Translations under genes and position numbers: made by a program
Notes under the pieces: model-generated
Databases searched by the model: none
What the model was told of the DNA's origin: nothing
What the model saw: the letters and a program-made list of their open reading frames with translations, nothing else
IMG/VR virus record: IMGVR_UViG_3300018481_000019
Location: 29,818-93,817 of that record
Length of the DNA: 64,000 nt
Source: a virus
Strand: one strand, 5' to 3'
Shown here: piece after piece, positions 1 to 64,000 of the stretch
Numbering within the stretch: the first letter of the stretch is position 1
Layout of the letters: every line of letters starts with the position of its first letter

Positions 1-5
1 GAGTT

Positions 6-1874
6 TTGAAAAACGAGCAGCGCAAGGTTTTGAAGCCAATGCTCGGTGACAGTCCCAAGCTCCCCCAAGGATTGCTCGCCGCAGGAACCGACTCTCTGGT
101 GATTGGACTAACCCGAGATGGGTTGCTGTGGGAGGACGGGAAGTGGGTCGAGAATGACGAGATGTGGGGAGCCACCACTCCCCTCTCAGCCGATGATGTG
201 GCATTCGTCGCCCGAGCCTTCACTGAGGGCTGCGATTCGGTGTTGTTCCGGCCCTACTTCCCGTTGGCCTGGATTCCAGAAGAGCCGGTGGTTGCCGCTG
301 CGCCGGAGAAGCCCGCGGCTCCGTCGCCTTCCAAGCTCCCGCCGGGAGCCAAGCTGGTTGCCATTGTGGACGATCTGGACAAGAGCGCCGTTTTGGAATT
401 GATTGCTCTCGCGCCGGGGCCGGTACTGCTCCGCCGTCACGACGGCAATTGGTTTGAGGACGACGACTGGCTGATTCCACTGAGGTCGATTGATCCACCA
501 CCCATCGTGGTTTTGGAAAAGGACGTGGGCGACGACGTAATCAAGCAAGTCGATGAATCCACGAAGGGTATGGACTTTGTACCCAAGGTGGTCAAGTCGA
601 AGAAACTTCGTTCGTCGGCCTTCATGGAATTGGACGACACTCTCGGGCAGATCGAAGAGCAGTTGATTCTCCGAGCCGCCGTCACCCCGGAAGGGATCAA
701 GGGAACCGAAAAGCTGAAGCGGTACTGGACCGTGGGCGAAGGTGGACTTTTGAAAATCCGGTGGGGAACACCGGGATCGTGGACCCGTTGCCAGCGGCAT
801 CTCCGCAAATACATCGGGCCGAGAGCCGCCGGTTACTGCACCAATCTCTGTCAGCGAATGGGCGGGTTCGGGGTGGCTTGCCACGTCGGGGTGCGGGGCG
901 ATGCCGCTCCACTGATCGGAGTTGGCACCTACACCCCTGGCATGTTCAAGCTGAAGCCAGAGAAGGGTGGCAGGACTCCCTACGCCCGAGAGGACCGAAA
1001 GACCACCCGGACTCTCAGCGATGCCGAGATAGAGCAGCGTCGGGAAGCGGCACGGAAATCGGCGGAGGCTCGTCGCAAATCAACTTCCGAGAGCCGGTCT
1101 GAGGCATGGCGGAGTTCGTCCTTGTCTCAGAAGGTGAAAATGGCTGCGGCGATAGAACTCGCTGCCATTCGCCGCAAGGAAGAACTGCAATCTCTAATCA
1201 GAGGCACCGACGATCCGCTGAAGCGAGCGCAGTATCAGGGCGAGCTTGACGACATCAACAACATGCTCTCAGCCAAGGACGAATGGCTCCGCAATCAGAG
1301 ATACGACGAACTAAAATTGGCGGACAAGCAGATTGATGATGTTCAGAATCAGTTGGATCGGGTGCGGGAGGGTTTCAAAAGGCAGACCGATTCGCTCACC
1401 GAGCGGAGGAACGCTCTTGATCTTCAGATCGAAGCTGCCCGCAATGCGTCCAGCAAGGGCCGGGAATCCGCCCAAGCTGCCAATGAGCGGGAGCGAGCGG
1501 CAGTCGGTGATCTTCGCTCCGAAGCTGCATCACTGCGAGAGCGGGCGGCGAACACCACTTCTGAGGTTCAGCGAATTCAGTTGATGGATCAGGCGCGACG
1601 GCTCAGTGACGAAGCCGGGGTGAAGGAAGAGGGCATCAAGCGGTACTCGGATGCCAATGCCCAAACCATCGACAAGCTGGTGGCGCAGAGACGCGGGATC
1701 AGCACCCAGATCAGTGACATCAATTCCCAACGGACAAGGAAGGTCGCTGATATGAATGTCAATTTGAAAAAATTGCGGGACAAGCGCTCGGGCCTCACCA
1801 AGCAGTATCAGGATGCCTCCGAGTACCTACGCCGGAGTCGATCTACCGGAGCACCGGGGCAGTTCTTCATATGA
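6..1874 (+). CDS. Phage head-associated protein with actinophage YWT..GEG..KIRWGTPG..RC motif and C-terminal coiled coil (probable start ATG 39)
   Basis: Motif KLKRYWTVGEGGLLKIRWGTPGSWTRCQRHLRKY..GYC recalled from actinophage head/MuF-region proteins; long charged helical C-half; sits upstream of the prohead protease. Confidence 0.5.
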   Translation: MKNEQRKVLKPMLGDSPKLPQGLLAAGTDSLVIGLTRDGLLWEDGKWVENDEMWGATTPLSADDVAFVARAFTEGCDSVLFRPYFPLAWIPEEPVVAAAPEKPAAPSPSKLPPGAKLVAIVDDLDKSAVLELIALAPGPVLLRRHDGNWFEDDDWLIPLRSIDPPPIVVLEKDVGDDVIKQVDESTKGMDFVPKVVKSKKLRSSAFMELDDTLGQIEEQLILRAAVTPEGIKGTEKLKRYWTVGEGGLLKIRWGTPGSWTRCQRHLRKYIGPRAAGYCTNLCQRMGGFGVACHVGVRGDAAPLIGVGTYTPGMFKLKPEKGGRTPYAREDRKTTRTLSDAEIEQRREAARKSAEARRKSTSESRSEAWRSSSLSQKVKMAAAIELAAIRRKEELQSLIRGTDDPLKRAQYQGELDDINNMLSAKDEWLRNQRYDELKLADKQIDDVQNQLDRVREGFKRQTDSLTERRNALDLQIEAARNASSKGRESAQAANERERAAVGDLRSEAASLRERAANTTSEVQRIQLMDQARRLSDEAGVKEEGIKRYSDANAQTIDKLVAQRRGISTQISDINSQRTRKVADMNVNLKKLRDKRSGLTKQYQDASEYLRRSRSTGAPGQFFI

Positions 1875-2311
1875 GCTATTGGCTGCGTTTTGAAAACCAC
1901 CGTGAGCCGGTCGAAGTTGCCAGTGGATACGGTTTCAAGGCACCGAAATCGTGGGGCCGGATGCTCCGAATGGAGGAAGCAGATGATGTATCTGGTGGCG
2001 ATTGCTGCCCCGATTTGGAAAACGATCCCCTGGCGGACCTAGAGCGCCAGCTTCAGGATGAAGAATCCAAGCTCTCGGAGTTGATTGGCTCTACCGCCGA
2101 GATTCAAAAGGAAATCGGGAGGTACGACATCAGGATTCTCACTGCCAGTGGGAAGGACCGGCGGGCCATGCTCGCCAGCGCACGGTTTTTGAAAGTCCAA
2201 CAATTGCACGACATGGAAGCCCGGAACCAGACAGAGATAGACCGTCAGCGAGCAAGGGTCGCCAGTTTGCGAAGGCTACGATCCGAGAAGAGAAAGGACT
2301 TGTCGAAATGA
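1871..2311 (+). CDS. Hypothetical coiled-coil protein
   Basis: ATGA-coupled to genes on both sides; heptad-like charged sequence. Confidence 0.55.
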   Translation: MSYWLRFENHREPVEVASGYGFKAPKSWGRMLRMEEADDVSGGDCCPDLENDPLADLERQLQDEESKLSELIGSTAEIQKEIGRYDIRILTASGKDRRAMLASARFLKVQQLHDMEARNQTEIDRQRARVASLRRLRSEKRKDLSK

Positions 2312-3225
2312 CCGATCTAGCTGGCGAACTTCTGCCAGACGGTGTGTATGAGGGCTATGCCGAATGGGGCATGGTGCGGGAGGACATCGGCGCGATTCTG
2401 GCGGCGGGGTTCCCGGTCAAGCCACCGAAGCAGTGGTTTGAGAATCCCAATTTCATGCGTCTCTCGCCATTGACCGTGGAAGGCTCGGGACAAGTGATGG
2501 GCCACGTCGCATCGTGGAAGCAGTCGCACATCGGCATGAGTGGATCGGTGCGCGCCCCCAAGTCGAAGTCGAAGTACGCCTTTTTTAAGACCGGCGTGGT
2601 GGAGACGGACGATGGTTCGTTCCAAGACGTAGGGCAGATCACTCTCACCGGGGGTCACGCCCCATTGGACGCGACCACCGCCGATGCCGTAGCCCACTAC
2701 GACAACACCGACTCCGCCGTGATGGACGTGAATGTCGGTGAGGATCGGTTCGGAATCTGGGTTGCCGGAGCGCTCCGTCCCAACGTTGACGAGACGAAGC
2801 TGCGAACGATTCGGGCTTCCTCCGTCTCCGGCGACTGGCGACCGATCAACGGTGGCTTGGAACTAGTCGCGGTGTGCGCGGTCAACGTTCCCGGCATTCC
2901 GATCCCCCGAGCCAAGATCGCATCGGGTGTCCCGATTGCCCTGGTTGCCGCCGGAGTGGAGCCGTTGGTCGATCTGGCTCTGGAAGAGAATCTCGGCCTC
3001 AGCATTGATGAAGAGATTCGGGCGGGGCTGAATGAGGTCTACGACCGTCTGGAAGCCATTGAGTCCAGGCCGGACATCACCATGACCGCCGCAGAGCGAC
3101 GTGACGCTATCTCTCAGGCGATCAATGACACCGCCACGGACAGAGAGGCTCGGGCCGAGTCACTCCGTAGGAACGTCCACAGGGACGCTTACGCCGCTTC
3201 TCTGCGGAGCCGAGTCCATTCGTGA
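2308..3225 (+). CDS. Capsid maturation (prohead) protease, actinophage type
   Basis: Motifs PP..WF..P, GHVA.W..HIG, AHYDNT...V.DV.VGED.FGIWVAG, SGDWR...G.LELVAV.AVNVPG.P typical of mycobacteriophage cluster-B-like proteases. Confidence 0.75.
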   Translation: MTDLAGELLPDGVYEGYAEWGMVREDIGAILAAGFPVKPPKQWFENPNFMRLSPLTVEGSGQVMGHVASWKQSHIGMSGSVRAPKSKSKYAFFKTGVVETDDGSFQDVGQITLTGGHAPLDATTADAVAHYDNTDSAVMDVNVGEDRFGIWVAGALRPNVDETKLRTIRASSVSGDWRPINGGLELVAVCAVNVPGIPIPRAKIASGVPIALVAAGVEPLVDLALEENLGLSIDEEIRAGLNEVYDRLEAIESRPDITMTAAERRDAISQAINDTATDREARAESLRRNVHRDAYAASLRSRVHS

Positions 3226-6179
3226 CCCAGAATCGGGCCAGGGCGGTGCCAAGCACCGCTCTGGTCGCTGCTCGCTCATGGGAAGCCGAGCTTCACCCGC
3301 GGGGCCGGGATGGGAAGTTCATCGAAAAGCTCGGCATGGTCAAGCTCTTCGACTTCGTCCATCCCCGCTCTAAGGAACAGATTTCAGAATCGACCGGCGT
3401 AGTCAAGAACATCTTTGGCGGCGACCGCATCATGGTGGAACTACCCGATGGGGTGACGGTCCCGGTCAAGTCCAACCAGATCGAATCGCTTGGCGAGAAG
3501 GCACGACTCACCCTGTATCGGGGTGAAGGCGATCTGGACAATCCGTCGTACTACACGCCGGAGTCAGGGGAAGCAGGGGGATGGTGGACGAGCGACCGTG
3601 ATGCGGCAGACCGATACGCCAAGGGTGTTCCTGGGGGGAAGGTCTACGAAATCGAAGTCGAAGGGTCAGAGGTAGAGCCAAGGGGTGCTCATTACTTCAT
3701 CTCTGACCCGACGGTTCGATCAAGGCGACGATTGACCGACTCCGGCGCTCTTTACCAAAACGAGAATTTCCTAGACACCGTCAAGCAAGTCGATGCCGCC
3801 GAATTCCACAAGGGATTCGCTGAAGCTCGCCAGGGTCGGTACGGAGCCTTCCTTAGTGATTTCGATGAAAGCCACTTCGCTCAGGAAAATGTCGATGTCT
3901 ACTCGGCGTTCGACGGGAAGGTGGGTGCGGCTCTCACTCGCCATGAGGACGGTCGAGTTGAAATCGGTTCCCTCTATGCCTTGGAGGGAGCGCCACCTAA
4001 AGCCGGGATCGACCTACTCCGATATTTACTGGACGAAAAAGGGGTCAATTGGCTCAACAACTTCGATGGGCCACTGACCGATATGTACGAAGCGAACGGG
4101 TTCAAGGTCGATACCTCTGATCCCTGGAACGAAGAGTATGCGCCGGATGGATGGGACTATGAGCGGTTTGACAATCCCGCATACATTACAATGTCCCGTA
4201 AAATGGAAAGACCTGTAAGGGGAGCAGCAAGTGGTAGAAGCATTGACACCGGAACAACTGGAACAGATTCGGACGAGTCTCTACGCCAAGACCGAAGCAC
4301 GGCTCGGCAAGGAATGGGTCGCGTCCCACCAAGAGTTGATGGACGAGCAGTTTCAGATGATGCAGGACTACGGGCTTCTGGACGAAGTCCTCTTGGAGCC
4401 GACGCTCTAACAGCATCGGTCAGAGTGGAGGCGATGCGCGCCTTCGTTCACAATCCGCACACGGTCTTGGTGTCTTTCACCGCCGCTGACTGGAACCCCG
4501 ACCTTCACCCGAGAGGTCACGACGGCAAGTTCATTGAGACGCTTGGCCTGATTCATCTCATTGATATGGCGGGCTTTCGCCACGGTCAGAGGGGCGACAA
4601 GCGGGTCCAGGGTCAAGTCCAAGAAATCATCCCCGACCCTGACGACCCCGGCAACCCGATCATTCGGGTGAAAATGACCGATCCCCGATGGGACGCTTCT
4701 GCATTCGGGGAGACATTCGATGCTCGGAGCTACCAAGTCTCGGCTCGGGAACCGGGCAAAGCGACGATTCCAAAAGAGCCAGTTGTCGATCTAGCGGGCG
4801 AACTGTTGCCTGACGAGCCTCCGTCAGTTACCCCCATAGCGACCGACCTTGTCCCGTCGATCACCGAATCCGACATCGGGGTTGGAATGGCTCTGGCTCC
4901 AATGGCGAAGCCTGGTGGGTGGGACGGGTTGTCGCCAGCGGCAAAGCAATCGTGGATCACGGATCAGATGCAGGCGGACCTCAGTGCGTTTCGGGGAGCG
5001 CCCACAGTTTTCAATTTGGAAAGCACTGATCCTGAAGTCGCATTCAATCTCGCCAACCGATACCGGGAGCTAACCGGCATCGACACGCCGACCGCGCTGT
5101 GGGTCGATGGGGTTGTCACCAACGCATCGGCTCATTTGATGAACGACGAATTGGTCAAGCCGACTTCAGCGATTGCCGTGGCCCATCCCGGCACCAAGCA
5201 CCCTGGCGGCATTGGCCCGATCACGAACCGCAAGGCCATAGTTTTGAATCAAGTTCACTTCCAAGACGACAAGACGTGGGCCAAAGAGAAGGCCATGAGT
5301 TCTGGCGGGTCGTTTCCCTGGTCGGTCGGCTCTACCCAAGGCGATTACACGGCGACGATGGTGCATGAGTTCGGACACCACCGGCAGTTCCGGTATCTGG
5401 CGGAGACGATGCTGGAAGCTGGTCAGCCGTTTTCAAAAGTGAGACATGCCGACGGTTTCGGCCTCATGCCGGATTCTTCTAATTGGCCCGAAGTCCAGGC
5501 GGCCCGGTATGAGATTCAAAAACTGGCTCCCTCTCAGTACGGGTTGAGCAAGTCTTCAGAGGCATTCGCTGAAGTGTGGGCCGGAGTTGTTACCGGCTAC
5601 GTCCCGATTTCACCTGAATTGCAATCTGCGTGGGACTCATGGCATCTCGGAATGGACATTCCCGGTCAGATGCCGCCGACTCGGTACACCCCCGACGAGC
5701 TTGTCGATTATGGATCACTCGCTCCCGAAGAGCTAGATGCGTATTGGGCTGAGGCTTCTGCCCTTTTGGAATTGCCGGGAATGCGTGAGCACTACCCCCA
5801 AACCGCTGCGCTCTACGACTCATGGGCCGCTGGAACGGTCTACGCCGAGTCCGACTTCGGGGAGCCGATTGAGTTCCCGAGCGAGAGCTTGGAACTTGAA
5901 CCAGCGTTGATGCAGGCTCGGTCGGTTCAGGAAATCAAGGCCACCAATTTTTCGGAAGTCGAATCCTTCATACGAGAAGCAGAGAAGACACAGGGCGGCG
6001 CGTGGTCGTTCTTCCCGACATTCGGCTCGGTAGACATAGTGCGAGCAGCAACACCGTCTCAAATTCCTGATGATTATTACAGCCCATCAAGTAACCGAAT
6101 TTTCTACAAGGGCAAGTGGCAGACTTTCACCCCGGCAGCAATTATCCGAGAGCAGAACAGAGGGATGGGGTCCGATTGA
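3222..6179 (+). CDS. Polyvalent virion effector protein: HPR module + ART-like domain + GNAT-like domain + second HPR module + zincin metallopeptidase
   Basis: Two LHPRG.DGKFIE motifs; LYRGE...GWWTSD...A..YA...VYE (ADP-ribosyltransferase-like, ~3510-3720); IGSLY...WLNNFD..LTDMYEANGF...WNEEYAPDGWDY (GNAT-like, ~3790-4195); VHEFGH (5364-5378) followed by SQYG...SEAFAE (zincin). Confidence 0.7.
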   Translation: MTQNRARAVPSTALVAARSWEAELHPRGRDGKFIEKLGMVKLFDFVHPRSKEQISESTGVVKNIFGGDRIMVELPDGVTVPVKSNQIESLGEKARLTLYRGEGDLDNPSYYTPESGEAGGWWTSDRDAADRYAKGVPGGKVYEIEVEGSEVEPRGAHYFISDPTVRSRRRLTDSGALYQNENFLDTVKQVDAAEFHKGFAEARQGRYGAFLSDFDESHFAQENVDVYSAFDGKVGAALTRHEDGRVEIGSLYALEGAPPKAGIDLLRYLLDEKGVNWLNNFDGPLTDMYEANGFKVDTSDPWNEEYAPDGWDYERFDNPAYITMSRKMERPVRGAASGRSIDTGTTGTDSDESLRQDRSTARQGMGRVPPRVDGRAVSDDAGLRASGRSPLGADALTASVRVEAMRAFVHNPHTVLVSFTAADWNPDLHPRGHDGKFIETLGLIHLIDMAGFRHGQRGDKRVQGQVQEIIPDPDDPGNPIIRVKMTDPRWDASAFGETFDARSYQVSAREPGKATIPKEPVVDLAGELLPDEPPSVTPIATDLVPSITESDIGVGMALAPMAKPGGWDGLSPAAKQSWITDQMQADLSAFRGAPTVFNLESTDPEVAFNLANRYRELTGIDTPTALWVDGVVTNASAHLMNDELVKPTSAIAVAHPGTKHPGGIGPITNRKAIVLNQVHFQDDKTWAKEKAMSSGGSFPWSVGSTQGDYTATMVHEFGHHRQFRYLAETMLEAGQPFSKVRHADGFGLMPDSSNWPEVQAARYEIQKLAPSQYGLSKSSEAFAEVWAGVVTGYVPISPELQSAWDSWHLGMDIPGQMPPTRYTPDELVDYGSLAPEELDAYWAEASALLELPGMREHYPQTAALYDSWAAGTVYAESDFGEPIEFPSESLELEPALMQARSVQEIKATNFSEVESFIREAEKTQGGAWSFFPTFGSVDIVRAATPSQIPDDYYSPSSNRIFYKGKWQTFTPAAIIREQNRGMGSD
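4231..4410 (+). CDS. Nested +1-frame 59-aa helical acidic protein, candidate immunity protein
   Basis: AAGGGGAG SD at 4217-4224, GTG 4231, TAA 4408-4410; MVEALTPEQLEQIRTSLYAKTEARLGKEWVASHQELMDEQFQMMQDYGLLDEVLLEPTL; the host frame here is low-complexity linker. Confidence 0.6.
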   Translation: MVEALTPEQLEQIRTSLYAKTEARLGKEWVASHQELMDEQFQMMQDYGLLDEVLLEPTL

Positions 6180-6180
6180 T

Positions 6181-6453
6181 ATGACCAGTGTGCTCACGCC
6201 GATGTGTTACTCCTGCCTTCATCTCCGCACCACGCTCCCCGACGGCAAGCTCCCCTGCGCTGCGTTTCCCTATGGAATCCCTGATGAAATTCTGGACGGG
6301 CAAACCGACCATCGACTGCCGGTGGAGGGCGACGACGGGATTGTCTTTGAGCAAGACCCGGACCTTCCCGAGCCTCCGTTCGATTCCTACCCGTTCGCAC
6401 AGGCGGTTGTCTCGTCGCTTAGGATGCGAGTGCATGGACGGCCAGACCTTTGA
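6181..6453 (+). CDS. Small CxxCxH...C.AFP.GIP..I...DH..P..GD.GI.F protein, probable immunity partner of the upstream metallopeptidase
   Basis: Motif recalled from small genes that follow phage MuF/metallopeptidase toxins; ATG 1 nt after the upstream stop. Confidence 0.55.
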   Translation: MTSVLTPMCYSCLHLRTTLPDGKLPCAAFPYGIPDEILDGQTDHRLPVEGDDGIVFEQDPDLPEPPFDSYPFAQAVVSSLRMRVHGRPDL

Positions 6454-6649
6454 CTTTGGACCGCATAGACACAGACACGCCGACGGAAGAGAGTGCAAAG
6501 GCACCCTCCGGTATTACAGGGTGAAGGAAAAGCTGGTGCTCAGTCAACGGACATCTCATGTGGTTACCACCGTCAGTCAGTTTTCAAATCCCGACCTCAT
6601 GGCCCGATGCGACGAGTGCGGAATCGCGGGCGTACTAGTGGAGCGATAA
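6434..6649 (+). CDS. Small Cys/His hypothetical protein
   Basis: Fills the gap before the lysin; H..C...CxxC. Confidence 0.4.
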   Translation: MDGQTFDFGPHRHRHADGRECKGTLRYYRVKEKLVLSQRTSHVVTTVSQFSNPDLMARCDECGIAGVLVER

Positions 6650-7285
6650 ATGGCGAGCAGCACACAAGTCAGAACGTGGTGGTCGAAGTACCGCTGCCGA
6701 CCGGAGCGATTCGTGAAGGTGGCCTTCCCCGGCGACGGCAAGACGTGGCAACTCTCGGTTGCGTCTGAGTCGGCTCCGATCTGGCGAGCGGTTTCACAGA
6801 TCATGGCGAGCGAGCCGTATCTGTTTTTGGAAAGCGCGGGAGGCACCTACAACTGTCGTCCGCCGAGTCTCCATGCCTATGCCTTGGCTATCGACATCAA
6901 TCCGTCGAAGAACCCGTATCGGAATCCGCCGCGGCACAACTACCCGAGCACCTTCATTTCACGAATGGAGGGAATCAAGGCCAACGGCAAGCAAGCCGTT
7001 CAATGGGGCGGTCGGTGGCCCGCGGGGAATCCGCCAGACACGATGCACTGGCAGATCAACGTCGCACCGGCAGACGTGAAGAATGTCACTTGGGACAAGA
7101 ATGGAGATGAAGATATGGCGAACGGACCCAACGGAGAACCCAATTGGGACGAAGTTTCAGATTGGGCGCAAGCGGCATGGACCGACGCTCACAAAGCGGG
7201 GCTGCTCAATGAGAACTCCCACCCGAGAGACAGCCTGGAAGTCGAGCAGTTGATGGTCTACTTGAATCGGGCCAAGGTCATTTGA
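6650..7285 (+). CDS. Endolysin, M15-family peptidase with short C-terminal SLH-like segment
   Basis: GGTYNCR, SLHAYALAIDIN, WGGRW, DTMHWQ catalytic motifs; C-terminal VSDWAQAAW..A.KAGL. Confidence 0.85.
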   Translation: MASSTQVRTWWSKYRCRPERFVKVAFPGDGKTWQLSVASESAPIWRAVSQIMASEPYLFLESAGGTYNCRPPSLHAYALAIDINPSKNPYRNPPRHNYPSTFISRMEGIKANGKQAVQWGGRWPAGNPPDTMHWQINVAPADVKNVTWDKNGDEDMANGPNGEPNWDEVSDWAQAAWTDAHKAGLLNENSHPRDSLEVEQLMVYLNRAKVI

Positions 7286-7422
7286 ATCCCTGGCTCGCCT
7301 TCGCTCTTGGAATGATCTTGGGCGCGGGCCTGCTCATGGGAATTAGTCTTGCCGTCGCTGCCGGAAGGGGCAGGGAATGGGAGGAAGGCCAGAAACCCCC
7401 CGATGATTCGGGGGGTTTCTGA
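7282..7422 (+). CDS. Small single-pass membrane protein, possible holin
   Basis: TTG overlaps the lysin stop; MNPWLAFALGMILGAGLLMGISLAVAAGRG hydrophobic helix. Confidence 0.4.
   Translation: MNPWLAFALGMILGAGLLMGISLAVAAGRGREWEEGQKPPDDSGGF
7390..7421 (+). terminator. Intrinsic terminator hairpin
   Basis: CAGAAACCCCCCGA-tgat-TCGGGGGGTTTCTG. Confidence 0.65.
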
Positions 7423-7490
7423 TTGGTTTAGGCCGATTGAGCGGCGGGTAGGGTCGGCGGAGTTGTCGCGGCCTCAGAAAAGAGGACGCA

Positions 7491-8441
7491 ATGAGACGAA
7501 CCGTCGCATTCCTTACCGCTGTGTTGGTAGTGATGTTGCTCTCTCTGACGGCTACCGCCCATCATCGACCGTGGCACACCCGCGGCACCACCACCACCAC
7601 AACTACAACTACCCGGCCCACGACTACAACTACCCGGCCCACAACTACAAGTACCACCCCCGCTGGCGCGTGCGACACCACACCCGATGGTGCGCCGAGC
7701 GGAGCATCCGTTCGTGGTCCCGCCACTATCACGACGAGCCAGACCATTTCCAATGTCGTCTTCGACGGCACTCACAGCGATGATTTAGTTCGGGTCTATG
7801 GCTCTCATGTGATTTTCAATCATGTGACATTCAGAGGAACCGGCACCGGCTCCACCGGACATACGGTGGAAGTGAAGCGGGGAGGCTCAGTCGAGATTCG
7901 TAATTCGCTTTGGAATGGTCAGCCCTCAGAAGACTCCATTCAGTTTGGCGGTCCCAATGGCGATCAGCACGCCGGTCACTCGGTAATTCGGTGCAGCACG
8001 ATTGGCGGCGCACCAGACGAAGATCACGCTGATTTCAAAGTGAGCCAACCGGGAGCGGTCGTGGACTTCATCGACAACCGTTTTGCCACGGTGCCGACGG
8101 GGGGAAGGACAATTCAAAACGACGGAAGCGTCGGTAGGCAGAACTTCATCCGCAACACCGGACTGGCAAACGTGCTTTTGGAAAACACCGTCGCTGGCTC
8201 TTTGGTCGGCAACAGCATTGGTCAGTTGTACGTCTACAACGCAAGGGATTGGCTGATTCAAGGGAACACCATCACCCGATTGCAGAACGGTGTAGCCGAT
8301 GGACGCAACCCGAGCGGCATCTTCTACCTAGCGAACACGATCAGTCAGTTCGTGTTTTATGGCGGGTCGTGTTGGGCGACCGGGAACTCGTTGGCCTTAT
8401 CCCAATGCGCGGTCGGCTCCCCTGGTTGGTATCCGAGATAA
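7491..8441 (+). CDS. Secreted right-handed beta-helix (pectate-lyase-like) protein with Thr-rich linker
   Basis: N-terminal signal peptide, poly-Thr linker, repeated I.N..F / I.GN.I beta-helix rungs. Confidence 0.7.
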   Translation: MRRTVAFLTAVLVVMLLSLTATAHHRPWHTRGTTTTTTTTTRPTTTTTRPTTTSTTPAGACDTTPDGAPSGASVRGPATITTSQTISNVVFDGTHSDDLVRVYGSHVIFNHVTFRGTGTGSTGHTVEVKRGGSVEIRNSLWNGQPSEDSIQFGGPNGDQHAGHSVIRCSTIGGAPDEDHADFKVSQPGAVVDFIDNRFATVPTGGRTIQNDGSVGRQNFIRNTGLANVLLENTVAGSLVGNSIGQLYVYNARDWLIQGNTITRLQNGVADGRNPSGIFYLANTISQFVFYGGSCWATGNSLALSQCAVGSPGWYPR

Positions 8442-8470
8442 CAGAAAGCCCCGAAAATCGGGGCTTTCTG
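8442..8470. terminator. Bidirectional terminator between convergent arms
   Basis: CAGAAAGCCCCGA-aaa-TCGGGGCTTTCTG at the +/- convergence. Confidence 0.7.
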
Positions 8471-9626
8471 ATTCCACGGCCCACGGCCTTGTCTTAGCGA
8501 CTCACCGTGATTGTCCACTCTTCCGCGAAGCGCTTGGTCAGCTTATCGAATGTCGTCCACGGTCACAGGCTCAGATTTGGGCCAGAGCGTGTTGATGTGT
8601 TCGATTGCCTTCCAGAGAGCAGGCCATTGCTGGCGGTGACGGACGATCATCATGCGGTGGTATCTCGGATTCACGCCTTCGTCACGAATAGCCCTTACTA
8701 GTTCGGACACTGCTTCCGCTAATTCCGATGAAGATAGCTCCTGGCTTCCACTCGGGACATTGCTCGCCGCATACGGCATAAGAGATTCCTTGATGGAGGG
8801 CGCGGGAGTAGATGTAGAGGTCGATTCCGGTTCCACACCAGTAGCACCGTGGGTCATTCTTGGAACCATCCTTCGTTCCTCTGAACGTCCTTCGCCCTTT
8901 CGATTTGCTCTTGCCGCCAGCGCCATTCGTGGGGGTTGAGGGGGCCGCGGGGGTCGGGGTCGTCAATGTCTCCGATGAATTGGGGTTGTCTCTGTCTCTT
9001 GGCGTAGTCAATTTTCTCCCACAGTTGAATCATTATGACGAGCAGTCCGCCCAGGATGCAGGCTATGGCGATGAACCACAAAAAGTCAGTCATGTTTCCT
9101 CCGGTACTGCCGCCTTGTCGAGCCATTCCACCAGCTTGTCCAAATCAACCGACACAGAACCTACGCCTCCGGCAAGCTCGCGTAGCGAGTTTTGCAAGTC
9201 GGTGAGACTTATCCACTTCTCTTGGTGGAAGTTGACGTAGCGGAGTCTCATTCCTTGGTCTGAGCGTCCTTGATTGCGAGCACGATCAAGTCAATACGTG
9301 ATAGCTCGGCGGCTTTGGCCCGTCCTGCGCTGGAACCGGAAGCAACTTGTGATCTGTCCGCTTCCTTGTAAATGCGCTCCCGCTGTGCTTGGAGCAGATC
9401 ATTCAGGTACTTGGCCTGGTGATCTTCGACGGTGATGATTTTCATTCCGTGCCTTCCGTGTCTGTGTCTGTGTCTGTTTCTTCTCGCCACCAGCGGAGCC
9501 GGTTGAACCCTTTGATCGCAAGGTCCGCTCCGACCCAACCAATGACCAGGGCCACGATTAGAATGGCCCATGACTCCCATCCGTCCAATCGGGCCTCCGA
9601 GTAGGGACGGCGATCATAGCGGGTTG

Positions 9627-9872
9627 CTACTCCGGTTTCACGTCGATCAATTTCATGTAGCTGAGACTCCACACCACGTAGCCGAGAACATCGTCCCAAA
9701 GCTCGTCGGGCATCTTTTGAATCAGCTTCCAGTAGTCGTGGGCTTCGGGATGATCGCTCCCTTTTCGGAAGGCGACGTGGATTCCCTCACCGAGAATCGA
9801 CTTCCATTCGTCCGGTGTGTACCGAGTGGGTTCTTCCTCTACCGATGATTTTCCGATGTCCATTTCACTCAT
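9627..9872 (-). CDS. Hypothetical phage protein
   Basis: Coupled small ORF in the leftward early operon. Confidence 0.5.
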   Translation of the reverse strand: MSEMDIGKSSVEEEPTRYTPDEWKSILGEGIHVAFRKGSDHPEAHDYWKLIQKMPDELWDDVLGYVVWSLSYMKLIDVKPE

Positions 9873-10281
9873 TCTCGTTCTCCGTTCTGTTGTCTGGCGA
9901 TCTTGCAGGCTTTTGAAATCGGGACCACCTTGGAACTCGGCCTTCCGGTCACGGTGTTGAACACCCGAGCCGTGGTCTTAGTTTCCCGAACCACGGCATA
10001 GGTCGGAAGCTCGGACGGCATCTCAGATTGAACAACGGGACAGTTGTAGGTTCCGGTTGGTCTGCCCCTGTTATTCGGAGCAAGGTTGGATAGCGCCTTG
10101 CCTCTAACCGACTCCATCTCGTCGGGGTCGGTGCTTGCCAGCAAAGCGGCTAGTTCCTCCGGCCCGATCTGCTCGGCTTGCCGTGCAGATACGGTGTTGA
10201 CACCCCACCACGTTTGATCGGTCGCACCCAATGATCGTTTGGCTCGGTAGTAGCCAGAGCCGCCAGATGGGTAGGCGTGGC

Positions 10282-10650
10282 TCACAATGGAGCGCCCTGC
10301 GTCCAAGTCAGATCGAACCAATCTTCATCTTGGTAGCGGTCTTGTTGCAGACGAAAGTGCGCCGCCCACACCGCATAGAGCATTTTGTGGCGGTCGTCCT
10401 CACCCTTGTCGATGTTGTCTTTCACCGACTCGTAGTCGAGTTCGTATGCCTCTCGTTTGAGATAGTCCGCAACCACCGCTCTCGGAACTGTCTTGCGAAA
10501 GCGATAGTCGCTCCCGGCGAGTTCCTTGATGTCGTCGGGGCCAAAGGCATCGACCAAGTCCTCACGGACTCGGGACTTCACCATGAGGTACGCCGAGTTG
10601 TCCTTGTGCTTCACGATGGAGAAGAACCCATCCTTGGTGAAAATCCACAT
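10282..10650 (-). CDS. Conserved phage hypothetical protein (MW.FT..GF.S.V...R.R...DL...DY.FR...DY.NFK type)
   Basis: Recognisable motif pattern; ATG 10650 coupled to the upstream stop. Confidence 0.6.
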   Translation of the reverse strand: MWIFTKDGFFSIVKHKDNSAYLMVKSRVREDLVDAFGPDDIKELAGSDYRFRKTVPRAVVADYLKREAYELDYESVKDNIDKGEDDRHKMLYAVWAAHFRLQQDRYQDEDWFDLTWTQGAPL

Positions 10651-11143
10651 CAGCTTTTCCTCAGAACCGCATTCATGGCGCTCTTGATCGTGTTCATCTG
10701 CTCCTGATAGGCGGCATCCCACTCTTTTGCGCTGGAACCGTCTGCCGCATCCGACCGGCGTAGCTTGGCCTGCCTGCCCTTTATCAAGTCGTACTGTCGG
10801 CTCAGAGCCGTGTCGATCATCCTGATTTCCAACTCAGTTAGTTTGACCGTCTTTGTTTTTGTGTCACTCATGTTTTCTCGCTTTCAGTCGTCGGTGGGTC
10901 GCCAAGCCTGGTTGACCCAAGCGTCCCATTCCATTGCTTGCTTCTCGGCCTGAGCCTTTTGCTCCTGCCAATATTTCAGTCGATAGCTGGCGATGGATAC
11001 CAGAGCATCCAGGGCCAGAATCACCACCATCCCAAGGACGAATATCCGAGATGGTGTGTAGTCGGTGAAGATCATTTTCAATGCAGTATAACCCCAAGCA
11101 AGGGTCAGTGCAACATTCACGATGATGCCAAGTTTGTTTCGGT

Positions 11144-12070
11144 TCATATGTCCTCCGGTAGTAGTTGGTCCGCCAGTGACGGCGGTTCGGACGTGTCGAT
11201 TGTGATTGGGAGAATCGCGTGCTCTTTCAAAACGGCAGCGAAGCTCTCTAGGGCTTCCGCCGCCTTTTCCATTCCCTCAGTCGCCTCTTTCAATCCGATG
11301 GATTCCTCCACCACTTCATCGAAGTCGTCGGGCTGCTCGGGAATGTCTTTCACCGCTGCTTCCATCGCAGCCAAGTCAGCCAGTTCACTCACCAAGAATT
11401 CAATCTTGGGAGATGGAGTTGAATCCAGATTCGCTATCGCCTCTTCGACGGTGGCAGCGTCGTACCAAAAGGAAGATGCGCCCTCCGGTGTTGAAATGGG
11501 GGCGGAGTCGGCGTAGATGCCGACTCCCAAGCCCTTCATCGCTTCGTCTTTGGTCGGGTAGGCCCACCCGTTGTTCTTGGCGCAAACCGGCCCGTACCCG
11601 GCGAAGATGCTCCGCTCGTCGGTCAGATGGGCGGCACAATTGATGCAGATGCCGTAGGTCTTGCCGAACTTGGCGGCTTCCTCAGCGGGCATCCGAGTGG
11701 CCTCACTCAGACCTTTCAGCCCCCGCTTGCCCTGGTACTCAAAGCCCCAGGCTCCGTCAATCTCTTTCAGGAAGGAAGCGACGACATGCCCGTTCCGAGT
11801 CCGGTAGACCTTGACCGCCACTCCCGTCTCGGGGGAGATGTGCATTCCCTCCGGCACGTCGGCGTAGACCGGCTTGGGCTTCTCGACCTTGGGCTGCGCC
11901 AGAAGCCATTCGATGCGCTTGCTGGCTTCCTGCTTGGTCATGGTGTCGGAAGCGACTTGGGCCTCAACGTGGGCCTTGACCTCCGGGGTGAGTGACCGCT
12001 GCTCTATGAGCGAGACGATGAAGGCGATCTGCTTCTCGGTTGCGTAGCTTTCGGGCGGGGAGTATGTCAT
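11144..12070 (-). CDS. DUF6011-domain protein
   Basis: CINCAAHLTDERSIFAGYGPVCA motif; N-terminal ATEKQIAFI; own promoter and SD; ends SLADQLLPEDI. Confidence 0.75.
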   Translation of the reverse strand: MTYSPPESYATEKQIAFIVSLIEQRSLTPEVKAHVEAQVASDTMTKQEASKRIEWLLAQPKVEKPKPVYADVPEGMHISPETGVAVKVYRTRNGHVVASFLKEIDGAWGFEYQGKRGLKGLSEATRMPAEEAAKFGKTYGICINCAAHLTDERSIFAGYGPVCAKNNGWAYPTKDEAMKGLGVGIYADSAPISTPEGASSFWYDAATVEEAIANLDSTPSPKIEFLVSELADLAAMEAAVKDIPEQPDDFDEVVEESIGLKEATEGMEKAAEALESFAAVLKEHAILPITIDTSEPPSLADQLLPEDI

Positions 12071-12091
12071 AGGCGGTCCTTTCTCTTGCCT

Positions 12092-12129
12092 GACACTCTG
12101 ATTATAGCCCGCTGAAAATCTAACGCAAA
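12092..12129 (-). promoter_or_regulatory. SigA-type promoter
   Basis: Minus strand TTGCGT-N17-TATAAT-CAGAGTG. Confidence 0.7.
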
Positions 12130-12492
12130 TCCAAATCCGAATTATTTGGAGAAATTTCGTGGGCGATCAATTGGCCCATCGCGTCCAGATCGTTCCAAGG
12201 AAGGTTTTTGAATTCCAGCACCATCGCCGTTGGGGGTTCCAACTCAGCCACGATGAACTTGGCTCCGTCGGAATATCCAAGGTCGATCAGCCAGCGCATC
12301 TCGGAATCGGATTCGGCCTCCATGAAGGACCGGCGTTCAACCGAGAGGTAGATCGGAAACAGAGAACTCTCGGTCACGTAGGCGTGGTAGCCCAAGTGAA
12401 CGAGAGTTCTCGCGAGTATGTACGCCTTGGCGGACGGGTCTTTCAAATCACCGATGGAGAGCCGGTAGACCATATCTGCCGCGGTAACGGCA

Positions 12493-12795
12493 TTACTTGG
12501 CGGTCTTGCTGCCATTGGTCTTGTAAGCACGCGGCTCGTATCCGATGGAAACGAGTGCTTGCTGCACCCAACCGATTGAGTAGCCGGTTATCTCGGCAAT
12601 CTCTTTCAGGGTGGCTCCGTTGTTCTTGGCGGTCATTGCCGCCTTGACGAGACGGCCCTTGGCGGAATCGACATCTCTTTCCAGCTTCGTGATGTTCGTT
12701 CGCTCACTCTTCAGCTTGGCGAATGCGTTCTCACGTCTGCCCTCTCGGGCTAGCTCGGCCTTGGTCTTGGTTTCAGTGGTCATGTAGGTGTTCAC
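12493..12795 (-). CDS. Helix-turn-helix DNA-binding protein
   Basis: GATLKEIAEITGYSIGWVQQAL. Confidence 0.7.
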   Translation of the reverse strand: MNTYMTTETKTKAELAREGRRENAFAKLKSERTNITKLERDVDSAKGRLVKAAMTAKNNGATLKEIAEITGYSIGWVQQALVSIGYEPRAYKTNGSKTAK

Positions 12796-12845
12796 CCCCT
12801 TTCGGTAAATTGTAGTCCGCTTGAATCACTACCGCTAGGGGCAAT

Positions 12846-13478
12846 TCAAAACGGAGGTTTGTCGTCTCCGTCAGGGTCTTGGTCTTCGTCTAGCTTCGGG
12901 ATGGGCGGCGGTGCTTCCTCTTCCGCTGGTGGTTCCGCTGGCACCGGCAGAGGAACATCTGCACTTGCATCGTCGGTGTGCAGAGGTATCGGCGGTGGCG
13001 GAGGAACGTCGGCGGCAGTAGCGGCTCCGGCGAAATCGGGAGCGGGCGGAAGTTCGTCTTCACCCCCTGGTGGGTGCAAGCTCTTGACCTCAGTGCGAGT
13101 GTCACCTTCCCAATCGCGGTGTGACACATTGGCTACCACGGAACGGCCCACCATCAAACGAGCAAGGTCTTCCGGCGATGGGTTGTTGTCTCTGAGAAAT
13201 GCTTCTGTGAATCCGAGCGAGCGAAGCGCCCGGAGGAACATGCGGCGATGTCCCGGCTTGGATTCGTGATTTGGAAAAACGAGATTGTTCCAGAGGTACT
13301 CGTCGTCATACGGCCCACCGTCCACGACCAGCACCATTTCGATCATGGTCTTGCCGGTAGCGGCGGGCGATACCGTGGCTTCCTTCACCCGAGTCAGAAT
13401 CTTTCCAATGGGAATCAGATCAGCCGGTGCTCCGGTGGGGCTTGCCTCCCCCAAAATGTCGGACCAATTGAACGTCAT
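12846..13478 (-). CDS. Single-stranded DNA-binding protein (DUF669-like)
   Basis: OB-fold-like core, acidic/Pro tail ending DDKPPF; downstream of Sak4. Confidence 0.7.
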   Translation of the reverse strand: MTFNWSDILGEASPTGAPADLIPIGKILTRVKEATVSPAATGKTMIEMVLVVDGGPYDDEYLWNNLVFPNHESKPGHRRMFLRALRSLGFTEAFLRDNNPSPEDLARLMVGRSVVANVSHRDWEGDTRTEVKSLHPPGGEDELPPAPDFAGAATAADVPPPPPIPLHTDDASADVPLPVPAEPPAEEEAPPPIPKLDEDQDPDGDDKPPF

Positions 13479-14230
13479 GCGCTTCCTTCCTCTTCTGGTT
13501 CGATGTGCCGCATTGTCGGGAACACCGTTTCGATCATCTCTTCCAAGTGCGGGTCGTTCACGATGGGCGGTATCGCTCCGCCCAATCTCTGCCCTGCCTC
13601 AAACTGCGTGGTGCGTCGGGTGAGCAACCGGCGCTTCTCGACCAGCAAGTCGCTTCCAGGGTCCGACTCCAACTCGACGTAGAGATAGCCGGTCAGATCA
13701 AGGAAGTAGGGCATAACGTCCTGCAACTGACCCTGGACGAATGGCGACCACATGCCGTCCCGGTTGCGAGCCATTGCGGTGAGCACGATGCACTGCACCG
13801 GCTTGGTGGGGTGGACGGTCAAGTCCCTGATATCGCGGATCAGTCCGGCGACCTCACGGAAGGCATCGCCCCACTGTTGCAACTGCAACTGAGAGCGGCC
13901 CGAGATTCCTTCGATGTAGCGCTGTTGCAACTCGGAGATGGAATCCACGATGAAGGAATTGAAAGGGTGTCGCCCCGACGCGAGCCATTGGTACGCCTTC
14001 TGGACCGTGTCCCAATTCTTCGTCGGGACAACGGCGGTGTCCCACGTCCCGTCGTCTACGGGCGGCTCTTCCTTTGCCGGGTTCCAAGCAATCCGATTGA
14101 TGGGGAGGAATCGGGCTGCGGCCTCCACGTCCATGTAGAGACGTGGTGCGGGCGAAGTCACTGCCAGGGTGCTCTTGCCAGACTTGGAGGCTCCGTAGAT
14201 CAGGAATGAAATGCTTCGGTCTTCGCTCAT
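13475..14230 (-). CDS. Sak4-like AAA_24 ATPase/recombinase
   Basis: IYGASKSGKST Walker A, IVDSISE Walker B; nuclease-Sak4-SSB gene order. Confidence 0.8.
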   Translation of the reverse strand: MSEDRSISFLIYGASKSGKSTLAVTSPAPRLYMDVEAAARFLPINRIAWNPAKEEPPVDDGTWDTAVVPTKNWDTVQKAYQWLASGRHPFNSFIVDSISELQQRYIEGISGRSQLQLQQWGDAFREVAGLIRDIRDLTVHPTKPVQCIVLTAMARNRDGMWSPFVQGQLQDVMPYFLDLTGYLYVELESDPGSDLLVEKRRLLTRRTTQFEAGQRLGGAIPPIVNDPHLEEMIETVFPTMRHIEPEEEGSA

Positions 14231-14250
14231 TCTCTCGCTCTCAGGTCAGG

Positions 14251-15120
14251 TCAAGATTCTGAATCACTATAACGATCATGTTTGCCCCCTGTGACGAACT
14301 TGACATTCAGATATTCCAGAGCCGCTTCCGGCGAATCATCAGCCAGAAGGCACGGCTTCCGATAGTCGCACCAGGCACAGTGTTGCCCCGGCGACGGGTA
14401 GTTGCTCTCTTCGTCAATGGCTCTCAGCATGTCAGTGACGATGCGTTCGATGTTGACGATTCGATTCGGAGTGGCGGTGGCGGTGCCGGGAATCGGGAAG
14501 CGATGAATCTCGGGGTAGCGCCCCTTGACCAAGATGGTGTTGGCGGCATGAGGCATCGGTTCGTCAGGGTTGGCGAGAGATTCGATCCCCATGTAGACGT
14601 GGTGCTGGTAGCTGTGCTCTAGCTTGGCCCTGGTCCCGTTGTCGAGCCGACCCACGGTTTTGAAATCGTTGAGCAAGAGGAAGCCCGAGTCCACGTAACG
14701 GAACTTCACATCGACCTTGCCCCGGAGCAGGACATCTCCACCGAGAATGGGAGCTTCGATCTGCTCTTCGACGGCGACCACTTCCAAGCCGTCGTCCTCA
14801 CCGGACTCGGCAATCCACTCGACGTAGCGCTCAATCAGCTTCCGACCGATCACGGTTTCCTTGTAGAGCGCGTCGATTTCCCACGGAGCGGCGGCATGGT
14901 CTTCCTGCCACGCCATATCCTTCGCTGAGAGAGCGTTGAATAGCCCTACGGGGTCGTCGGTGTGACCTCCGTACAAGAACTCCAAAGCCTTGTGAACTCG
15001 GCTTCCTAGCGCTCTTGCGCCGTGTCTGACCTCTGGCGGGTGGAAGTCGTGAACGTAGTTCCAGGCCCACAGCCGACGGCAAGTGAGGAAGTGGTCGATG
15101 TCCGAGAAGGTGAAGATCAT
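14251..15120 (-). CDS. Cas4/RecB-like PD-(D/E)xK exonuclease
   Basis: C.R..., G..VH..LE, E...GKVD...NDFKT, C-terminal CAWCDYRKPC. Confidence 0.8.
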   Translation of the reverse strand: MIFTFSDIDHFLTCRRLWAWNYVHDFHPPEVRHGARALGSRVHKALEFLYGGHTDDPVGLFNALSAKDMAWQEDHAAAPWEIDALYKETVIGRKLIERYVEWIAESGEDDGLEVVAVEEQIEAPILGGDVLLRGKVDVKFRYVDSGFLLLNDFKTVGRLDNGTRAKLEHSYQHHVYMGIESLANPDEPMPHAANTILVKGRYPEIHRFPIPGTATATPNRIVNIERIVTDMLRAIDEESNYPSPGQHCAWCDYRKPCLLADDSPEAALEYLNVKFVTGGKHDRYSDSES

Positions 15121-15758
15121 TCTTGTGGGGGCCAAGGCCAGAAGTACCCGACGAGACACAGCACCACAATCTCGGTCACGAACCAGATCAGAAGAATGTG
15201 GCTTTTCAAAAAGTTGCTCATACCGGCACTGCCTCTCTCACTCGCTCGGGCCACAATTCAGACGGACAGCCGCAATCGGCTAGAGCCTTGGTCGCTTGAC
15301 CCATTGCGGTCCATCCCGCCAGCGGGTCGCCATTGTCTCGCAGACAGTGGGCTTTGAAAATTCCTAGCTCGGCTTCGATCATCCGAGCCTTGTGCTTGTT
15401 GGTCGAAGCGTGAGACAGACGTAAGAGATTCATTTGGTGGTGTTCGCAATGAGCATTTTCCAAAACTCCAAGGCCGCTGCCTCAGCGATCTTCACCGAGA
15501 ACCCGGCATCAATCATTTTGGCCTTGAATCCCGCCACCAACGCGACGACTCCCTCTGTCGCATCTGCCATTTGTGCAAAACTGTCAGTGTCCATGCTGTT
15601 CCAATAGCCATTCGTGGTACTTGTCTCGCCACTGAATCGCGGCCTCTTGCCACCCTTCCGTCTTGTCCAGTCCATCCCATCCGGCGTTAGCGATGATGCC
15701 CCAGGCTTCGTAGAGCAAGCTACCTTCGATGCTGGTTTCTGACGGAACGGAATCTCGC

Positions 15759-16850
15759 TCACGCTTCATCAGGCAACCTCACCGGCATCATTATGAATCG
15801 AACGCTCGGGTCTTTAGGACCGCTGATTCGGAACATGGTTTTCGGCTCGGAGAATCGAAGCTCAACTTCATCGCCGGTCAGCGATTGAATAACGGGGCGG
15901 AACAGATCGACATTCAGACCGATGGTGAGAGGGAGTCCGGGCCACTTGCCACTGATATGTTCCGAGCTATCGCCAAGCTCGGTGCGAGTGGCGAGTACGT
16001 CCGCCCCTGGTGCTTCCGCTTCCAATTTCAACCTCATGGGAAGGTGAAGCCCGGTGAGGACTTGCGCTCGGTCACAGGCGGCGAGCAGTTCTGACTTGTT
16101 GGTGGCGAAGACCCATCCGTCAACCTTGTCGTCGGTTTCCAAAATGGTTTTGTAGCTCGGGAATTTCTTGGAGCTACGAAGCGTGCTGATCGCATTTCGC
16201 CCCTGGCGAAAGGTGACTCGGTTCCGTTCCACCACCACTTCGACATCGCCACTTCCGGTCAGCACTTTTTCGGCATGGCGGAAGATGGTTGCGGGTATGA
16301 CTGCCGACTCGTCAAATTCAAAAACCACTCCGCTGTCGATCACTCCGATGCGGAATCCATCGGTGGTCACTATCTGCCCGTTCTCGGTTCCGTTTTCAAA
16401 AAGCACCAACTCGGCTTTGGGAACCGCCCCGAGATACCCGATGATCTGCGAGAGCCAATTGAGCGGGAGCTTGAAATCAGCCCGCTTCCTAATAGAGATT
16501 TCGGGAAAGGCGGTGGCATCGCCATACCGCAATTTGAATTTGGGTCCGTGCTCGCTCTTCAGTTCCACGGTCCCGTCACTGGCGGTCAAGGTGACTGCCC
16601 CGTCGGGCAAGGTGCGGACGGCCCGAGCAGTCTCCGGTGGAAGCAGGCTTTTGAAACCGGCTCCGGCTCCGACTTCAGCGCCGAACGCCGTCTTGATGGT
16701 GAGTGTTGAGTTGGTGCCAGTGAGAACTACCCATCCGTCAGTAAACATTTCCAAGTGAATCTGACGATAGGTGTCGATCTTGGAAGACAGGGCCAACTCG
16801 ACCTTGTCCAAAGCAGCGCTGAGTTCTTCCTGAGTAGTGACGAGTTTCAC
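15759..16850 (-). CDS. dnaN: DNA polymerase III beta sliding clamp homologue (start approximate)
   Basis: TDGFRI, KFPSYKTIL, ELLAACDRA, IGLNVDL, C-terminal FIMMPVRL; about 360 aa. Confidence 0.85.
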   Translation of the reverse strand: MKLVTTQEELSAALDKVELALSSKIDTYRQIHLEMFTDGWVVLTGTNSTLTIKTAFGAEVGAGAGFKSLLPPETARAVRTLPDGAVTLTASDGTVELKSEHGPKFKLRYGDATAFPEISIRKRADFKLPLNWLSQIIGYLGAVPKAELVLFENGTENGQIVTTDGFRIGVIDSGVVFEFDESAVIPATIFRHAEKVLTGSGDVEVVVERNRVTFRQGRNAISTLRSSKKFPSYKTILETDDKVDGWVFATNKSELLAACDRAQVLTGLHLPMRLKLEAEAPGADVLATRTELGDSSEHISGKWPGLPLTIGLNVDLFRPVIQSLTGDEVELRFSEPKTMFRISGPKDPSVRFIMMPVRLPDEA

Positions 16851-17627
16851 AGTCTGAGTCCTGTCCGATTCAAGACGACTGACTATACCGTCCGTAGAGA
16901 GCCGGGGTGCTGCCAGCGAAGCCATTCATCGGGGGTCATTCGGACCAGGGCGGAGCAAGCGCAATCGGGTTGGTGACACGCTCCCCGAGACTCAGAACTG
17001 ATCTTGATTCCGGCATGGGACAAATCGGGGTGGTAGCAGTTTCGACACCAAGCATGGCCGCCCATCGAAGAGCGGGCGATCACGAATTCAAGCGGCTCTT
17101 CCATCCGATAGCTCCAACTGGATTTTCTCAATCAATCGTTTCTCAGACACCGCTTCGTTCTTGTGCTCACGGTCGAGATGGGAGAAGGTGAGCACGCCCT
17201 CCAAGACCAGATATCGCTCATTGAGAAGACGACTCAGATAAGCACGATGGTTGCTTGGTAAGTTCATTCCCCGACCAACTCCCAATCTCGGTGTTCGATT
17301 GGTTCCAAGGTCACGTCCACTGGCGGACCTTTGACGATGTGGTCTTCATCGACTTTCAAAAGTGCGTCCGCCAGTGTGGGCCGGAAGGCTCCGCTCGGAA
17401 TCTCGACGGTGAGTTTGATCGCCACTTCTCCGCCGTGCAGGACCGGCACTCGCTTTTTCACCAGGCGAGAGACACCCCGCTCGTCGCATACCAAGTAGAC
17501 CGTTGACTTCACTGTTCCTCCCGTCTGCGCTTCTCGTTCATCTGTCTTACGGCGAGCACGATCATAAGCACAACCAATGTCCCGAGCGTGATTGCGATGC
17601 CGACAAGCATCCCCTGTGTGAATTCAC

Positions 17628-18293
17628 TCAATGACACTCACCCCTGTTCCACGGCGACCAGTGACCCCAACCCCCATCATCGTAGAGCGCCTTGCTGATC
17701 GAAAGGTTGACATCGGGGTTGAAAAGATCGGATTCTGAATAACCGAACTTCCCGGCCCAACTCGGGAGCACTTGCATGAGTCCCGATGCGCCGGAACTTG
17801 AATTTTGAGCGTTGGGATTGCCGCCCGATTCGTGTTGCATGAGGCAGAGAGCAGTGTCGGCAAGCCCCGCTCCGAAGTAGGAAGTCACCAGGCCGCGCCA
17901 CTGTTCCACACCATCGCCCATACCGCTGTCTGCGGGCTGTTCCGGCTCTTCGCTTACCTCTGGCTCAGGCTCCGGTTCCGGCTCAGGAGCGGCCTCAGAA
18001 GCCGTCTCAGAGGCTTCCAAGGTCACTGGCTCGGAGACGATTGGCTCATGGCGAGTCTCCCGCATGACCTCCATCTCTTCTGCCGTCCGGTCCCGCTCGG
18101 TGACAATCGGGGGAGCGGGAATCGGGGGAGCGGGAATCGTGGATTCGGGAAGGACTGGTAGTCGAACGATTTGATGTCGGGAAGCCAAGATTGGCTCGGG
18201 ACTGATGTGATCGTCTGCCAAAAGAGAACTGCCACCGGCAATGCCGACGGCAGCGACGAACGTGGTGAGCGCAGCAATGATCGCTTGTCTCAT
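17628..18293 (-). CDS. Secreted lytic transglycosylase (SLT domain)
   Basis: Signal peptide, Pro/Glu linker, HESGGNPNA...ASGLMQ...LFNPDVN...GWGHW. Confidence 0.85.
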   Translation of the reverse strand: MRQAIIAALTTFVAAVGIAGGSSLLADDHISPEPILASRHQIVRLPVLPESTIPAPPIPAPPIVTERDRTAEEMEVMRETRHEPIVSEPVTLEASETASEAAPEPEPEPEPEVSEEPEQPADSGMGDGVEQWRGLVTSYFGAGLADTALCLMQHESGGNPNAQNSSSGASGLMQVLPSWAGKFGYSESDLFNPDVNLSISKALYDDGGWGHWSPWNRGECH

Positions 18294-18541
18294 GGATTTT
18301 CTCCTGATTGGGGATTGGGGGTTGTTCTCAGAGGCGTTTTAAGCCCCGTTTTGAAATGGGCCTGAACAACTAGGCCCGGAAAATCAGCGTCGATCAGAGT
18401 AGTGGGCTTGGGGCAAGGGTTGTTCCCTGGTGCGAATCCAGTTGACAACCCATGAGATTCCAGCGACTACGGAAGCGAGCGCCCCGACGATCAGAGTGAG
18501 TCCGACCAGCACCACAAAGAAAGCGGCATTGACAAGCCACA

Positions 18542-18757
18542 TCACTTGCTCAGATCATCGGGAAGCAAGGCGCGGACAAGGACGTTTTCCATGCGGGTCA
18601 CTTCCTCACTGAATCGCAAGAGGAAATTGAAAAGCGTTTCGTTCATCTCCGTGGAAGCTCGCAGCATCTTTTCAGCCGCTTCCGCCATTTGACTCGCGGC
18701 TCGCCGGATTCCTTCATCATCGACGTGAATCATTTTTCCATATTCACCAAACGTCAC
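18542..18757 (-). CDS. Small helical hypothetical protein, near-terminal LVRALLP
   Basis: Coupled ORF. Confidence 0.5.
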   Translation of the reverse strand: MTFGEYGKMIHVDDEGIRRAASQMAEAAEKMLRASTEMNETLFNFLLRFSEEVTRMENVLVRALLPDDLSK

Positions 18758-19344
18758 CCCTGCCCCTTTTGCTCTAGCCCGATGAATTCAAGACTCATTC
18801 CATTGGCATTGGCGATAGCTCGCATGTGGATGAAGATATCAGCCAGAGCTTCGTGCAGCTTGTCCGGTTCGTAGCCGTGCAGGGCGATGCCCGCCATGCC
18901 GTCGTCGGCGTAGAGCAGAGACACGTACCGATCACCCTCTTGTGACTCGGGGTGCAGTTGAGCAGCGTCATTCATCGCCCCGCCGATTCGGGTGAGCCGG
19001 TCCTGTGGCTTGTCGTGCGGGACGACGGGTTCTTTAGGCATCAATCAGGCTCTTGACAAGCAGACTCTTGATGTAGCCAACTCCCCAACCCAAGTTACGC
19101 CGACAATTGGAGCACTGGCGAAATCCACGATCAACAAGTTCGCCCCTGGCGGCGAGATGGGGTTCGCCCCAAGTGGGGTCGTCGTAACCGGGGGTGTGAT
19201 CGGAGATAGTCGAAAATCCGACCTGCCAGCAAAGCGGCTTGTCACCATCGACGGTGTCGTGCCAGATCAGACGATGTCCGTAGACCAGCACTTGCTCTTC
19301 TCGCCAGTTCTTCCAACCGAAAGTGACGAAACTCGGGTCCACGC

Positions 19345-20004
19345 TCACAGCAACCTACTTTCTACCTTGACCGATATCTGCCATGCCACACCGTTTTCGT
19401 CCACTGCAATCCGAGCGCCCTCTTGGGTTCGGGCGACAATTTTCAATCCGGTCCCTTCCTCCAAAGCCGAGTCGGGAATCGCGTTGGCGAGTTCGGGATT
19501 GATCGCTGGCGAGTCCTTGGGATTCGGGTTGTAGTAATAGACCCCTGGTGAAAGTCGCTCGACGTGAGGGTCGTCACGAACAAGGGCGACCAAGCTGGAA
19601 CTGATCTGCTTCCGAGTCAGCGTCATTTCAAATTGCTCGACCAGCTTGTTTGAAATGGCCTCAGTGGTGATGGGCTTGCCTTCGTTCCGAAGTATGGAAA
19701 CGACCTTGCCCTTCTGACCCGAGACTCGGTTGGTCACTGCGGTCACGTCTCCGGTATCGGATTCCAAATTGTCGGGCCGATAGGCGTACTCGCCGGGAGC
19801 AATCCGAATGATGCCGGTGTTCTCTCGGTCGCCCCGCAATTGAGAGAGGGTCGCTGAAATGCTGGTCGGCGGAGTCGTCTCTAGTTGCGGCTTCGCTTGC
19901 AAGTCCCGCATCGTCACGCCTTCTGGCGCGGCCTCTTCCACCAACCGCTTGATGGTGGTGACAAGAGACTCGCCTTGCCGCTGCTCTCGGTCTAGGTCTG
20001 TCAC
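19345..20004 (-). CDS. Tandem winged-helix DNA-binding protein
   Basis: Two repeats ending ISATLSQL...RIAPGEY and ISSSLVAL...RLSPGVY. Confidence 0.65.
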   Translation of the reverse strand: MTDLDREQRQGESLVTTIKRLVEEAAPEGVTMRDLQAKPQLETTPPTSISATLSQLRGDRENTGIIRIAPGEYAYRPDNLESDTGDVTAVTNRVSGQKGKVVSILRNEGKPITTEAISNKLVEQFEMTLTRKQISSSLVALVRDDPHVERLSPGVYYYNPNPKDSPAINPELANAIPDSALEEGTGLKIVARTQEGARIAVDENGVAWQISVKVESRLL

Positions 20005-21207
20005 TGATTCCTCCTGAATAGCTCTTCGTGAAGCAAGCCACGATGGTCGTTAGCTCCCTCCACCTTGTAGTTGCCGTCGTAGCGATACTGCCGGGACACC
20101 ATGCGGTAGCTGTATTCATTCCGTCCGTAACCGACGACGCATAAGTCGATGCGCTGAGTTTTGCATCGCTGGCAAGTGAGCACCCGAGCCGCATCGGGAT
20201 TCCAGGGGTGCCGTCTTGCTCTAGCTCGTAGATCGGTGTCAGCTTTGGCGACCGGCCCAACGTAACTCACCATCCAGGCGTGGCCGATAGTGCGGCATTC
20301 CAGAAAGGCTTCGTCGTACTCGGTGAGCCGACGGGCAACGTCAACGATTTCCTGCTCGTAGCTTGTCTCGGTCGTCAAATGTCTTGGCCTTCCGTCTAGG
20401 TGCGACAATCTAGTCCGTTGAAATCTCTTTGGCGACTGATGTGCTGCGTGCGAGCTTGTCAGTGTGAATGAGCCGCACGCCCAAGTTTTCACAAGGTCGC
20501 ATTGGGTGGTCACGGAGCTTGCCGCCGCAAGAGGCACAGCGAATGATTCCGAGTCCTTTGAAATTGTGATCGCCGTAATGCTCATTGCGCTCGCCGTTCC
20601 GTTTGATCTTGTTGTTAGGCATTACTCGGGACCGAACCCGACTAGATGCCGGAGCACGTCACCAAAGCGGGCCTCATGCAATAGGCGACGACCATTTAAT
20701 TCGCCGCAGGCGCACTCTTCGATCTTGATGGAGATTCCGTAGTTGTGGTCCGAGTCATTGAACGTCCCGGCGAATTGGTCCCACTCGTCCTCACGAAGAT
20801 CGCTCCACTTCACGACCGAGCAGAGTTCATCCTCAGTCCCGCCGGGACGTAGGTGGTAGGTGGCCTCAAAGTCGTATGGCCCCCCGTAGTAGCCAGTGCG
20901 AGTGTCAATGTCGTCTCCGAGTGTCACCCATCCCCGCTCAATGACGTACTGCGCGACCGCGTCTTTGAATTGGTCTTGCCAAGTAGTTGTTGGCTTCTCC
21001 AATCCGTCAGCAAGTGCTTCCATCGCCCAATCGCTCATTCTTCCTCTTCTCCGGCAGGCTCGCCCTCACCGTCAGCGTGACGAGCGAGATGCCGTTCGAT
21101 TGCCTGCTCAAAGGTGGCAATCACTGTCCCGTTGGTCGAGTCCGGTGTTGTCCGGTGCGTCCCGTCGGGATAGTGAAGCCACTCGTCTCTCGGTGTTACG
21201 TTGGTCA

Positions 21208-23298
21208 TTAGTACCTTCCCCGCTTGCTGGTGAATGCTTTGTCGAGAGCCTTGGAGATTTCATTCACCAAGACCATCGGGATTTCGTCTTTGCTCAGATG
21301 CCGCCAGTTGATTTCTACGCCCTCTGTGTTCTCAATCGACCGCTTCCGCTGATCGACCCACACAATCGCAACCCCGGCCTTGGCGAACTTGTCCATCCAG
21401 ATCGCCCGACGCTCTGGCTCAAAGGTGTTGACCAACTCGTTATCCGAGATGATTACGAGCACCTTGGCTGCGTCCGGTGTGCTGGTCAGTCCGAGTGCTC
21501 CGTCCAGAGCCGCCATTGCGATGTCGAACTCTTCGACTCCACCGTTGGCAGTCCGCTCCCGAACTTCGGATGGAACCTCACCAGGCTTTAACACCGCTTC
21601 GATGTAGGAGCCGAACGTGACCGCTGCGGTCTTGGCATTGATACGGTGGCCCGCCTTGCCCACGATGTAGGCGGCGCTGGCAACCATTCCCTGCGCCCAG
21701 GACATTGAGCCGGAAGTGTCGGTGGCGATTCCCACGACTGCCGGTGGGCCGAAAGCGTGCTTCCGCTTTTTGTCCACCCAAGGCTTCGCCGTGGTCATGC
21801 GACCCTGCGCCCGCTCCGCCGAGCGCCGTACTGCTTCCCGGCTCTTCAACCGTCCGGTGGGAATGTCGGTCAGAATCTTGGTGCCAGCGATGGTGGGAAC
21901 CATCATCGTCTCCAAGTGATTCGCCAGCTTGTTCGATGCCGCCACTTCCTGTGGAGTCGGCTTCCGCACGTTCCATGAGTGACCGTCGTAGTTCTGGTTT
22001 TTTTCAAAAACGTCTTTGACCGCCTTTCGCTGATCGGCAACGTCCATCATCGGAGTCTCGGTCAGCTTGTCGCTCTCGACCAGTTCGACAATGGCCTTGC
22101 GAAACGATGCCATGCCGTCGTCGGTGGCAACCGAAGTCTCGCCTTCGACTTCGACAACCGGCAGATCGTCAACGTCGGTGAATTCGCCTTCGCCCTCACC
22201 AGGCTCGTCCTCAGACTTGCCCTCACCGGCCTTGTCGGGCTTGCCCTTACCAGGCTTGTCGCCCTCACCCGTATCGTCGCCGTCGCCGTCGCCGTCGCCT
22301 TCGCCCTCTTCGCCGTCGTCGTCGCCCTCACCATCGGAGCCTTCACCGTCGGCCTCTTCGTCGTCGGACTCGTCGTCGGACTCGCCGCCGGAGCCTTCGC
22401 CCTTCTCGGACTTTTCCTTTTTGGTCTTGTGGCTGCAACCGCCTTCACCGTCGCCGCTGCCCCCATCATCACTCTTGATGTCCAGGGCTTCGTTCCACTG
22501 AACCGCCAGTTCGACCAGTCGATCAAACCCGTCGGTTCGGTGAGCGTCGGTTGCCATTGCTTCGTCGTAGATGTCGCTCAGTTCGTCCATCAGATCGTCG
22601 CCAAGGTGCGCCCTCAGTGCGTTGTCGATGGGAGCGAACTCTTCTGCCGTCAGCGTGCCAGCGGCAGTCCTCCCCTTGACCAGCGCCCAAACCGCCATTG
22701 CGTGACCCAAGCTCTCGTATTTCTCCGGTGTGTCAGCGAGCAGGATTTGGGCAATGGCCCTCAGATATTCCTTGACCCTGAATTTGGGTTGCTGCGGGTT
22801 GTGAGCATCGACCACCCGTTTTTCGATACGCCCTTCCTCAAAGATCATCAGTGTGTTGATGATTGCCGCCGGAGCCTTGAAATCTGCGCTCGCCCAATCC
22901 GAGTGCTTGGAGTGACCGCCCTCATGGAGCAGCAATCCGGCGAGCGCCTTGCGAACCCGGTTCACTTTCTTGGTTCCCTCATGGCTTCCGGCGTGCCGTG
23001 CCTTTTGAGAAACCCACCGTTCCAAGCCCGCCGCCGCGTTGACCAACTCAGTGTCGGTCGCACCGCTGGCTTTCAAAAACTCCCCGACGTGGAGGGTGAT
23101 GTCGGCGTATCCCGGCGTGTACCAACCCATCGCCGGAGCAGGACCGTCATTGGCATCGACCTTGACCAAGACCCCCCTGGAATCCGAGCGGACTCCCAAG
23201 GAATGCAGGGTTTCGTTCAGGCTGCTTTGCAGTGCCGTCCGCTGTGGGTCGGTGATGATGGGCGGCTTGACCGCTGTGGTGGTCATTCCGCCCTCCAA
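21208..23298 (-). CDS. CobT-like VWA-domain protein with N-terminal HExxH and acidic linker
   Basis: LLHEGGH...EEGRIE; D/E/G-rich linker; MIDAS DTSGSMS, later GG.E and IISD. Confidence 0.8.
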   Translation of the reverse strand: MEGGMTTTAVKPPIITDPQRTALQSSLNETLHSLGVRSDSRGVLVKVDANDGPAPAMGWYTPGYADITLHVGEFLKASGATDTELVNAAAGLERWVSQKARHAGSHEGTKKVNRVRKALAGLLLHEGGHSKHSDWASADFKAPAAIINTLMIFEEGRIEKRVVDAHNPQQPKFRVKEYLRAIAQILLADTPEKYESLGHAMAVWALVKGRTAAGTLTAEEFAPIDNALRAHLGDDLMDELSDIYDEAMATDAHRTDGFDRLVELAVQWNEALDIKSDDGGSGDGEGGCSHKTKKEKSEKGEGSGGESDDESDDEEADGEGSDGEGDDDGEEGEGDGDGDGDDTGEGDKPGKGKPDKAGEGKSEDEPGEGEGEFTDVDDLPVVEVEGETSVATDDGMASFRKAIVELVESDKLTETPMMDVADQRKAVKDVFEKNQNYDGHSWNVRKPTPQEVAASNKLANHLETMMVPTIAGTKILTDIPTGRLKSREAVRRSAERAQGRMTTAKPWVDKKRKHAFGPPAVVGIATDTSGSMSWAQGMVASAAYIVGKAGHRINAKTAAVTFGSYIEAVLKPGEVPSEVRERTANGGVEEFDIAMAALDGALGLTSTPDAAKVLVIISDNELVNTFEPERRAIWMDKFAKAGVAIVWVDQRKRSIENTEGVEINWRHLSKDEIPMVLVNEISKALDKAFTSKRGRY

Positions 23299-23750
23299 GT
23301 CTCGTCGTCAATCTTGCCGAACAGCCGGTTGTTCCGGGTGCCGCCGTCGTAGCGAGCGGTCGGCTTCTGCTTGGAGGCGATTGCCTCAATGTCGGACTCG
23401 GTCAACTGCACCAGTGTCGGGGTTCCCCGCATGACCGCTCCGATCTTGTCGGACTCGGACGATGCGATCAGCTTCCGCACTTGCTCTCGGGCATCGGCGT
23501 GGCTGAGGAAGGCGTACTCGGACCACCTTGCCTTTTTGCTGCCCCGCTCCCGCTGGTAGAGATAGACGTTGGGTCCGGTGAGGAACACTTGCACTTGGCT
23601 GTGAATTTGTTTTGAATCACGGTAGAACCGGACGTACTCGACGTGAAGCCCGTAGGCATCGACTCCGTCGTGTCGGTCGATTCTCTCCGCTTTGATTACT
23701 TTGGTTTCTGTGGTCATGGGCATCGCCCCTTTCTTGTCTTTGTCTGTCAC
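23283..23750 (-). CDS. Hypothetical protein between the AAA and VWA genes
   Basis: Own promoter and SD (AGAAAGGGG) before ATG ~23723. Confidence 0.55.
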   Translation of the reverse strand: MTDKDKKGAMPMTTETKVIKAERIDRHDGVDAYGLHVEYVRFYRDSKQIHSQVQVFLTGPNVYLYQRERGSKKARWSEYAFLSHADAREQVRKLIASSESDKIGAVMRGTPTLVQLTESDIEAIASKQKPTARYDGGTRNNRLFGKIDDETWRAE

Positions 23751-23784
23751 TCAGGATTATAGCGGGGTGTAATCGCTATGCAAG
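23748..23784 (-). promoter_or_regulatory. SigA-type promoter
   Basis: TTGCAT-N17-TATAAT-CCTGAGTG. Confidence 0.75.
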
Positions 23785-23799
23785 TCCACCCCGCTCGTC

Positions 23800-24789
23800 T
23801 CAGAAGGTCAGAACCTTGGGAGACTTCCCGAACACCGACTTGATCGCCTCTTCGACGTATACCCGATCTTCGGGCCGACTCATGGAGACGAAGTTCTCCA
23901 AGGCGACATCTTCACCGAATGTCTCTTCGATGTTTTTGAAAGCGATCACTTCCCGCAACTGTGGCGGAGCAGAGACGATTCCCGACTCGGCCTTCTTGCC
24001 CAAGTTCCGTGCCACTTCCACGATGTTCGCTGGAACACCGAGCTTGGCTGCGATCTTCCAATCGGTCTGCATCTCGACGTGGACTGCGAACCGGCTCAGA
24101 AGGGCTTCCGACATCACCGCTCCCGGCACGTTCGGGTTGGTCGCTCCGAACACCAAGAACCCAGGCTTGGCAGAAACCTTGCCCCGGTCAGGGTTTGCCG
24201 TGACCGAGATTTCGTTTCGCCCGTCCATCAGTGAGTAGACCACCGACAATTGCCGTGGGTCGATCAGCGCAATCTCGTCAATGAGCAGAGGCCAACCGTT
24301 GTCGGCTGCGACCAGCGCCGGACCATCGACCCAAAGGTAGGTGCCGTCGGGCTGCTGGACGTAAGAGCCGATGAAGTCCGCTGCTTCCGTCTCAATGGAG
24401 CCGAGCACCGTGACGACGTTATCCAGAGCCGCTTCGACCAAGGCGGTCTTGCCGGTTCCGGGCGGGCCGTAGAGCAGGAGGCTCAGTCCCTTGTCGTAGC
24501 TCGTCTCCACAAAGGCCACGTCCTGAAACGTGGAGTCGCCCACCTTGACCGTTCTCGGCAAGTACGCCTCACCGTTGGGCCGCTGGTAGGACTTGTGCAG
24601 TGGCTTGATTGCCTTGACCGACTCGACGGCGGGTGCCGACGGCTCGGTTTTGCCAGAAACGAATTCCTTCCCTGGCACGTATGTTTTGAGTAGATCAGCG
24701 TCGAATCGTTTCAGCGCCGAGTCTGTTTCCAAGAGAACACTCATTGGCTCACTTCCTTTCTTTGTTGCCGTTGTTGTTTCCACAGTCAC
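23800..24789 (-). CDS. MoxR/CobS/CbbQ-like AAA+ ATPase
   Basis: LLYGPPGTGKT, WVDGP, LIDEI, ATNP, EALLSRF. Confidence 0.85.
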   Translation of the reverse strand: MTVETTTATKKGSEPMSVLLETDSALKRFDADLLKTYVPGKEFVSGKTEPSAPAVESVKAIKPLHKSYQRPNGEAYLPRTVKVGDSTFQDVAFVETSYDKGLSLLLYGPPGTGKTALVEAALDNVVTVLGSIETEAADFIGSYVQQPDGTYLWVDGPALVAADNGWPLLIDEIALIDPRQLSVVYSLMDGRNEISVTANPDRGKVSAKPGFLVFGATNPNVPGAVMSEALLSRFAVHVEMQTDWKIAAKLGVPANIVEVARNLGKKAESGIVSAPPQLREVIAFKNIEETFGEDVALENFVSMSRPEDRVYVEEAIKSVFGKSPKVLTF

Positions 24790-24819
24790 GATTATAGCGC
24801 CGTGAAATTGGAATGCAAA
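24786..24819 (-). promoter_or_regulatory. SigA-type promoter
   Basis: TTGCAT-N17-TATAAT. Confidence 0.7.
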
Positions 24820-25812
24820 TCGTAGATGCCACTGGCTTCCGCTTCATCAGCGCCGCGCATGGCTTCGTCCATCTCCCGCTCCCATTTCTGACCCTCCGCC
24901 GATTCGTCGCGGTGCATCTCGGCGGCGACCATCATGGCTTCCAGGGGAGTCGAGAAGGTTCCAATTTCCCGGTCCCAAGGGTCAATGTAGGAACCGCCCC
25001 ACTCGCTGAGATGGAAGTCTCCGGTGTCGGTGTCGTGATCGACTCGGAAGGTGCCTCCCGAGTAGTTGCTTTCAAAGGCGACCCAACCGAAGTCGCCGGG
25101 ACCGAGCGTGTGGATATTGATGTCCTCAGTCCAATGGAGTCCAAAGTGCTTTCGTTTCTCGGTCATATCAGCCTCCTAGCCAGTGAGCCGCGGGACTCTT
25201 TGAGGAACCAGGCAATCCACTCTTTCTGTTTCTCGGCCTCTTCCGCCAGACGACCTCCTGTGCCGTACACGTCGCCTTGCAGTCGGGTGTAGAACGCTTT
25301 GATCGGACGGAGCGCCTTGTCGATTTCGGCTTCCGTGACATCGACTGGCTCCCACCGATCAACGCTTGTGAGAAGAGTTTGGAGATTCTTCGCTGCGTTC
25401 GATGGGACGTTCCATACATGCCACCCGTCGCTGTTCCGATTGGTGAAGGCGGCAAGCCGGTCGAGAACCATCGCACCGTCGTAGAGATTTGGAGTCTCGG
25501 GATTTTTGAATCGACGTAGAGCCTCTTCGATGTCCCACTCATTCATCCAACTCATATCAATTTCGCCCTCTCTGCCAGCAACTTGTCTACGGCAACCTTG
25601 CGGGATTTGATTGCTCCGTTGGTCGGGCCTTGCCAATCACCGATGGTCAGTGAGTACGTCCAGGGCCAGCCGGTCAGTCGGGGAGTCGGGTTCTTTCCGA
25701 CCACGCCTAGCTCTTCGCCGGTATCCCCGTCTGTCACGACGTAGGTGTTGCCACCGAAGTTGTGGAGTTTGATGTTCATAGGCGGACCTCCTGTCCTGTC
25801 TGTGTCTTGTCT

Positions 25813-25851
25813 GTCACTCAGAATTATAGCGTCCTGAAATTGCAATGCAAA
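25813..25851 (-). promoter_or_regulatory. SigA-type promoter
   Basis: TTGCAT-N17-TATAAT-TCTGAGTGACAGACA. Confidence 0.75.
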
Positions 25852-25852
25852 C

Positions 25853-26329
25853 TCAGGACGCTACTTTCCAAAAGTCCGGTGGGACTGCGAGCCTGCGTGG
25901 AGCAAGCGCTCCCCGATGGGCATTCCAGAGGATTGCCCCGATTCGTCCGTTGCCGTCAGCGAACGGATGAATCTCTTGGAACCGCTTGTACCACTCGTCG
26001 GCGCTCAGGGTGTCCCAAGCATCGACCAGCAATTCGATCTGCCGGGGAACCTCCCGCCAGGAAACTCCCCTTTCAAATCTGTCACCGACCACGACATCGC
26101 GATTGCGATAGCCGATGGGGTCATTGGTGCGTGGCTCCACGATGCTCGCCAGTTTTTGAATCTTCTCGACTGTGGGCGGGAGCACAACATCGCTCCACTT
26201 CTCCCAATCAATGAACTCGTCGTAGGCGTAGCCCCAACCGGCGACCAACCAGGCGACCGACATCTCGCCGCTCTTCTGGCGCTCGCACTCGGCAGCGGCC
26301 CATTCGACAACGTCTTTCCATGCGTTCAT
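25853..26329 (-). CDS. Fic/Doc-family protein
   Basis: Fic motif HPFADGNGRIG; upstream GYRNRDVVVG. Confidence 0.85.
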   Translation of the reverse strand: MNAWKDVVEWAAAECERQKSGEMSVAWLVAGWGYAYDEFIDWEKWSDVVLPPTVEKIQKLASIVEPRTNDPIGYRNRDVVVGDRFERGVSWREVPRQIELLVDAWDTLSADEWYKRFQEIHPFADGNGRIGAILWNAHRGALAPRRLAVPPDFWKVAS

Positions 26330-27300
26330 GTTTTCTCCCTTACGATTTGCCACGCCTCATATTCGATGGTGATTGGTTCGTCGGCGGCGAGAAAGTGCCG
26401 CATCAAATCTCGGGCGGGTCGATGATCGACCGCTATCCAAACCTTCGTGGCCCCGAGCAGATCATCTTCGATGCCCCGGTTGATTTCAAAAGTCCAGATG
26501 GTGCCGTGATCTTCGTACTTCCCGGTGAGTTCTCCGGCGAATGTCATGGTCACAATCCCTCCCGATCTGCGTATTCGACTTCCTCTTGGGTGTGCTCCAA
26601 GTCCCACGGACCCCAATGCCCGTAGGTGACGCAATTCAAAAACGCTTCCTGCGGTTCGTAGATCACGACTTCGTCCGGGTCGATTTTCCCGAGCTTGTAA
26701 TACATGACCTTGGGCATGGTGACTTCCCTGCCGTTCGATGGGTCGATCACAACCGGGATTGAAAAGCCGTCAATCTCTTCTGCGGTTTCGACCCAGGCGT
26801 GGATGAACCTCATGCCTTCGATGTCACCCTGCCCTGTCGGGTAGCCGTGGACGATCTGATAGCTGTCCTGCTCTTCCTTGGGCTTGTCCATGACGAACTT
26901 CACCGCTGCGTCGAAGCAGTCGCCGCCGGTAGCCATTACCTCAGTCCCATTTCGTACAAGCACGATTCGCACGTCGGCAAGTCGGTGACTTCGGCGTACC
27001 GTGGGTCGGCAACTTCGTTGCATGGTGAGTAGCCGTAGGCCACATCGCTCACTGCGTTGCGCTCGCAATACTCAACGGGCGGCAGCTTCCAGACAACACC
27101 AGGGCTGCGCCAAGGTGGGGTGCTCATTTGCCCTGCAATTCGTAGGTGACGACCAGCAAAGCAGCCATAGCTTCCCGAGCCTCACGGACCTTGCCGGTCT
27201 TGGTGCATTCGGTCCACTGGCGAACCAGGGCTTCCCGCTTGGTTCTGAGTTCCATTATCTGTCTTGATGTCATGGGCATCATCCCTTTCTCTTGTCTGTG

Positions 27301-27338
27301 TCACTCACAATTATAGCGTCGTGAAATTAGATTGCAAA
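27301..27338 (-). promoter_or_regulatory. SigA-type promoter
   Basis: TTGCAA-N17-TATAAT-TGTGAGTG. Confidence 0.7.
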
Positions 27339-27772
27339 TCCTTCGGGGGCGGACGGCGGCTTCTCGCCAGTCTCCGGGTGCTCTTTGGTGATGGTTCCCC
27401 AAGGGACGTAGAACGATTCCTCCGTTCCGTCGAGCACGACCAGTTTGTTGCGGCTCCCCTGTGTCGCGGTGATGAAGGTGGCGGAAGCGGTCACGCCCTC
27501 ATAAGTGACGAATATCCGGTCGCCCCTCCTGCACGTCGGGCCGAACTCAGGAATGGTGGTGGTGGTCAAGCGAACGCTCCGGCAGGGGCGAACGTGGGGA
27601 ACGACCGGCTCGCGGCGGAGGCAACGGCCCGGACACAAGAGACGCAGACGGTGACGACTGCTCCCCATCCGGTAGATGTTCGTGCGGTTTTGACTGTCTC
27701 AGTCGGTGGTTTGGGAGTGGCGCACTCGGCGCAAGTGGCTTCGCTCATGGCGGTCCTTTCTCTTGGGGGGAA

Positions 27773-27810
27773 CACTCAGAATTATAGCTTGGTGTAATTG
27801 CTATGCAATT
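27773..27810 (-). promoter_or_regulatory. SigA-type promoter
   Basis: TTGCAT-N17-TATAAT-TCTGAGTG. Confidence 0.75.
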
Positions 27811-27858
27811 CTGATTAGTGGAAAATTTCCCACTCTTGGTAAGGACCGTTTTGAGAAC

Positions 27859-27903
27859 GAAGAAACCCCCCGGAGGTTGGCAGACCAGGCGGGGGGTTTC
27901 TTC
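27859..27903 (-). terminator. Terminator-like hairpin
   Basis: GAAGAAACCCCCCG...CGGGGGGTTTCTTC. Confidence 0.6.
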
Positions 27904-29943
27904 CGTCGTGCGTCGAGAGGTTAGCCGGTTTCGGCGGGCTTGCGCTCTCGGAGTGCTTCGATGTGTGAGATTGCGATTTGCTCGGCAGTGACTTGCTTCA
28001 CTTCTCCGTAGCGATAGAGCCACGCCTCCTGAGCCGCTTCCTTCCACTCTTCCTTGTAGATGGATAGAATGTCGAGCAGATGGTCAAGGTCGAGTGCCGC
28101 CGTCTCTCGGTACTTGTCACGGAAGTAGTTCTGTTCCTCCCACCGACCCTTACCAAACCGTCTGTCGAAGCAATCCTTCGCCAGCGCTTCGATCAGCTTT
28201 TCACGAAGCTCGCTCATAGTGCATCTCCATCTCGGTCAAGTCGATTTCGTGGTCGTGACCCTGGCAGACCCAACGGTCGTGGGTGCCGCCGTCCTCAGTG
28301 ATTTTCCAGCATGTGTTGTTGTCTTCGCTCATGTCTTCTCTCTTTCTTTTTGAAAACCGCCCACTATGGGAATGGGCGTTCCGTCTCTGGATTTGACCCG
28401 AGACAAGTGATACTCCCCGCACTGGTCACAGACGTAGCTATGGAGTAGCCACCCATGTTCCTCCTGTTTTCGGAGGCGGGCCTGTTCCGCCATGTGCTCG
28501 GTGGGGTAGTGATTCTTGGTTCTGCATGACTGCGTTCTGAATCTTGGCGGTATCAAGAGCAACCTCATTTCAGAGAACTTTCATTTCGTGAGTCAACACA
28601 ATCGGTCGGTATGTCACTTTGTAGTGGGTGTGGTGTTCTCGGCAGTCTCCATCGCAAAGTCTTTCGACTGACTTGTAAGCGAGATTCCCGTCCGATGCAA
28701 GGTTGAGAACCATTGCGTAATTCTGAGCATGGTCTTCGTCAAAGAACTCAGCGATGGGACATTCGCCCTCCGTGGTGTTGTGCTCGGACATCGGCTTGTC
28801 GTGAAGCGTCACGACCCACCCACCGATCAGATCATTGGATTGGGCGTAGTAGGTCACTCTTCCTCCAAGGTGAGCTTCACCGTCTCACCGGGAACGAGAG
28901 GGCGCATCACCGCCACCGGAACCCCGGCGTGATAGATGATGAACGACTCCCCGGCTTTGAGCCGGTCCATGTATTCCTTGCCCTTGCGTGAGAGCAGGGA
29001 CCAATTGGCGTAGGTGAGGTTCATTCCTCTTCACCGCCTCCGCCGGTCACGGCATTGATCGCGTCGATCATGGCATCAACCCGAGCCACATCATCGGCAT
29101 TGAGAGTTTGCAGGGAAGTGAATATCGGCATCCCGTTGATTCCTCTCGGACCCGCCTTGTGCATCCATTCAAAAATCATGCCGTGCGACCCGCCCTCTTC
29201 GGTCGGCTCCAAGAGCTTGACCAAGTCGTCAATGGCGGGCTTGTCCATGAAGGCGAGCGGCATGAACACCATCGTCATTAGATTCGGGTCAGGAAGCATC
29301 CGGTCACAGAACACCGAGCCGGACATCAGGCCGAGAGCGATGTCACGGATTGACTTGTCGCTTTTTGAAACGTAGGTCATTCGTGCCACGCTTCCTTGAT
29401 CTTGCTCCAAGCGTTCTCCATCGCTCGTCCGACCGCCGTGTCACGGCGACTCGGCGCTGTGATTTGCTCGTAGGTGTCGGTCTGCCAATGGCTGATCGCT
29501 TCACCAAGAGCTTTGAACTGTGGCTCGGTCAGAGTGATGGTGATGGTCCGCTGCTTGCGTCGAGTCGGTGGTGCAATTTTCATGGCACGACCCTGTCGAA
29601 TTCCTCTGGCAGTTCCAGAACCAAGTATCTCTTTAGAGCGTTTCTCTTGTTCGGCTCATAGTCGAGCACGTCCCATTCCCAACCGCCGTGCTCGTCCTTG
29701 AAGTCGATGGTCTTCTCCCCGACGACTTGACCGCCAAGGCTCTCGGCCACGGCGACGATGTCGAAGATGGTGGTGGGTCGTCCGTAGAACATGGCATCGG
29801 CTTCGACACCGGCTCGCAGTTCGTGGATAGTTTTGACTGTGTCTTTCGGTTTCATAGGTGCCTCTCTTTGATTAGGTATCTCAATCCGGCTCCGAGATGT
29901 GCGAGCAGATGCCACACACCACGGACCAAGTCTCGGAGGAATT

Positions 29944-31710
29944 TCATTTTGAAAGCATCTCCATCAAGTCCTTGTCTCGCAAGACTTCCTGCGCTCGTTT
30001 TTCCTTCGATGAAAGTCGGGCCAACTGGCCTTCCTCCACCGTATCTTCGACCAAGTAGTCAACGTACCGAACGGTTTCGTGCTTCTCGGAGCCGATTCGA
30101 TGCACCCGATCTTCGGCTTGGGTGTGGACCGTGTAACTCCACGACCGGACCAGGCGGACCATCGTGCTCGCTGCGGTGAGCGTGATTCCCTCACCCCCGG
30201 CTCGGGTCAGGAGGATGAACGGGACTTCGCCTTTTTGAAAGGACTCCATCGCCGCTTCCCGATCTTCCCCGGTGACATCGCCGGTAATCATGGTGTAGCC
30301 GATCTTGGCCTTGGTCATGGCTCCGGCGGCTAGCTCCAAGAGCTTGCGGGAGTCCGAGAACACGACGACTTGCTGCCCGTCATAATCCCCGTCGAGCACG
30401 TCTTCCATGAACGAATCGACCTTCGGTGAGTTCTTCGCGTCCATGTGGAAGACACCCTCTGTGTCGATGTGACCGGCGGCGTTGGCGATCTGCACCAAGC
30501 GACCGGCCTTTTCCAAAACCGAGCCGACGGCAATCACGTCTTCCCCGTCCAGTGTCGATGCGAACATTCGCTTTTCGACATCGTCGTACAGCTTGCGGTG
30601 CTTCGCCGGGAGCGTGACCCATCTCGTCTCGTAAATTTTCTCGGGAAGGAAGGGCAGTGCCGCTTCCTTGGTGATACGGCGAGAGCGAGCGTCAAGGTTC
30701 CCAAAGAACTCGTCGGCCCGTCCGGGGTTGATGCCAAGGATTTCCCGAGCGCCCCAATAGTTGAACGTGACATTGCAGTACCGCTCTATGAATCCGGTCT
30801 TCACCGGGTACTCGTCGGGTGCGATGAAGCGGAGCAGGGACCAAAGGTCTTCCGGCGTGTCCTGAATCGGGGTGCCGGTCAGACCGATGATGTTGTCCGC
30901 TTCCTTGGCGAGATGCCACAGCGCCCGAGTCCGCTTCGACTTCGGGTTCTTGATGCGGTGAGCTTCGTCAGCGATCAGAGTTTTGAAAGCGATCTTCTGC
31001 AACGGGCCGTCGGTCTTCTCGGCCTCCGTCAGCTTCACCGTCGGGAAGGGAGCGTGACGGCTCCGCAAGCGGGCGGTGTCATAAGAGATGATGTAGAAAT
31101 CGGCAATCTCAGCGAGCAGGGCATCGACCACCATCGGGCTTCCTTCCACGATCTGCACGGTGGCACCGGGGAAGAATCCTTTGATTTCAGTACGCCATGT
31201 TCGGAGCATGGACTTGGGAGCCACGATCAGAACCGGGAAGATGTCTTTGCCGTCCGTGGCGGACTCCCCGGCGAGAGCGGACAGGCCAGCTAGAGCAGTA
31301 CGGGACTTGCCCGCTCCCGTCTCGTCAAAGAACAAGTAGCGACCGGCGACTCGGATTAGCTCGGCACCAACCTTCTGATACGGGTACAACTCAGCGAATC
31401 CAGGTAGTGTCAAATCTTCGATGTGTGCGGGCGGTTCCTCAATGAGACTGCGAAGTGCGCGGAGATACGCCTTAGTTGCGCCGGTTTTCTTGCCCCATGC
31501 GGTGAGCACGTCACCAAGAACAAGGTCAGCGCCGAACTCTTCACGGAGCGCAAGTGCGGAGGGCCATGAGAGCGGGACGGTCCAGACTCGGTTGTCGGCA
31601 TCCCACTTGGCACCGGGAACAGCCTTGACACTTTCTTTGAGTCTGAAATCCGTTTCTACGACGATGCGACCGGGATGGGAGTCTCGGTAGATTTCAGCTT
31701 TGGTCTTCAT
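29944..31710 (-). CDS. SNF2/HARP-like superfamily 2 helicase
   Basis: DETGAGKS, IADEAHRIKN, LTGTP, GGEGITLT, QAEDRVHRIG. Confidence 0.9.
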   Translation of the reverse strand: MKTKAEIYRDSHPGRIVVETDFRLKESVKAVPGAKWDADNRVWTVPLSWPSALALREEFGADLVLGDVLTAWGKKTGATKAYLRALRSLIEEPPAHIEDLTLPGFAELYPYQKVGAELIRVAGRYLFFDETGAGKSRTALAGLSALAGESATDGKDIFPVLIVAPKSMLRTWRTEIKGFFPGATVQIVEGSPMVVDALLAEIADFYIISYDTARLRSRHAPFPTVKLTEAEKTDGPLQKIAFKTLIADEAHRIKNPKSKRTRALWHLAKEADNIIGLTGTPIQDTPEDLWSLLRFIAPDEYPVKTGFIERYCNVTFNYWGAREILGINPGRADEFFGNLDARSRRITKEAALPFLPEKIYETRWVTLPAKHRKLYDDVEKRMFASTLDGEDVIAVGSVLEKAGRLVQIANAAGHIDTEGVFHMDAKNSPKVDSFMEDVLDGDYDGQQVVVFSDSRKLLELAAGAMTKAKIGYTMITGDVTGEDREAAMESFQKGEVPFILLTRAGGEGITLTAASTMVRLVRSWSYTVHTQAEDRVHRIGSEKHETVRYVDYLVEDTVEEGQLARLSSKEKRAQEVLRDKDLMEMLSK

Positions 31711-32031
31711 CGTTTCTCATTTCCACACTGACTACTTCGACAATGTTCTCCCGTTGTCTGTCTCGGGCATACGCCTTGGCTCGCATCTCAGCGACCCGCC
31801 CATCGAAAACGCGTTCGATCAACTCGTCTCCCTTGCGAACGGTGACTACCCACTCAGCTTGCATCGGGCCTCTCTTCCTCATAGCCGTCGAACCAACCAT
31901 CGCCTGCGGTGTCTTCCCGACGGCAGTGGGTTTGGGCCTCTTCCAGAGTCAGGCCGGTGGCAACGACCTCAGCCTTGCCAGCTTCGTCCCGTCGGAATCG
32001 AATGATTTTGTATGTCTTGTCTGTGCTCATG

Positions 32032-32067
32032 TGTCTGATTATAACGGGCTGTAATTGTTATGCAAGT
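32032..32067 (-). promoter_or_regulatory. SigA-type promoter
   Basis: TTGCAT-N17-TATAAT-CAGACAC. Confidence 0.7.
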
Positions 32068-32501
32068 CTCATTCTGCGTTCGGCTAGTAGGGCGTGGCGG
32101 AGGGCATCCCGAGCATGGGGTCCGGTCACGGATCGGAACAGGCCAAGCTCGCGGAGATGCTCATTGGTGAAGGCATTCTTGGCATCGGCGGCGGGTTGCA
32201 GAGTGAAGGGAATCCGCCAGCGATGCGATAGGTACATGGCGATACCGGTCACGTACAGTGCCTCCGGTTGCCGACTCAGTTTCACCGACCGTGCGGTAAT
32301 GAAGTAACGCTCTATGGCAACGGCATCGGCTCTTGGCATGAAGCCTTCCAAAATTCCGTCACCGAGCAGTTCATCAAAGGTCAGTTCGGTGTAGTCGAGC
32401 ACTCGGCTGTGTTCGACTAGACAGAGTCCGGTGGTGCCGCCGGGGTCGATGCCAAGCGTTCTCACCGACGGTTGGCCCGCTGCTCCGTCGGTGTCGCCCA
32501 C
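32058..32501 (-). CDS. RuvC-like Holliday junction resolvase
   Basis: LGIDPGGTTG, VAIE, HARDALRH. Confidence 0.8.
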   Translation of the reverse strand: MGDTDGAAGQPSVRTLGIDPGGTTGLCLVEHSRVLDYTELTFDELLGDGILEGFMPRADAVAIERYFITARSVKLSRQPEALYVTGIAMYLSHRWRIPFTLQPAADAKNAFTNEHLRELGLFRSVTGPHARDALRHALLAERRMRLA

Positions 32502-32935
32502 CGGCAGTTCCCAGGCTCGTAGTTGCCGTTGGGGTCAATGCGATCAAGTGAGTAGTAGGCCACTCGGCTTGTCCAGTCTTCGGGACTAGGCGGACGTTCA
32601 CCAACATCAGCGATGAAGTTTTTGAATCCACCATGCCCTAACCAATGTTCGCTCACTCTGATCCCGCGACCGCCGTAGTCCATGAAGTCCTTGATGTTTG
32701 GATTGAGGCATCGGTCGAGCATCGCCCGATAGACCCGATAGAGAGGATGGTTGTTCTCAGGGGAGTTGCACTTGCTACTTGCTCCATTCCTCAAATTGTC
32801 CGCAAAGACAATTACAGAGTTTCCGCATTCACACCGGCACAGCCACCGAACCTTGTGATACTTCCCACCATTCTCCGCTCTGGTTATCGCAGTCAATCGT
32901 CCAAACTTTTGCCCGGTCAGATCATTGACTCTCAT
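32462..32935 (-). CDS. HNH-type homing endonuclease-like protein
   Basis: GQKFGRLT, WLCRCECG, YGGRGI, SLDRIDPNGNYEPGNCRWAT. Confidence 0.8.
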   Translation of the reverse strand: MRVNDLTGQKFGRLTAITRAENGGKYHKVRWLCRCECGNSVIVFADNLRNGASSKCNSPENNHPLYRVYRAMLDRCLNPNIKDFMDYGGRGIRVSEHWLGHGGFKNFIADVGERPPSPEDWTSRVAYYSLDRIDPNGNYEPGNCRWATPTEQRANRR

Positions 32936-34662
32936 AGATCAGCCCATGTTTTTCCCGGTCCTGAAATGGAAGCTGTCAGCGGCACCATTAGATCGGTGTG
33001 CGTCATAGAGGCAAGCATCACCCGCTTGGCCTCTTCGACGTACTTCTCGGGAATAGAAAGCAACACTTCATCGTGAACGGGGATCAGCATGTAATCCTCC
33101 ATCCCGGCGTGACCGAGAGCGAGCAGGGATCGCTTTAGGTATTCGGCAGCAGCGCCTTGAATCTTGAAGTTGGTCGCGGCATACAGGGTGGCGGGGTCAA
33201 CGGGCAAGAACCGGCCTCCGAGAGTCATAACCCCGCCGGTTGCTCGGGCCTCTCGTTCGATGGTCTTTTGCAAATGGAACAGAGCGGGGTAGGACTCCCT
33301 CACTCCCATCTTGACTTCCGCCATGCGCTCAGTTGGGACACCGGCTCGCACCGCCATTGTCTCAATTCCAGCACCGTACAATTGCGAGTACCAATAGGTC
33401 TTCGCCATGTTGCGCCGGGTGTCGGACTTTTCGATGGTGGGGTCTTTGAAAATCTCCCGAGCAGTCTGAAGGAAGAAATCACCGCCAGCGAAAGCCTCAC
33501 CGAGCGCCTTGTCTCCGGCGAGCGATGCAGCGATGCGGAGTTCGATCTGCTCGTTATCGACCGACATCAGCACTTCATCTTCTCGCAGGGGGAGCACGGC
33601 TTGTCGAACCAACCGGGACTCGGGGTCGGAGTTGGGCTTGGGCAGAGTTTGTAGCGCCGGGGAACGGATGCTCATGCGTCCGGTGCGAGCGGCAACGGTG
33701 TCGATGGAAGGATGGATGATTCCATCGTGATTGAAAGTGAGGAAGTTGGCGAAGTAGGTGGAAGCCAACTTCTCGGTCTTGCGTACCCGCATTACCGAGC
33801 GGGCTACGTTGGCTGAGTCCCGGTCGCCGTAGGCCACGATCTTTTCCAGCGTCGGCTTATCGACGGCGATACGTCCCTTCTCGGTGCGCTTGGTGAGCAG
33901 CGAGCGGTCGGTGTTGGTGATGAACCAGCGGCCTAGCTCGTCGGGACTTGCCAGATTCACAATGCCCCGGTACGAGAGCTTCAGACCTTCAGCCTCCGAA
34001 CTGAGTTCAGCGAATTTCATTCGTGAGAAATCGCCGTCGATCCTCATGCCGTTGTGCTCCATCTGATTCGATAGCGAACGGACTCCCATCTCCAAGTCGT
34101 AGACCGGCGACTGAATCACTCTTTGAATCTCGGGTAGCTCGTAGATGCGGCTTGTCAGGATCACGTCGAGTGCGGCGTAGTAGAGATAGGTTTCAAAGTC
34201 GATGGGAATGTCCTGCCACCCCCACTTCTGCTTCGCCATTGCCTTTTTCAAATCTTCCTCCGCACCCCCATCGGACCCGAGCAGTCTCCGAGATGCAGCC
34301 TTCAGCCCTGCCGGTTCGGTGGGGTAGGCGATTCGTAGGGCGATCATGGTGTCGTCCAGTTTTCGCCAGGGAAGTTCGACTCCATGAACTGCCAGCGCAG
34401 GCACGTCGTAGGCAGTGTTGTGGATAACGAAGGGGCCGGAGTGCTTTTCAAAAACCCAATTGAAAAGACCGGGCCACTGGTCGAGTCTCGCGAGCCAAGC
34501 GAAGTCCGGTGAACCAATCTGAATCAGGCGTACCGAGAAGTCGTGGGCATGGAAGTCGAGTCCGGTGGTTTCCGTATCGACCGAGATGTAGGGACGGTGA
34601 GCTAGCCAGTCGGTGAAGTCGGCAACATCGTCACCGGATTGAATCAGCCGGTACAGGCTCAT
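32932..34662 (-). CDS. polA: Family A DNA polymerase (3'-5' exonuclease + polymerase)
   Basis: VDTETTG, HN..YD, YAALD, RTGRMS, DNEQIELR, RNMAK, IQGAAA, VHDEV. Confidence 0.9.
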   Translation of the reverse strand: MSLYRLIQSGDDVADFTDWLAHRPYISVDTETTGLDFHAHDFSVRLIQIGSPDFAWLARLDQWPGLFNWVFEKHSGPFVIHNTAYDVPALAVHGVELPWRKLDDTMIALRIAYPTEPAGLKAASRRLLGSDGGAEEDLKKAMAKQKWGWQDIPIDFETYLYYAALDVILTSRIYELPEIQRVIQSPVYDLEMGVRSLSNQMEHNGMRIDGDFSRMKFAELSSEAEGLKLSYRGIVNLASPDELGRWFITNTDRSLLTKRTEKGRIAVDKPTLEKIVAYGDRDSANVARSVMRVRKTEKLASTYFANFLTFNHDGIIHPSIDTVAARTGRMSIRSPALQTLPKPNSDPESRLVRQAVLPLREDEVLMSVDNEQIELRIAASLAGDKALGEAFAGGDFFLQTAREIFKDPTIEKSDTRRNMAKTYWYSQLYGAGIETMAVRAGVPTERMAEVKMGVRESYPALFHLQKTIEREARATGGVMTLGGRFLPVDPATLYAATNFKIQGAAAEYLKRSLLALGHAGMEDYMLIPVHDEVLLSIPEKYVEEAKRVMLASMTHTDLMVPLTASISGPGKTWADL

Positions 34663-34682
34663 GGTGCTCCGTCTTGTCTGGG

Positions 34683-35372
34683 TCAGAGGGATCGGAAGCT
34701 GCCGCCCCGAACAGCAAGCCAGTTCTCCATTGCTCCGGTTAGCCGCCCTGCTCCCACCAATTGCGGGCTATCAAGCGTCTGCCAGAGCAAGTCTAATTCA
34801 TCGGGGGATGCGCCCGACGATGCGAACCCGTACTCATGCCAGTTGTCCTTGGCTTCGTAGAGCACCAGCTTGCGAAGCTCCCGGTCTGGTTTACATATAG
34901 CTAAAGCCGACGGATCGACAGGGCCGATGTAGTGCCGCCAACGGGTGAGCGGTTCAGCTTCCAGTTCCCGGCTGCGAGCCAGCGTGGACAGACTGTCCGG
35001 TGACATTGACTTGATTGAGGTAATGGCCTGCCGATGAATGTTGTCGAACAGAGAGGGCGAACCAATGATGTCGTCGTGCCGCCCTGGTTCAACAATCATG
35101 GTCACTCCGCCCCGGCTCGCCAGGAACAATTCCATGAGCTTGAAATCCAGGCTCAGATCAGGAGTGTCGTCTTCGATCAACTCTCGCCAGTGGTGGTGGA
35201 AGGTGACAAGGTGCTGCCCGATCCCCGGCTTGTAACTGCCGATGTCACTGGCGAAGAGGGATTCTGGATCGGACTCTCTGGTCTTGACTCTTTCAAAATC
35301 GACACGGCGGAATAGCTCATTGGTGTAGTTGTCGATTGCGAAGTCACTGGCTCCGGTGAGCACGATCAGCAT
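34683..35372 (-). CDS. Hypothetical protein, possibly a degenerate nucleotide kinase
   Basis: MLIVLTG start but no intact P-loop. Confidence 0.4.
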   Translation of the reverse strand: MLIVLTGASDFAIDNYTNELFRRVDFERVKTRESDPESLFASDIGSYKPGIGQHLVTFHHHWRELIEDDTPDLSLDFKLMELFLASRGGVTMIVEPGRHDDIIGSPSLFDNIHRQAITSIKSMSPDSLSTLARSRELEAEPLTRWRHYIGPVDPSALAICKPDRELRKLVLYEAKDNWHEYGFASSGASPDELDLLWQTLDSPQLVGAGRLTGAMENWLAVRGGSFRSL

Positions 35373-35836
35373 TAGAGCCAGCCGAAGTGCCGTGCCGTGC
35401 TTTCCAAAATGGCGACAAGTTGATCGGACATCTCAAAGCGATCCTTGTTGATCTTCAGGCTCCGCTCCAAGTTGCCGTCCTCATGGCGCTCGGTTGCGGC
35501 CTTCCAATCAGCCAGCATTTCGACAAGGTCGATCAGGGTCATGCCGTCGATGCCCTCTTCGTGGTGCTCGGGATGGTGACGATTGTTGGCGTAGTGGTGC
35601 TCCAAACCGGCCTGCATCTCAACTAGTAACTGGTGATACTCCGGTGAGCCATAGGTCGAGTGCCGGAGCTTGGGGGTGTATTCGTCAAAGAACGCAAGCT
35701 CGGGCGGCTGTGTCTTCGATGCGTCGTGCTCACGGCTCCGGTCGTCTAGCTCTTCGATCAGCGGAATCAGAAGTTCTCGCACCCGAATCGCATGTTCGAT
35801 GGTGTCGTTCCGGCTGTCGTAGTTGTCAGTCTTCAT
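35372..35836 (-). CDS. DUF5662 / HD-like phosphohydrolase
   Basis: HDASK, HHYANNRHHPEH, MTLIDLVEMLADWKAA. Confidence 0.75.
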   Translation of the reverse strand: MKTDNYDSRNDTIEHAIRVRELLIPLIEELDDRSREHDASKTQPPELAFFDEYTPKLRHSTYGSPEYHQLLVEMQAGLEHHYANNRHHPEHHEEGIDGMTLIDLVEMLADWKAATERHEDGNLERSLKINKDRFEMSDQLVAILESTARHFGWL

Positions 35837-36230
35837 CGTCGTGTCTGTGTTTTGAAAGCATGTGGCGGCGGAGGTCTTGGAACGAACGGTGGCAGTGCGG
35901 GCAGACACCGGCCTCCGCTTTCTCCACCTTGGCTTTGAGCTTGGTGGCTACACCTTTCAGCGCACGGTTGGATCGCTCCGATGCGTCGAGTTGGTCACGG
36001 ATCGCGGCGGCTCTGGCTTCGGCTCGTTTCGCTTTTTCTTCTGCCCGCTTCGCCCTTTCAGCGTCAGTGATTCCCTCAAACCATTGGTTGTGTCCGCTCG
36101 GACAGTAAAACTCATGCCGGTCTGAGCGCCGTCGTTCCTCAAAGTCCTTGGTGATAGCGAACATCATGTGGCACGACGCACAGTGAATCGTGACCAGCGT
36201 TTCTTTTTCGGTGACTGTAAATGAACTCAC
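35826..36230 (-). CDS. Zn-finger + coiled-coil hypothetical protein
   Basis: CASC, FYCPSGH, CPHCHRSFQDLRRHMLSKH. Confidence 0.6.
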   Translation of the reverse strand: MSSFTVTEKETLVTIHCASCHMMFAITKDFEERRRSDRHEFYCPSGHNQWFEGITDAERAKRAEEKAKRAEARAAAIRDQLDASERSNRALKGVATKLKAKVEKAEAGVCPHCHRSFQDLRRHMLSKHRHDDED

Positions 36231-36721
36231 GAAATCCTTTCGACCCGGTAGGCGGCGTTGATTGCTTCGTCAATGGCGGCGACGTTTTCCAAGAGTTCGA
36301 TTGAGATGCGGGGGAGGTGCCTGGACCCGTCTCGTTTTCGATAGAGCGCGGCGACTATCTCATGGGGGTCGGTGGCGATGGTGGCCCAATAGCGGGCTTC
36401 CTCCACAAGTAGCTTGGTGAAGTCGTATTCGCTCGGGACACATTGGTCGAATTCAAAACCAGTGTCGGGGTCTTCGCCGGGATATGCCTCTTGGAAGCGG
36501 GGAATGTCGCCAAGGATTCGGGGGCATCCCGGCATGTGGAGCATGATTGACATGCCGAGCTTTTCCAAAACGTAGCTCCCGCCGCTGGTTCGGAATAGCT
36601 GAAGCTCGGTCCAGCGGGGAGACTCAGGCCGACGGGAGGACACCTTGCCGAGATGCCGACCCTCAAACGTAATCAGTCGCGCCCCGTCCCTCACTTGGAA
36701 TTCGCCAAACGTCACACTCAA
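36227..36721 (-). CDS. Conserved actinophage hypothetical protein
   Basis: F.G..LG..SS...RWTELQLFRT..G.YV pattern. Confidence 0.55.
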   Translation of the reverse strand: MSVTFGEFQVRDGARLITFEGRHLGKVSSRRPESPRWTELQLFRTSGGSYVLEKLGMSIMLHMPGCPRILGDIPRFQEAYPGEDPDTGFEFDQCVPSEYDFTKLLVEEARYWATIATDPHEIVAALYRKRDGSRHLPRISIELLENVAAIDEAINAAYRVERIS

Positions 36722-37025
36722 TGTCTTGCCCGTCGTCAGTTGGGGAATTGCCTACGCTACCGCACCTACGGCGCATCGTCCTCTTCGTCGTCCTCTTCGT
36801 CCCATCCGATTGCTAAGTCAAACTTGGTCATTTCCAGCAAGCCCACGATCTGCTCCATGTGGGGAAGCGGTTCGCCGTGAACGTGACGGAGTCGAGTCAG
36901 TGTCCCGTCAGCTTGGAGCACTTCGATAACGGTGATTCCGTAGAGCGGCATATCGGTTTCCAAAACACCGACCAGGGCCGCCGCCACGTCGAGTGAGCTT
37001 TTGATTTCGTGCTGGTGCTCGTCGC

Positions 37026-37457
37026 TCACATCGCCTCTTCCAGAGCATCGCTGAGGAATGGCTGCGCTTGTTGTCCGGGGTGGCGGACCTTATGGAAGGC
37101 GACGACTCGGCCTTTCTTGTGCCAGAAGAACGTGAGCCGGGGAGCGGTCTTTGGGACGATGGTGTGGGGGTTGGTCCCTTGATGCACGTACAGAGCGTGC
37201 TTGGGAACGGCAATTACCCGGCCTTCCAGTTCCTTGTTGTGCCGCCCACGTTGCGGTCGGATAGCTCCCTGCAATCGTCCGGTCGAGTAGTTGATCCCGG
37301 TGGCATTGTGCGGGAACTTCCCCGGTCCCGGTGCCATAGAGATAGCGATGCCGGTGGTTTGCAAGGTCTTCCGGTAGATGTATTTCCCTACGTCGCCCTT
37401 CCATGAGCGAGTGAGTTCATACATCGCGATGGGGTTGGCAACATAGACAACCGCCAC
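37026..37457 (-). CDS. HK97-gp10-like tail/neck completion protein
   Basis: TGRLQGAI, ALYVHQGT.PH.I.PK, V.HPG..AQPFL.DAL. Confidence 0.7.
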   Translation of the reverse strand: MAVVYVANPIAMYELTRSWKGDVGKYIYRKTLQTTGIAISMAPGPGKFPHNATGINYSTGRLQGAIRPQRGRHNKELEGRVIAVPKHALYVHQGTNPHTIVPKTAPRLTFFWHKKGRVVAFHKVRHPGQQAQPFLSDALEEAM

Positions 37458-37780
37458 TAGACCCGCTCTTTCAAATCCTTGACCAAGTCAGACTTGCCGA
37501 GCGCCCTTGCTCGTTTCTTGATGTGGCGAACAACGGGTGCTCGGTTCTTGGCGCGGCCTATGGCCTGAATCGCCTTTTTCAAATCGGCTACATCTTTGAT
37601 GGGGTAGCTCCCATCCTTCATCGCCCATCCCTTTTTCTTCGCTTCCTTGCGGTGCTCGGTGTTCCAATAGGACGTGGCGGTTCCCACCAAGCTCGGGTGG
37701 CTAGATCGTTCTCGGGTATCTCGGAGCGTGTAGTGCATCGGGATTCGGTCTTCCCAGAACTGAAGATCGCTGTGACTCAT
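37457..37780 (-). CDS. Small basic virion-region protein (AM.DGSYPI....DL..AI.A.GRA motif, DUF6582-like)
   Basis: Motif recalled from actinophage head-region proteins. Confidence 0.55.
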   Translation of the reverse strand: MSHSDLQFWEDRIPMHYTLRDTRERSSHPSLVGTATSYWNTEHRKEAKKKGWAMKDGSYPIKDVADLKKAIQAIGRAKNRAPVVRHIKKRARALGKSDLVKDLKERV

Positions 37781-38214
37781 GGGACTCCAATCGTCAATTG
37801 CAGGCTGCTAATCGCAAGCCCTCCGGTGTTGGCGAATCCGATTGAAAAGTCCTTTGCCCAATAGGGGTCGATGGACAAGACCCAACTCCACAGACAGTCA
37901 GCGTCCTTGTCGGTTTGCGCCGAGATGCGCTTGACCTCTTCGACGTTCTCCGTGCCGTCGTCCTCCATCTCGTAAGCACAGTCTCGGGACAGAGCGATGA
38001 TGAAGGTTCCCACTTGTATGTATCCGCACTTGCCGCCTTGCTCGTCAAAGAGCGGAGTGGCATCGACACTGGAAGCGGCAGCGATCAGGGATTCGCAAGA
38101 GATAACCATGTCACCCGTTTTTGAATACGACACTTTGGGGATCGCCACTCCGCAAGCCACGGCGTATTCCTCAAAGTCCTTTCGGAGATGATCGGCGTAT
38201 TCCAGAGGGGTCAT
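37777..38214 (-). CDS. Probable tail terminator / head-tail completion protein
   Basis: Position after the adaptor; size. Confidence 0.45.
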   Translation of the reverse strand: MTPLEYADHLRKDFEEYAVACGVAIPKVSYSKTGDMVISCESLIAAASSVDATPLFDEQGGKCGYIQVGTFIIALSRDCAYEMEDDGTENVEEVKRISAQTDKDADCLWSWVLSIDPYWAKDFSIGFANTGGLAISSLQLTIGVP

Positions 38215-38984
38215 GCCTCACACCCGATCTGCTCGGACCACACTCGCCGTCCGTGGTTGAGCGGGTCGATAGCTCGGCCTCCCGGCACCCCACGGCGAGC
38301 AATCGTGATCCATGAGTCGATACGGGAGATGCCGACAAGTCCCTTGTCCATGAAGGTCTGAGGATCAAGGATCGTCCACGACACACCTTGCCGAACGATG
38401 GACGTGACCCGCTCGGGAAGGTTGCACTTTTCACCAAGGAATGCCTTGCCATATTCGGTCGAGAGATAGAGAGTCGCGGCCTTGGCTCCCGGCGGGAGAT
38501 TGTCACCGATGGTGTATTCGACGGCGACTCGCTTGGGGCAACCACACCCATTGGAGTTGGTGCGCCAATCGAAGAACGGAACGCCGTGCATGTGGGAAGA
38601 CCCACCACAGTCACCGCCGCAAATTGAAATCTTGTGCTCGGTGGTCCGGCAGTAGGCAAGGTCTTTTGAATCGGCATCGCAATTGTGCAATGTCGAGACG
38701 GAGTCGATGGTCTGGATCGGAGTGCGGGTGAGATTGAGCAGGCAACCCCTGGTTTCAAAAACCTCTCGCCAGCATTCAACCCCGTGATAAAACCCGTTGG
38801 TCAGTTGGTCGAGAACCCACGTCGCTTCCTGCACGATCCCGGTGGCTTGCTCTTCGGTCAGCGTGGGGAACAACTCCATGAGGACGGAGGGGTCGATCCA
38901 CATGGGATCGTCGGGAGCGGCGGGCGGAGCGGGCGGAGCGTTCGTTACGTCAAACGCTGAAGAGAACGCTCGGGAAAAGCTCAT
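38211..38984 (-). CDS. Head-to-tail adaptor
   Basis: C.LP.RVTSI.RQGVSW.ILDP...G..GI..ID.W actinophage adaptor motif. Confidence 0.75.
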   Translation of the reverse strand: MSFSRAFSSAFDVTNAPPAPPAAPDDPMWIDPSVLMELFPTLTEEQATGIVQEATWVLDQLTNGFYHGVECWREVFETRGCLLNLTRTPIQTIDSVSTLHNCDADSKDLAYCRTTEHKISICGGDCGGSSHMHGVPFFDWRTNSNGCGCPKRVAVEYTIGDNLPPGAKAATLYLSTEYGKAFLGEKCNLPERVTSIVRQGVSWTILDPQTFMDKGLVGISRIDSWITIARRGVPGGRAIDPLNHGRRVWSEQIGCEA

Positions 38985-39433
38985 GCCAGTGAGACAACTG
39001 CCGTGATCGTCACTGGATCATTGTTGGCGGGAGCAGCACCGACAACTTCCACTACCGCAATGGGAAGCTCCCGATAGATGCCAAGGTCAACGATGGGTCC
39101 GGTGACATCGGCAACCAGCTTTGTCCCGCCTGTCGTGGCAACCCAGATACGTGTCTTCGCTTCGTCGTCTCCTACCAAGTTGAAAGTCGGGGAAGCCCCT
39201 TCATCGGCAATCTCTGAAACCCACAGCTTCGTCGCTGTCATATCCCATGACGTGTCAGTCCTCACCCGTCCGGTTGCGGGAGTGGCGGAGGTTGTCCACT
39301 TGTAGGCAAAGGCTTGACCCATCGTGTTACCGGCTCGGTTGAAAAGCTCGGTGACGATGGTTTGCAAATCGTCAGCGTCGATAGCTCCTGCGTCGTTGTC
39401 GGGGATCAGGGCGAGTAGTTCTTCAAGCGTCAT
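38981..39433 (-). CDS. Probable virion structural protein
   Basis: LLALIPDNDAGAI...DL N-terminus; position in the structural operon. Confidence 0.5.
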   Translation of the reverse strand: MTLEELLALIPDNDAGAIDADDLQTIVTELFNRAGNTMGQAFAYKWTTSATPATGRVRTDTSWDMTATKLWVSEIADEGASPTFNLVGDDEAKTRIWVATTGGTKLVADVTGPIVDLGIYRELPIAVVEVVGAAPANNDPVTITAVVSLA

Positions 39434-39673
39434 GGGGGATCGTTGCCGGTGGGCCGGGTATGTCGGTGCGGACGTGGCTGTTGAATTCCAACTGCGACAT
39501 CAGTTCCACGATTCTCATTTCAAGCTCATGGTTCCGATTTGAAAATGCAGTGATGGTGTTTCCCTGAAGCATGACCAAGTGCTCTAGTTCCAAGATGCGA
39601 ATGGTCTTTTCGTCAGCCTCCGCCTGAGAAATCGTGGAGTCGTCCGTCTCTGTCTCTGGCTGTTCGTTCTCGT

Positions 39674-40588
39674 TCATGTGGCGACCTTAGTTTCCAGGGC
39701 GTTGACCCGAGCGGCTAACCACTGCACTGCCATGAGCAGCGGAACGATCAACCCTTCATAGGCGACCGTGTCCACCACGCCGGTTTCGGCATCGGCAAAG
39801 GTGAACTCGGGGGCCGTTTCAAAAACCTCTTCAGCGATCAATCCGATGTGGGTGTCTTCACCGTCTCGTTCGATCCGTGACTTGTAGTTGACCGGACGGA
39901 GCGCGAGCAGCCGTTCGATGTAGCTCGGGTCTGCGTCTTCGATGTCCTTTTTGAAACGACGGGACGATGTCTGTCGCAAGAACTCAGCGCCGCTTCCCAC
40001 CTTCCAAGCGGGGAGCGAGCCAGACGTGGTGTCGGTGCCGGGGCCGAGCATGTTGCCCCGGAAGGTGGCTTGACCTTCCACGTTGAATCCACCGCCGTTG
40101 ATAACCAGTCCGCCGGTGAGAGTGCCGCCGGTGAGCCGGAGGTAGTTGGCATCGGCTACTTCCAGATATTGATTGTGGGCGTGAGCGGTCCCGCCAACCA
40201 CCGTCACGGTCATGGTCATATCGGCATTGCCTCTGACATTCACCGAGCCGGTGGCATCGCCGGTGAGGGTCAGCTTCCTTGTCGTCGTCCACATTGGGAC
40301 GTGGTCGTGTCCGTGAGTTGACGGGGGGAAGGTGGTCGGCTTGCCGGGAAGGGTGCTCCACACCACGGCTCCCACCTTGCCGTCCACGTATTGCTTGTGA
40401 GTCGCGTCGTCAGCACTGGTGGGCGAGCCGAGTCCACTGATCCGGTTTCCGCCCATGTTGACCAAGCCGATGAAAGTGCCGCCCTGCTTGGGCATGAGCG
40501 ATTCCGACATCGCTCGCAATGCCGCCGGGACATCGGCGGGGTCAGCGTATGAGGGGAGGGTCACTCCGTCTATGACAATCGGCGGCAC
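39674..40588 (-). CDS. Tail fibre protein with C-terminal intramolecular chaperone (peptidase S74-like)
   Basis: DATHKQYVD, WSTLPGKPTTFPPSTH fibre repeats; SSRRFKKDI...LRPVNY...GLIAEEV. Confidence 0.8.
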   Translation of the reverse strand: MPPIVIDGVTLPSYADPADVPAALRAMSESLMPKQGGTFIGLVNMGGNRISGLGSPTSADDATHKQYVDGKVGAVVWSTLPGKPTTFPPSTHGHDHVPMWTTTRKLTLTGDATGSVNVRGNADMTMTVTVVGGTAHAHNQYLEVADANYLRLTGGTLTGGLVINGGGFNVEGQATFRGNMLGPGTDTTSGSLPAWKVGSGAEFLRQTSSRRFKKDIEDADPSYIERLLALRPVNYKSRIERDGEDTHIGLIAEEVFETAPEFTFADAETGVVDTVAYEGLIVPLLMAVQWLAARVNALETKVAT

Positions 40589-40628
40589 GTCAAGTCCTCT
40601 CGGTCACGAACCAAGACAGTAATGAGCG

Positions 40629-40650
40629 GGGAGCACCCGTAGGTGCTCCC
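40629..40650 (-). terminator. Terminator hairpin after the major tail gene
   Basis: GGGAGCACC-cgta-GGTGCTCCC. Confidence 0.55.
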
Positions 40651-40660
40651 AACTCAATTG

Positions 40661-41701
40661 TCATGCCTTGGAGACTGTGTCGGTGCTGTCGGTCCACGTT
40701 CCGGCAACGTTTTGCCAGATCGCGTATTCGGTTCCGCCGTCGTCGTAGAACGCCGCACTGTCGTTAGCGGGCAATCCCGCTGGCGGGGTAGTGCCGGGAT
40801 CGACTGTGACGATATCCACGTCCGGTGGAATCGGTGTGATATCGACTGCCGAATCGACCCAACTTCCCGCACGGACAATCCACACCGAACCATCGTCGCT
40901 GGTGACGATGATCGACCCGTCGGGTGCTCCCGTCGGGCCAGCGATGGGAGCGGTTCCCATTCCGGCTGTCGGGGTATCAACGTCCAACTCCGGGTTCAGC
41001 GTGTTCTCTTCGTCAGCGGGCCACTCGTTGCCGTCGCCGGGTGTGCCTTCGGCCCAACCGAATGCTGGCAGAGCAGCGGTGCGGACGTAAGAGAATGGAT
41101 TCTCCAACGCTTCCTTGTACGTGACCCAACTGTCGTCCACGTTGTTCGGGTTGAGTCCAGTGGGAACGAGCGCTGCGTTGCCGAGCGCTTGTCCTGTGAA
41201 CTCATTGGTGAGCGCCGAGTTTCCAAACTCACGGTCGCCTTCGTAGCGCACTTTCACGTAGGGGAAAACCCAATGCCAATACGGTTGTCCCGCGGCAGGC
41301 TTTCCGCCCACGTTGGCGGTTGACCAAATCTCAATCGCGACGGGGTTGCCGACCACCGAACCCACGACGGGTGAGGTATAGCCGACCACGTTTCCGTTTT
41401 CGTCAAGAATGATCTTTCCGCCTGCGAGCAAGGCTGCGGCTTCGGGATCGGGCGCACATAGAGCAAGGCTGAAATTCAGCCGCTTCAGTGTGTCGTCCGC
41501 CTTCCATGAGATACACACTCCGCCGTCGGCTCGCTTCTCTGCAATCTCGTCGCCTTCCTCAAACTCGGGCGAGAAGGTTGCGGAGATGAAACCGCGGGTG
41601 GTGAGGATCGGGAAGTCCGGGTCAATCGACCCGTCCGTGTTGAGACGGGTAATCCGAATCGCATTGCCCATTACCGACGACGCTCCGTCTCTATGAGCCA
41701 T
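40661..41701 (-). CDS. Major tail (tube) protein
   Basis: IRITRL..DG, GFI....PE.EEGDEI..K.A.G.VC, AIEIWS, YWHWVFPY; follows the capsid gene. Confidence 0.75.
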   Translation of the reverse strand: MAHRDGASSVMGNAIRITRLNTDGSIDPDFPILTTRGFISATFSPEFEEGDEIAEKRADGGVCISWKADDTLKRLNFSLALCAPDPEAAALLAGGKIILDENGNVVGYTSPVVGSVVGNPVAIEIWSTANVGGKPAAGQPYWHWVFPYVKVRYEGDREFGNSALTNEFTGQALGNAALVPTGLNPNNVDDSWVTYKEALENPFSYVRTAALPAFGWAEGTPGDGNEWPADEENTLNPELDVDTPTAGMGTAPIAGPTGAPDGSIIVTSDDGSVWIVRAGSWVDSAVDITPIPPDVDIVTVDPGTTPPAGLPANDSAAFYDDGGTEYAIWQNVAGTWTDSTDTVSKA

Positions 41702-41729
41702 TTGAAAATCTCCTTCCTATGGCTGTCAT

Positions 41730-41760
41730 GGGTGAGCGGGTTTTGAAAACCCGCTCACCC
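41730..41760. terminator. Perfect 15-bp inverted repeat after the capsid gene, centred on TTTTGAAAA
   Basis: GGGTGAGCGGGTTTT-G-AAAACCCGCTCACCC. Confidence 0.65.
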
Positions 41761-41770
41761 GGAGCGTCAT

Positions 41771-43792
41771 TCATGCGATGGTGACTGCGCCGCCAACGCC
41801 GCCCTTGGTCTTCACGGCCAGTGTGCCGGTGTAGCTCCACAGTCCGTCCGCCACGCCAGTCCCAGGACCGATGTAGGCCAAAGCCTCAAACGTCTCAGTG
41901 AAGGTGCAGTAGCGGTTGGTCTGAATGTCTTCCTTCGTCCGAACCACGCCAAGGTCGAGCGACCCACCGTCGAGACGGAGGAAAGCGCCAGTGGCATAGA
42001 GGATGAAGTCGAACGTGACGGGGTACGCATTCTTCGCTGCGAACCCGCCGCCGGGAGTCAGACCGTCGAGTGACCAAACGGCATCGACGTTGAAGTCGCT
42101 GAACCATCCATCGACTTCTGATGCACTGGTGTTGAGCGCATCGTCGCCGGGAGCCTGGAACGTGAGGTCCGCTGCCATTGCATCCCGAACCCAATTCGGA
42201 GCGATGAAGGTCAGTGGGGTCGTCTGCGAGAGACGGTTGTTCCAACGGAACTCCTGAGCGGCAATCCGAATCGCCTTCAGTGTGTCCCGCGACGTGCCAA
42301 GCACAGTGGTTCCGGCGGCACCGACACTGGTGGAAGCACCCTTCATTATGCCGAGAATCCATTCCTCAGCCATGCGTGCTTGCTGCACCAGGGCGAAATC
42401 CGTGTTGGCTCTGATCCACTCGGGGTATGCCCGCTGGTGGAGGTTGGAGAAACACAGACCCATTGTCAGTGCGACCAACTCGGCCTCACCGTTCACGCCA
42501 CACTCCACATCGAAGAATGGCTTCAGAGCGGGGTCCAGATCATCGGGTGCCACGCCGCCTGTCACCGCGGCCAGTGCCATATCGGTTCCAGTCACGGCGG
42601 CTTCGTCGGGATCGCCTGGGGTCCACACGCTCACACCGCGGGGATTCACTGCGGTAGGCCGCATGATCGACGGTGGGCGGGTGAAGATGATCCCTCCCCG
42701 ATCCGCATTGAACGTCGGGATCGAACTAGCGACGGGCCGGTCGGTTGTCCCGATGGTCGGCACGTCATAGATCGGCACCTTGGGCGCGCACCATCCGGCG
42801 GCGACCAGGGCTTCCCGAGTCAAGTTGGCGGGATCGGAAATCAACTGGCGCACCTTGCGCGCATTCCCGATGGTGTCTGAGGATGAAAGCGTCTGATCCT
42901 CTGTCGGCTCGTTCCGGTTGCGAATCGACGCGACGAGAATGTGCTCCCCGTCTCCGGCGATGCCGCGAATCGAATTGACCTTGGCGGCAAAGGCTTCCGC
43001 CACTCCATCCAAATCGGTCAACTCTGACCCTGCGGTGTAGCCGGGGATATCGCCGCCAGCGAGAATGACATTGGGACGCTCGGCAGGTGCGGCGCTCGGA
43101 GCGTTCTCTGCCGGAACGTCCGATGCCGTGACTTCGATGTCCACGGAATTGTTCTCCTGTTCGGTTGTGGCGGAAGCAGTCTCGGGAGCAGGCTCGCCTT
43201 CGGCGGGCGGTTGCTCTTCCTCCGGTGCTGGCTCCCCTTCGGGTGCTGGCTCTGCGGGCTGCTCTTCCGGTGCTGGCTCGGACGCGGGTTCCGCTGGTGC
43301 GGGTTCCGGTTCCGGCGCTGGCTCGGCAGGCGGCTCTTCGGGAGCGGGTGCGGGAGCAGGCTCGGCGGGCGGCTCGGGCTGAGGCTCGGGCTGTGGCTCG
43401 GCGGGCGGCTCGGGTGCTGGCTGTTGCTCTGCTTGCGGAGCGGGAGCGGCTTCGCCTGGTGGCGTACCGATCTGTGATTCCGGCGATTCGGCACCTAGTC
43501 CTGTGGCGGCGACGGGGGTAACCGTCGCGTCCGTGGCTCCACTTGTCGTGGTGGTCGCACTGGCGGCTGCCGGTACTTCCTCTGCGGGTGCTTCCGCTGG
43601 TGCGCCAGTCTCGGAGCGGCGGGTCTTCTCGGCGCGGACTTCATCAAGTCCGTCAGCGAGATTTTGCATTGCGTCAACGTCACCGGCTTCGTCGGCGGCA
43701 TCGAACGCTGCGACCATCTCCTGCTCTAGCGCGTCCAACTCTTCGTCGGAAAGATCAGGCAACGTCGAAAGACGCTCTGTGAAATCCTCCAT
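41771..43792 (-). CDS. Major capsid protein with fused acidic Pro/Ala/Glu-rich N-terminal scaffold-like region
   Basis: ALVAAGWCAP, RGGI, RAYPE, G.LDLGVVR.....TN.Y..F.ETFE motifs of actinophage MCPs. Confidence 0.8.
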   Translation of the reverse strand: MEDFTERLSTLPDLSDEELDALEQEMVAAFDAADEAGDVDAMQNLADGLDEVRAEKTRRSETGAPAEAPAEEVPAAASATTTTSGATDATVTPVAATGLGAESPESQIGTPPGEAAPAPQAEQQPAPEPPAEPQPEPQPEPPAEPAPAPAPEEPPAEPAPEPEPAPAEPASEPAPEEQPAEPAPEGEPAPEEEQPPAEGEPAPETASATTEQENNSVDIEVTASDVPAENAPSAAPAERPNVILAGGDIPGYTAGSELTDLDGVAEAFAAKVNSIRGIAGDGEHILVASIRNRNEPTEDQTLSSSDTIGNARKVRQLISDPANLTREALVAAGWCAPKVPIYDVPTIGTTDRPVASSIPTFNADRGGIIFTRPPSIMRPTAVNPRGVSVWTPGDPDEAAVTGTDMALAAVTGGVAPDDLDPALKPFFDVECGVNGEAELVALTMGLCFSNLHQRAYPEWIRANTDFALVQQARMAEEWILGIMKGASTSVGAAGTTVLGTSRDTLKAIRIAAQEFRWNNRLSQTTPLTFIAPNWVRDAMAADLTFQAPGDDALNTSASEVDGWFSDFNVDAVWSLDGLTPGGGFAAKNAYPVTFDFILYATGAFLRLDGGSLDLGVVRTKEDIQTNRYCTFTETFEALAYIGPGTGVADGLWSYTGTLAVKTKGGVGGAVTIA
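43170..43450 (-). repeat. Coding PAEP/PAPE tandem repeats
   Basis: Imperfect GGCTCGG repeats encoding a Pro/Ala/Glu linker. Confidence 0.7.
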
Positions 43793-43983
43793 TGGAGAAT
43801 CCTCTTTCCTGAATAGCGGTCATTTTCTGACTCGTCTGTGTCAAAGGAAAGAGGTACGTCGCTGCATAGCTCGGTCGCTCTTGCTGGTCCGACCATACAA
43901 CCACGGCCTTTCAAAAAGCAAGTGGCTAGTGTCGTGGCCCTGTCCCGAGTTGGTCTTGTACCTCTGACTCGGGGTAGGGACTA

Positions 43984-44018
43984 GAAAGAGGGAGCCGAGA
44001 AATCGACTCCCTCTTTCG
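43984..44018. terminator. Terminator-like hairpin (copy 1 of 3 related)
   Basis: GAAAGAGGGAGCCGAGAAATCGACTCCCTCTTTC; relatives at 44075 and 53581. Confidence 0.65.
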
Positions 44019-44074
44019 ATTCAAAAAGCAAGTGGTGGGGTAGGAGAAAACTCACTCACTCCCAGAGTGACCAC

Positions 44075-44108
44075 GAAAGAGGGAGCCGGTCATTCGGCTC
44101 CCTCTTTC
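44075..44108. terminator. Terminator-like hairpin (copy 2)
   Basis: GAAAGAGGGAGCCG-gtcatt-CGGCTCCCTCTTTC. Confidence 0.65.
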
Positions 44109-44130
44109 TTCGCGCGTACTGGACTGTCCG

Positions 44131-45441
44131 TCAGCGTGAGTCTATGCGACCCTTCCGTGTCGTGGCGAGTACCACCAGGCCAAGCAAGCCGAGAGCGCCC
44201 GCCAGGAATGCCAAGGGCTTGATCGGAATGTCGGTGCCGGTGAACGGCAGTATCCCGTCTTCAGGACTCGGCGTGCTCGGAACCAATCGTGGTGTGGTCG
44301 GTGTGACCGGGTTCTCCGGGTTGGCACACTCCGATGATTCCGGTGGGTAGGTGATGAATGCGGTGGCGGTCGGGTTGACCGTGTAGGTGAGGTTGATTCC
44401 CTCACGCAAGAACTCGTCGCTCGGGTCACGGACCCACAGCCCATCGTCGGTGAGAATCCAACCAGGCACGTCGTCTATCGACCCGTCGGCGTTGACACTG
44501 GTGCCGGGGAAGAGCAGATCGACCGTCGTGTTCGGCTCGTAGACAAGAGCCTGCGTGGACACCACGTTCCCATTCACGTCAGCCATTGTCAGCGTGCCGG
44601 TCTGTCCCGCCAGTTCGGGGAAGGTGTTCTGAAACTCAATGCGAATGGTCGGCACTTCAGCCACGCAAACCGTCGTTGCCGCACCGAACACGAACGGTAC
44701 TGTGGTTGTCGTCTCGCCAGGGACCGTCGTGGAGCCAGGGACCGTCGTGGTCGTGGTCGTCTCGCCGGGTAGCGTCGTGGTGGTTGTGGTTGGCCCCAAC
44801 GGTGTCAAGCAAGTGTCCGACGCAAAGGCTCCGGTTTGAGCGTTCACGGCGAGAATCAAAAGCAGGACTCCCGGCGGGAGAACGTCGGCAAGGTCTTGCA
44901 CTGTCTCGTAGGGCCGACCGGCGATGATTGCCAAGGCGATGATCGCATTCACTCCGCCCAACTCTTCCAACTCGACTTGCGGCGCGGTGTTGACATCGAC
45001 GCAGAACTGAGTCGGTGTCGGCGGAGCAGTCGTGGTCGTGGTCGGTTGGGTCGTCGTCGTGGTCGGTTGAGTGGTCGTAGTCGTCGGCTGTGTGGTGGTT
45101 GTCGTCGTGCTCGTCGTGGTGCTGGTAGTGCTGGTGGTTGACGTAGACGTGGTCGTGGTGGGACAAGGTCCGAAGATGTCCTCTTCGTGACCGGCTCTCG
45201 GTGTGCCGTTTTCAAAAAAGTGACCGGCTTGTCCGAAGATCGCCACCCACGGCAAATTCAGTTCTACGAAATGTTCGGTGCCTGCCAGTCCGGTGAAATG
45301 GCAGATCGTGAAATGCTCCGGTGGTCTGGTTGTTTCATCGACGGTGGGCAATGTCGTCTCGGTAGTTCCCATTGCCACCATTGGCAGCGTCATTGCAAAT
45401 AGCAACGCCAACACCGAGACGGCAGCAAGTGCCTTTCTCAT
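44131..45441 (-). CDS. Sortase-anchored surface protein with Thr-rich linkers and ComEA-like helix-hairpin-helix domain
   Basis: Signal peptide; VDVNTAPQVELEELGGV...ALAIIAGRPYETVQDLADV; LPFTG + TM helix + RKGR tail. Confidence 0.75.
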   Translation of the reverse strand: MRKALAAVSVLALLFAMTLPMVAMGTTETTLPTVDETTRPPEHFTICHFTGLAGTEHFVELNLPWVAIFGQAGHFFENGTPRAGHEEDIFGPCPTTTTSTSTTSTTSTTTSTTTTTTQPTTTTTQPTTTTTQPTTTTTAPPTPTQFCVDVNTAPQVELEELGGVNAIIALAIIAGRPYETVQDLADVLPPGVLLLILAVNAQTGAFASDTCLTPLGPTTTTTTLPGETTTTTTVPGSTTVPGETTTTVPFVFGAATTVCVAEVPTIRIEFQNTFPELAGQTGTLTMADVNGNVVSTQALVYEPNTTVDLLFPGTSVNADGSIDDVPGWILTDDGLWVRDPSDEFLREGINLTYTVNPTATAFITYPPESSECANPENPVTPTTPRLVPSTPSPEDGILPFTGTDIPIKPLAFLAGALGLLGLVVLATTRKGRIDSR

Positions 45442-45802
45442 TCTTCCTCATTCTTCCTCCGATAGACGGCACTTCTCTTTTCCCCGAAAGCGCCAAGAAC
45501 GAAAAGACTACTCTGTGAAAAAGCGAATACCACCCTTGTCTCCGGGGAAGAGCAAAGGTGGCATTCGCTGGTGTCGAGATTCGCAGACTGGCTTGGGAGT
45601 CACAAGCACCGCTACGAAAAATCCGGCGAGAGAATTCCCAACTGATTCGTGTCTGCGTGAGAGGTCCGAAGACCTAACCGAGACTCCGCCTCTGTCGGGA
45701 ATCCAACTCGCCGGACGTGGAACCATAGCGGTTCCCACCGGGAATGCAAATGAGATTCCCGGTTTTCTCGGGCGCTCCGTAAGCCAGGGAGCACCCGAGA
45801 GA

Positions 45803-46285
45803 TTAGCTACTCAGGGTTTCGACCACTTCCAACATCGTCTTCACGGATTCATAGACCTTGGGAATTGCCTTCTCCGCCACGGTCGCATCCTTCTGCGCGG
45901 CAATGGCTACCGCTTCGACACTGTCGTTATGTACCCGAGTCTGTGTGTCTTTCCGACGGGGAACTACTGCTTCCCGACGTTCCATAGGTGACGGTGTCGA
46001 GTTCCGCTTGTACCCGTTGGCATAGACCGGGTTGGTGACGTAGAGCTTGTTGTCCTCCGCCAATTCCAATCGGGCTTGCCGGTCCCAATCCCCTACCGCA
46101 ACCGTGTGTTTGCTCCGCTTGAATCTCGGTAACGCCGATTCCAAGTAGGTCACTATCTCGCCACGGTTGGCGAACGACTGGCCTCCCATGTAAGCCGTCC
46201 GCAACTCGTCAATCGCCGCACGACCAAAGGTCGATCTGGCTTTCTTCATTCGTTCCTCCTGTTTCCAGTCTGTGTCTGTCCGCAC
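45803..46285 (-). CDS. Hypothetical protein
   Basis: Co-oriented ORF directly after 46289-47119. Confidence 0.5.
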   Translation of the reverse strand: MRTDTDWKQEERMKKARSTFGRAAIDELRTAYMGGQSFANRGEIVTYLESALPRFKRSKHTVAVGDWDRQARLELAEDNKLYVTNPVYANGYKRNSTPSPMERREAVVPRRKDTQTRVHNDSVEAVAIAAQKDATVAEKAIPKVYESVKTMLEVVETLSS

Positions 46286-46288
46286 GTC

Positions 46289-47119
46289 CTAGAGCAATTC
46301 CTCCACGGTTTTGCCCGCACTTGAAAGTCCGTCTTCGATCAGAGCTACGGCGACTCCGAGCTTGTGCTGCACCTTGGCGATGTCAGCAATCACTTCCGCG
46401 ACCACGGCTTCTGCCGACGGGACACTGCCCTTGCGGAGTAGCCGACTGAATGTCTCGGCCTTCTCCACCACTCCATCGACGGCTGTGTCGGCCTTGTCGA
46501 TAGCAAGCGGTAGCTCGGTGAGAATCCCGATGGTGTCGAGAGCGCCCAACTCCCGCGTCTTGCGGGGAGGTCGAGCCGCTTTCTCTTCGTACATATCGGC
46601 GGCAGAACTGAAGGTGGCTCGGTCGTCACTCACCACGTCAGCGACAATCTCCGGTTCGACTTCGACCAGTTTCTTGATCGCCGTCTTGCGCTGCGCCGGA
46701 GTCATTGTCTCCACGGCTCGTTCGATCTGCTCCGGTGAAGACCCAGGCTCCACCCGAACCCGCTTCCGAACTTCGTCATTGTCGGACGGCGGGAATCCAA
46801 TAGTGGGCAGCTTCACCGTGGCTCCTGGCTTGATGTCGGTGTCGCCCTTCCCCTCTTCCCACGCTTGGCGATAGGACCGGACGGTGTCCGGCTTGGTCAG
46901 ACCATTGATGCCGAGCTTGGCGAACTGGACTGTGCTGAGAGTATTGCCGGGTTCGGCAATTCTTTTGGGCTGTCCAGGCTTGTCGTGTCCATGAGTGAAG
47001 GCATAGACGATTGCCGCCCGCTCCCAACCCTTTGCCGTGAGTAGCGAGTCAATGCCATTGAGGGCATCGGTCGCTTTCTTGATCGTGGTCGGTATGACCA
47101 CTGTGGTTGGTCGTGTCAT
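46289..47119 (-). CDS. Hypothetical protein, possible DNA-binding (FAKLGINGL...TVRSY..AW)
   Basis: Long ORF with SD; HTH-like segment. Confidence 0.5.
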   Translation of the reverse strand: MTRPTTVVIPTTIKKATDALNGIDSLLTAKGWERAAIVYAFTHGHDKPGQPKRIAEPGNTLSTVQFAKLGINGLTKPDTVRSYRQAWEEGKGDTDIKPGATVKLPTIGFPPSDNDEVRKRVRVEPGSSPEQIERAVETMTPAQRKTAIKKLVEVEPEIVADVVSDDRATFSSAADMYEEKAARPPRKTRELGALDTIGILTELPLAIDKADTAVDGVVEKAETFSRLLRKGSVPSAEAVVAEVIADIAKVQHKLGVAVALIEDGLSSAGKTVEELL

Positions 47120-47513
47120 TCAGTCCTCCGTGTCGAGTAGGTGAGGGTGCGTTTCAAAAATGCCCATGCTCTCTTCAATGTCGAGCATGAGCCAATCGGA
47201 TTCAGTGAGTTTGAAATCCTCATTGAATGCCGCTCGCATCTGGTCGAGAATGTGAAGCAGGCCGGGGTCTTTCAAACCGTAGGTCGAGTAGGTGAGGTCG
47301 ATTGCTTTGAGCAAGACCATGCCGTCTCGTATCGCGTCGTGCTCCACCGCCACTTCCAATGCGGCAATCATGCTGTCGATCAACATTCTCGCTTCGTCGG
47401 GCGAGCGGTCGCTGAAAAATCCCTTTGATTCATTGGTCAAAAGCGTCGTCCTTGTCTGGGTCTGGCTACTGCGTGCCAGATGCTAGCCGGAGCTTTCAAA
47501 ATTTCAAGCTGTG

Positions 47514-50087
47514 TCAAACGTGTCTCGGCATGGTGGCGATGATCCACTCCGGCTTGCGCCCACGTCCGGTTCCCACCGTTCCGGTTTCCTCTTTCCAGAT
47601 GTGGACAAACCCGGCTCGGCTGAGACGGGCAAGGGCGGCGTTCATCTGCTCGGTGGTGCGGTGATAGCCGAACGCTTTTGAAAGCCCGCTGCGGGTGGTT
47701 GGCTCGGTGGGGTGCTCACGCACCGCGGACAGGATTTCATTGGCGACATCTGACCGTGTCACTCCGCCGAACAGGGCTTGCACCGTGTCTTCTGAGTATT
47801 GCGCCCAAGCCAAGCCCGCTTCGTAGTCGCCCATCCTGATTTCATCCGACCCATCGACCACGGCATAGATCAAAGCGGTGCGGAGAACGTGCGCCGTCTG
47901 TCGGGAAATCATGGCCCCGAGACTCCCCGCTTCGACACCCTTGCGGCGGAGTACCGGATAGTCGGTGCGCCGCCAGCGCTCGGCTACCTCTTTTGAAAGC
48001 GTCACGGAGCGAGTCGATGATCCGCCATAGGCAGTGAACTCACCGGCGAACTTGATCTTGGTGGCGATGTCGGCAAGGGCTTCGGTATCGACGTGTCCGC
48101 CGTCGGGCAGAATGACATCGTCGGTGTCGGTGTAGACCCAAGTGAAGCGATTGCCTAGCCCATCGGTGGTGGACAGTTTTGAAAAGTGGGCCTGCAACTC
48201 GGTGGGAGTGATAGCTGCGCTGATTGCTAGATGGTGATTGCTACTCACCTTGCTTCTCGCCGCTGCCGTCGAGTAGCGGAGCGGGGAAGACTGGTCGTAG
48301 GCATCTCGGAGCAATGGGCTGAGGATGGAATTCTCATAACCCATCGGCCCGAGCAGGCTCCCTAGCTCTTCATAGAGCAGGGTGACCCGCTGGTCTTCCC
48401 GGCCTGATTTCAGACTGCCGGTTTTTGAATCGTAGACCGGGTCGGCCAAGTCCAGAATGATCGCTTGGCCCGAGCCGAAACCATTGAGGCAGTTGCCGTC
48501 AACAAACCCCGGCTCCAATAGCTCAAAGAACTTTTTCACAACCCTGAATGCGGTGCTCTTCCGCCCGAGTCCGGTGGGCGCAACCAGGCACCAGAACATA
48601 TTGGCGCTGTGCTCCACGTCGCCGTGGACAAACCTCACGCCTCTGCCGAGCACGGTGCCGAGCACCGGGATCAGCACCGAGCCAATCGACGGAATCGGGG
48701 CTTCTGATGCCCCGTCGTAGATGCGGAGCACTTCCCCGATGTTGCCGTGGAACACGGCGGAGTCGAGCTTGGGCGCTTCCCCGATCAGATCGCCTTCCCG
48801 ATAGAGACGGCGGTTGACCGGCAAGGTGAATCCCTCTTCGACCCATGTTGGGATTGGCGGTGGCTTGGGTGGCTCGCCGCTGGTGGCCTCTTCCCAATCG
48901 GGTTCCAGCTTGGGGTCGTACTCGGCCTTGGCGGGCTTGGGTTCCTTGGCGGCGGGCCGCGCCATATGGGTTCCATCTGGGTCGGGGGGAGCCGTTTTGG
49001 AATCGCTTTCCAAATCGGGCGGGTTGGTCGGTGTTAAAGCTGGCTTTTCCTCAACTGGTTGCTCGGTTTTTGTTTCCGAGTCCGAGATGTCCGGCGGTGG
49101 CGGGACTTCGTCCGGGTCGGGCGGCGGCTCTGGTGGCTCGTAGTCGTAAAGCCCCTTGTCCGAGCGCATGTTGATGATTTCAACGTCGTAGTAGCCACTG
49201 AGAATCTTGGTGGCGGCCCCTTCCCACATGCTCTTGTAATCGGCTTCCCGCTGTGCGGTGTAGCGCTTGTGCGGATTTTCACTGATGTCCCGCCATTCCT
49301 GATAGGTGTCTTCGATTTGGAGAAAGGCGTCTTGCGCCGGGTAGAAACCGGCTGCGGATTCAATGGCGGCTTGCAGAATCACGTCTCGGGCGGCTTGGCG
49401 GCGGTGCATCCCGGCCTTGACCTTGTTGGGGAAGGTGTCGGTGGTGACACGGTCCAAAAACGCCTGCCCGATGGTGCCTTCAAGGTCGCTGGTGTCGTAG
49501 CTGGCGAAGAACGTGGGGAGTGGATCGTGCGGATCGAATTCGATTGCCGGTGGGCTGCCGGGGATGCCGCGGGTGGGCGGCGGCGTAGACGGAACCATGC
49601 CAAGGTCGAATAGCTCAACCAGCTTGGCGGGTACATCTGCAATCTCCCGGTCGATCAGATCGGTGTCCGGCGAGCAGACAACGTATCCGCCGGTTGCTTT
49701 GATGTCGCCGCCGGGGATGGGCCTGCCGGTGCAGACGCCGCGGTAGTAGTAGTGCGGTTGGCCCTTGGTGAGACTCATAATCTCTAGGGTCGGATGCTCT
49801 TTCAAAACTGCGAGCAGTGCAGTCGGTGTCGCTTCCGGGGTGTCGATGTCCACCACGCACAAAGCGCTCTTGCCGCAATCGACGCCGATGTAGGCGCTGC
49901 CTCCTGCCAGCTTCCAATGACGGCGGATTGCTTCCGGGTCTTGGGTGGAAACCTCTTGCCAGTTCTTGCCATGCGTGATCGGACGTTTATCTGAATTCAC
50001 CGGAAAGACAAAGGCGTCGAGCTTGGCGGCGACCTTGATTGCGAAGTCGGCTCGGACGGGTTCGGTGCGGTGGGTGGGCATGGTCAC
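47514..50087 (-). CDS. Bifunctional primase-polymerase (Prim-Pol) fused to DUF3987-like helicase/ATPase domain
   Basis: VFPV..DKRP, VVDID, G.HYYY, GDIKATGGYVV; C-terminal APTGLGRKST, YEEL, LLRDAYD, DGLGNRF. Confidence 0.8.
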   Translation of the reverse strand: MTMPTHRTEPVRADFAIKVAAKLDAFVFPVNSDKRPITHGKNWQEVSTQDPEAIRRHWKLAGGSAYIGVDCGKSALCVVDIDTPEATPTALLAVLKEHPTLEIMSLTKGQPHYYYRGVCTGRPIPGGDIKATGGYVVCSPDTDLIDREIADVPAKLVELFDLGMVPSTPPPTRGIPGSPPAIEFDPHDPLPTFFASYDTSDLEGTIGQAFLDRVTTDTFPNKVKAGMHRRQAARDVILQAAIESAAGFYPAQDAFLQIEDTYQEWRDISENPHKRYTAQREADYKSMWEGAATKILSGYYDVEIINMRSDKGLYDYEPPEPPPDPDEVPPPPDISDSETKTEQPVEEKPALTPTNPPDLESDSKTAPPDPDGTHMARPAAKEPKPAKAEYDPKLEPDWEEATSGEPPKPPPIPTWVEEGFTLPVNRRLYREGDLIGEAPKLDSAVFHGNIGEVLRIYDGASEAPIPSIGSVLIPVLGTVLGRGVRFVHGDVEHSANMFWCLVAPTGLGRKSTAFRVVKKFFELLEPGFVDGNCLNGFGSGQAIILDLADPVYDSKTGSLKSGREDQRVTLLYEELGSLLGPMGYENSILSPLLRDAYDQSSPLRYSTAAARSKVSSNHHLAISAAITPTELQAHFSKLSTTDGLGNRFTWVYTDTDDVILPDGGHVDTEALADIATKIKFAGEFTAYGGSSTRSVTLSKEVAERWRRTDYPVLRRKGVEAGSLGAMISRQTAHVLRTALIYAVVDGSDEIRMGDYEAGLAWAQYSEDTVQALFGGVTRSDVANEILSAVREHPTEPTTRSGLSKAFGYHRTTEQMNAALARLSRAGFVHIWKEETGTVGTGRGRKPEWIIATMPRHV

Positions 50088-50118
50088 TAGGAGCTAGTCC
50101 TTGGCGGCTTTTTGAAAG

Positions 50119-50553
50119 TCATGGGAGCCAGATGGATTTGATGCGGGTGGCGGTAACCACGTCCGCGAAGACCTCCGGGTAGACGGCTTCCAGCTTGGCT
50201 CGGTTGATCGAAGACCTTACGGAGACTCGTAAGGTCGCCGCCACCTGGCCGCTGGCGGTGAAAACCTGACTCTCGCCGGTGGATTCAAGGTGGTCGAGGA
50301 TGATTCTTCTCACCGCTTCCTCTTCGGTTTCGATGCTTTTGCGGGCGGCTCTTAGCTCTCCGAGACGGCGGGCATATTCGGCAATGCTGCCAATGGCGGT
50401 TGCGGTTGGTTCCGGCTCTGGGATTGGTTCGGGGTCTATGGGAGCGGGGTGTGCGGGTGCGGCTCCGGCCCCGATGTAGTCGGGGTCGGTGGTGACGTGC
50501 GGGCTGTCTTCTCGGTCTGGTGGGCCTGGTGGAGCGGGCGGCTCATAGGTCAT
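50119..50553 (-). CDS. Hypothetical phage replication-region protein
   Basis: Coiled coil plus IN..KL...YP.VF motif; first gene of the leftward arm. Confidence 0.55.
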   Translation of the reverse strand: MTYEPPAPPGPPDREDSPHVTTDPDYIGAGAAPAHPAPIDPEPIPEPEPTATAIGSIAEYARRLGELRAARKSIETEEEAVRRIILDHLESTGESQVFTASGQVAATLRVSVRSSINRAKLEAVYPEVFADVVTATRIKSIWLP

Positions 50554-50713
50554 GCGGACTAACTCCGTCTTCGTGGGCGGGTGGGCCTCTCACCGTAGCT
50601 GGTGGGAACGGCGGTGTCGCTTGGTCTGGGGGATTGCTAGCGGGAGATTTCGCGGACTTTCCAATGCCGATGAATTGGAATGGGTTTTGGGAATTGCAGG
50701 GTAATTCCTGTGA

Positions 50714-50747
50714 TCGAACGGACGTTTGGGGGAGAACAGATGTTCGA
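50714..50747. promoter_or_regulatory. Two adjacent LexA (SOS)-box-like sites
   Basis: TCGAAC-GGAC-GTTTGG and GAGAAC-AGAT-GTTCGA versus actinobacterial consensus TCGAAC-N4-GTTCGA. Confidence 0.55.
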
Positions 50748-51141
50748 CAAAACCTATTCTTCTGCGGGTTTTGCGACCGATGGGAACGGGTGTTCGGGTG
50801 GACTTAATTCTGACCTGGGAATGTCTTGGCTCGGGGCTGAGGGGGGCGGAGCTAATTGGGAACTTGGTCAGATTTGAAAGAATCCCTGCTGGTGATTGGC
50901 GAAAAGCCTGATTTCCGAATTAATTGGGGTACCCCCTATACCTCTTGAATTCGACGGAACCCTCACAACTTCCTTTGAGAGAGAGTTTTTATTAATGATT
51001 CATTGAGTTTTTTGAATTCTTCTGCAAGGTTTACGACGGGTGTAGGTATAGGGGGTACTCAAATTAAGTCGTTTGAAGGGGTCTGAATTCTTCTGCAAGG
51101 GGGTGTGGGTAGTCGTAACGGGTGCAGAGTATTGGCCCAAA

Positions 51142-51157
51142 TCGAACATATGTTCGG
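51142..51157. promoter_or_regulatory. LexA (SOS)-box-like site
   Basis: TCGAAC-ATAT-GTTCGG, 11/12 match to consensus. Confidence 0.65.
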
Positions 51158-52092
51158 GGGGTGGAGACGCTGGTGGCCCGATCCCCGCCTGCAACGGAGC
51201 CAATTACTCTGCAACCCCCCCTCTGAGGGTGTCGTAAAACTTGCAGGGTAATTCCTGAGAGGGTGGTTGGTGAGAGCGAACGGGTGGCTCGGTAGGCTCG
51301 GCGCTGCCAGGGTCGGTCTGCCCCCCTTGTCCATCCTCCCGGTTGCGCCAGGGGGAACGGACGGGCTGACTCTGGCTGAGTCTTCTGGGCTGAAGATGCT
51401 TTTGAAAAGTGCTCTGACCTGGGCCTTTGGCCTACTGTCAAACCCTTCAGCCTCAACGGAGCACTAGTCCCACTCACTGTCGAGAGGGTGTTGATGCTGT
51501 GGGGCTGTGCTTCTCGCTGACCTCAACGGAGCCGTTTTTGAAAGGGGCCGTCTTCGATCTGCCCCTCACTGGGGAACTCCGCTGGCCTCAACGGAGAGGT
51601 TTTGGGGGGTAGGTTGCTGGGCTGCTCACTCTCGCTGTTTTTGAAACTGGCACGTCCTGGCCCGCCGGGTATGCCCCCATGCCAACCCTGCATTGTCAAG
51701 TGGCTGTGCTCACCCCCTTCCCCCTTGCCAATACCCAGGCAGTGTGTTGGCTCTTAGCTGTGCTGTGCTCTGACACTTTCCCCTTTTTGAAAAGTTGCCT
51801 CTGCCTCTGAGTTGCCTCTTCACTGCCTGACTCTTGCCTCTTCAGCTTGTGACTCTTGCCCTGCCCTGATCCCTGACCTCTGATGCTGTGCTCCCTGACT
51901 CTGTGAGAATTATTCGTGGGTGCAAGCGGTCTTTGGGTGGTGAGGCTGGCCGATTCCAAAACTCCGTCTCCGTCACCGCCTGTGCGGAAGGTGGGACTGG
52001 TCGCGTCGAGAAAAGTTGGACCGGGTACGTCGTATCTAGGGGATGCCCCGCTCACAGACCAAGGCTTCGGGTGAGGGGGTACACTTCAGAAA

Positions 52093-52602
52093 ATGTGCAG
52101 AGTTGATGGTTGCCCCTTCCCAATCCTGATTAAGAAACACTCCCTCTGTTCAGCCCACTATCAACGCTTCTGGAAGTACGGCGACCCAATGAGCTTCATG
52201 CCGATCCGAACCGGGAAGACGGCTTACGAAATTGTGATGGAGCGCACACGTCCACCAAGACCAGACGAACCCAAGGACTGTTTGATCTACACCGGCCCCA
52301 CCAAGAACGGCGGTTACGGAGTCTTACAATTCGACAATCGGAAACTCCGAGCACATCGAGTCGTAATGGAACATCACAACGGTCCTTCCGCCCAAGACGT
52401 TCTTCACTCCTGCGACTACAAGCCCTGCGTCAACATCGACCACTTGCGATACGGCGACTACTCCGACAACTATGAGGACCGAGTTTTGAATCGGGGAGAA
52501 TCCACTCGTCTTTGCGAAGTCCCACTCTGCACTCGCAAGCACGCTGCCAAAGGCATGTGCCAGATGCACTATCTCCGAGAGTTGAGAAGATCGACCAAGT
52601 GA
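52093..52602 (+). CDS. HNH endonuclease
   Basis: C...GC...LCSAHYQR, GYG, RAHRV, VLHSCD...CVNIDHLRYG..SDN. Confidence 0.85.
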   Translation: MCRVDGCPFPILIKKHSLCSAHYQRFWKYGDPMSFMPIRTGKTAYEIVMERTRPPRPDEPKDCLIYTGPTKNGGYGVLQFDNRKLRAHRVVMEHHNGPSAQDVLHSCDYKPCVNIDHLRYGDYSDNYEDRVLNRGESTRLCEVPLCTRKHAAKGMCQMHYLRELRRSTK

Positions 52603-52614
52603 GACAATCCCCCC

Positions 52615-52821
52615 ATGAGACTTGTCCTGGCTCTAGTCGCCACGGCCCTTGCCATAGCTGCGCTCTGGATCGCATCTGACCCCCGTACCTCTCAGAACGG
52701 CTATCACCGCAAACGACACAGATACCAAGAGCCAACTTACAAAAGGTGGGCCGTGGTCTACACCCTGCTCGCAGCCAGCTTCGCAATCCTTGCCGCCTTC
52801 TGGCCTCAGTTGACCCAATGA
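52615..52821 (+). CDS. Small two-TM membrane protein
   Basis: Two hydrophobic helices. Confidence 0.5.
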   Translation: MRLVLALVATALAIAALWIASDPRTSQNGYHRKRHRYQEPTYKRWAVVYTLLAASFAILAAFWPQLTQ

Positions 52822-53022
52822 CTCAATAGTTCTGAGGAACTATTCAAGCCGTCCATAATTCGGACGATAATCCCCCCAAGAAAGAGTGAAGGCTCTGACG
52901 GTCGCCCGTCTGAATCGGCGGGTGGCGGTCTTATACCTTTCTTCTGCCACCCGGCTCACTGTGGGGGTTTCGGGCAGGCGGGCGGCTCTCAGAGCCTTCA
53001 CACCAAACAGAAAGGGGTCAAC

Positions 53023-53550
53023 ATGACTTCAGACACACAGGCTCCCACCGAGCCAACCAAGACCAAGAAACCCATCTACAAGCGAGTGTGGTTCATCGCC
53101 GGAGCCGGAATCCTGGCTATCACCATCGCCGCCAATGCAGGCGGAGGAAGCGCCCCGGCTACCTACGAAGAGGTTGCGGCTTCACGACCGACGACCACCA
53201 CCAATGCCAACGGCGGCGGCGGCGAGACGCAAGCTCCGGCCCCGACCACTGCACCGGCTCTCACCCGAGCACAGGAGAATGCAATCGGCAGTGCCGAGTC
53301 CTACTTGGATTTCAGTGCTTTCAGTCGGAGCGGATTGATCGGTCAGTTGGAGTACGAAGAGTATTCCACCGCCGATGCCACCTTTGCAGTGGACTCGCTC
53401 AACGTCGATTGGAACGAGCAGGCGTACAAGAGCGCCGAGCAGTATTTGGACTTCTCGTCCTTCTCTGCCGGGGAACTTCAAGACCAGTTGGAGTTTGAGG
53501 GTTTCACTCCCTCCCAAGCCGCCTACGGAGTGTCCAAGACCGGCCTCTAG
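53023..53550 (+). CDS. Ltp-family surface protein (superinfection exclusion)
   Basis: KKPIYKRVWF + TM; two repeats A..YL....FS...L..QL..E.F....A..AV. Confidence 0.85.
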   Translation: MTSDTQAPTEPTKTKKPIYKRVWFIAGAGILAITIAANAGGGSAPATYEEVAASRPTTTTNANGGGGETQAPAPTTAPALTRAQENAIGSAESYLDFSAFSRSGLIGQLEYEEYSTADATFAVDSLNVDWNEQAYKSAEQYLDFSSFSAGELQDQLEFEGFTPSQAAYGVSKTGL

Positions 53551-53580
53551 CCAACCGCCAACCCAGGCCAAGAGGCCCGA

Positions 53581-53610
53581 GAAAGGGAGCCGAGAAATCG
53601 GCTCCCTTTT
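53581..53610 (+). terminator. Terminator hairpin (copy 3)
   Basis: AAAGGGAGCCGAGAAATCGGCTCCCTTTT. Confidence 0.7.
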
Positions 53611-53613
53611 GAG

Positions 53614-53648
53614 TTGCATTAGATTTCAAACCAGTTATAATCAGAGCA
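53614..53648 (+). promoter_or_regulatory. SigA-type promoter
   Basis: TTGCAT-N17-TATAAT-CAGAG. Confidence 0.75.
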
Positions 53649-53669
53649 GACCAAGACCAAGAAAGGAAC

Positions 53670-53894
53670 ATGCCCATGACCAGACAACACTTTGAGATGG
53701 TGGCGAACACCATCTGGACTGCAATCGCGCAGGCCAAGTTGAATAAATCCTCTACCGACCATTACGTCGATCACTACATCGACGGCATCACCGACGTTGC
53801 GGAACGCCTTGCCGACAAATTCATCGAAACCAATCCCCGCTTCGACCGCGCCCGCTTCATGGATGCCGCTCTCAACGGCGGATTACTGCCCTGA
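53670..53894 (+). CDS. Conserved small phage protein (MTR.HF...NPRFD..RF..A), ends LNGGLLP
   Basis: Motif; SD AGAAAGGA. Confidence 0.65.
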   Translation: MPMTRQHFEMVANTIWTAIAQAKLNKSSTDHYVDHYIDGITDVAERLADKFIETNPRFDRARFMDAALNGGLLP

Positions 53895-56800
53895 TGCCAC
53901 TGATGAACGAACCCCCGGCTCCGCTCACCGCCGAGAAACTCAATGACGTGGCATGGGCGCTCGACGCTCTGACCAAAGTGAGTCGGTCACTGCTAGAGCC
54001 AATCGCCGCAGCCGGTGAACAGGACACACTCCATCTCACCGAAGTCACGGTGGAAGTGACCATGCACGGCGAGCCGATCAGTCCCGAAGATGCTCGGACA
54101 CTCTTGGAGTGGCTCGACGGCGACGAGATGCAGAACGATCTTCGGGCGGAGGCAAAGCGGCGGGAGACGCGGTCATTCGACTTCCCATACGACGACATAC
54201 GGCGGGCAGTGACGAATGCTCTGTTCGACCATGAGTCACCACAAGATCAAACGAATGTCATTGTGGAGAAGGTGCGTCAGATCATGGTGGAGGAATCCGA
54301 ATGAGCGCTGAACTACACCGAGCCGAGCTAGAGGTTGTCCTACGGGACCAGTTCGACAACATCGGATACGGACACGCCGCCGCCACCAATGACGACATTC
54401 TCAGAGAGCTTGAAATCACCGACGAGATGGTGCAGTTGCTAGCTGGCCTCTTGTCCACGATTCCGATACAGCCGTCGAAGATGCACCCCGAGCACATGAT
54501 CGAAACGGCTCGGGTGGCATTGGAGATGCTCGTTCGGAGCGCCGACGGAGGGGAAGAGGAATGACCGGAACCTTGCTGACTCTGCCGGTGACAACCGACA
54601 AGATGATCGACCGTGCAATTGCCAAAGCCGACGAATTGCTGGTGGACTACGAGACGGGCTACTGCACCTATGACGGGTGGGGAATCCGACAGTGCTGCGC
54701 CGCTTGGAGTCCAGCGGTTCGTCTCAACATCATGGACCGCTCAGAGCTAGACCAGGCCGTTCGACAAATCGTGACTGCGGCATTGGCAGGGGAGGAAGAG
54801 GAATGAGCAGGGAAGCAGACGTGACCGAACCGAGAACCAAGTTGGGCGGGTGGAACTACCGGCTGATCGTGACCGTGAATGACAACGGCGACACCGATAT
54901 GGAAGTCCATGAGGTCTATTACTCAGAGAACGGCGTACCCGATTCGTGGACGATTGAGCCGGTCGAGTTTGGTGGGGAGTCGGTCGAAGAGGTTGCCCGC
55001 GCCCTGACCCAAGCTGCCGCTGACGTGCTCGCTCAACCGCCGCTCATTGAGAAGGATGGAATCCTCACCGAGTATGAAGGGCCGGGAGCGTGAACATGGC
55101 GGGGAACACCGAATGGGAAACCAGTGCCGATTCGATTCGGGAGCGTCATTGTGTCACTTGCGATCACACCGGCTACTCGCATTTCTACGACCGGCTCGGC
55201 AACTTGGCGGAGTGCCATGTATCGGCCTGCAAATGCCTGCTCTTCTCCGACCCGACCGGGCTATCTCCCACTGAGATTGACACGATGATGTCGCAGTGTT
55301 GGGACGAAGATGCCGATGCGATCATTCACAACATCGCTGCCTTGATCGCCGGATTGCAAGTGCCGATATCTCTTGGCATGGGCCGTGATGGGGTTCTCGG
55401 GACTGCCGCCGAGCCGTGGCATGAGCTATTCAACGTCGTGGGCGGAGGATGGTGTACCACGGAGGAAATCGAATCCCGACTGCGGGAAAGGCTCACTCCG
55501 AGATGAAGCCGGAATGGGTGACCGCTGGCACCCGAGCGCCGTTTCGGATTCTGTTTTGGAGTGAGCATGAGGAAGCTCTGGCCTGGGTTTTTGAAAACGG
55601 CGGAACCATCGCCCGTATCCCCGACCACGTTGACGGCACAGGCCGTGGCTACGTGTGGGGCCAATCACAGGAGGAAGAGGAATGATGAAGCTCAGTGACA
55701 TTGATGTGTTCTACACCAATGACGACGATGGAATTCATTTGCTGTGCAATGTCTGTTCGTGGGAAACCACGATTCCAGGGAACGAAGCCGATCTGGACAC
55801 TGTGCTGGACACAGGCCGGGGTGATGAGCACTGGCGGAAGCACAGTGAGAATTGGACCGAGTCTGAGGACGAAGAGCAGTCGTGAATTTACAAGAGGCTA
55901 TAAACGAAGTCGAGTTCCGTATCTCGGACGAGATTGAGGACTGGCACCACTACGAAGTAGACAAGGTGCTGGCGACCCACGCTATCAAGGCGGCTGACTT
56001 CCCCAACGCCGATCAGATGGTGGAACTGGCCCAAGTCATTCACACCGCCCAAGACGAGCACGGATTGAAAACCCGGCACGACATTGGGCTGATCGTCGGG
56101 GAGGCGATACGTCAAATGTTGAGGGAGCCGGAATGACCTTGACCGATGCCCTGGCGAAACATGCAGCCGGAACACATAGCCCGAAGGACATTCACGACCA
56201 CATCATTCCGGCGGCTCAATGGGCTGCCGACTTCCCGACCGACGGACAAGTAGAAGCAACAGCCGTCGTGTTTTATCACTCGGGGCAAATAGAGGGCGAC
56301 CCGGAGTGGCCCGACTTGGTCGAATGGGTGCAAGAGGAATACCGAACGACTGCTCGGGCTGCGTTGGAGACGGTACGTTATGCCCAAGATTGAACCGCCC
56401 CGCAAACACACGCCGGGAACTTGCTGGCTGACCCGTTGTGAGAATCCGCCCGAGTGGGAGAACGGCATTTGCGATTTTCACCTATCGGTGGTCTGCACCG
56501 CTTGTGGTGATCGGGTCCGAGCGCATCACGGCTCCCATCCCATCGTCTGTATTCCGTGCGGCCACGCAGAGGGCCGAAAAAAGCGAGCACCACGAATCCT
56601 GGGGATAGCGGCATGACGACCCAAGACTGGCTCGGACTTTCAGTGCTTTTGAATTTCACCTTCATCGCCGCCATAGCCGGGATACTTCGCGGGCGGTGGT
56701 TGGCACGGCCCATTGATGAAGAGGCTCGACATTTGGAAATCGAAGCTGCCGAGATGCGGGGCATGGCGAGAGGGATAGCTTGGGGCAAGGACTACGAGAA

Positions 56801-57338
56801 TGAGTGAGCACTATCGGCCCGTCGGCAAGCGCACCGATGCTCGGGTGCTAGCTCAGGGCTACTACTGCATGACGTGTGGTGAAAGCGGATTGAACATGAT
56901 GGGGATTGGACACGGACACGGAACCGATCTTTCTCGGTGCAAGCCGAATCCCGAGCTTGTCCATCGGCTTGCCATTGTCAATAGCCCGACGTGGGAAGAG
57001 GATATGAAGCACTTCACGTCCAGCTTGGCCGACGAGCTTTTGCCATGATCGGTGAGTCCATCCCCGAAGCCGAGCGCCAGCTTGTGACCTTCATTCCGCA
57101 CGCTCCGAAGAACATGGAGCTTGGTGAGCGACTTGCGTGGCGGGCGGGCTATCGGGCAGCGCTGAAATTGCTTGGCAGTGAGTCACGGATTTATTGGTGC
57201 GAGAAACACACGTCCACTTCCCCCGCTATGCGTTCGACGTGTGACTACGCCCGCTGGAAGGGCTACGACGGCCCGCCCAATGAATGCGAGCTTGTCTCTT
57301 GCTCGGTCGTGACCGGGGCGGTAGATTGGCCGCAATAG
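53894..57338 (+). other. Operon of about 13 small coupled hypothetical genes
   Basis: Back-to-back ORFs with ATGA/GTGA overlaps and purine-rich SDs. Confidence 0.65.
56800..57048 (+). CDS. Small CxxC protein ending SLADELLP
   Basis: YCMTCGE...H.H...C; tagged C-terminus. Confidence 0.6.
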   Translation: MSEHYRPVGKRTDARVLAQGYYCMTCGESGLNMMGIGHGHGTDLSRCKPNPELVHRLAIVNSPTWEEDMKHFTSSLADELLP

Positions 57339-57915
57339 AATGGAACCAGGCCACAGACCATGCCTGGACCGAGAGAAGCAATATGAAGGCTTCCCTCTCG
57401 GTAGCTAGCTCGGGCGCAAGGTGTGGCCTGGTTCCGAAAAGGCCGGTGGGGAATCCGCCGGTCTTTTCTTATGGACTACGGTGGGTGGTGATTCCGGGTT
57501 GGTGACCCCCCCATCCAACGCTCGGAACCACAGGGAGTAGGCGACCGGCACTGCCCCTCTTCCCCTGAGAGACGGGCCACAGGGCCGGTCGTCTGCTTTG
57601 GCCCATGAAAGAACCGGAGTCTTGCGGCTCCGGTTCTTTGTCCCATTCCCCCACGGCACCCGTCTCGGACTACTTCCAACGTCTGAGTCGAATACCCCTC
57701 TTTCCCGATTCGACCGCAGCCGAATCAGAACCAAGCGAACGCCGTTGACTCCCCTACCAACGGCGTTCGACTCGTCCGAAGCTGGAACTAGGAGGGACCA
57801 GCTTCGATGCCCACCCCCACGGCACTTGACCGCAGTGGCTTGTAAAGCCTAATCGCTGTAAAATTGGCGGTGGGGTTTAATCGTCTGAAAATATGTAGCG
57901 ACAATTTTCCCACTC

Positions 57916-58311
57916 TCACTCGGGGAGCAAGTCTGAGAGCATGGCATAGCCCCGGTTCATTTTCTCCAACTTGACCGCCCCGAGCAACAAGCGGATTCGG
58001 ATTAGCAATCGTCTCCGGCAGTGGCCGGGGCTAATGCAGTGAACGGAATCGTCGTAGGGGAAGTAGGCGACACCGAATGCCGGGTGCTCTGCCACGACCT
58101 TGTCAGAGGGTACGAAACCGCACCAATCGCATTTCTTGTAAGGGAGTTCGTAAGTCCAGTACGGCTCCGGGTGGAGGAACTCGCTCTTGACGATGCCTGC
58201 TCCGTCTGTGACAACGATGTGGGCGTGGTCGCCGTGAGCGTCGGCGGTTTCGCTCTCTCGGGTCCAACGCTCCATGAATCGCTTTCGGTATTCGCCGTGT
58301 ATGTCGCTCAT
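57916..58311 (-). CDS. LLP-tag array gene 8 (Cys-containing), ends LSDLLPE
   Basis: ATG overlaps the upstream TGA. Confidence 0.6.
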   Translation of the reverse strand: MSDIHGEYRKRFMERWTRESETADAHGDHAHIVVTDGAGIVKSEFLHPEPYWTYELPYKKCDWCGFVPSDKVVAEHPAFGVAYFPYDDSVHCISPGHCRRRLLIRIRLLLGAVKLEKMNRGYAMLSDLLPE

Positions 58312-58574
58312 GGCAGGAGATAGGTGTCCAGATCGCGGGGAACGGTCTTGGGAACGCAGCCACCGTTTCTTCGGATGGAGTCCCACAGTTTCTTGTAGCG
58401 CTGATAGGCGCTTTCAAAATCAGTGTGAGCACTGAGGCGATAATTCCTCCCGGTGTATTGCCAGCCGCCGTCCTTGGTTTTCATCCCGGCCTTTCCGACC
58501 ACGATGAAGAAATCATCTTCGGCTTGCACTTCGGCTTCGATGATTACGGCGGTTTGGAAACGCTGAACGCTCAC
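58308..58574 (-). CDS. LLP-tag array gene 7 (paralog family A), ends DLDTYLLP
   Basis: GTGA coupling; family A pattern. Confidence 0.6.
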   Translation of the reverse strand: MSVQRFQTAVIIEAEVQAEDDFFIVVGKAGMKTKDGGWQYTGRNYRLSAHTDFESAYQRYKKLWDSIRRNGGCVPKTVPRDLDTYLLP

Positions 58575-58813
58575 GACAGCAAGTCCTTCCACGGTTCACG
58601 TTCTCCGAAGAGCGCCAGCGGGACCACCTTCATTGGATTGAGGATGCTCAGTGTTTCTTGATAAGCGGTTATGGCTTTCCTGGCATCTGTCCGGGTCGGA
58701 TACCGATTGAGAATGTAACGCTCGCCGTCGGCGGCTTCCCCGATGATTGCATAGGGCTGAAAGAGATAGCCTTCTAGGAAGAGACGCACCATGATGATTT
58801 CAACCGTCGTCAC
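58571..58813 (-). CDS. LLP-tag array gene 6 (family A), ends PWKDLLS
   Basis: GTGA coupling; family A pattern. Confidence 0.6.
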   Translation of the reverse strand: MTTVEIIMVRLFLEGYLFQPYAIIGEAADGERYILNRYPTRTDARKAITAYQETLSILNPMKVVPLALFGEREPWKDLLS

Positions 58814-59094
58814 GGCAGGAGGTAGTCCGGTAGATCGTAGGGAACGGTACGAATGAAAGGTCGGAGCTTCCCGGTGTCGTGAAGCCGGTCGTGGTAGCGC
58901 ATTCTCCGCTTGGCTGCATCGTCGTGGTGGGAATGGACGCTGAGAAGATATTCGTTCTCTGTTGCCCACCAACCCATCTCGGAACCTTCCGGCGCTTTAT
59001 ATCCTGAGTTGCCGAACACCGCCCAACTGCCGCCGGGGAGCACCTTGATGAAGACTCGGACGATGTAAACCTGTTTTGAAAGTGTGTCGCTCAT
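58810..59094 (-). CDS. LLP-tag array gene 5 (family A), ends DLPDYLLP
   Basis: ATGA coupling. Confidence 0.65.
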   Translation of the reverse strand: MSDTLSKQVYIVRVFIKVLPGGSWAVFGNSGYKAPEGSEMGWWATENEYLLSVHSHHDDAAKRRMRYHDRLHDTGKLRPFIRTVPYDLPDYLLP

Positions 59095-59339
59095 GGCAGG
59101 AGATACTCAAAGAGATGCCGACGGACTCCGCGGGGGAAAGTTTTGTGAGAGTGAATTCGTTCTTGGTAGTGGTTCAGTGATTCCACGGCCTCTTCGTGCG
59201 TGTTCTTGATTGCGATGATGTAGCGGTAGTCATTGAGAACGGTCCAATCATCGGCATAGCCGAGTATCCACCACTCGCCGTCATGCTCGACCAGTGCGAC
59301 GGCAACGATTCTCACTGTTTTGTAAAGATGGTCGCTCAT
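59091..59339 (-). CDS. LLP-tag array gene 4 (family A), ends HLFEYLLP
   Basis: ATGA coupling; KTVRI...THEEAV. Confidence 0.65.
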   Translation of the reverse strand: MSDHLYKTVRIVAVALVEHDGEWWILGYADDWTVLNDYRYIIAIKNTHEEAVESLNHYQERIHSHKTFPRGVRRHLFEYLLP

Positions 59340-59539
59340 GGCAATAGCTCGTCGGCTAGGGACGGCGCACACAAAACCATTGGTGGGTCGGTCTTGTGCA
59401 TCCAAACTGACTTGTGACCGCCCCGATGGTCGGGGGTGGAAAGAACGTGGAGCTTGATGTCCTCACCACAGAAGTTGCAGACCGGGGGCCATTTCACCAT
59501 GTCAACATCGGACCCTTTGCGGGGAGTGGCTTGTTTCAT
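59336..59539 (-). CDS. LLP-tag array gene 3 (Zn-finger family B), ends SLADELLP
   Basis: CNFCGEDI...WMH...C. Confidence 0.65.
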   Translation of the reverse strand: MKQATPRKGSDVDMVKWPPVCNFCGEDIKLHVLSTPDHRGGHKSVWMHKTDPPMVLCAPSLADELLP

Positions 59540-59802
59540 TTCAAAAGCTCGCTGCTCAAATCCCAAACATGGACCCACCGGGGAAAGGACGGTTCGTCGG
59601 AACCGATGCCGTGGAAGTAGTAGCGGTAGCTGGCTACGGCCTCTTCGTGGGTGTCGTGTTGGGTGAGAACGTGTCGTGTTGCGCCGGAGTCCATGCTCGA
59701 CTTGCCGTTGTACCCGACGACGACGTATCTCTTCGCAGCCGTGACATCGACTTCGATCTGCGCCCATTCGATACGGACGGTTTTCATTCCGTTGACCCTC
59801 AC
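59536..59802 (-). CDS. LLP-tag array gene 2 (family A), ends DLSSELLK
   Basis: KTVRI...THEEAV. Confidence 0.65.
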   Translation of the reverse strand: MRVNGMKTVRIEWAQIEVDVTAAKRYVVVGYNGKSSMDSGATRHVLTQHDTHEEAVASYRYYFHGIGSDEPSFPRWVHVWDLSSELLK

Positions 59803-60005
59803 GGCAATAGCTCTGCGCTCAGATCACGGACGATGCAGTCTTGGGTGCGAAAGATGGTGCGTCGGTCAGAGTGGACCCAGGCGTATTCCTCCACTCCACC
59901 TGAAATGCTGGTTATCACTCCATGAATGCGTTGCCCACAGTTGACGCAAATGTCGTGATACGGGACGAACGGAGGCGCACCGATAGTGGTTTCGGCTTTG
60001 GTCAC
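59799..60005 (-). CDS. LLP-tag array gene 1 (Zn-finger family B), ends DLSAELLP
   Basis: CVNCGQRI...WVH...C. Confidence 0.65.
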   Translation of the reverse strand: MTKAETTIGAPPFVPYHDICVNCGQRIHGVITSISGGVEEYAWVHSDRRTIFRTQDCIVRDLSAELLP

Positions 60006-60096
60006 GCTGGACCCGGACCCACGATCACGATGCCTTGGGTTTGGAGGATTTCAAGAACGGCATCGCAGTAGGCGACCCCGAGTACGCATTCACAAT

Positions 60097-60342
60097 TCAT
60101 GGTGTGTCCTTTCTCTCGGCGGCATCGCAAAGATCAACAAATCCGTTGAACGACCGGAGGCACTTGTCACAGGGTCGGGTGACGGCAGTGATTCTCTGAG
60201 CCTGGTCGGTGAGCTTGGGACCACAGAGGAAGTGATGCCCGTTGGCAGTGTTCGGAGTTCTTTTGATTTTGGTTCTCCGGTTGAGAACGACGTGGTCGGT
60301 CCCGTTGACCCGGAAGAGATGGGCGTTGAGGTTCATGGGCAT
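60097..60342 (-). CDS. Small His/Cys protein, first gene of the array operon
   Basis: SD CAGGAG directly after the promoter. Confidence 0.55.
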   Translation of the reverse strand: MPMNLNAHLFRVNGTDHVVLNRRTKIKRTPNTANGHHFLCGPKLTDQAQRITAVTRPCDKCLRSFNGFVDLCDAAERKDTP

Positions 60343-60357
60343 CTCCTGTCTGTGTCT

Positions 60358-60397
60358 TGCACTAAGAATTATAGCCCATTTGAAATGGAATGCAAAT
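60358..60397 (-). promoter_or_regulatory. SigA-type promoter driving the LLP-tag array
   Basis: TTGCAT-N17-TATAAT-TCTTAGTG. Confidence 0.75.
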
Positions 60398-61151
60398 TCT
60401 TTGGAACTCCCGGTGGAGCGTGGCGATCAGTGCATCCGGTGTCCGCTCTCGCGGGTGGCGTTGGCCTTCTCCCGACCGGGGGTTCTGTGTTGTATGTCGC
60501 GAACGAGCGCAGAAACGAAAGCGATTTCCGAAAGAAATTTCCACTACGCTCTCACCCATGCCGGTAGACACAGAACTGACCGAAATCAAGCTCGACCGAA
60601 TCCACGAAATCTTCATGGAAAACGGATTCAAAGGTGGGCCGGATGAAGCTCGCCGGATCGGGCAGGAGATTCTCGACGTGGTCGAAATGCTCGACTCTGA
60701 GGCGGACGAAGAGCAGTGAGTGAAGACACCATCCGGCAGATCGACAAGACGCTCGACGTGCTCTACAAGGTGGAGAGGATGATGCAGGCCGAAGCCGATA
60801 TGAATGCCACCAAGCATCTTGCCGATGTGGTGAGGCCGGTTCCTCTGGCGGCATTGGTGTCGTCGCTGATCGGTGATTTGGAAGCGTGGCGGGGGCGAGA
60901 AGAGCCAAGAGATGCAATTGGCACGCTTGGCAAAATTGCCAGGGGCGAGTTCACCGTGAAGTCCGAGTGAGGTCCGCCCAACTTGCGCTCGCCTACTTGG
61001 GCGGGGCGCTGCTTCTGCTCTCGACCATTCTCTTCACCACCAACGCTTCTGACACGGCGGTCACTTTTGCGGTTATCTTTGCAATAGCAGGATTGGTCGT
61101 CGTCGCTGCACTCGGGGCGATCATCATTTACGAAGCCCGAAGGACGGGAAC

Positions 61152-63716
61152 ATGACCACGCGGCAAGCGGAGCCGGTCACAGCGGAGCAAGTTCAGGAGC
61201 TTCCCCGAGATGTGTCACCGTATTTACAAGCCCTGGTACTCGCCTATCTTGCCTCCGGCGGTGAGGACTCAGAGCAGACCAACCGCCGAGCGGTCCTTTT
61301 CCGCAAGGCTCTTGCTGCCGCTGCCCTTGGCGCGTTCCTGTTCCGTGACCGGGACAAGGATGCCACCGTCGATATCGACTTCACCGAAACTGCCGAGCCT
61401 TTCACCGCCGCGGTGAAGGAATCGGTGAATGACTATCTAGCTCGGGACGATGAGGGTCGGGATTCAAAAACGGATTCCAAGTTTGCCGAATCGGTCGCCA
61501 GCACCCTTTCCACCGGCGCAGCCAATCGACTCACCCTGGAAGTTCTCAACCAACTCGACCCGGACGGCACCGCTTACAAAAAGCTGTGGCTAACTCGGGG
61601 CGACGAGAAGGTCCGTCTCTCACACCGGGAGCTTCATGGCCGCACTGCCAGCGTCGGGGAGCCTTTCAAAAAGGGGCTGAACTATCCCGGCGATCCCACC
61701 GCTCCGCTGGACGAGCGGATCAACTGCCGGTGCTTCCTTTTCGCAGTCCCGTCGGACAAGGACACCGAGACTGCCAACGCCTTTGAACCGGCTGATCTGA
61801 CCACCGCTTTCGCCGCCAGCGCCACCCTTCACGTCCTCACTGCCGGAGACACATTGCGGCGGCTGATAAATCTTGCGCCCTGGCTATGGCAACCGCGGGA
61901 TTCGATTGGTCGGTGGGTCGAAGTGGGCGACATTATGAATGCCCCTGGTTCGTCGGGAAAGGGCCGGGAGAACGGGCGAGTGGTCGAAGTCATTGGGAAG
62001 AACCGGGTTCGTTTGGAAAGTCTCCGCTTCCCCGGTCGCACATGGGACGTGGATTCTCGGGACACCGCACAGCAATTTTTCAAGGGGCGGCTCGGGATGG
62101 ACGACAGACCGACCTTGCCCCATCTTCAGCCGATTCCCACTCCCAAGGCCCGCGGTCTTCCGCCGGAGTTTGGGGAACTGACCCCGGAGATTCCAAATCG
62201 TCCGGTAGAGCGCGAGCTTCGCACGCCGGTCTATGGCCTGGATCAGCAAGTGGCGGGCGCTCCCATTTTTGAAAGCGATGAACTGACTCCCGGCAAGGTC
62301 GTGGTGGTGGAGTCCAAGTCCAAGCCGGGAACCTTCCGACACATGGTTGTGGACGAAGTCGGTGAGGACGGCAACACGGTTCTCTTGCTCTACCCGCCCG
62401 AGCCACGGCGCAAGTCGGCAGAGGCGACTTACCAGGGACCGCATGGGCAATTTGAATACAACCGGGTCTTCCAGTTGCAGTCTCCGTCGGCTCGCCAGGA
62501 AGTCTTTTTGAATGAAGGCGTGCTTTACGAACCGGCTGATCCTGACTTGGCGCAAGAGGTCACCGAGCGTATGGATATGGGCCGATACGGTTTTGCAAAT
62601 CCGTACTGGTTCAGTAGCACAGAAGACGCATTCAAACAGGGAGGCGCTCGCACGGACTGGAACCCAGAACGCAAGGAATTGCACGACAAGATAATTCAGG
62701 AGACTTTCGACGCGGCACTGGTCGCGGACGGGCCACCGATCTTCTACCTCATGGGTGGCGGGCCTGCATCGGGAAAGAGCACGATGCTGGAAGCCGAGTT
62801 GGTGCAAGTCCCGACCGGCAATGGCGCGATTCAAGTCAATGCCGACGACATCAAGTTTGAAATCCCTGAGTTCATCGGGTTACTGGAAGCCAATGAGAAG
62901 AACGCCGCTCAGTTCGTGCATGAAGAGTCCTCAGACATCTCGGGCCGGATGGTTCGGGAAGCCCCACTCGACAAGCACATCGTCATGGACGGGGTTGCTG
63001 ACAAGGGCGCGGGCGCGGTGCTCAGTCGATTGGAAACCGCTCGGAAGCGGAACATGAGGATCGTCGCCAACTACGCCACCCTCCCAACCGATATGGCGAT
63101 CCGGCTCGCTGACGAGCGTGGTGCTGTGACGGGTCGGTACGTTCCCCATCCCTTTATCGAAAAGACGCACGCCGATGTGGTCGATACCTTTTTCGATCTG
63201 GCGAAGGGCGGCGTGATCCATGAGATGTGGCTGTGGAACAATGAGATTTTCAGAGAGCCGCGACTGATCTTCAGTCAAGTGGACGGGGTTTCCAAGATTC
63301 ACGATGAAGCTCTGCTCTTGGAATTTCTGAACAAGAGCAAGACCAAGCGACACACGATGGAAAGCGTCGTCGCCATGACTGACAGTGGTTTCGCCTTCCC
63401 GCCCGCGCCGCCGTATCTGCCGCCGACGCCGACACCGCCGGGGGCGATTCTGCCGGAGGTATCCGGTGTAGCTGGTGAAGTGCCAGCGAGTTTGGCGGCG
63501 GCAGGATTGGAGGCCGTCGTGGAGGACGGGTATTGGAATCTGGACTACGACACGATGGAGCGAGCGGCAATCGAAGTCTCCGCCGAGATGCGCGGTTCGG
63601 TGGGTCCATCCCGGCTCCCCGACGATGATCCTCAGATCAACGCTTTCAAGGAAGCGCTGCGGGCTGAGTTCGCCGCCAACCCCGACCGGCAGTATTGGTT
63701 GCCGAACAATCCGTGA
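61152..63716 (+). CDS. MuF-like minor head protein fused to a zeta-toxin (PezT-like) kinase domain
   Basis: KKLWLTRGDEKVRLSH..LHG...F...L.YPGDP......INCRC (MuF); MGGGPASGKST (~62751-62783), VNADDIK, VHEES, IVMDG, R...TGRYVP (zeta). Confidence 0.85.
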   Translation: MTTRQAEPVTAEQVQELPRDVSPYLQALVLAYLASGGEDSEQTNRRAVLFRKALAAAALGAFLFRDRDKDATVDIDFTETAEPFTAAVKESVNDYLARDDEGRDSKTDSKFAESVASTLSTGAANRLTLEVLNQLDPDGTAYKKLWLTRGDEKVRLSHRELHGRTASVGEPFKKGLNYPGDPTAPLDERINCRCFLFAVPSDKDTETANAFEPADLTTAFAASATLHVLTAGDTLRRLINLAPWLWQPRDSIGRWVEVGDIMNAPGSSGKGRENGRVVEVIGKNRVRLESLRFPGRTWDVDSRDTAQQFFKGRLGMDDRPTLPHLQPIPTPKARGLPPEFGELTPEIPNRPVERELRTPVYGLDQQVAGAPIFESDELTPGKVVVVESKSKPGTFRHMVVDEVGEDGNTVLLLYPPEPRRKSAEATYQGPHGQFEYNRVFQLQSPSARQEVFLNEGVLYEPADPDLAQEVTERMDMGRYGFANPYWFSSTEDAFKQGGARTDWNPERKELHDKIIQETFDAALVADGPPIFYLMGGGPASGKSTMLEAELVQVPTGNGAIQVNADDIKFEIPEFIGLLEANEKNAAQFVHEESSDISGRMVREAPLDKHIVMDGVADKGAGAVLSRLETARKRNMRIVANYATLPTDMAIRLADERGAVTGRYVPHPFIEKTHADVVDTFFDLAKGGVIHEMWLWNNEIFREPRLIFSQVDGVSKIHDEALLLEFLNKSKTKRHTMESVVAMTDSGFAFPPAPPYLPPTPTPPGAILPEVSGVAGEVPASLAAAGLEAVVEDGYWNLDYDTMERAAIEVSAEMRGSVGPSRLPDDDPQINAFKEALRAEFAANPDRQYWLPNNP

Positions 63717-64000
63717 GCATCGCTGACACGGTCACTGAGGCTCCGCCCACTTTCAAAGAGTGGCTCGCCGCCTTTGACGATGGGTCCGGCGAAGTCCATG
63801 AGTTCTGGGAACTGGCTCGACTGCTCGACCCGGCTCCAAGTGAGTACGCATTCAAGGACTACGTCAAGCTGATCCCTGACAAAAAGCTAGACCTCTTCCT
63901 CCGAGCGGAGGCAGCATGGAAGACCGAAATGGCGGCACATTCCGCTACTCGGAAATCGCTCGGGCTAGAGACGGTTACACCGGAGCAGCACCTAGCCCGA
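63713..64000 (+). CDS. Partial ORF coupled to the MuF-zeta gene, runs off the window
   Basis: GTG overlaps TGA; open to the end: MSIADTVTEAPPTFKEWLAAFDDG... Confidence 0.5.
   Translation, partial: MSIADTVTEAPPTFKEWLAAFDDGSGEVHEFWELARLLDPAPSEYAFKDYVKLIPDKKLDLFLRAEAAWKTEMAAHSATRKSLGLETVTPEQHLAR

Follow-up and report, generated by a model that had tools for sequence, protein, structure and literature searches.

A 59-codon gene nested in the +1 frame of a 985-codon polyvalent-protein ORF in a phage head module

Described systems and layout of the locus

Embedded spanins, as in the case of Rz1 within Rz of phage lambda, consist of a complete small gene that is read in a different frame from the longer phage gene around it, and their origin by loss of an upstream stop codon has been discussed (Kongari et al., 2018; PMC6139136). 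The locus described herein shares this layout. As with the spanins, the same family also occurs in separated form (here as the protein P0009), and the host protein is disorder-prone over the overlap. It differs from them in that the host gene encodes a multi-enzyme virion effector, the host frame is not adapted to coding, the partners have no relation to lysis, and translation of both frames is predicted from sequence.

In phage polyvalent proteins, the occurrence of ART next to GNAT has been noted (Iyer et al., 2017; PMC5512222). The present locus likewise combines an ART-like block, a GNAT fold and a HEFGH zincin metallopeptidase in one ORF of a head-gene neighbourhood, with cargo shuffled between relatives, whereas that paper describes neither a linker-nested gene nor immunity partners. 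A small ORF behind an effector domain is also a feature of MuF toxin genes (Jamet et al., 2017; PMC5576092), and the GNAT-like domain found here is C-terminal in P0003, P0005 and P0006, whose N-terminal part looks MuF-like by eye. In contrast to the MuF arrangement, the small ORF lies inside a continuing ORF and not past a stop codon, and the tag of the upstream gene is HPRG, not MuF. Finally, a GNAT-fold enzyme adjoining a gene for a small helical protein recalls the toxin-antitoxin pairs TacT/TacA and AtaT/AtaR. There, the antitoxin is encoded ahead of the toxin and has an RHH/DUF1778 domain, whereas no RHH/DUF1778 match was found for the small protein studied here.

The window, i.e., the whole stretch of 64,000 nucleotides that was analysed (positions 29,818 to 93,817 of IMG/VR record IMGVR_UViG_3300018481_000019), contains the following features at this locus.

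2308–3225, + strand: head-module gene of 305 aa, left anchor of the locus, with PHROG matches to head maturation protease / portal
3222–6179, + strand: ORF P0001, 985 codons, stop-free in frame 0, which is what a gene caller would see
3222–4205, + strand: gene A part, with N-terminal HPRG tag, ART-like block and GNAT-fold domain
4206–4433, + strand: R/G/S/D-rich "linker" of frame 0, without a stop codon and without a coding signature in that frame
4217–4224, + strand: SD-like sequence AAGGGGAG, 6 nt ahead of the GTG at 4231
4231–4410, + strand: nested small gene P0002, +1 frame, 59 codons plus TAA, inside 3222–6179
4425–4436, + strand: candidate own starts of gene B (GTG at 4425, ATG at 4434), with GGAGG at 4427–4431
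4434–6179, + strand: gene B, with HPRG tag (motif from 4506), HEFGH metallopeptidase and C-terminal domain, conserved and free-standing in relatives

The 305-aa gene ends in a TGA that shares bases with the start GTG of gene A (GTGA), and P0001 is identical to the database protein P0010. Neighbouring genes match head PHROGs, and the relatives of the head genes are actinobacteriophages. An initial assignment to a haloarchaeal virus was rejected in view of these relatives and a median pI of 5.25. Among the public runs listed as holders of the sequence, there was no RNA run.

Coding signal in the two frames and the small protein

The first-pass annotation of this DNA had proposed, from the sequence alone, that an SD, a GTG 6 nt further on and a 59-codon +1 ORF follow a GNAT-like domain, and that over this interval the main frame degrades to linker before resuming. 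These elements were found as described, with AAGGGGAG, the GTG and the end of the ORF at 4410 in place. From stop to stop the +1 ORF extends over 4219–4410, behind a +1-frame TAA at 4216–4218. SD-like 5-mers precede 9% of ORF starts in the genome, compared with a background of 4%. The codon-usage log-odds of the +1 ORF is 0.479 per codon, a value reached by none of 4,092 off-frame 59-codon windows drawn from the long ORFs of the genome (means of -0.51 and -0.54, sd 0.27) and lying above the mean of true in-frame windows of the same length (0.334). Along the locus, the log-odds signal passes from frame 0 to frame +1 across 4220–4410 and then returns. The small gene is thus a complete start-to-stop ORF wholly within a longer same-strand ORF in another frame, as in embedded genes of the Rz/Rz1 type. 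Selection on the nested frame is indicated by its codon score, a homologue at E 1e-14, a confidently predicted fold and a variant that is synonymous in +1. The 59-codon ORF is a genuine small-protein gene, and, since gene finders drop ORFs inside longer ORFs, the annotation of this virus lacks a real protein.

Frame 0 behaves differently over the same bases. It scores -0.246, which is below 2,045 of 2,046 true in-frame windows and about 1.1 sd above the off-frame mean, and its translation contains 43% R+G+S, compared with a genome mean of 22% (top 1.1% of windows). The frame has no stop codon where 2.5 would be expected (P = 0.05 under synonymous recoding), while 9–12% of off-frame 72-codon windows are open; its openness is thus weakly non-random (P about 0.05) and could be an accident. 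An R/G/P-rich tail of P0004 was considered as a homologue of the frame-0 linker and dismissed as not significant (P 0.18). When all long ORFs in the 93.8-kb genome were scanned for frame switches, the other flagged stretches lay less than about 100 codons from an ORF start or in ORFs of 200–290 codons. If these are taken collectively as start overlaps or false ORFs, the present locus is by that reading the sole switch with main-frame coding on both sides.

The small protein was searched for in several databases. HMMER against 1.84 billion representative proteins gave a single match, P0009, a protein of 80 aa that comes from a different metagenome, was called as a separate gene and is 67% identical (E 1.1e-14). 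At the equivalent position P0009 has an ATG start of its own, and the ATGA there is certain; degenerate back-translation of the residues upstream of it, intended to recover a GNAT end, gave nothing significant. Tblastn with the 59-aa peptide, as suggested in the first-pass annotation, yielded 0 matches against 50,697 phage records. Viral contigs scanned with the peptide, with gene A and with alignments of the GNAT domain and of the peptide gave nothing, a metagenome scan gave only a spurious PrmC match (L002), a search for longer proteins containing the peptide found none, and the ESM Atlas held no usable match.

P0002 is acidic (pI 4.2), and an AF2 model built from the two sequences is a helical bundle with pLDDT 89 and pTM 0.71. 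Foldseek of this model gave nothing below E 6, and no weight is given to a Tsi6 row at E 6.9. No match was found in the PADLOC defence library, and neither immunity families, defence libraries nor folds pointed to a function. The Pfam family DUF5663 was also considered; both proteins align to it from profile position 8, with 18.4 bits for P0002 and 13.4 bits for P0009, and the gathering threshold of 23.7 was not reached.

Gene A, gene B and cassette-free relatives

Gene A carries its HPRG motif from 3294, followed by the ART-like block (3498–3731), which shares 65% identity with the cargo at the C-terminus of P0013, a gene-B homologue, and by the GNAT-fold domain (3762 to about 4205). The GNAT-like nature of the latter, also noted in the initial annotation, was substantiated by an AF2 model with pLDDT 85, for which all top Foldseek matches in the PDB were acetyltransferases (best E 1.5e-6, TM about 0.63). 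Four homologues of the domain end 3–5 codons past the window equivalent of about 4200, and the domain forms the protein C-terminus not only in P0003, P0005 and P0006 but also in gp117 of Haloarcula tailed virus 2 (HATV-2). The GTG of the small gene lies 26 nt past the last conserved GNAT residue, so that a small ORF directly follows the effector domain, as in toxin/immunity loci. Behind HATV-2 gp117, a solo GNAT-like homologue, a small partner gene was not found (one locus), and genome scans for the GNAT-like domain returned nothing beyond a single spurious off-frame match (L010).

Gene B is conserved beyond this virus, its HEFGH zincin block being kept in more than 20 homologues. The gene-B homologues P0011–P0015 are free-standing, and their first residues are equivalent to window positions 4407–4434: P0013 begins at the M equivalent to 4434, and the equivalent of the P0011 start codon is here CTA (4407–4409). 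Seven syntenic relatives in IMG/VR have the 305-aa gene directly next to gene B, which begins where the window reads ...VRVEAMRAFVH, and they contain neither gene A nor the small gene, which occur together here. Because these relatives lack both genes and their gene B starts on its own, gene A and the small gene constitute a cassette of about 1.2 kb, shown by this comparison of sequences to be an insertion between the conserved head gene and the metallopeptidase gene B. The joining of modules that had been put forward earlier is therefore upheld, with a different direction: no second effector was added behind, and the cassette was placed ahead of gene B. Furthermore, HPRG modules also lie internally in other genes of the genome and in distant relatives of gene B, and an A-B fusion is thus a workable architecture. 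A direct repeat, GGAGCCGA, at 3206 and 4395 was considered as an insertion scar and discarded (P 0.19, not significant).

Proposed origin and alternative readings

The account that we favour, and consider fairly probable as a whole, is that of a real nested gene that arrived in a cassette, with gene A lacking a stop codon and reading through into gene B. Gene A (HPRG tag, ART-like block and GNAT domain) and the small gene would have entered an actinophage-like virus together and been put in front of the resident gene B. A separated layout would then have become a nested one through loss of the stop of gene A, by a point change or a small indel, along the route discussed for embedded spanins (PMC6139136). 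The 985-codon ORF exists because gene A has no in-frame stop, and for the same reason its ribosomes must traverse the small gene in a frame shifted by one base. Such a traversal would yield about 70 residues of unselected R/G/S/D-rich linker, after which ribosomes staying in frame into gene B would complete a 985-residue polyvalent protein. The small gene retains an SD-like site and a GTG of its own, from which internal initiation could make its product, and we infer that both products are made. To judge from its position only, the small protein may serve the ART/GNAT effector as a cognate partner, be it an inhibitor, an antidote or a chaperone. Should both products indeed be made, a gene within a gene would here have arisen in one step, by stop-codon loss, and the separated homologue and the cassette-free relatives can still be compared with it. 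Were the small protein to control the ART/GNAT effector, polyvalent virion proteins would be tied to the toxin/immunity logic of polymorphic toxins. A broader reading, in which +1-nested partner genes behind enzyme domains are a recurrent and selected design of phage polyvalent genes, the partner DNA serving as a flexible spacer with an internal start and the window being a young instance, is offered tentatively and appears rather unlikely.

In an extended form of the earlier suggestion of a built-in antidote, selection would maintain the nesting and the small protein, always co-expressed, would be the immunity protein or inhibitor of the GNAT or ART-like domain. The position of the small ORF directly behind the effector domains with its SD-like site, the joint absence of both genes from the seven relatives, the missing stops in frame 0 (P 0.05) and the small ORF behind 89% of MuF toxin genes (PMC5576092) are all consistent with it. 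We nevertheless regard it as unlikely, given the lack of an immunity-family, defence-library or fold match, a frame 0 without adaptation, a sole homologue called as free-standing, the HATV-2 gene without such a neighbour and 0 occurrences of "immunity proteins" in the polyvalent-protein paper (PMC5512222). The locus could also be a fossil of a recent fusion, in which the small gene is silent and its coding signature and the open frame have not yet decayed. Frame 0 has no signature of its own, its openness is compatible with chance (P 0.05–0.12), and the fused state is known from two samples, which are nearly identical here. In addition, starts inside a gene tend to be blocked by elongating ribosomes, as may happen at this GTG. 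This reading is nonetheless distinctly improbable, as the intact ORF still has its start, its SD-like site and its stop, the one variant seen is synonymous in +1, and no RNA structure was found around the small-gene start, a region no more structured than shuffled sequence (z +1.28).

The nested-gene account must also be weighed against explanations in which the change of frame itself is read differently. A frameshift in sequencing or assembly would leave three ordinary genes, with gene A ending near 4216 (TAA, +1) or 4235 (TAG, +2). The window comes from a metagenome-assembled contig with an A4 run at 4200–4203 and a G4 run at 4219–4222, and domain homologues stop here. However, a Logan contig of another run and study crosses the junction, covering 4131–4278 with 0 gaps, and its one listed difference (T>C at 4243) is silent in +1 and replaces I by T in frame 0. 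Furthermore, by the above reading of the scan the 93.8-kb genome has no further internal frame switch, and the assembly is thus not riddled with frameshifts. Such an artefact is therefore very improbable. Improbable in the extreme is a programmed +1 frameshift in which the peptide would become a C-terminal extension of gene A and the SD-like element would serve as a stimulator, as in prfB. AAGGGGAG does lie just ahead of the frame change, but slippery and stalling codons are absent from 4219–4233, no longer protein was found to include the peptide, and P0009 starts at an ATG of its own.

Architecture and coding signal of the 985-codon ORF

The window belongs to a 93.8-kb IMG/VR virus record, the head genes of which most closely resemble those of actinobacteriophages (Gordonia, Microbacterium and Arthrobacter). 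The ORF at 3222-6179 (+), 985 codons long, contains no stop in frame 0 and holds the following features.

N-terminal end of ORF 3222-6179 (+): WxxxLHPRGxDGKF tag module
3498-3731 (+), residues 93-170: ART-like block
Residues 181 to about 328 (+): GNAT-fold domain, assigned from an AF2 model and PDB structure matches
4216-4218 (+): TAA, upstream closing stop of the +1 frame
4217-4224 (+): SD-like AAGGGGAG
4231-4410 (+): small gene in the +1 frame, GTG 4231, 59 codons, TAA 4408-4410
Between the GNAT-fold domain and the second tag (+): R/G/S/D-rich stretch of about 70 residues
After this stretch, before the metallopeptidase (+): second HPRG tag
Last part of the ORF (+): HEFGH metallopeptidase, then the C-terminal domain

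Herein, gene A denotes the part at 3222-4205 and gene B that at 4434-6179, with pI values of 4.9 and 4.8. Residues 181 to about 328 had no match in Pfam; their AF2 model (pLDDT 85) matched only GNAT acetyltransferases in the PDB (best E 1.5e-6, TM about 0.63). Internal HPRG modules are present in another ORF of the same genome and in the distant gene-B relatives P0019, P0020, P0024 and P0034, so that fusion of A and B would give a protein of normal architecture. Upstream of the window, at genome positions 19975-28893, lie two more giant ORFs with HPRG tags, measuring 839 and 2,138 codons between stops; one tag is internal, at residue 229, and a codon-score scan of the two ORFs found no nested frame switch.

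The SD-like site, the GTG and the 59-codon ORF described in the first-pass annotation proved exact on recheck. Coding potential was scored with a codon log-odds table of in-frame versus off-frame codons, drawn from a further 58 long ORFs of this genome. Along the giant ORF, frame 0 scored above zero everywhere except 4180-4420, where it became negative and the +1 frame positive, with the reverse switch past 4420. In the +1 frame, 4231-4407 scored 0.479 per codon, topping 83% of true in-frame 59-codon windows, a value reached by none of 4,092 off-frame windows; in frame 0 the same interval scored -0.246, and a single in-frame window out of 2,046 scored lower. The claim that the main frame degrades here to an R/G/S/D-rich linker was borne out by this negative score and by an R+G+S content of 43% (top 1.1% of windows). 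The frame-0 product of this interval has a pI of 9.3, and the +1 peptide one of 4.2. Genome-wide, 13 other stretches were flagged, each no more than about 100 codons from an ORF start or within short ORFs of 200-290 codons; judged provisionally by position, these are overlaps at ORF starts or spurious ORFs, and on this reading the genome has no second internal frame switch. SD-like sites show about twofold enrichment upstream of ORF starts here, and RNA structure at the small gene start did not exceed that of shuffled sequence (z +1.28).

Relatives of the two halves and of the small gene

The GNAT-like domain forms the protein end in four homologues. Three of them (P0003, P0005 and P0006) carry it C-terminally, behind an N-terminal part that by eye is read as MuF-like, and end three residues past ...YVEMxK; the fourth, the solo GNAT-like gene gp117 of Haloarcula tailed virus 2 (HATV-2), ends 15 nt past the match. 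All four stops correspond to about 4205-4210 in the window. The closest homologue of the domain, P0004 (330 aa, on a 4,213-bp Logan contig), also has no stop at the domain end. It continues for about 100 R/G/P-rich residues that resemble off-frame reading, and this tail may hide another nested gene.

Free-standing counterparts also exist for gene B. Its homologues P0011-P0015 (58-78% identical) are separate proteins, with N-termini (V/M...VRVEALRAFVH...DWNPDLHPRG) that correspond to 4407-4434, and the start Met of P0013 is the equivalent of ATG 4434. Seven IMG/VR contigs (L003-L009) share the gene order 623-aa, 146-aa, 305-aa and gene B, followed by a 153-aa gene in L003-L007, where sequence extends past gene B, and additionally by a 211-aa gene in L003 and L004. 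Because the 305-aa gene abuts gene B in all seven, and tblastn found neither the GNAT-like domain nor the 59-aa peptide in them, in this virus the interval from 3222 to about 4410 forms a cassette of 1.2 kb. The start codon position of P0011 is CTA in the window, overlapping the TAA of the small gene. Two codons could serve as new gene-B starts: GTG 4425, and ATG 4434 just 2 nt behind a GGAGG. Gene B may rely in part on read-through, or on re-initiation past the small gene.

For the 59-aa peptide, HMMER was run exhaustively against 1.84 billion representative proteins and returned a single match, P0009 (80 aa; E 1.1e-14; 67% identity over residues 2-56), from a 2,202-bp JGI metagenome contig. 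Its Met aligns with GTG 4231. An ORF that lies within a longer one is passed over by gene callers; since P0009 was called, we infer that it is a free-standing gene on its own contig. The peptide was modelled, from two sequences only, as a compact helical bundle (pLDDT 89, pTM 0.71). The codon score, this homologue and a gap-free contig from another run (X2, below) confirm the nested +1 ORF. The structural half of the first-pass interpretation, joining of modules with a small gene read through in another frame, is supported by the free-standing gene-B homologues, the proteins ending at the GNAT-like domain and the cassette's absence from seven relatives.

Probable origin of the read-through and putative role of the small gene

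Probably, gene A and its small partner arrived as a pair. With no stop in A, the virion effector would be a single 985-residue polyvalent protein, its middle linker being the small gene read out of frame, and the small gene, which keeps its SD-like site, could be initiated internally. An assembly frameshift joining separate genes is highly improbable, because X2, a Logan contig of 151 nt that comes from a different run and study, aligns without gaps to 4131-4278 (two differences) and spans the A4 and G4 runs, the end of the domain and the start of the small gene. At most 23% of the sampled words occurred in any one public run, which makes it unlikely that the source sample is among them. Sequence differences fall as the frames predict: T>C at 4243, the only one listed for X2, leaves Leu unchanged in +1 and replaces Ile by Thr in frame 0, and in the flanking parts of genes A and B each of the 16 listed differences is at a third codon position of frame 0. 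A programmed frameshift is given almost no credence.

Evidence that selection keeps frame 0 open is weak. When the 59 codons were recoded synonymously with genome codon usage, 5.1% of 20,000 trials had no stop in frame 0 (2.5 stops expected). In real genes 9-12% of off-frame 72-codon windows are open, and the frame-0 score over the nested ORF exceeds the off-frame mean by only about 1 sd. Accidental loss of the gene A stop, by point change or small indel, explains the open frame as well as selection does. The same stop-loss route was put forward for the conversion of separated into embedded spanin genes (Kongari et al., PMC6139136). The 59-aa protein would bind the ART/GNAT effector as a putative cognate partner, whether inhibitor, antidote or chaperone, as suggested by its position and joint presence or absence with gene A; this fits MuF toxin genes, 89% of which have a small ORF behind them (PMC5576092). 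The peptide matched no family, defence-library entry or fold, the solo HATV-2 gene has no small neighbour of this kind, and the polyvalent-protein paper (PMC5512222) does not mention immunity proteins. A selected built-in antidote, as originally proposed, appears unlikely. It is quite doubtful that the small gene was recently trapped and has lost expression. The locus is related to embedded phage genes and to polyvalent proteins, and putatively to effector/partner pairs.

Modules move between these genes, since the gene A tag DNA (3286-3326) agrees at 40 of 41 positions with that of a further polyprotein gene of this genome, outside the window (genome 20655-20695), against 31 of 41 for the gene B tag, and since P0013 carries a C-terminal cargo (residues 544-622) that shares 65% identity with the ART-like block. 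This cargo lies upstream of the metallopeptidase in the window and downstream in P0013, from another virus. Among the gene-B homologues P0011-P0016 and P0028, the cargo behind the metallopeptidase differs (classical GNAT by JGI annotation, ART-like block, second HExxH block in P0015, helical tails), a mosaic typical of polyvalent proteins. The two 41-nt tag copies have unrelated flanks, and in two public runs, themselves unrelated, short contigs match these 41 nt and nothing else; the tag DNA resembles a handle for recombination or gene conversion.

Follow-up and report, generated by a model that had tools for sequence, protein, structure and literature searches.

An LxxxLLP tail shared by small proteins of a coupled actinobacteriophage operon: a possible docking label

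Short shared peptides in described systems

The C-termini of T4 gp43, gp33 and gp55 bind the clamp gp45, and the acidic C-terminal tails of T7 gp2.5 and gp4 bind the polymerase. The locus described here resembles these cases in that several unrelated phage proteins share one short acidic-hydrophobic end, which in T4 and T7 docks on one hub. It differs in the sequence of the peptide and in its carriers, which number at least 13 and are mostly tiny proteins annotated without function and encoded in shuffling cassettes, together with two head proteins; the hub, moreover, is only postulated here. Other shared peptides direct proteins into shells: the capsid targeting sequence of T4, about 10 residues long, is N-terminal on internal proteins and is removed by the prohead protease, while encapsulin cargo-loading peptides are C-terminal, sit on unrelated cargo and bind the inner face of the shell. 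Here, too, one short peptide is found on unrelated proteins; the T4 and encapsulin peptides target an HK97-fold shell, and the present one occurs on a head protease and a polyvalent protein. A T4-type targeting sequence was rejected, the peptide being C-terminal in 11 of the 13 carriers with nothing after it to cleave off. The terminal position and the unrelated carriers are shared with encapsulin cargo, and binding to a shell, which would be that of the 673-aa major head protein, is hypothetical; encapsulin peptides, however, follow another consensus, whereas here most large head proteins are without the motif and packaging is only predicted. The first-pass annotation knew of no described phage system of this kind, which is too strong, as docking tails common to several proteins, and peptides that target capsids, have precedents in principle.

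The β-clamp binding motif reads Q-aliphatic-x-[LM]-[FL] or Q-aliphatic-x-[LM]-x-[FL], lies N-terminally, internally or C-terminally in disordered ends or linkers, and has a Leu-rich core that is often followed by a carboxylate (PMC11139829). The tail is similarly short, but has neither Gln at position 1 nor an aliphatic residue at position 2, and shows an L-x3-LL spacing with a Pro cap. None of the 27 array tails fits the clamp motif with LL at its last two positions; Gln stands beside LL only in the tail of a DUF6011 protein (QLLPE) and in two QALLPE tails of the relatives L001 and L002, none of which fits either. According to a proposal by Iyer et al. 2017 (PMC5512222), polyvalent proteins are packaged and injected. 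One carrier of the peptide, a 985-aa protein encoded in the head gene block, likewise looks multi-domain, with a zincin-like HExxH part; the passages searched in that paper mention no short tail shared with small-protein arrays.

The array, its operon and its protein families

The window is the whole stretch of DNA analyzed, 64,000 nt of IMG/VR record IMGVR_UViG_3300018481_000019 (positions 29,818 to 93,817). At 57916-60005, on the minus strand, eight small genes encode proteins with the tail [D/S]-L-x-x-x-L-L-P (Table 1). For all eight ORFs, coordinates and the last eight residues were recovered as first annotated, and so was the stop/start overlap, with ATGA or GTGA at every array junction; the overlap starts, rather than those of the longest ORFs, are the likely starts of G3, G4, G6, G7 and G8. 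The proposal of an array behind a single promoter stands in that a promoter-like site lies ahead of the operon, but the operon begins two genes earlier, with the tailless G0a and G0b. Promoter-like sites of that quality occur once per 3.5 kb, the same as in shuffles, so it is the position alone that is suggestive. The eight tagged and two untagged leader genes form one translationally coupled operon in an accessory region of a 93.8-kb actinobacteriophage. The neighborhood of the array includes an HNH endonuclease and a superinfection-exclusion-like gene, and neither a tRNA nor an Rfam family was found near it.

Table 1. Positions in the window of the operon features, of the peptide carriers outside the array and of two further genes discussed in the text
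Feature	Position	Strand	Remarks
Sigma-70-like promoter site TTTGCA-17-TATAAT	60368..60396	-	26 nt upstream of the operon's first gene; 10/12 match
G0a, 81 aa	60097..60342	-	Cys/His-rich; no tail; operon gene 1; ATGA overlap with G0b
G0b, 32 aa	60002..60100	-	Cys-rich; no tail; conserved in L001
G1, 68 aa	59799..60005	-	Family B (CCHC zinc finger); tail DLSAELLP
G2, 88 aa (83 aa from inner ATG)	59536..59802	-	Family A; tail DLSSELLK
G3, 67 aa	59336..59539	-	Family B; tail SLADELLP
G4, 82 aa	59091..59339	-	Family A; tail HLFEYLLP
G5, 94 aa	58810..59094	-	Family A; tail DLPDYLLP
G6, 80 aa	58571..58813	-	Divergent family A; tail PWKDLLS
G7, 88 aa from GTGA overlap start	58308..58574	-	Family A; tail DLDTYLLP
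G8, 131 aa	57916..58311	-	CxxC...HC...HC region and invariant basic-hydrophobic helix (RLLIRIRLLLGAVKL); tail LSDLLPE (last eight residues MLSDLLPE); operon's last gene
Terminator-like hairpin	57736..57769	-	14-bp stem; about 150 nt past G8
P9, 82 aa	56800..57048	+	Small CxxC protein; tail SLADELLP; ATGA-coupled to next gene
DUF6011 protein, 308 aa	11144..12070	-	Ends SLADQLLPEDI; end of recombination/replication gene block
71-aa protein	18542..18757	-	Ends VRALLPDDLSK; weaker motif instance
DLAGELLPD in putative head maturation protease, 305 aa (gene 2308-3225)	2314..2340	+	Residues 3-11
DLAGELLPD in polyvalent-type head protein, 985 aa (gene 3222-6179)	4788..4814	+	Residues 523-531
DnaN-like protein	15759..16925	-	Three-domain
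Major head protein, 673 aa	41771..43792	-	

The array proteins were said to belong to at least three families; two are clear, family A, a β-meander plus helix with five paralogs among the eight genes (G2, G4, G5, G6 and G7), and family B, a CCHC zinc finger, with G8 standing apart. The eight genes are not all paralogs over their full length: in profile-profile comparison families A and B are alike only in the tail, the hhalign alignment covering just 9 tail columns. No array protein had a match in Pfam or PHROGs, and nothing was found in a PDB sequence search or in the ESM Atlas. The AF2 model of G5 (pLDDT 86) has three long strands, a helix and a fourth strand, beyond which the flexible tail forms a low-confidence terminal turn; in this confident model, the predicted position of the tail is outside the folded domain. 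Foldseek and VIA-align searches with the model returned only weak PriB/SSB/PC4 or PH-like rows (E ≥0.2, Z ≤5), and no fold was assigned.

Conservation of the tail and its carriers outside the array

The tail has Leu at -7, Leu-Leu at -3/-2 and usually Pro at -1. It is flanked by acidic residues and directly followed by a carboxylate, which belongs either to the free C-terminus or to the side chain of an Asp/Glu. The tag had been described as written with differing codons and hence conserved at the protein level. The quoted codon strings are correct, and the conclusion is borne out by freely varying Leu codons and by tails that are better kept than bodies in relatives: at Leu -7, -3 and -2, CTA, CTT, CTC, CTG and TTG are interchangeable among paralogs as well as among orthologs. 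In two metagenomic relatives, tail identity is 83% vs. 61% for the gene bodies; between the window and the L001 orthologs, residues are identical at 53/64 tail positions and 371/604 body positions, and tail codon differences comprise 13 synonymous and 11 non-synonymous changes (LL pair, 0). Across three genomes, 27 genes are tailed and the LL pair is never lost. The tag is also kept in all homologs found: in a search of 1.84 billion representative proteins, 10/10 short family A homologs end in [LI][LI]P or LLPE. Conservation extends 21-24 nt upstream, as far as Leu -7 and Asp -8. The first-pass annotation had dismissed an effect of overlapping ribosome-binding sites. This explanation and that of a by-product of stop/start coupling were both rejected, as 61 of the 62 other ATGA/GTGA ORF ends of this genome are without the peptide; the one with LL at -3/-2 is P9.

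Enrichment was assessed against 300 residue shuffles of the phage proteome. The pattern L...LLP occurs 10 times vs. 1.09 in shuffles (0/300 reach 10), and C-terminal LLx or LLP[DE] 9 times vs. 0.86 (0/300). The array count is inflated by paralogy, on which neither the number of copies elsewhere (5 vs. 1.08 expected, 0/300) nor the cross-family sharing depends. The five outside copies always lie at ends or in linkers and are followed by D/E or the C-terminus.

Tail sharing is wider than first claimed, with five further carriers: the DUF6011 protein, the putative polyvalent head protein, the putative head protease, P9 and a 71-aa protein. The DUF6011 protein probably has a disordered acidic C-terminal half; its 45% identical counterpart in the relative L024 ends RMELLPEDLS, and the C-terminal half is otherwise different. 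The protease is about 52% identical to annotated capsid maturation protease genes of Arthrobacter and Gordonia phages and has invariant His, Ser and Asp columns and weak though convergent Foldseek matches to herpesvirus proteases (E 0.05-0.3), with no Pfam S78 match. Its N-terminal motif falls in a low-confidence stretch of the AF2 model and is missing in 89%-identical relatives. An L-x-DG-x-Y stretch before the protease domain in phage Big4 and other phages with homologous proteases was considered as a tag and is instead a family feature.

The 985-aa carrier gene lies directly downstream of the protease gene. Its sequence has a recognizable HEFGHH motif, a stretch resembling GNAT and a pair of HPRG modules; a homolog is named GNAT by its source, and there was no Pfam match at E<0.01. 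The peptide lies in a Pro-rich linker that joins an HPRG module to the zincin-like part with HEFGHH. It becomes DLSKELLPE and EKELLPE in the closest homologs and is gone at ≤63% identity; ELLPE is retained in the linker of close relatives, which is Pro-rich and otherwise varies. The 9-mer DLAGELLPD is identical in protease and polyvalent protein, with 4 synonymous and 0 non-synonymous differences. The motif is absent from the other large head proteins of the phage (838 aa, 2136 aa and MuF-zeta).

Possible readings of the tail

We give an even chance to the reading, drawn from sequence, that the tail is a docking peptide or address label by which one common partner recognizes many phage proteins. 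It is suggested by protein-level selection, by the sharing of the motif among unrelated families, by its flexible position and by its recurrence on other phage proteins, all of which fit the docking idea of the first-pass annotation, but none of the hubs named there is backed; for the proposed MoxR-VWA pair, the protein adjoining the MoxR ATPase had no VWA match. Each small protein carries a short linear motif, predicted to lie outside its folded domain, with a terminal or Asp/Glu carboxylate directly after it, and one common partner would read it on proteins of two unrelated folds and on G8. We infer both that the motif binds and that it has a single reader. If one partner does read the tail, it would be a simple portable label bringing at least 13 different proteins to one place, and identifying the reader would give a role to a whole block of genes annotated without function. 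It might also provide a short tag with which proteins could be sent to that place, possibly into the capsid. Part of the sharing is inheritance, given that five of the eight array genes are paralogs of one family. Also counted against docking are the lineage-specific protease copy and the absence of family A from five phages with homologous proteases, namely Microbacterium phage Big4, in which the tag is not enriched, and four others.

The only carriers to which a role can be given are the putative head maturation protease and the putative polyvalent head protein, and we therefore lean weakly towards a reader in the head-assembly or ejected-protein pathway, a location that we regard as possible rather than probable. 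Among the hubs first listed, it is only this presence on two head proteins that leans towards the capsid. The head would then take up the small proteins and deliver them along with the DNA. More doubtful is the full scheme, in which the tail would be a head-loading address and a changing set of zinc-finger and β-domain proteins would be packed with polyvalent effectors and injected with the DNA, the cassette array shuffling at tail-coding junctions. If true, a tailed phage would load cargo by means of a C-terminal peptide, in a way comparable to encapsulins. The lack of the motif in the other large head proteins argues against a general capsid-loading signal, and with its own sigma-70-like promoter and its HNH and superinfection-exclusion-like neighbors the array looks more like early or accessory than virion genes. 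A single pair was co-folded, G5 and the HPRG module at residues 425-518 of the polyvalent protein; its score of 0.23, with the mark at 0.32, speaks neither for nor against binding.

The tails could instead be read by a replication or host hub (a phage DnaN-like clamp, the host β clamp, or the host Clp or proteasome). The small proteins would then act as clamp clients, as competitors or as adaptors, or the tail, as a degron, would set the time at which they are removed. This is unlikely in our view. The tail is unlike LAA-type ends and unlike hydrophobic-Tyr-X ends. The phage does encode a three-domain DnaN-like protein, the DUF6011 carrier stands at the end of a block of DnaN, exonuclease, Sak4 and SSB-like genes, its acidic and probably disordered tail recalling those of clamp or SSB clients, the array resembles an early or accessory operon, and clamp-binding motifs, too, vary in position and often precede a carboxylate (PMC11139829); the published motif, however, is not matched (no Gln at position 1, position 2 rarely aliphatic, a different spacing of the first hydrophobic residue), and a clamp or degradation machine would have odd clients in a head protease and in a polyvalent protein packaged in the head. 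Rather less likely, again judging from sequence, is homo- or hetero-oligomerization of the array proteins themselves, with no outside hub, for instance through an acidic tail on the G8 basic helix or in a family A groove. Co-translation of all members from one coupled operon would suit proteins that assemble together, and the helix of G8, the best conserved array member, complements the acidic-hydrophobic tail, but the motif also sits on proteins encoded far away and having other roles (the DUF6011 protein, the polyvalent protein and the protease).

That the tail is merely an inherited family end with a few chance or recombination-spread copies and no common function seems improbable. Every known family A member is tailed, G3, P9 and the DUF6011 protein share a near-identical SLAD[EQ]LLP together with CxxC fingers, so that shared descent is possible, and the protease copy is confined to one lineage; against this, tails outconserve bodies, the LL pair persists in the 27 genes and 10 remote homologs, families A and B have no other similarity, and the five copies outside the array, against 1.08 expected, all sit in disordered linkers or termini and share the acidic or C-terminal surroundings. 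Very improbable is a conserved DNA or RNA junction, either a termination-reinitiation signal or a short recombination homology, of which the peptide would be the mere translation. All junctions are indeed ATGA or GTGA, several share 13-21 identical bases (e.g., TATCTCCTGCCATGAGCGACA at G4/G5 and G7/G8), cassette order and content differ among relatives, and the phage encodes a Sak4-like annealing protein. Yet nearly all other coupled ORF ends lack the peptide, Leu codons differ in their first and third bases without any change of residue, conservation reaches well upstream of the overlap, and the motif is found, too, at sites without a gene start (protease N-terminus, polyvalent linker, G8 end). 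Junction homology may aid shuffling as a side effect.

Array orthologs are present on ENA contigs of 94,157 bp and 95,574 bp. The array region and G5 had no match in the phage collection, scans of IMG/VR with P0005 and G8 turned up no array, and the two IMG/VR loci recovered through the MuF protein end before reaching it. Metagenome contigs yielded only short fragments. Among related phages the array shows how such a label can spread, with cassettes gained, lost and swapped at tail-coding junctions: G6 and G7 have traded places in L001, and extra cassettes are present in both L001 and L002.

Architecture of the array and its protein families

Re-reading the sequence recovered the eight tailed minus-strand ORFs and their C-terminal ends ([D/S]-L-x-x-x-L-L-P) exactly as described in the first-pass annotation, and its quoted codon strings were correct. 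A promoter-like site is present, as proposed; however, the unit behind it is a chain of ten genes joined by stop/start overlaps, all ATGA or GTGA, which starts with two genes devoid of the tail, G0a and G0b, followed by G1 to G8. G0b, which lies between G0a and G1, is a Cys-rich mini-gene (29-32 aa, MNCECVLGV...) conserved in L001, a metagenomic relative. Beyond G8, no convincing ORF, tRNA or Rfam match was found in the ~580 bp separating the array from the convergent plus-strand cluster.

Coordinates of the array, motif carriers and other features (window positions unless a contig is named)
Feature	Position	Strand	Detail
Ten-gene chain, G0a to G8	60342 to 57916	-	
Promoter-like site			TTTGCA-17-TATAAT, 26 nt upstream of G0a
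Cys-rich mini-gene	60002-60100; L001:1097-1186	- (window)	
Segment with changed cassette order (G5-G6-G7-G8 in window)	58308-59094	-	
Corresponding L001 segment (order G5'-G7'-G6'-G8')	L001:2356-3154		
Region after G8	57339-57915		contains the hairpin
Hairpin	57769-57736		strong, 14-bp stem, ~150 nt after G8
P9, ninth tailed gene	56800-57048	opposite to array	
Putative head protease, 305 aa	2308-3225		DLAGELLPD, residues 3-11
985-aa protein	3222-6179	+	DLAGELLPD, residues 523-531; gene directly after protease
DUF6011 protein, 308 aa			SLADQLLPEDI at end
71-aa protein			RALLPDDLSK near end
210-aa protein	12846-13478	-	between Sak4 and DUF6011 gene
Major head protein, 673 aa	41771-43792	-	

BLASTP and alignments group G2, G4, G5 and G7, joined more weakly by G6, into family A (beta-meander plus helix), while G1 and G3 form the CCHC zinc finger family B (C-x2-C...W-x-H...C), which P9 resembles. 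The body of G8 is distinct, combining a CxxC...HC...HC region with an invariant basic-hydrophobic helix. By hhalign, only the nine tail columns align between families A and B; the tail does cross families, but two families plus G8 were resolved instead of "at least three". An AF2 model of G5 (20 sequences, pLDDT 86) has three long strands in succession, then a helix and one more strand, with the tail as a low-confidence terminal turn; fold searches gave no assignment to a known fold.

Selection on the tail peptide

Residue shuffles of the proteome give 1.09 occurrences of L...LLP and 0.86 of C-terminal LLx or LLP[DE]; the observed counts are 10 and 9, neither of which is reached in any of 300 shuffles. 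CTA, CTT, CTC, CTG and TTG are interchangeable at the three Leu positions. Syntenic arrays on two metagenome contigs, L001 and L002, bring the total to 27 tailed genes; between the window and L001, tails are 83% and bodies 61% identical. Of the codon differences in the tails, 13 are synonymous and 11 non-synonymous, and the LL pair is spared. When 1.84 billion representative proteins were searched with a profile, ten further short family A members emerged, all ending in [LI][LI]P or LLPE. A requirement of stop/start coupling was rejected as the source of the tail, since 61 of the genome's 62 other ORFs ending in ATGA/GTGA lack LL at -3/-2, the exception being P9. Enrichment, codon variation, tail-over-body identity, retained homologue ends and coupling without the peptide therefore indicate that selection acts on the peptide, in line with the protein-level conservation originally claimed. 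Overall, this is a genuine protein-level motif that crosses families and is confined to a small clade of phages from soil and sediment.

G6 and G7 are swapped in L001, which carries one extra tailed cassette (L002 has three), and several array junctions share 13-21 identical bases; thus, the tail-coding junctions may also be places of cassette recombination. Such recombination would be a side effect, not the reason for tail conservation.

Motif copies outside the array

The window covers bases 29818-93817 of a virus record 93,817 bp long. Protein matches point to an Actinobacteria phage; no near relative was found in the public phage collection. The 305-aa protein shares ~52% identity with annotated capsid maturation protease genes of Arthrobacter, Gordonia and Microbacterium phages, and the DUF6011 protein has matches in Streptomyces, Gordonia and Mycobacterium phages. 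Terminase, tape measure, tail fibres, portal, and major head and tail proteins were identified, along with PolA, helicase, primase, a DnaN-like clamp, exonuclease, Sak4 and a MoxR-type ATPase. The 210-aa protein, without an SSB family match in PHROGs, ends in DDKPPF, the tip type of actinobacterial SSB tails.

Outside the array, five motif matches were found against 1.08 expected from residue shuffles, all in protein ends or linkers, with Pro followed in every case by Asp/Glu or the C-terminus. The protease and 985-aa copies differ by four synonymous changes. With two LHPRGxDGKFIE modules, a GNAT-like stretch and HEFGHH, the 985-aa protein appears to be built like the polyvalent proteins of phages, for which packaging and injection are proposed (PMC5512222). 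Its motif is kept as DLSKELLPE or EKELLPE in homologues at 73-78% identity, within an otherwise variable Pro-rich linker, and lost at <=63%. In a related 95,574-bp contig, gene call P0142 begins just past the tagged linker, and the polyvalent gene may therefore be split there. A relative with 45% identity retains the DUF6011 tail as RMELLPEDLS, despite an otherwise different C-terminal half.

Relatives of the protease at 89% identity lack the motif and begin MTTRLEDG; at this site, the wider family shares no more than an L-x-DG-x-Y consensus. In phages Mimi, Big4 and Cece, the comparable stretch ahead of the protease domain is this family feature; Big4 has neither tag enrichment nor family A. 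In Big4 (gene 76) and three other large actinophage sequences (L010, L008, L005), the domain homologous to the 305-aa protease lies within one long protein, behind another, weakly S78-like protease domain.

Proposed docking role and candidate partners

Positions -7, -3 and -2 of the tail are hydrophobic and are followed by Pro and a carboxylate, and the tail sits in flexible parts of proteins that are unrelated to each other. This is the appearance of a docking motif, the reading we favour, at about even odds. The kind of system, a shared docking tail, is already known, although the first-pass annotation knew of no described phage system like it; the sequence here is new and the set of carriers unusual.

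A common partner in the head pathway is one candidate, given that a role can be named for just two carriers, the putative protease and the polyvalent-type head protein. However, the motif is missing from the other large head proteins, the copy in the protease is specific to its lineage, and the array resembles an accessory or early operon, with an HNH endonuclease and a superinfection-exclusion-like gene next to it. Another candidate is a clamp or a host hub: the phage has a DnaN-like gene and its DUF6011 gene sits beside recombination genes. Against this candidate, the tail does not match the published clamp-binding motif.

The major head protein has an acidic, helical N-terminal region, with ~170 Pro/Ala/Glu-rich low-complexity residues ahead of the HK97-like part.
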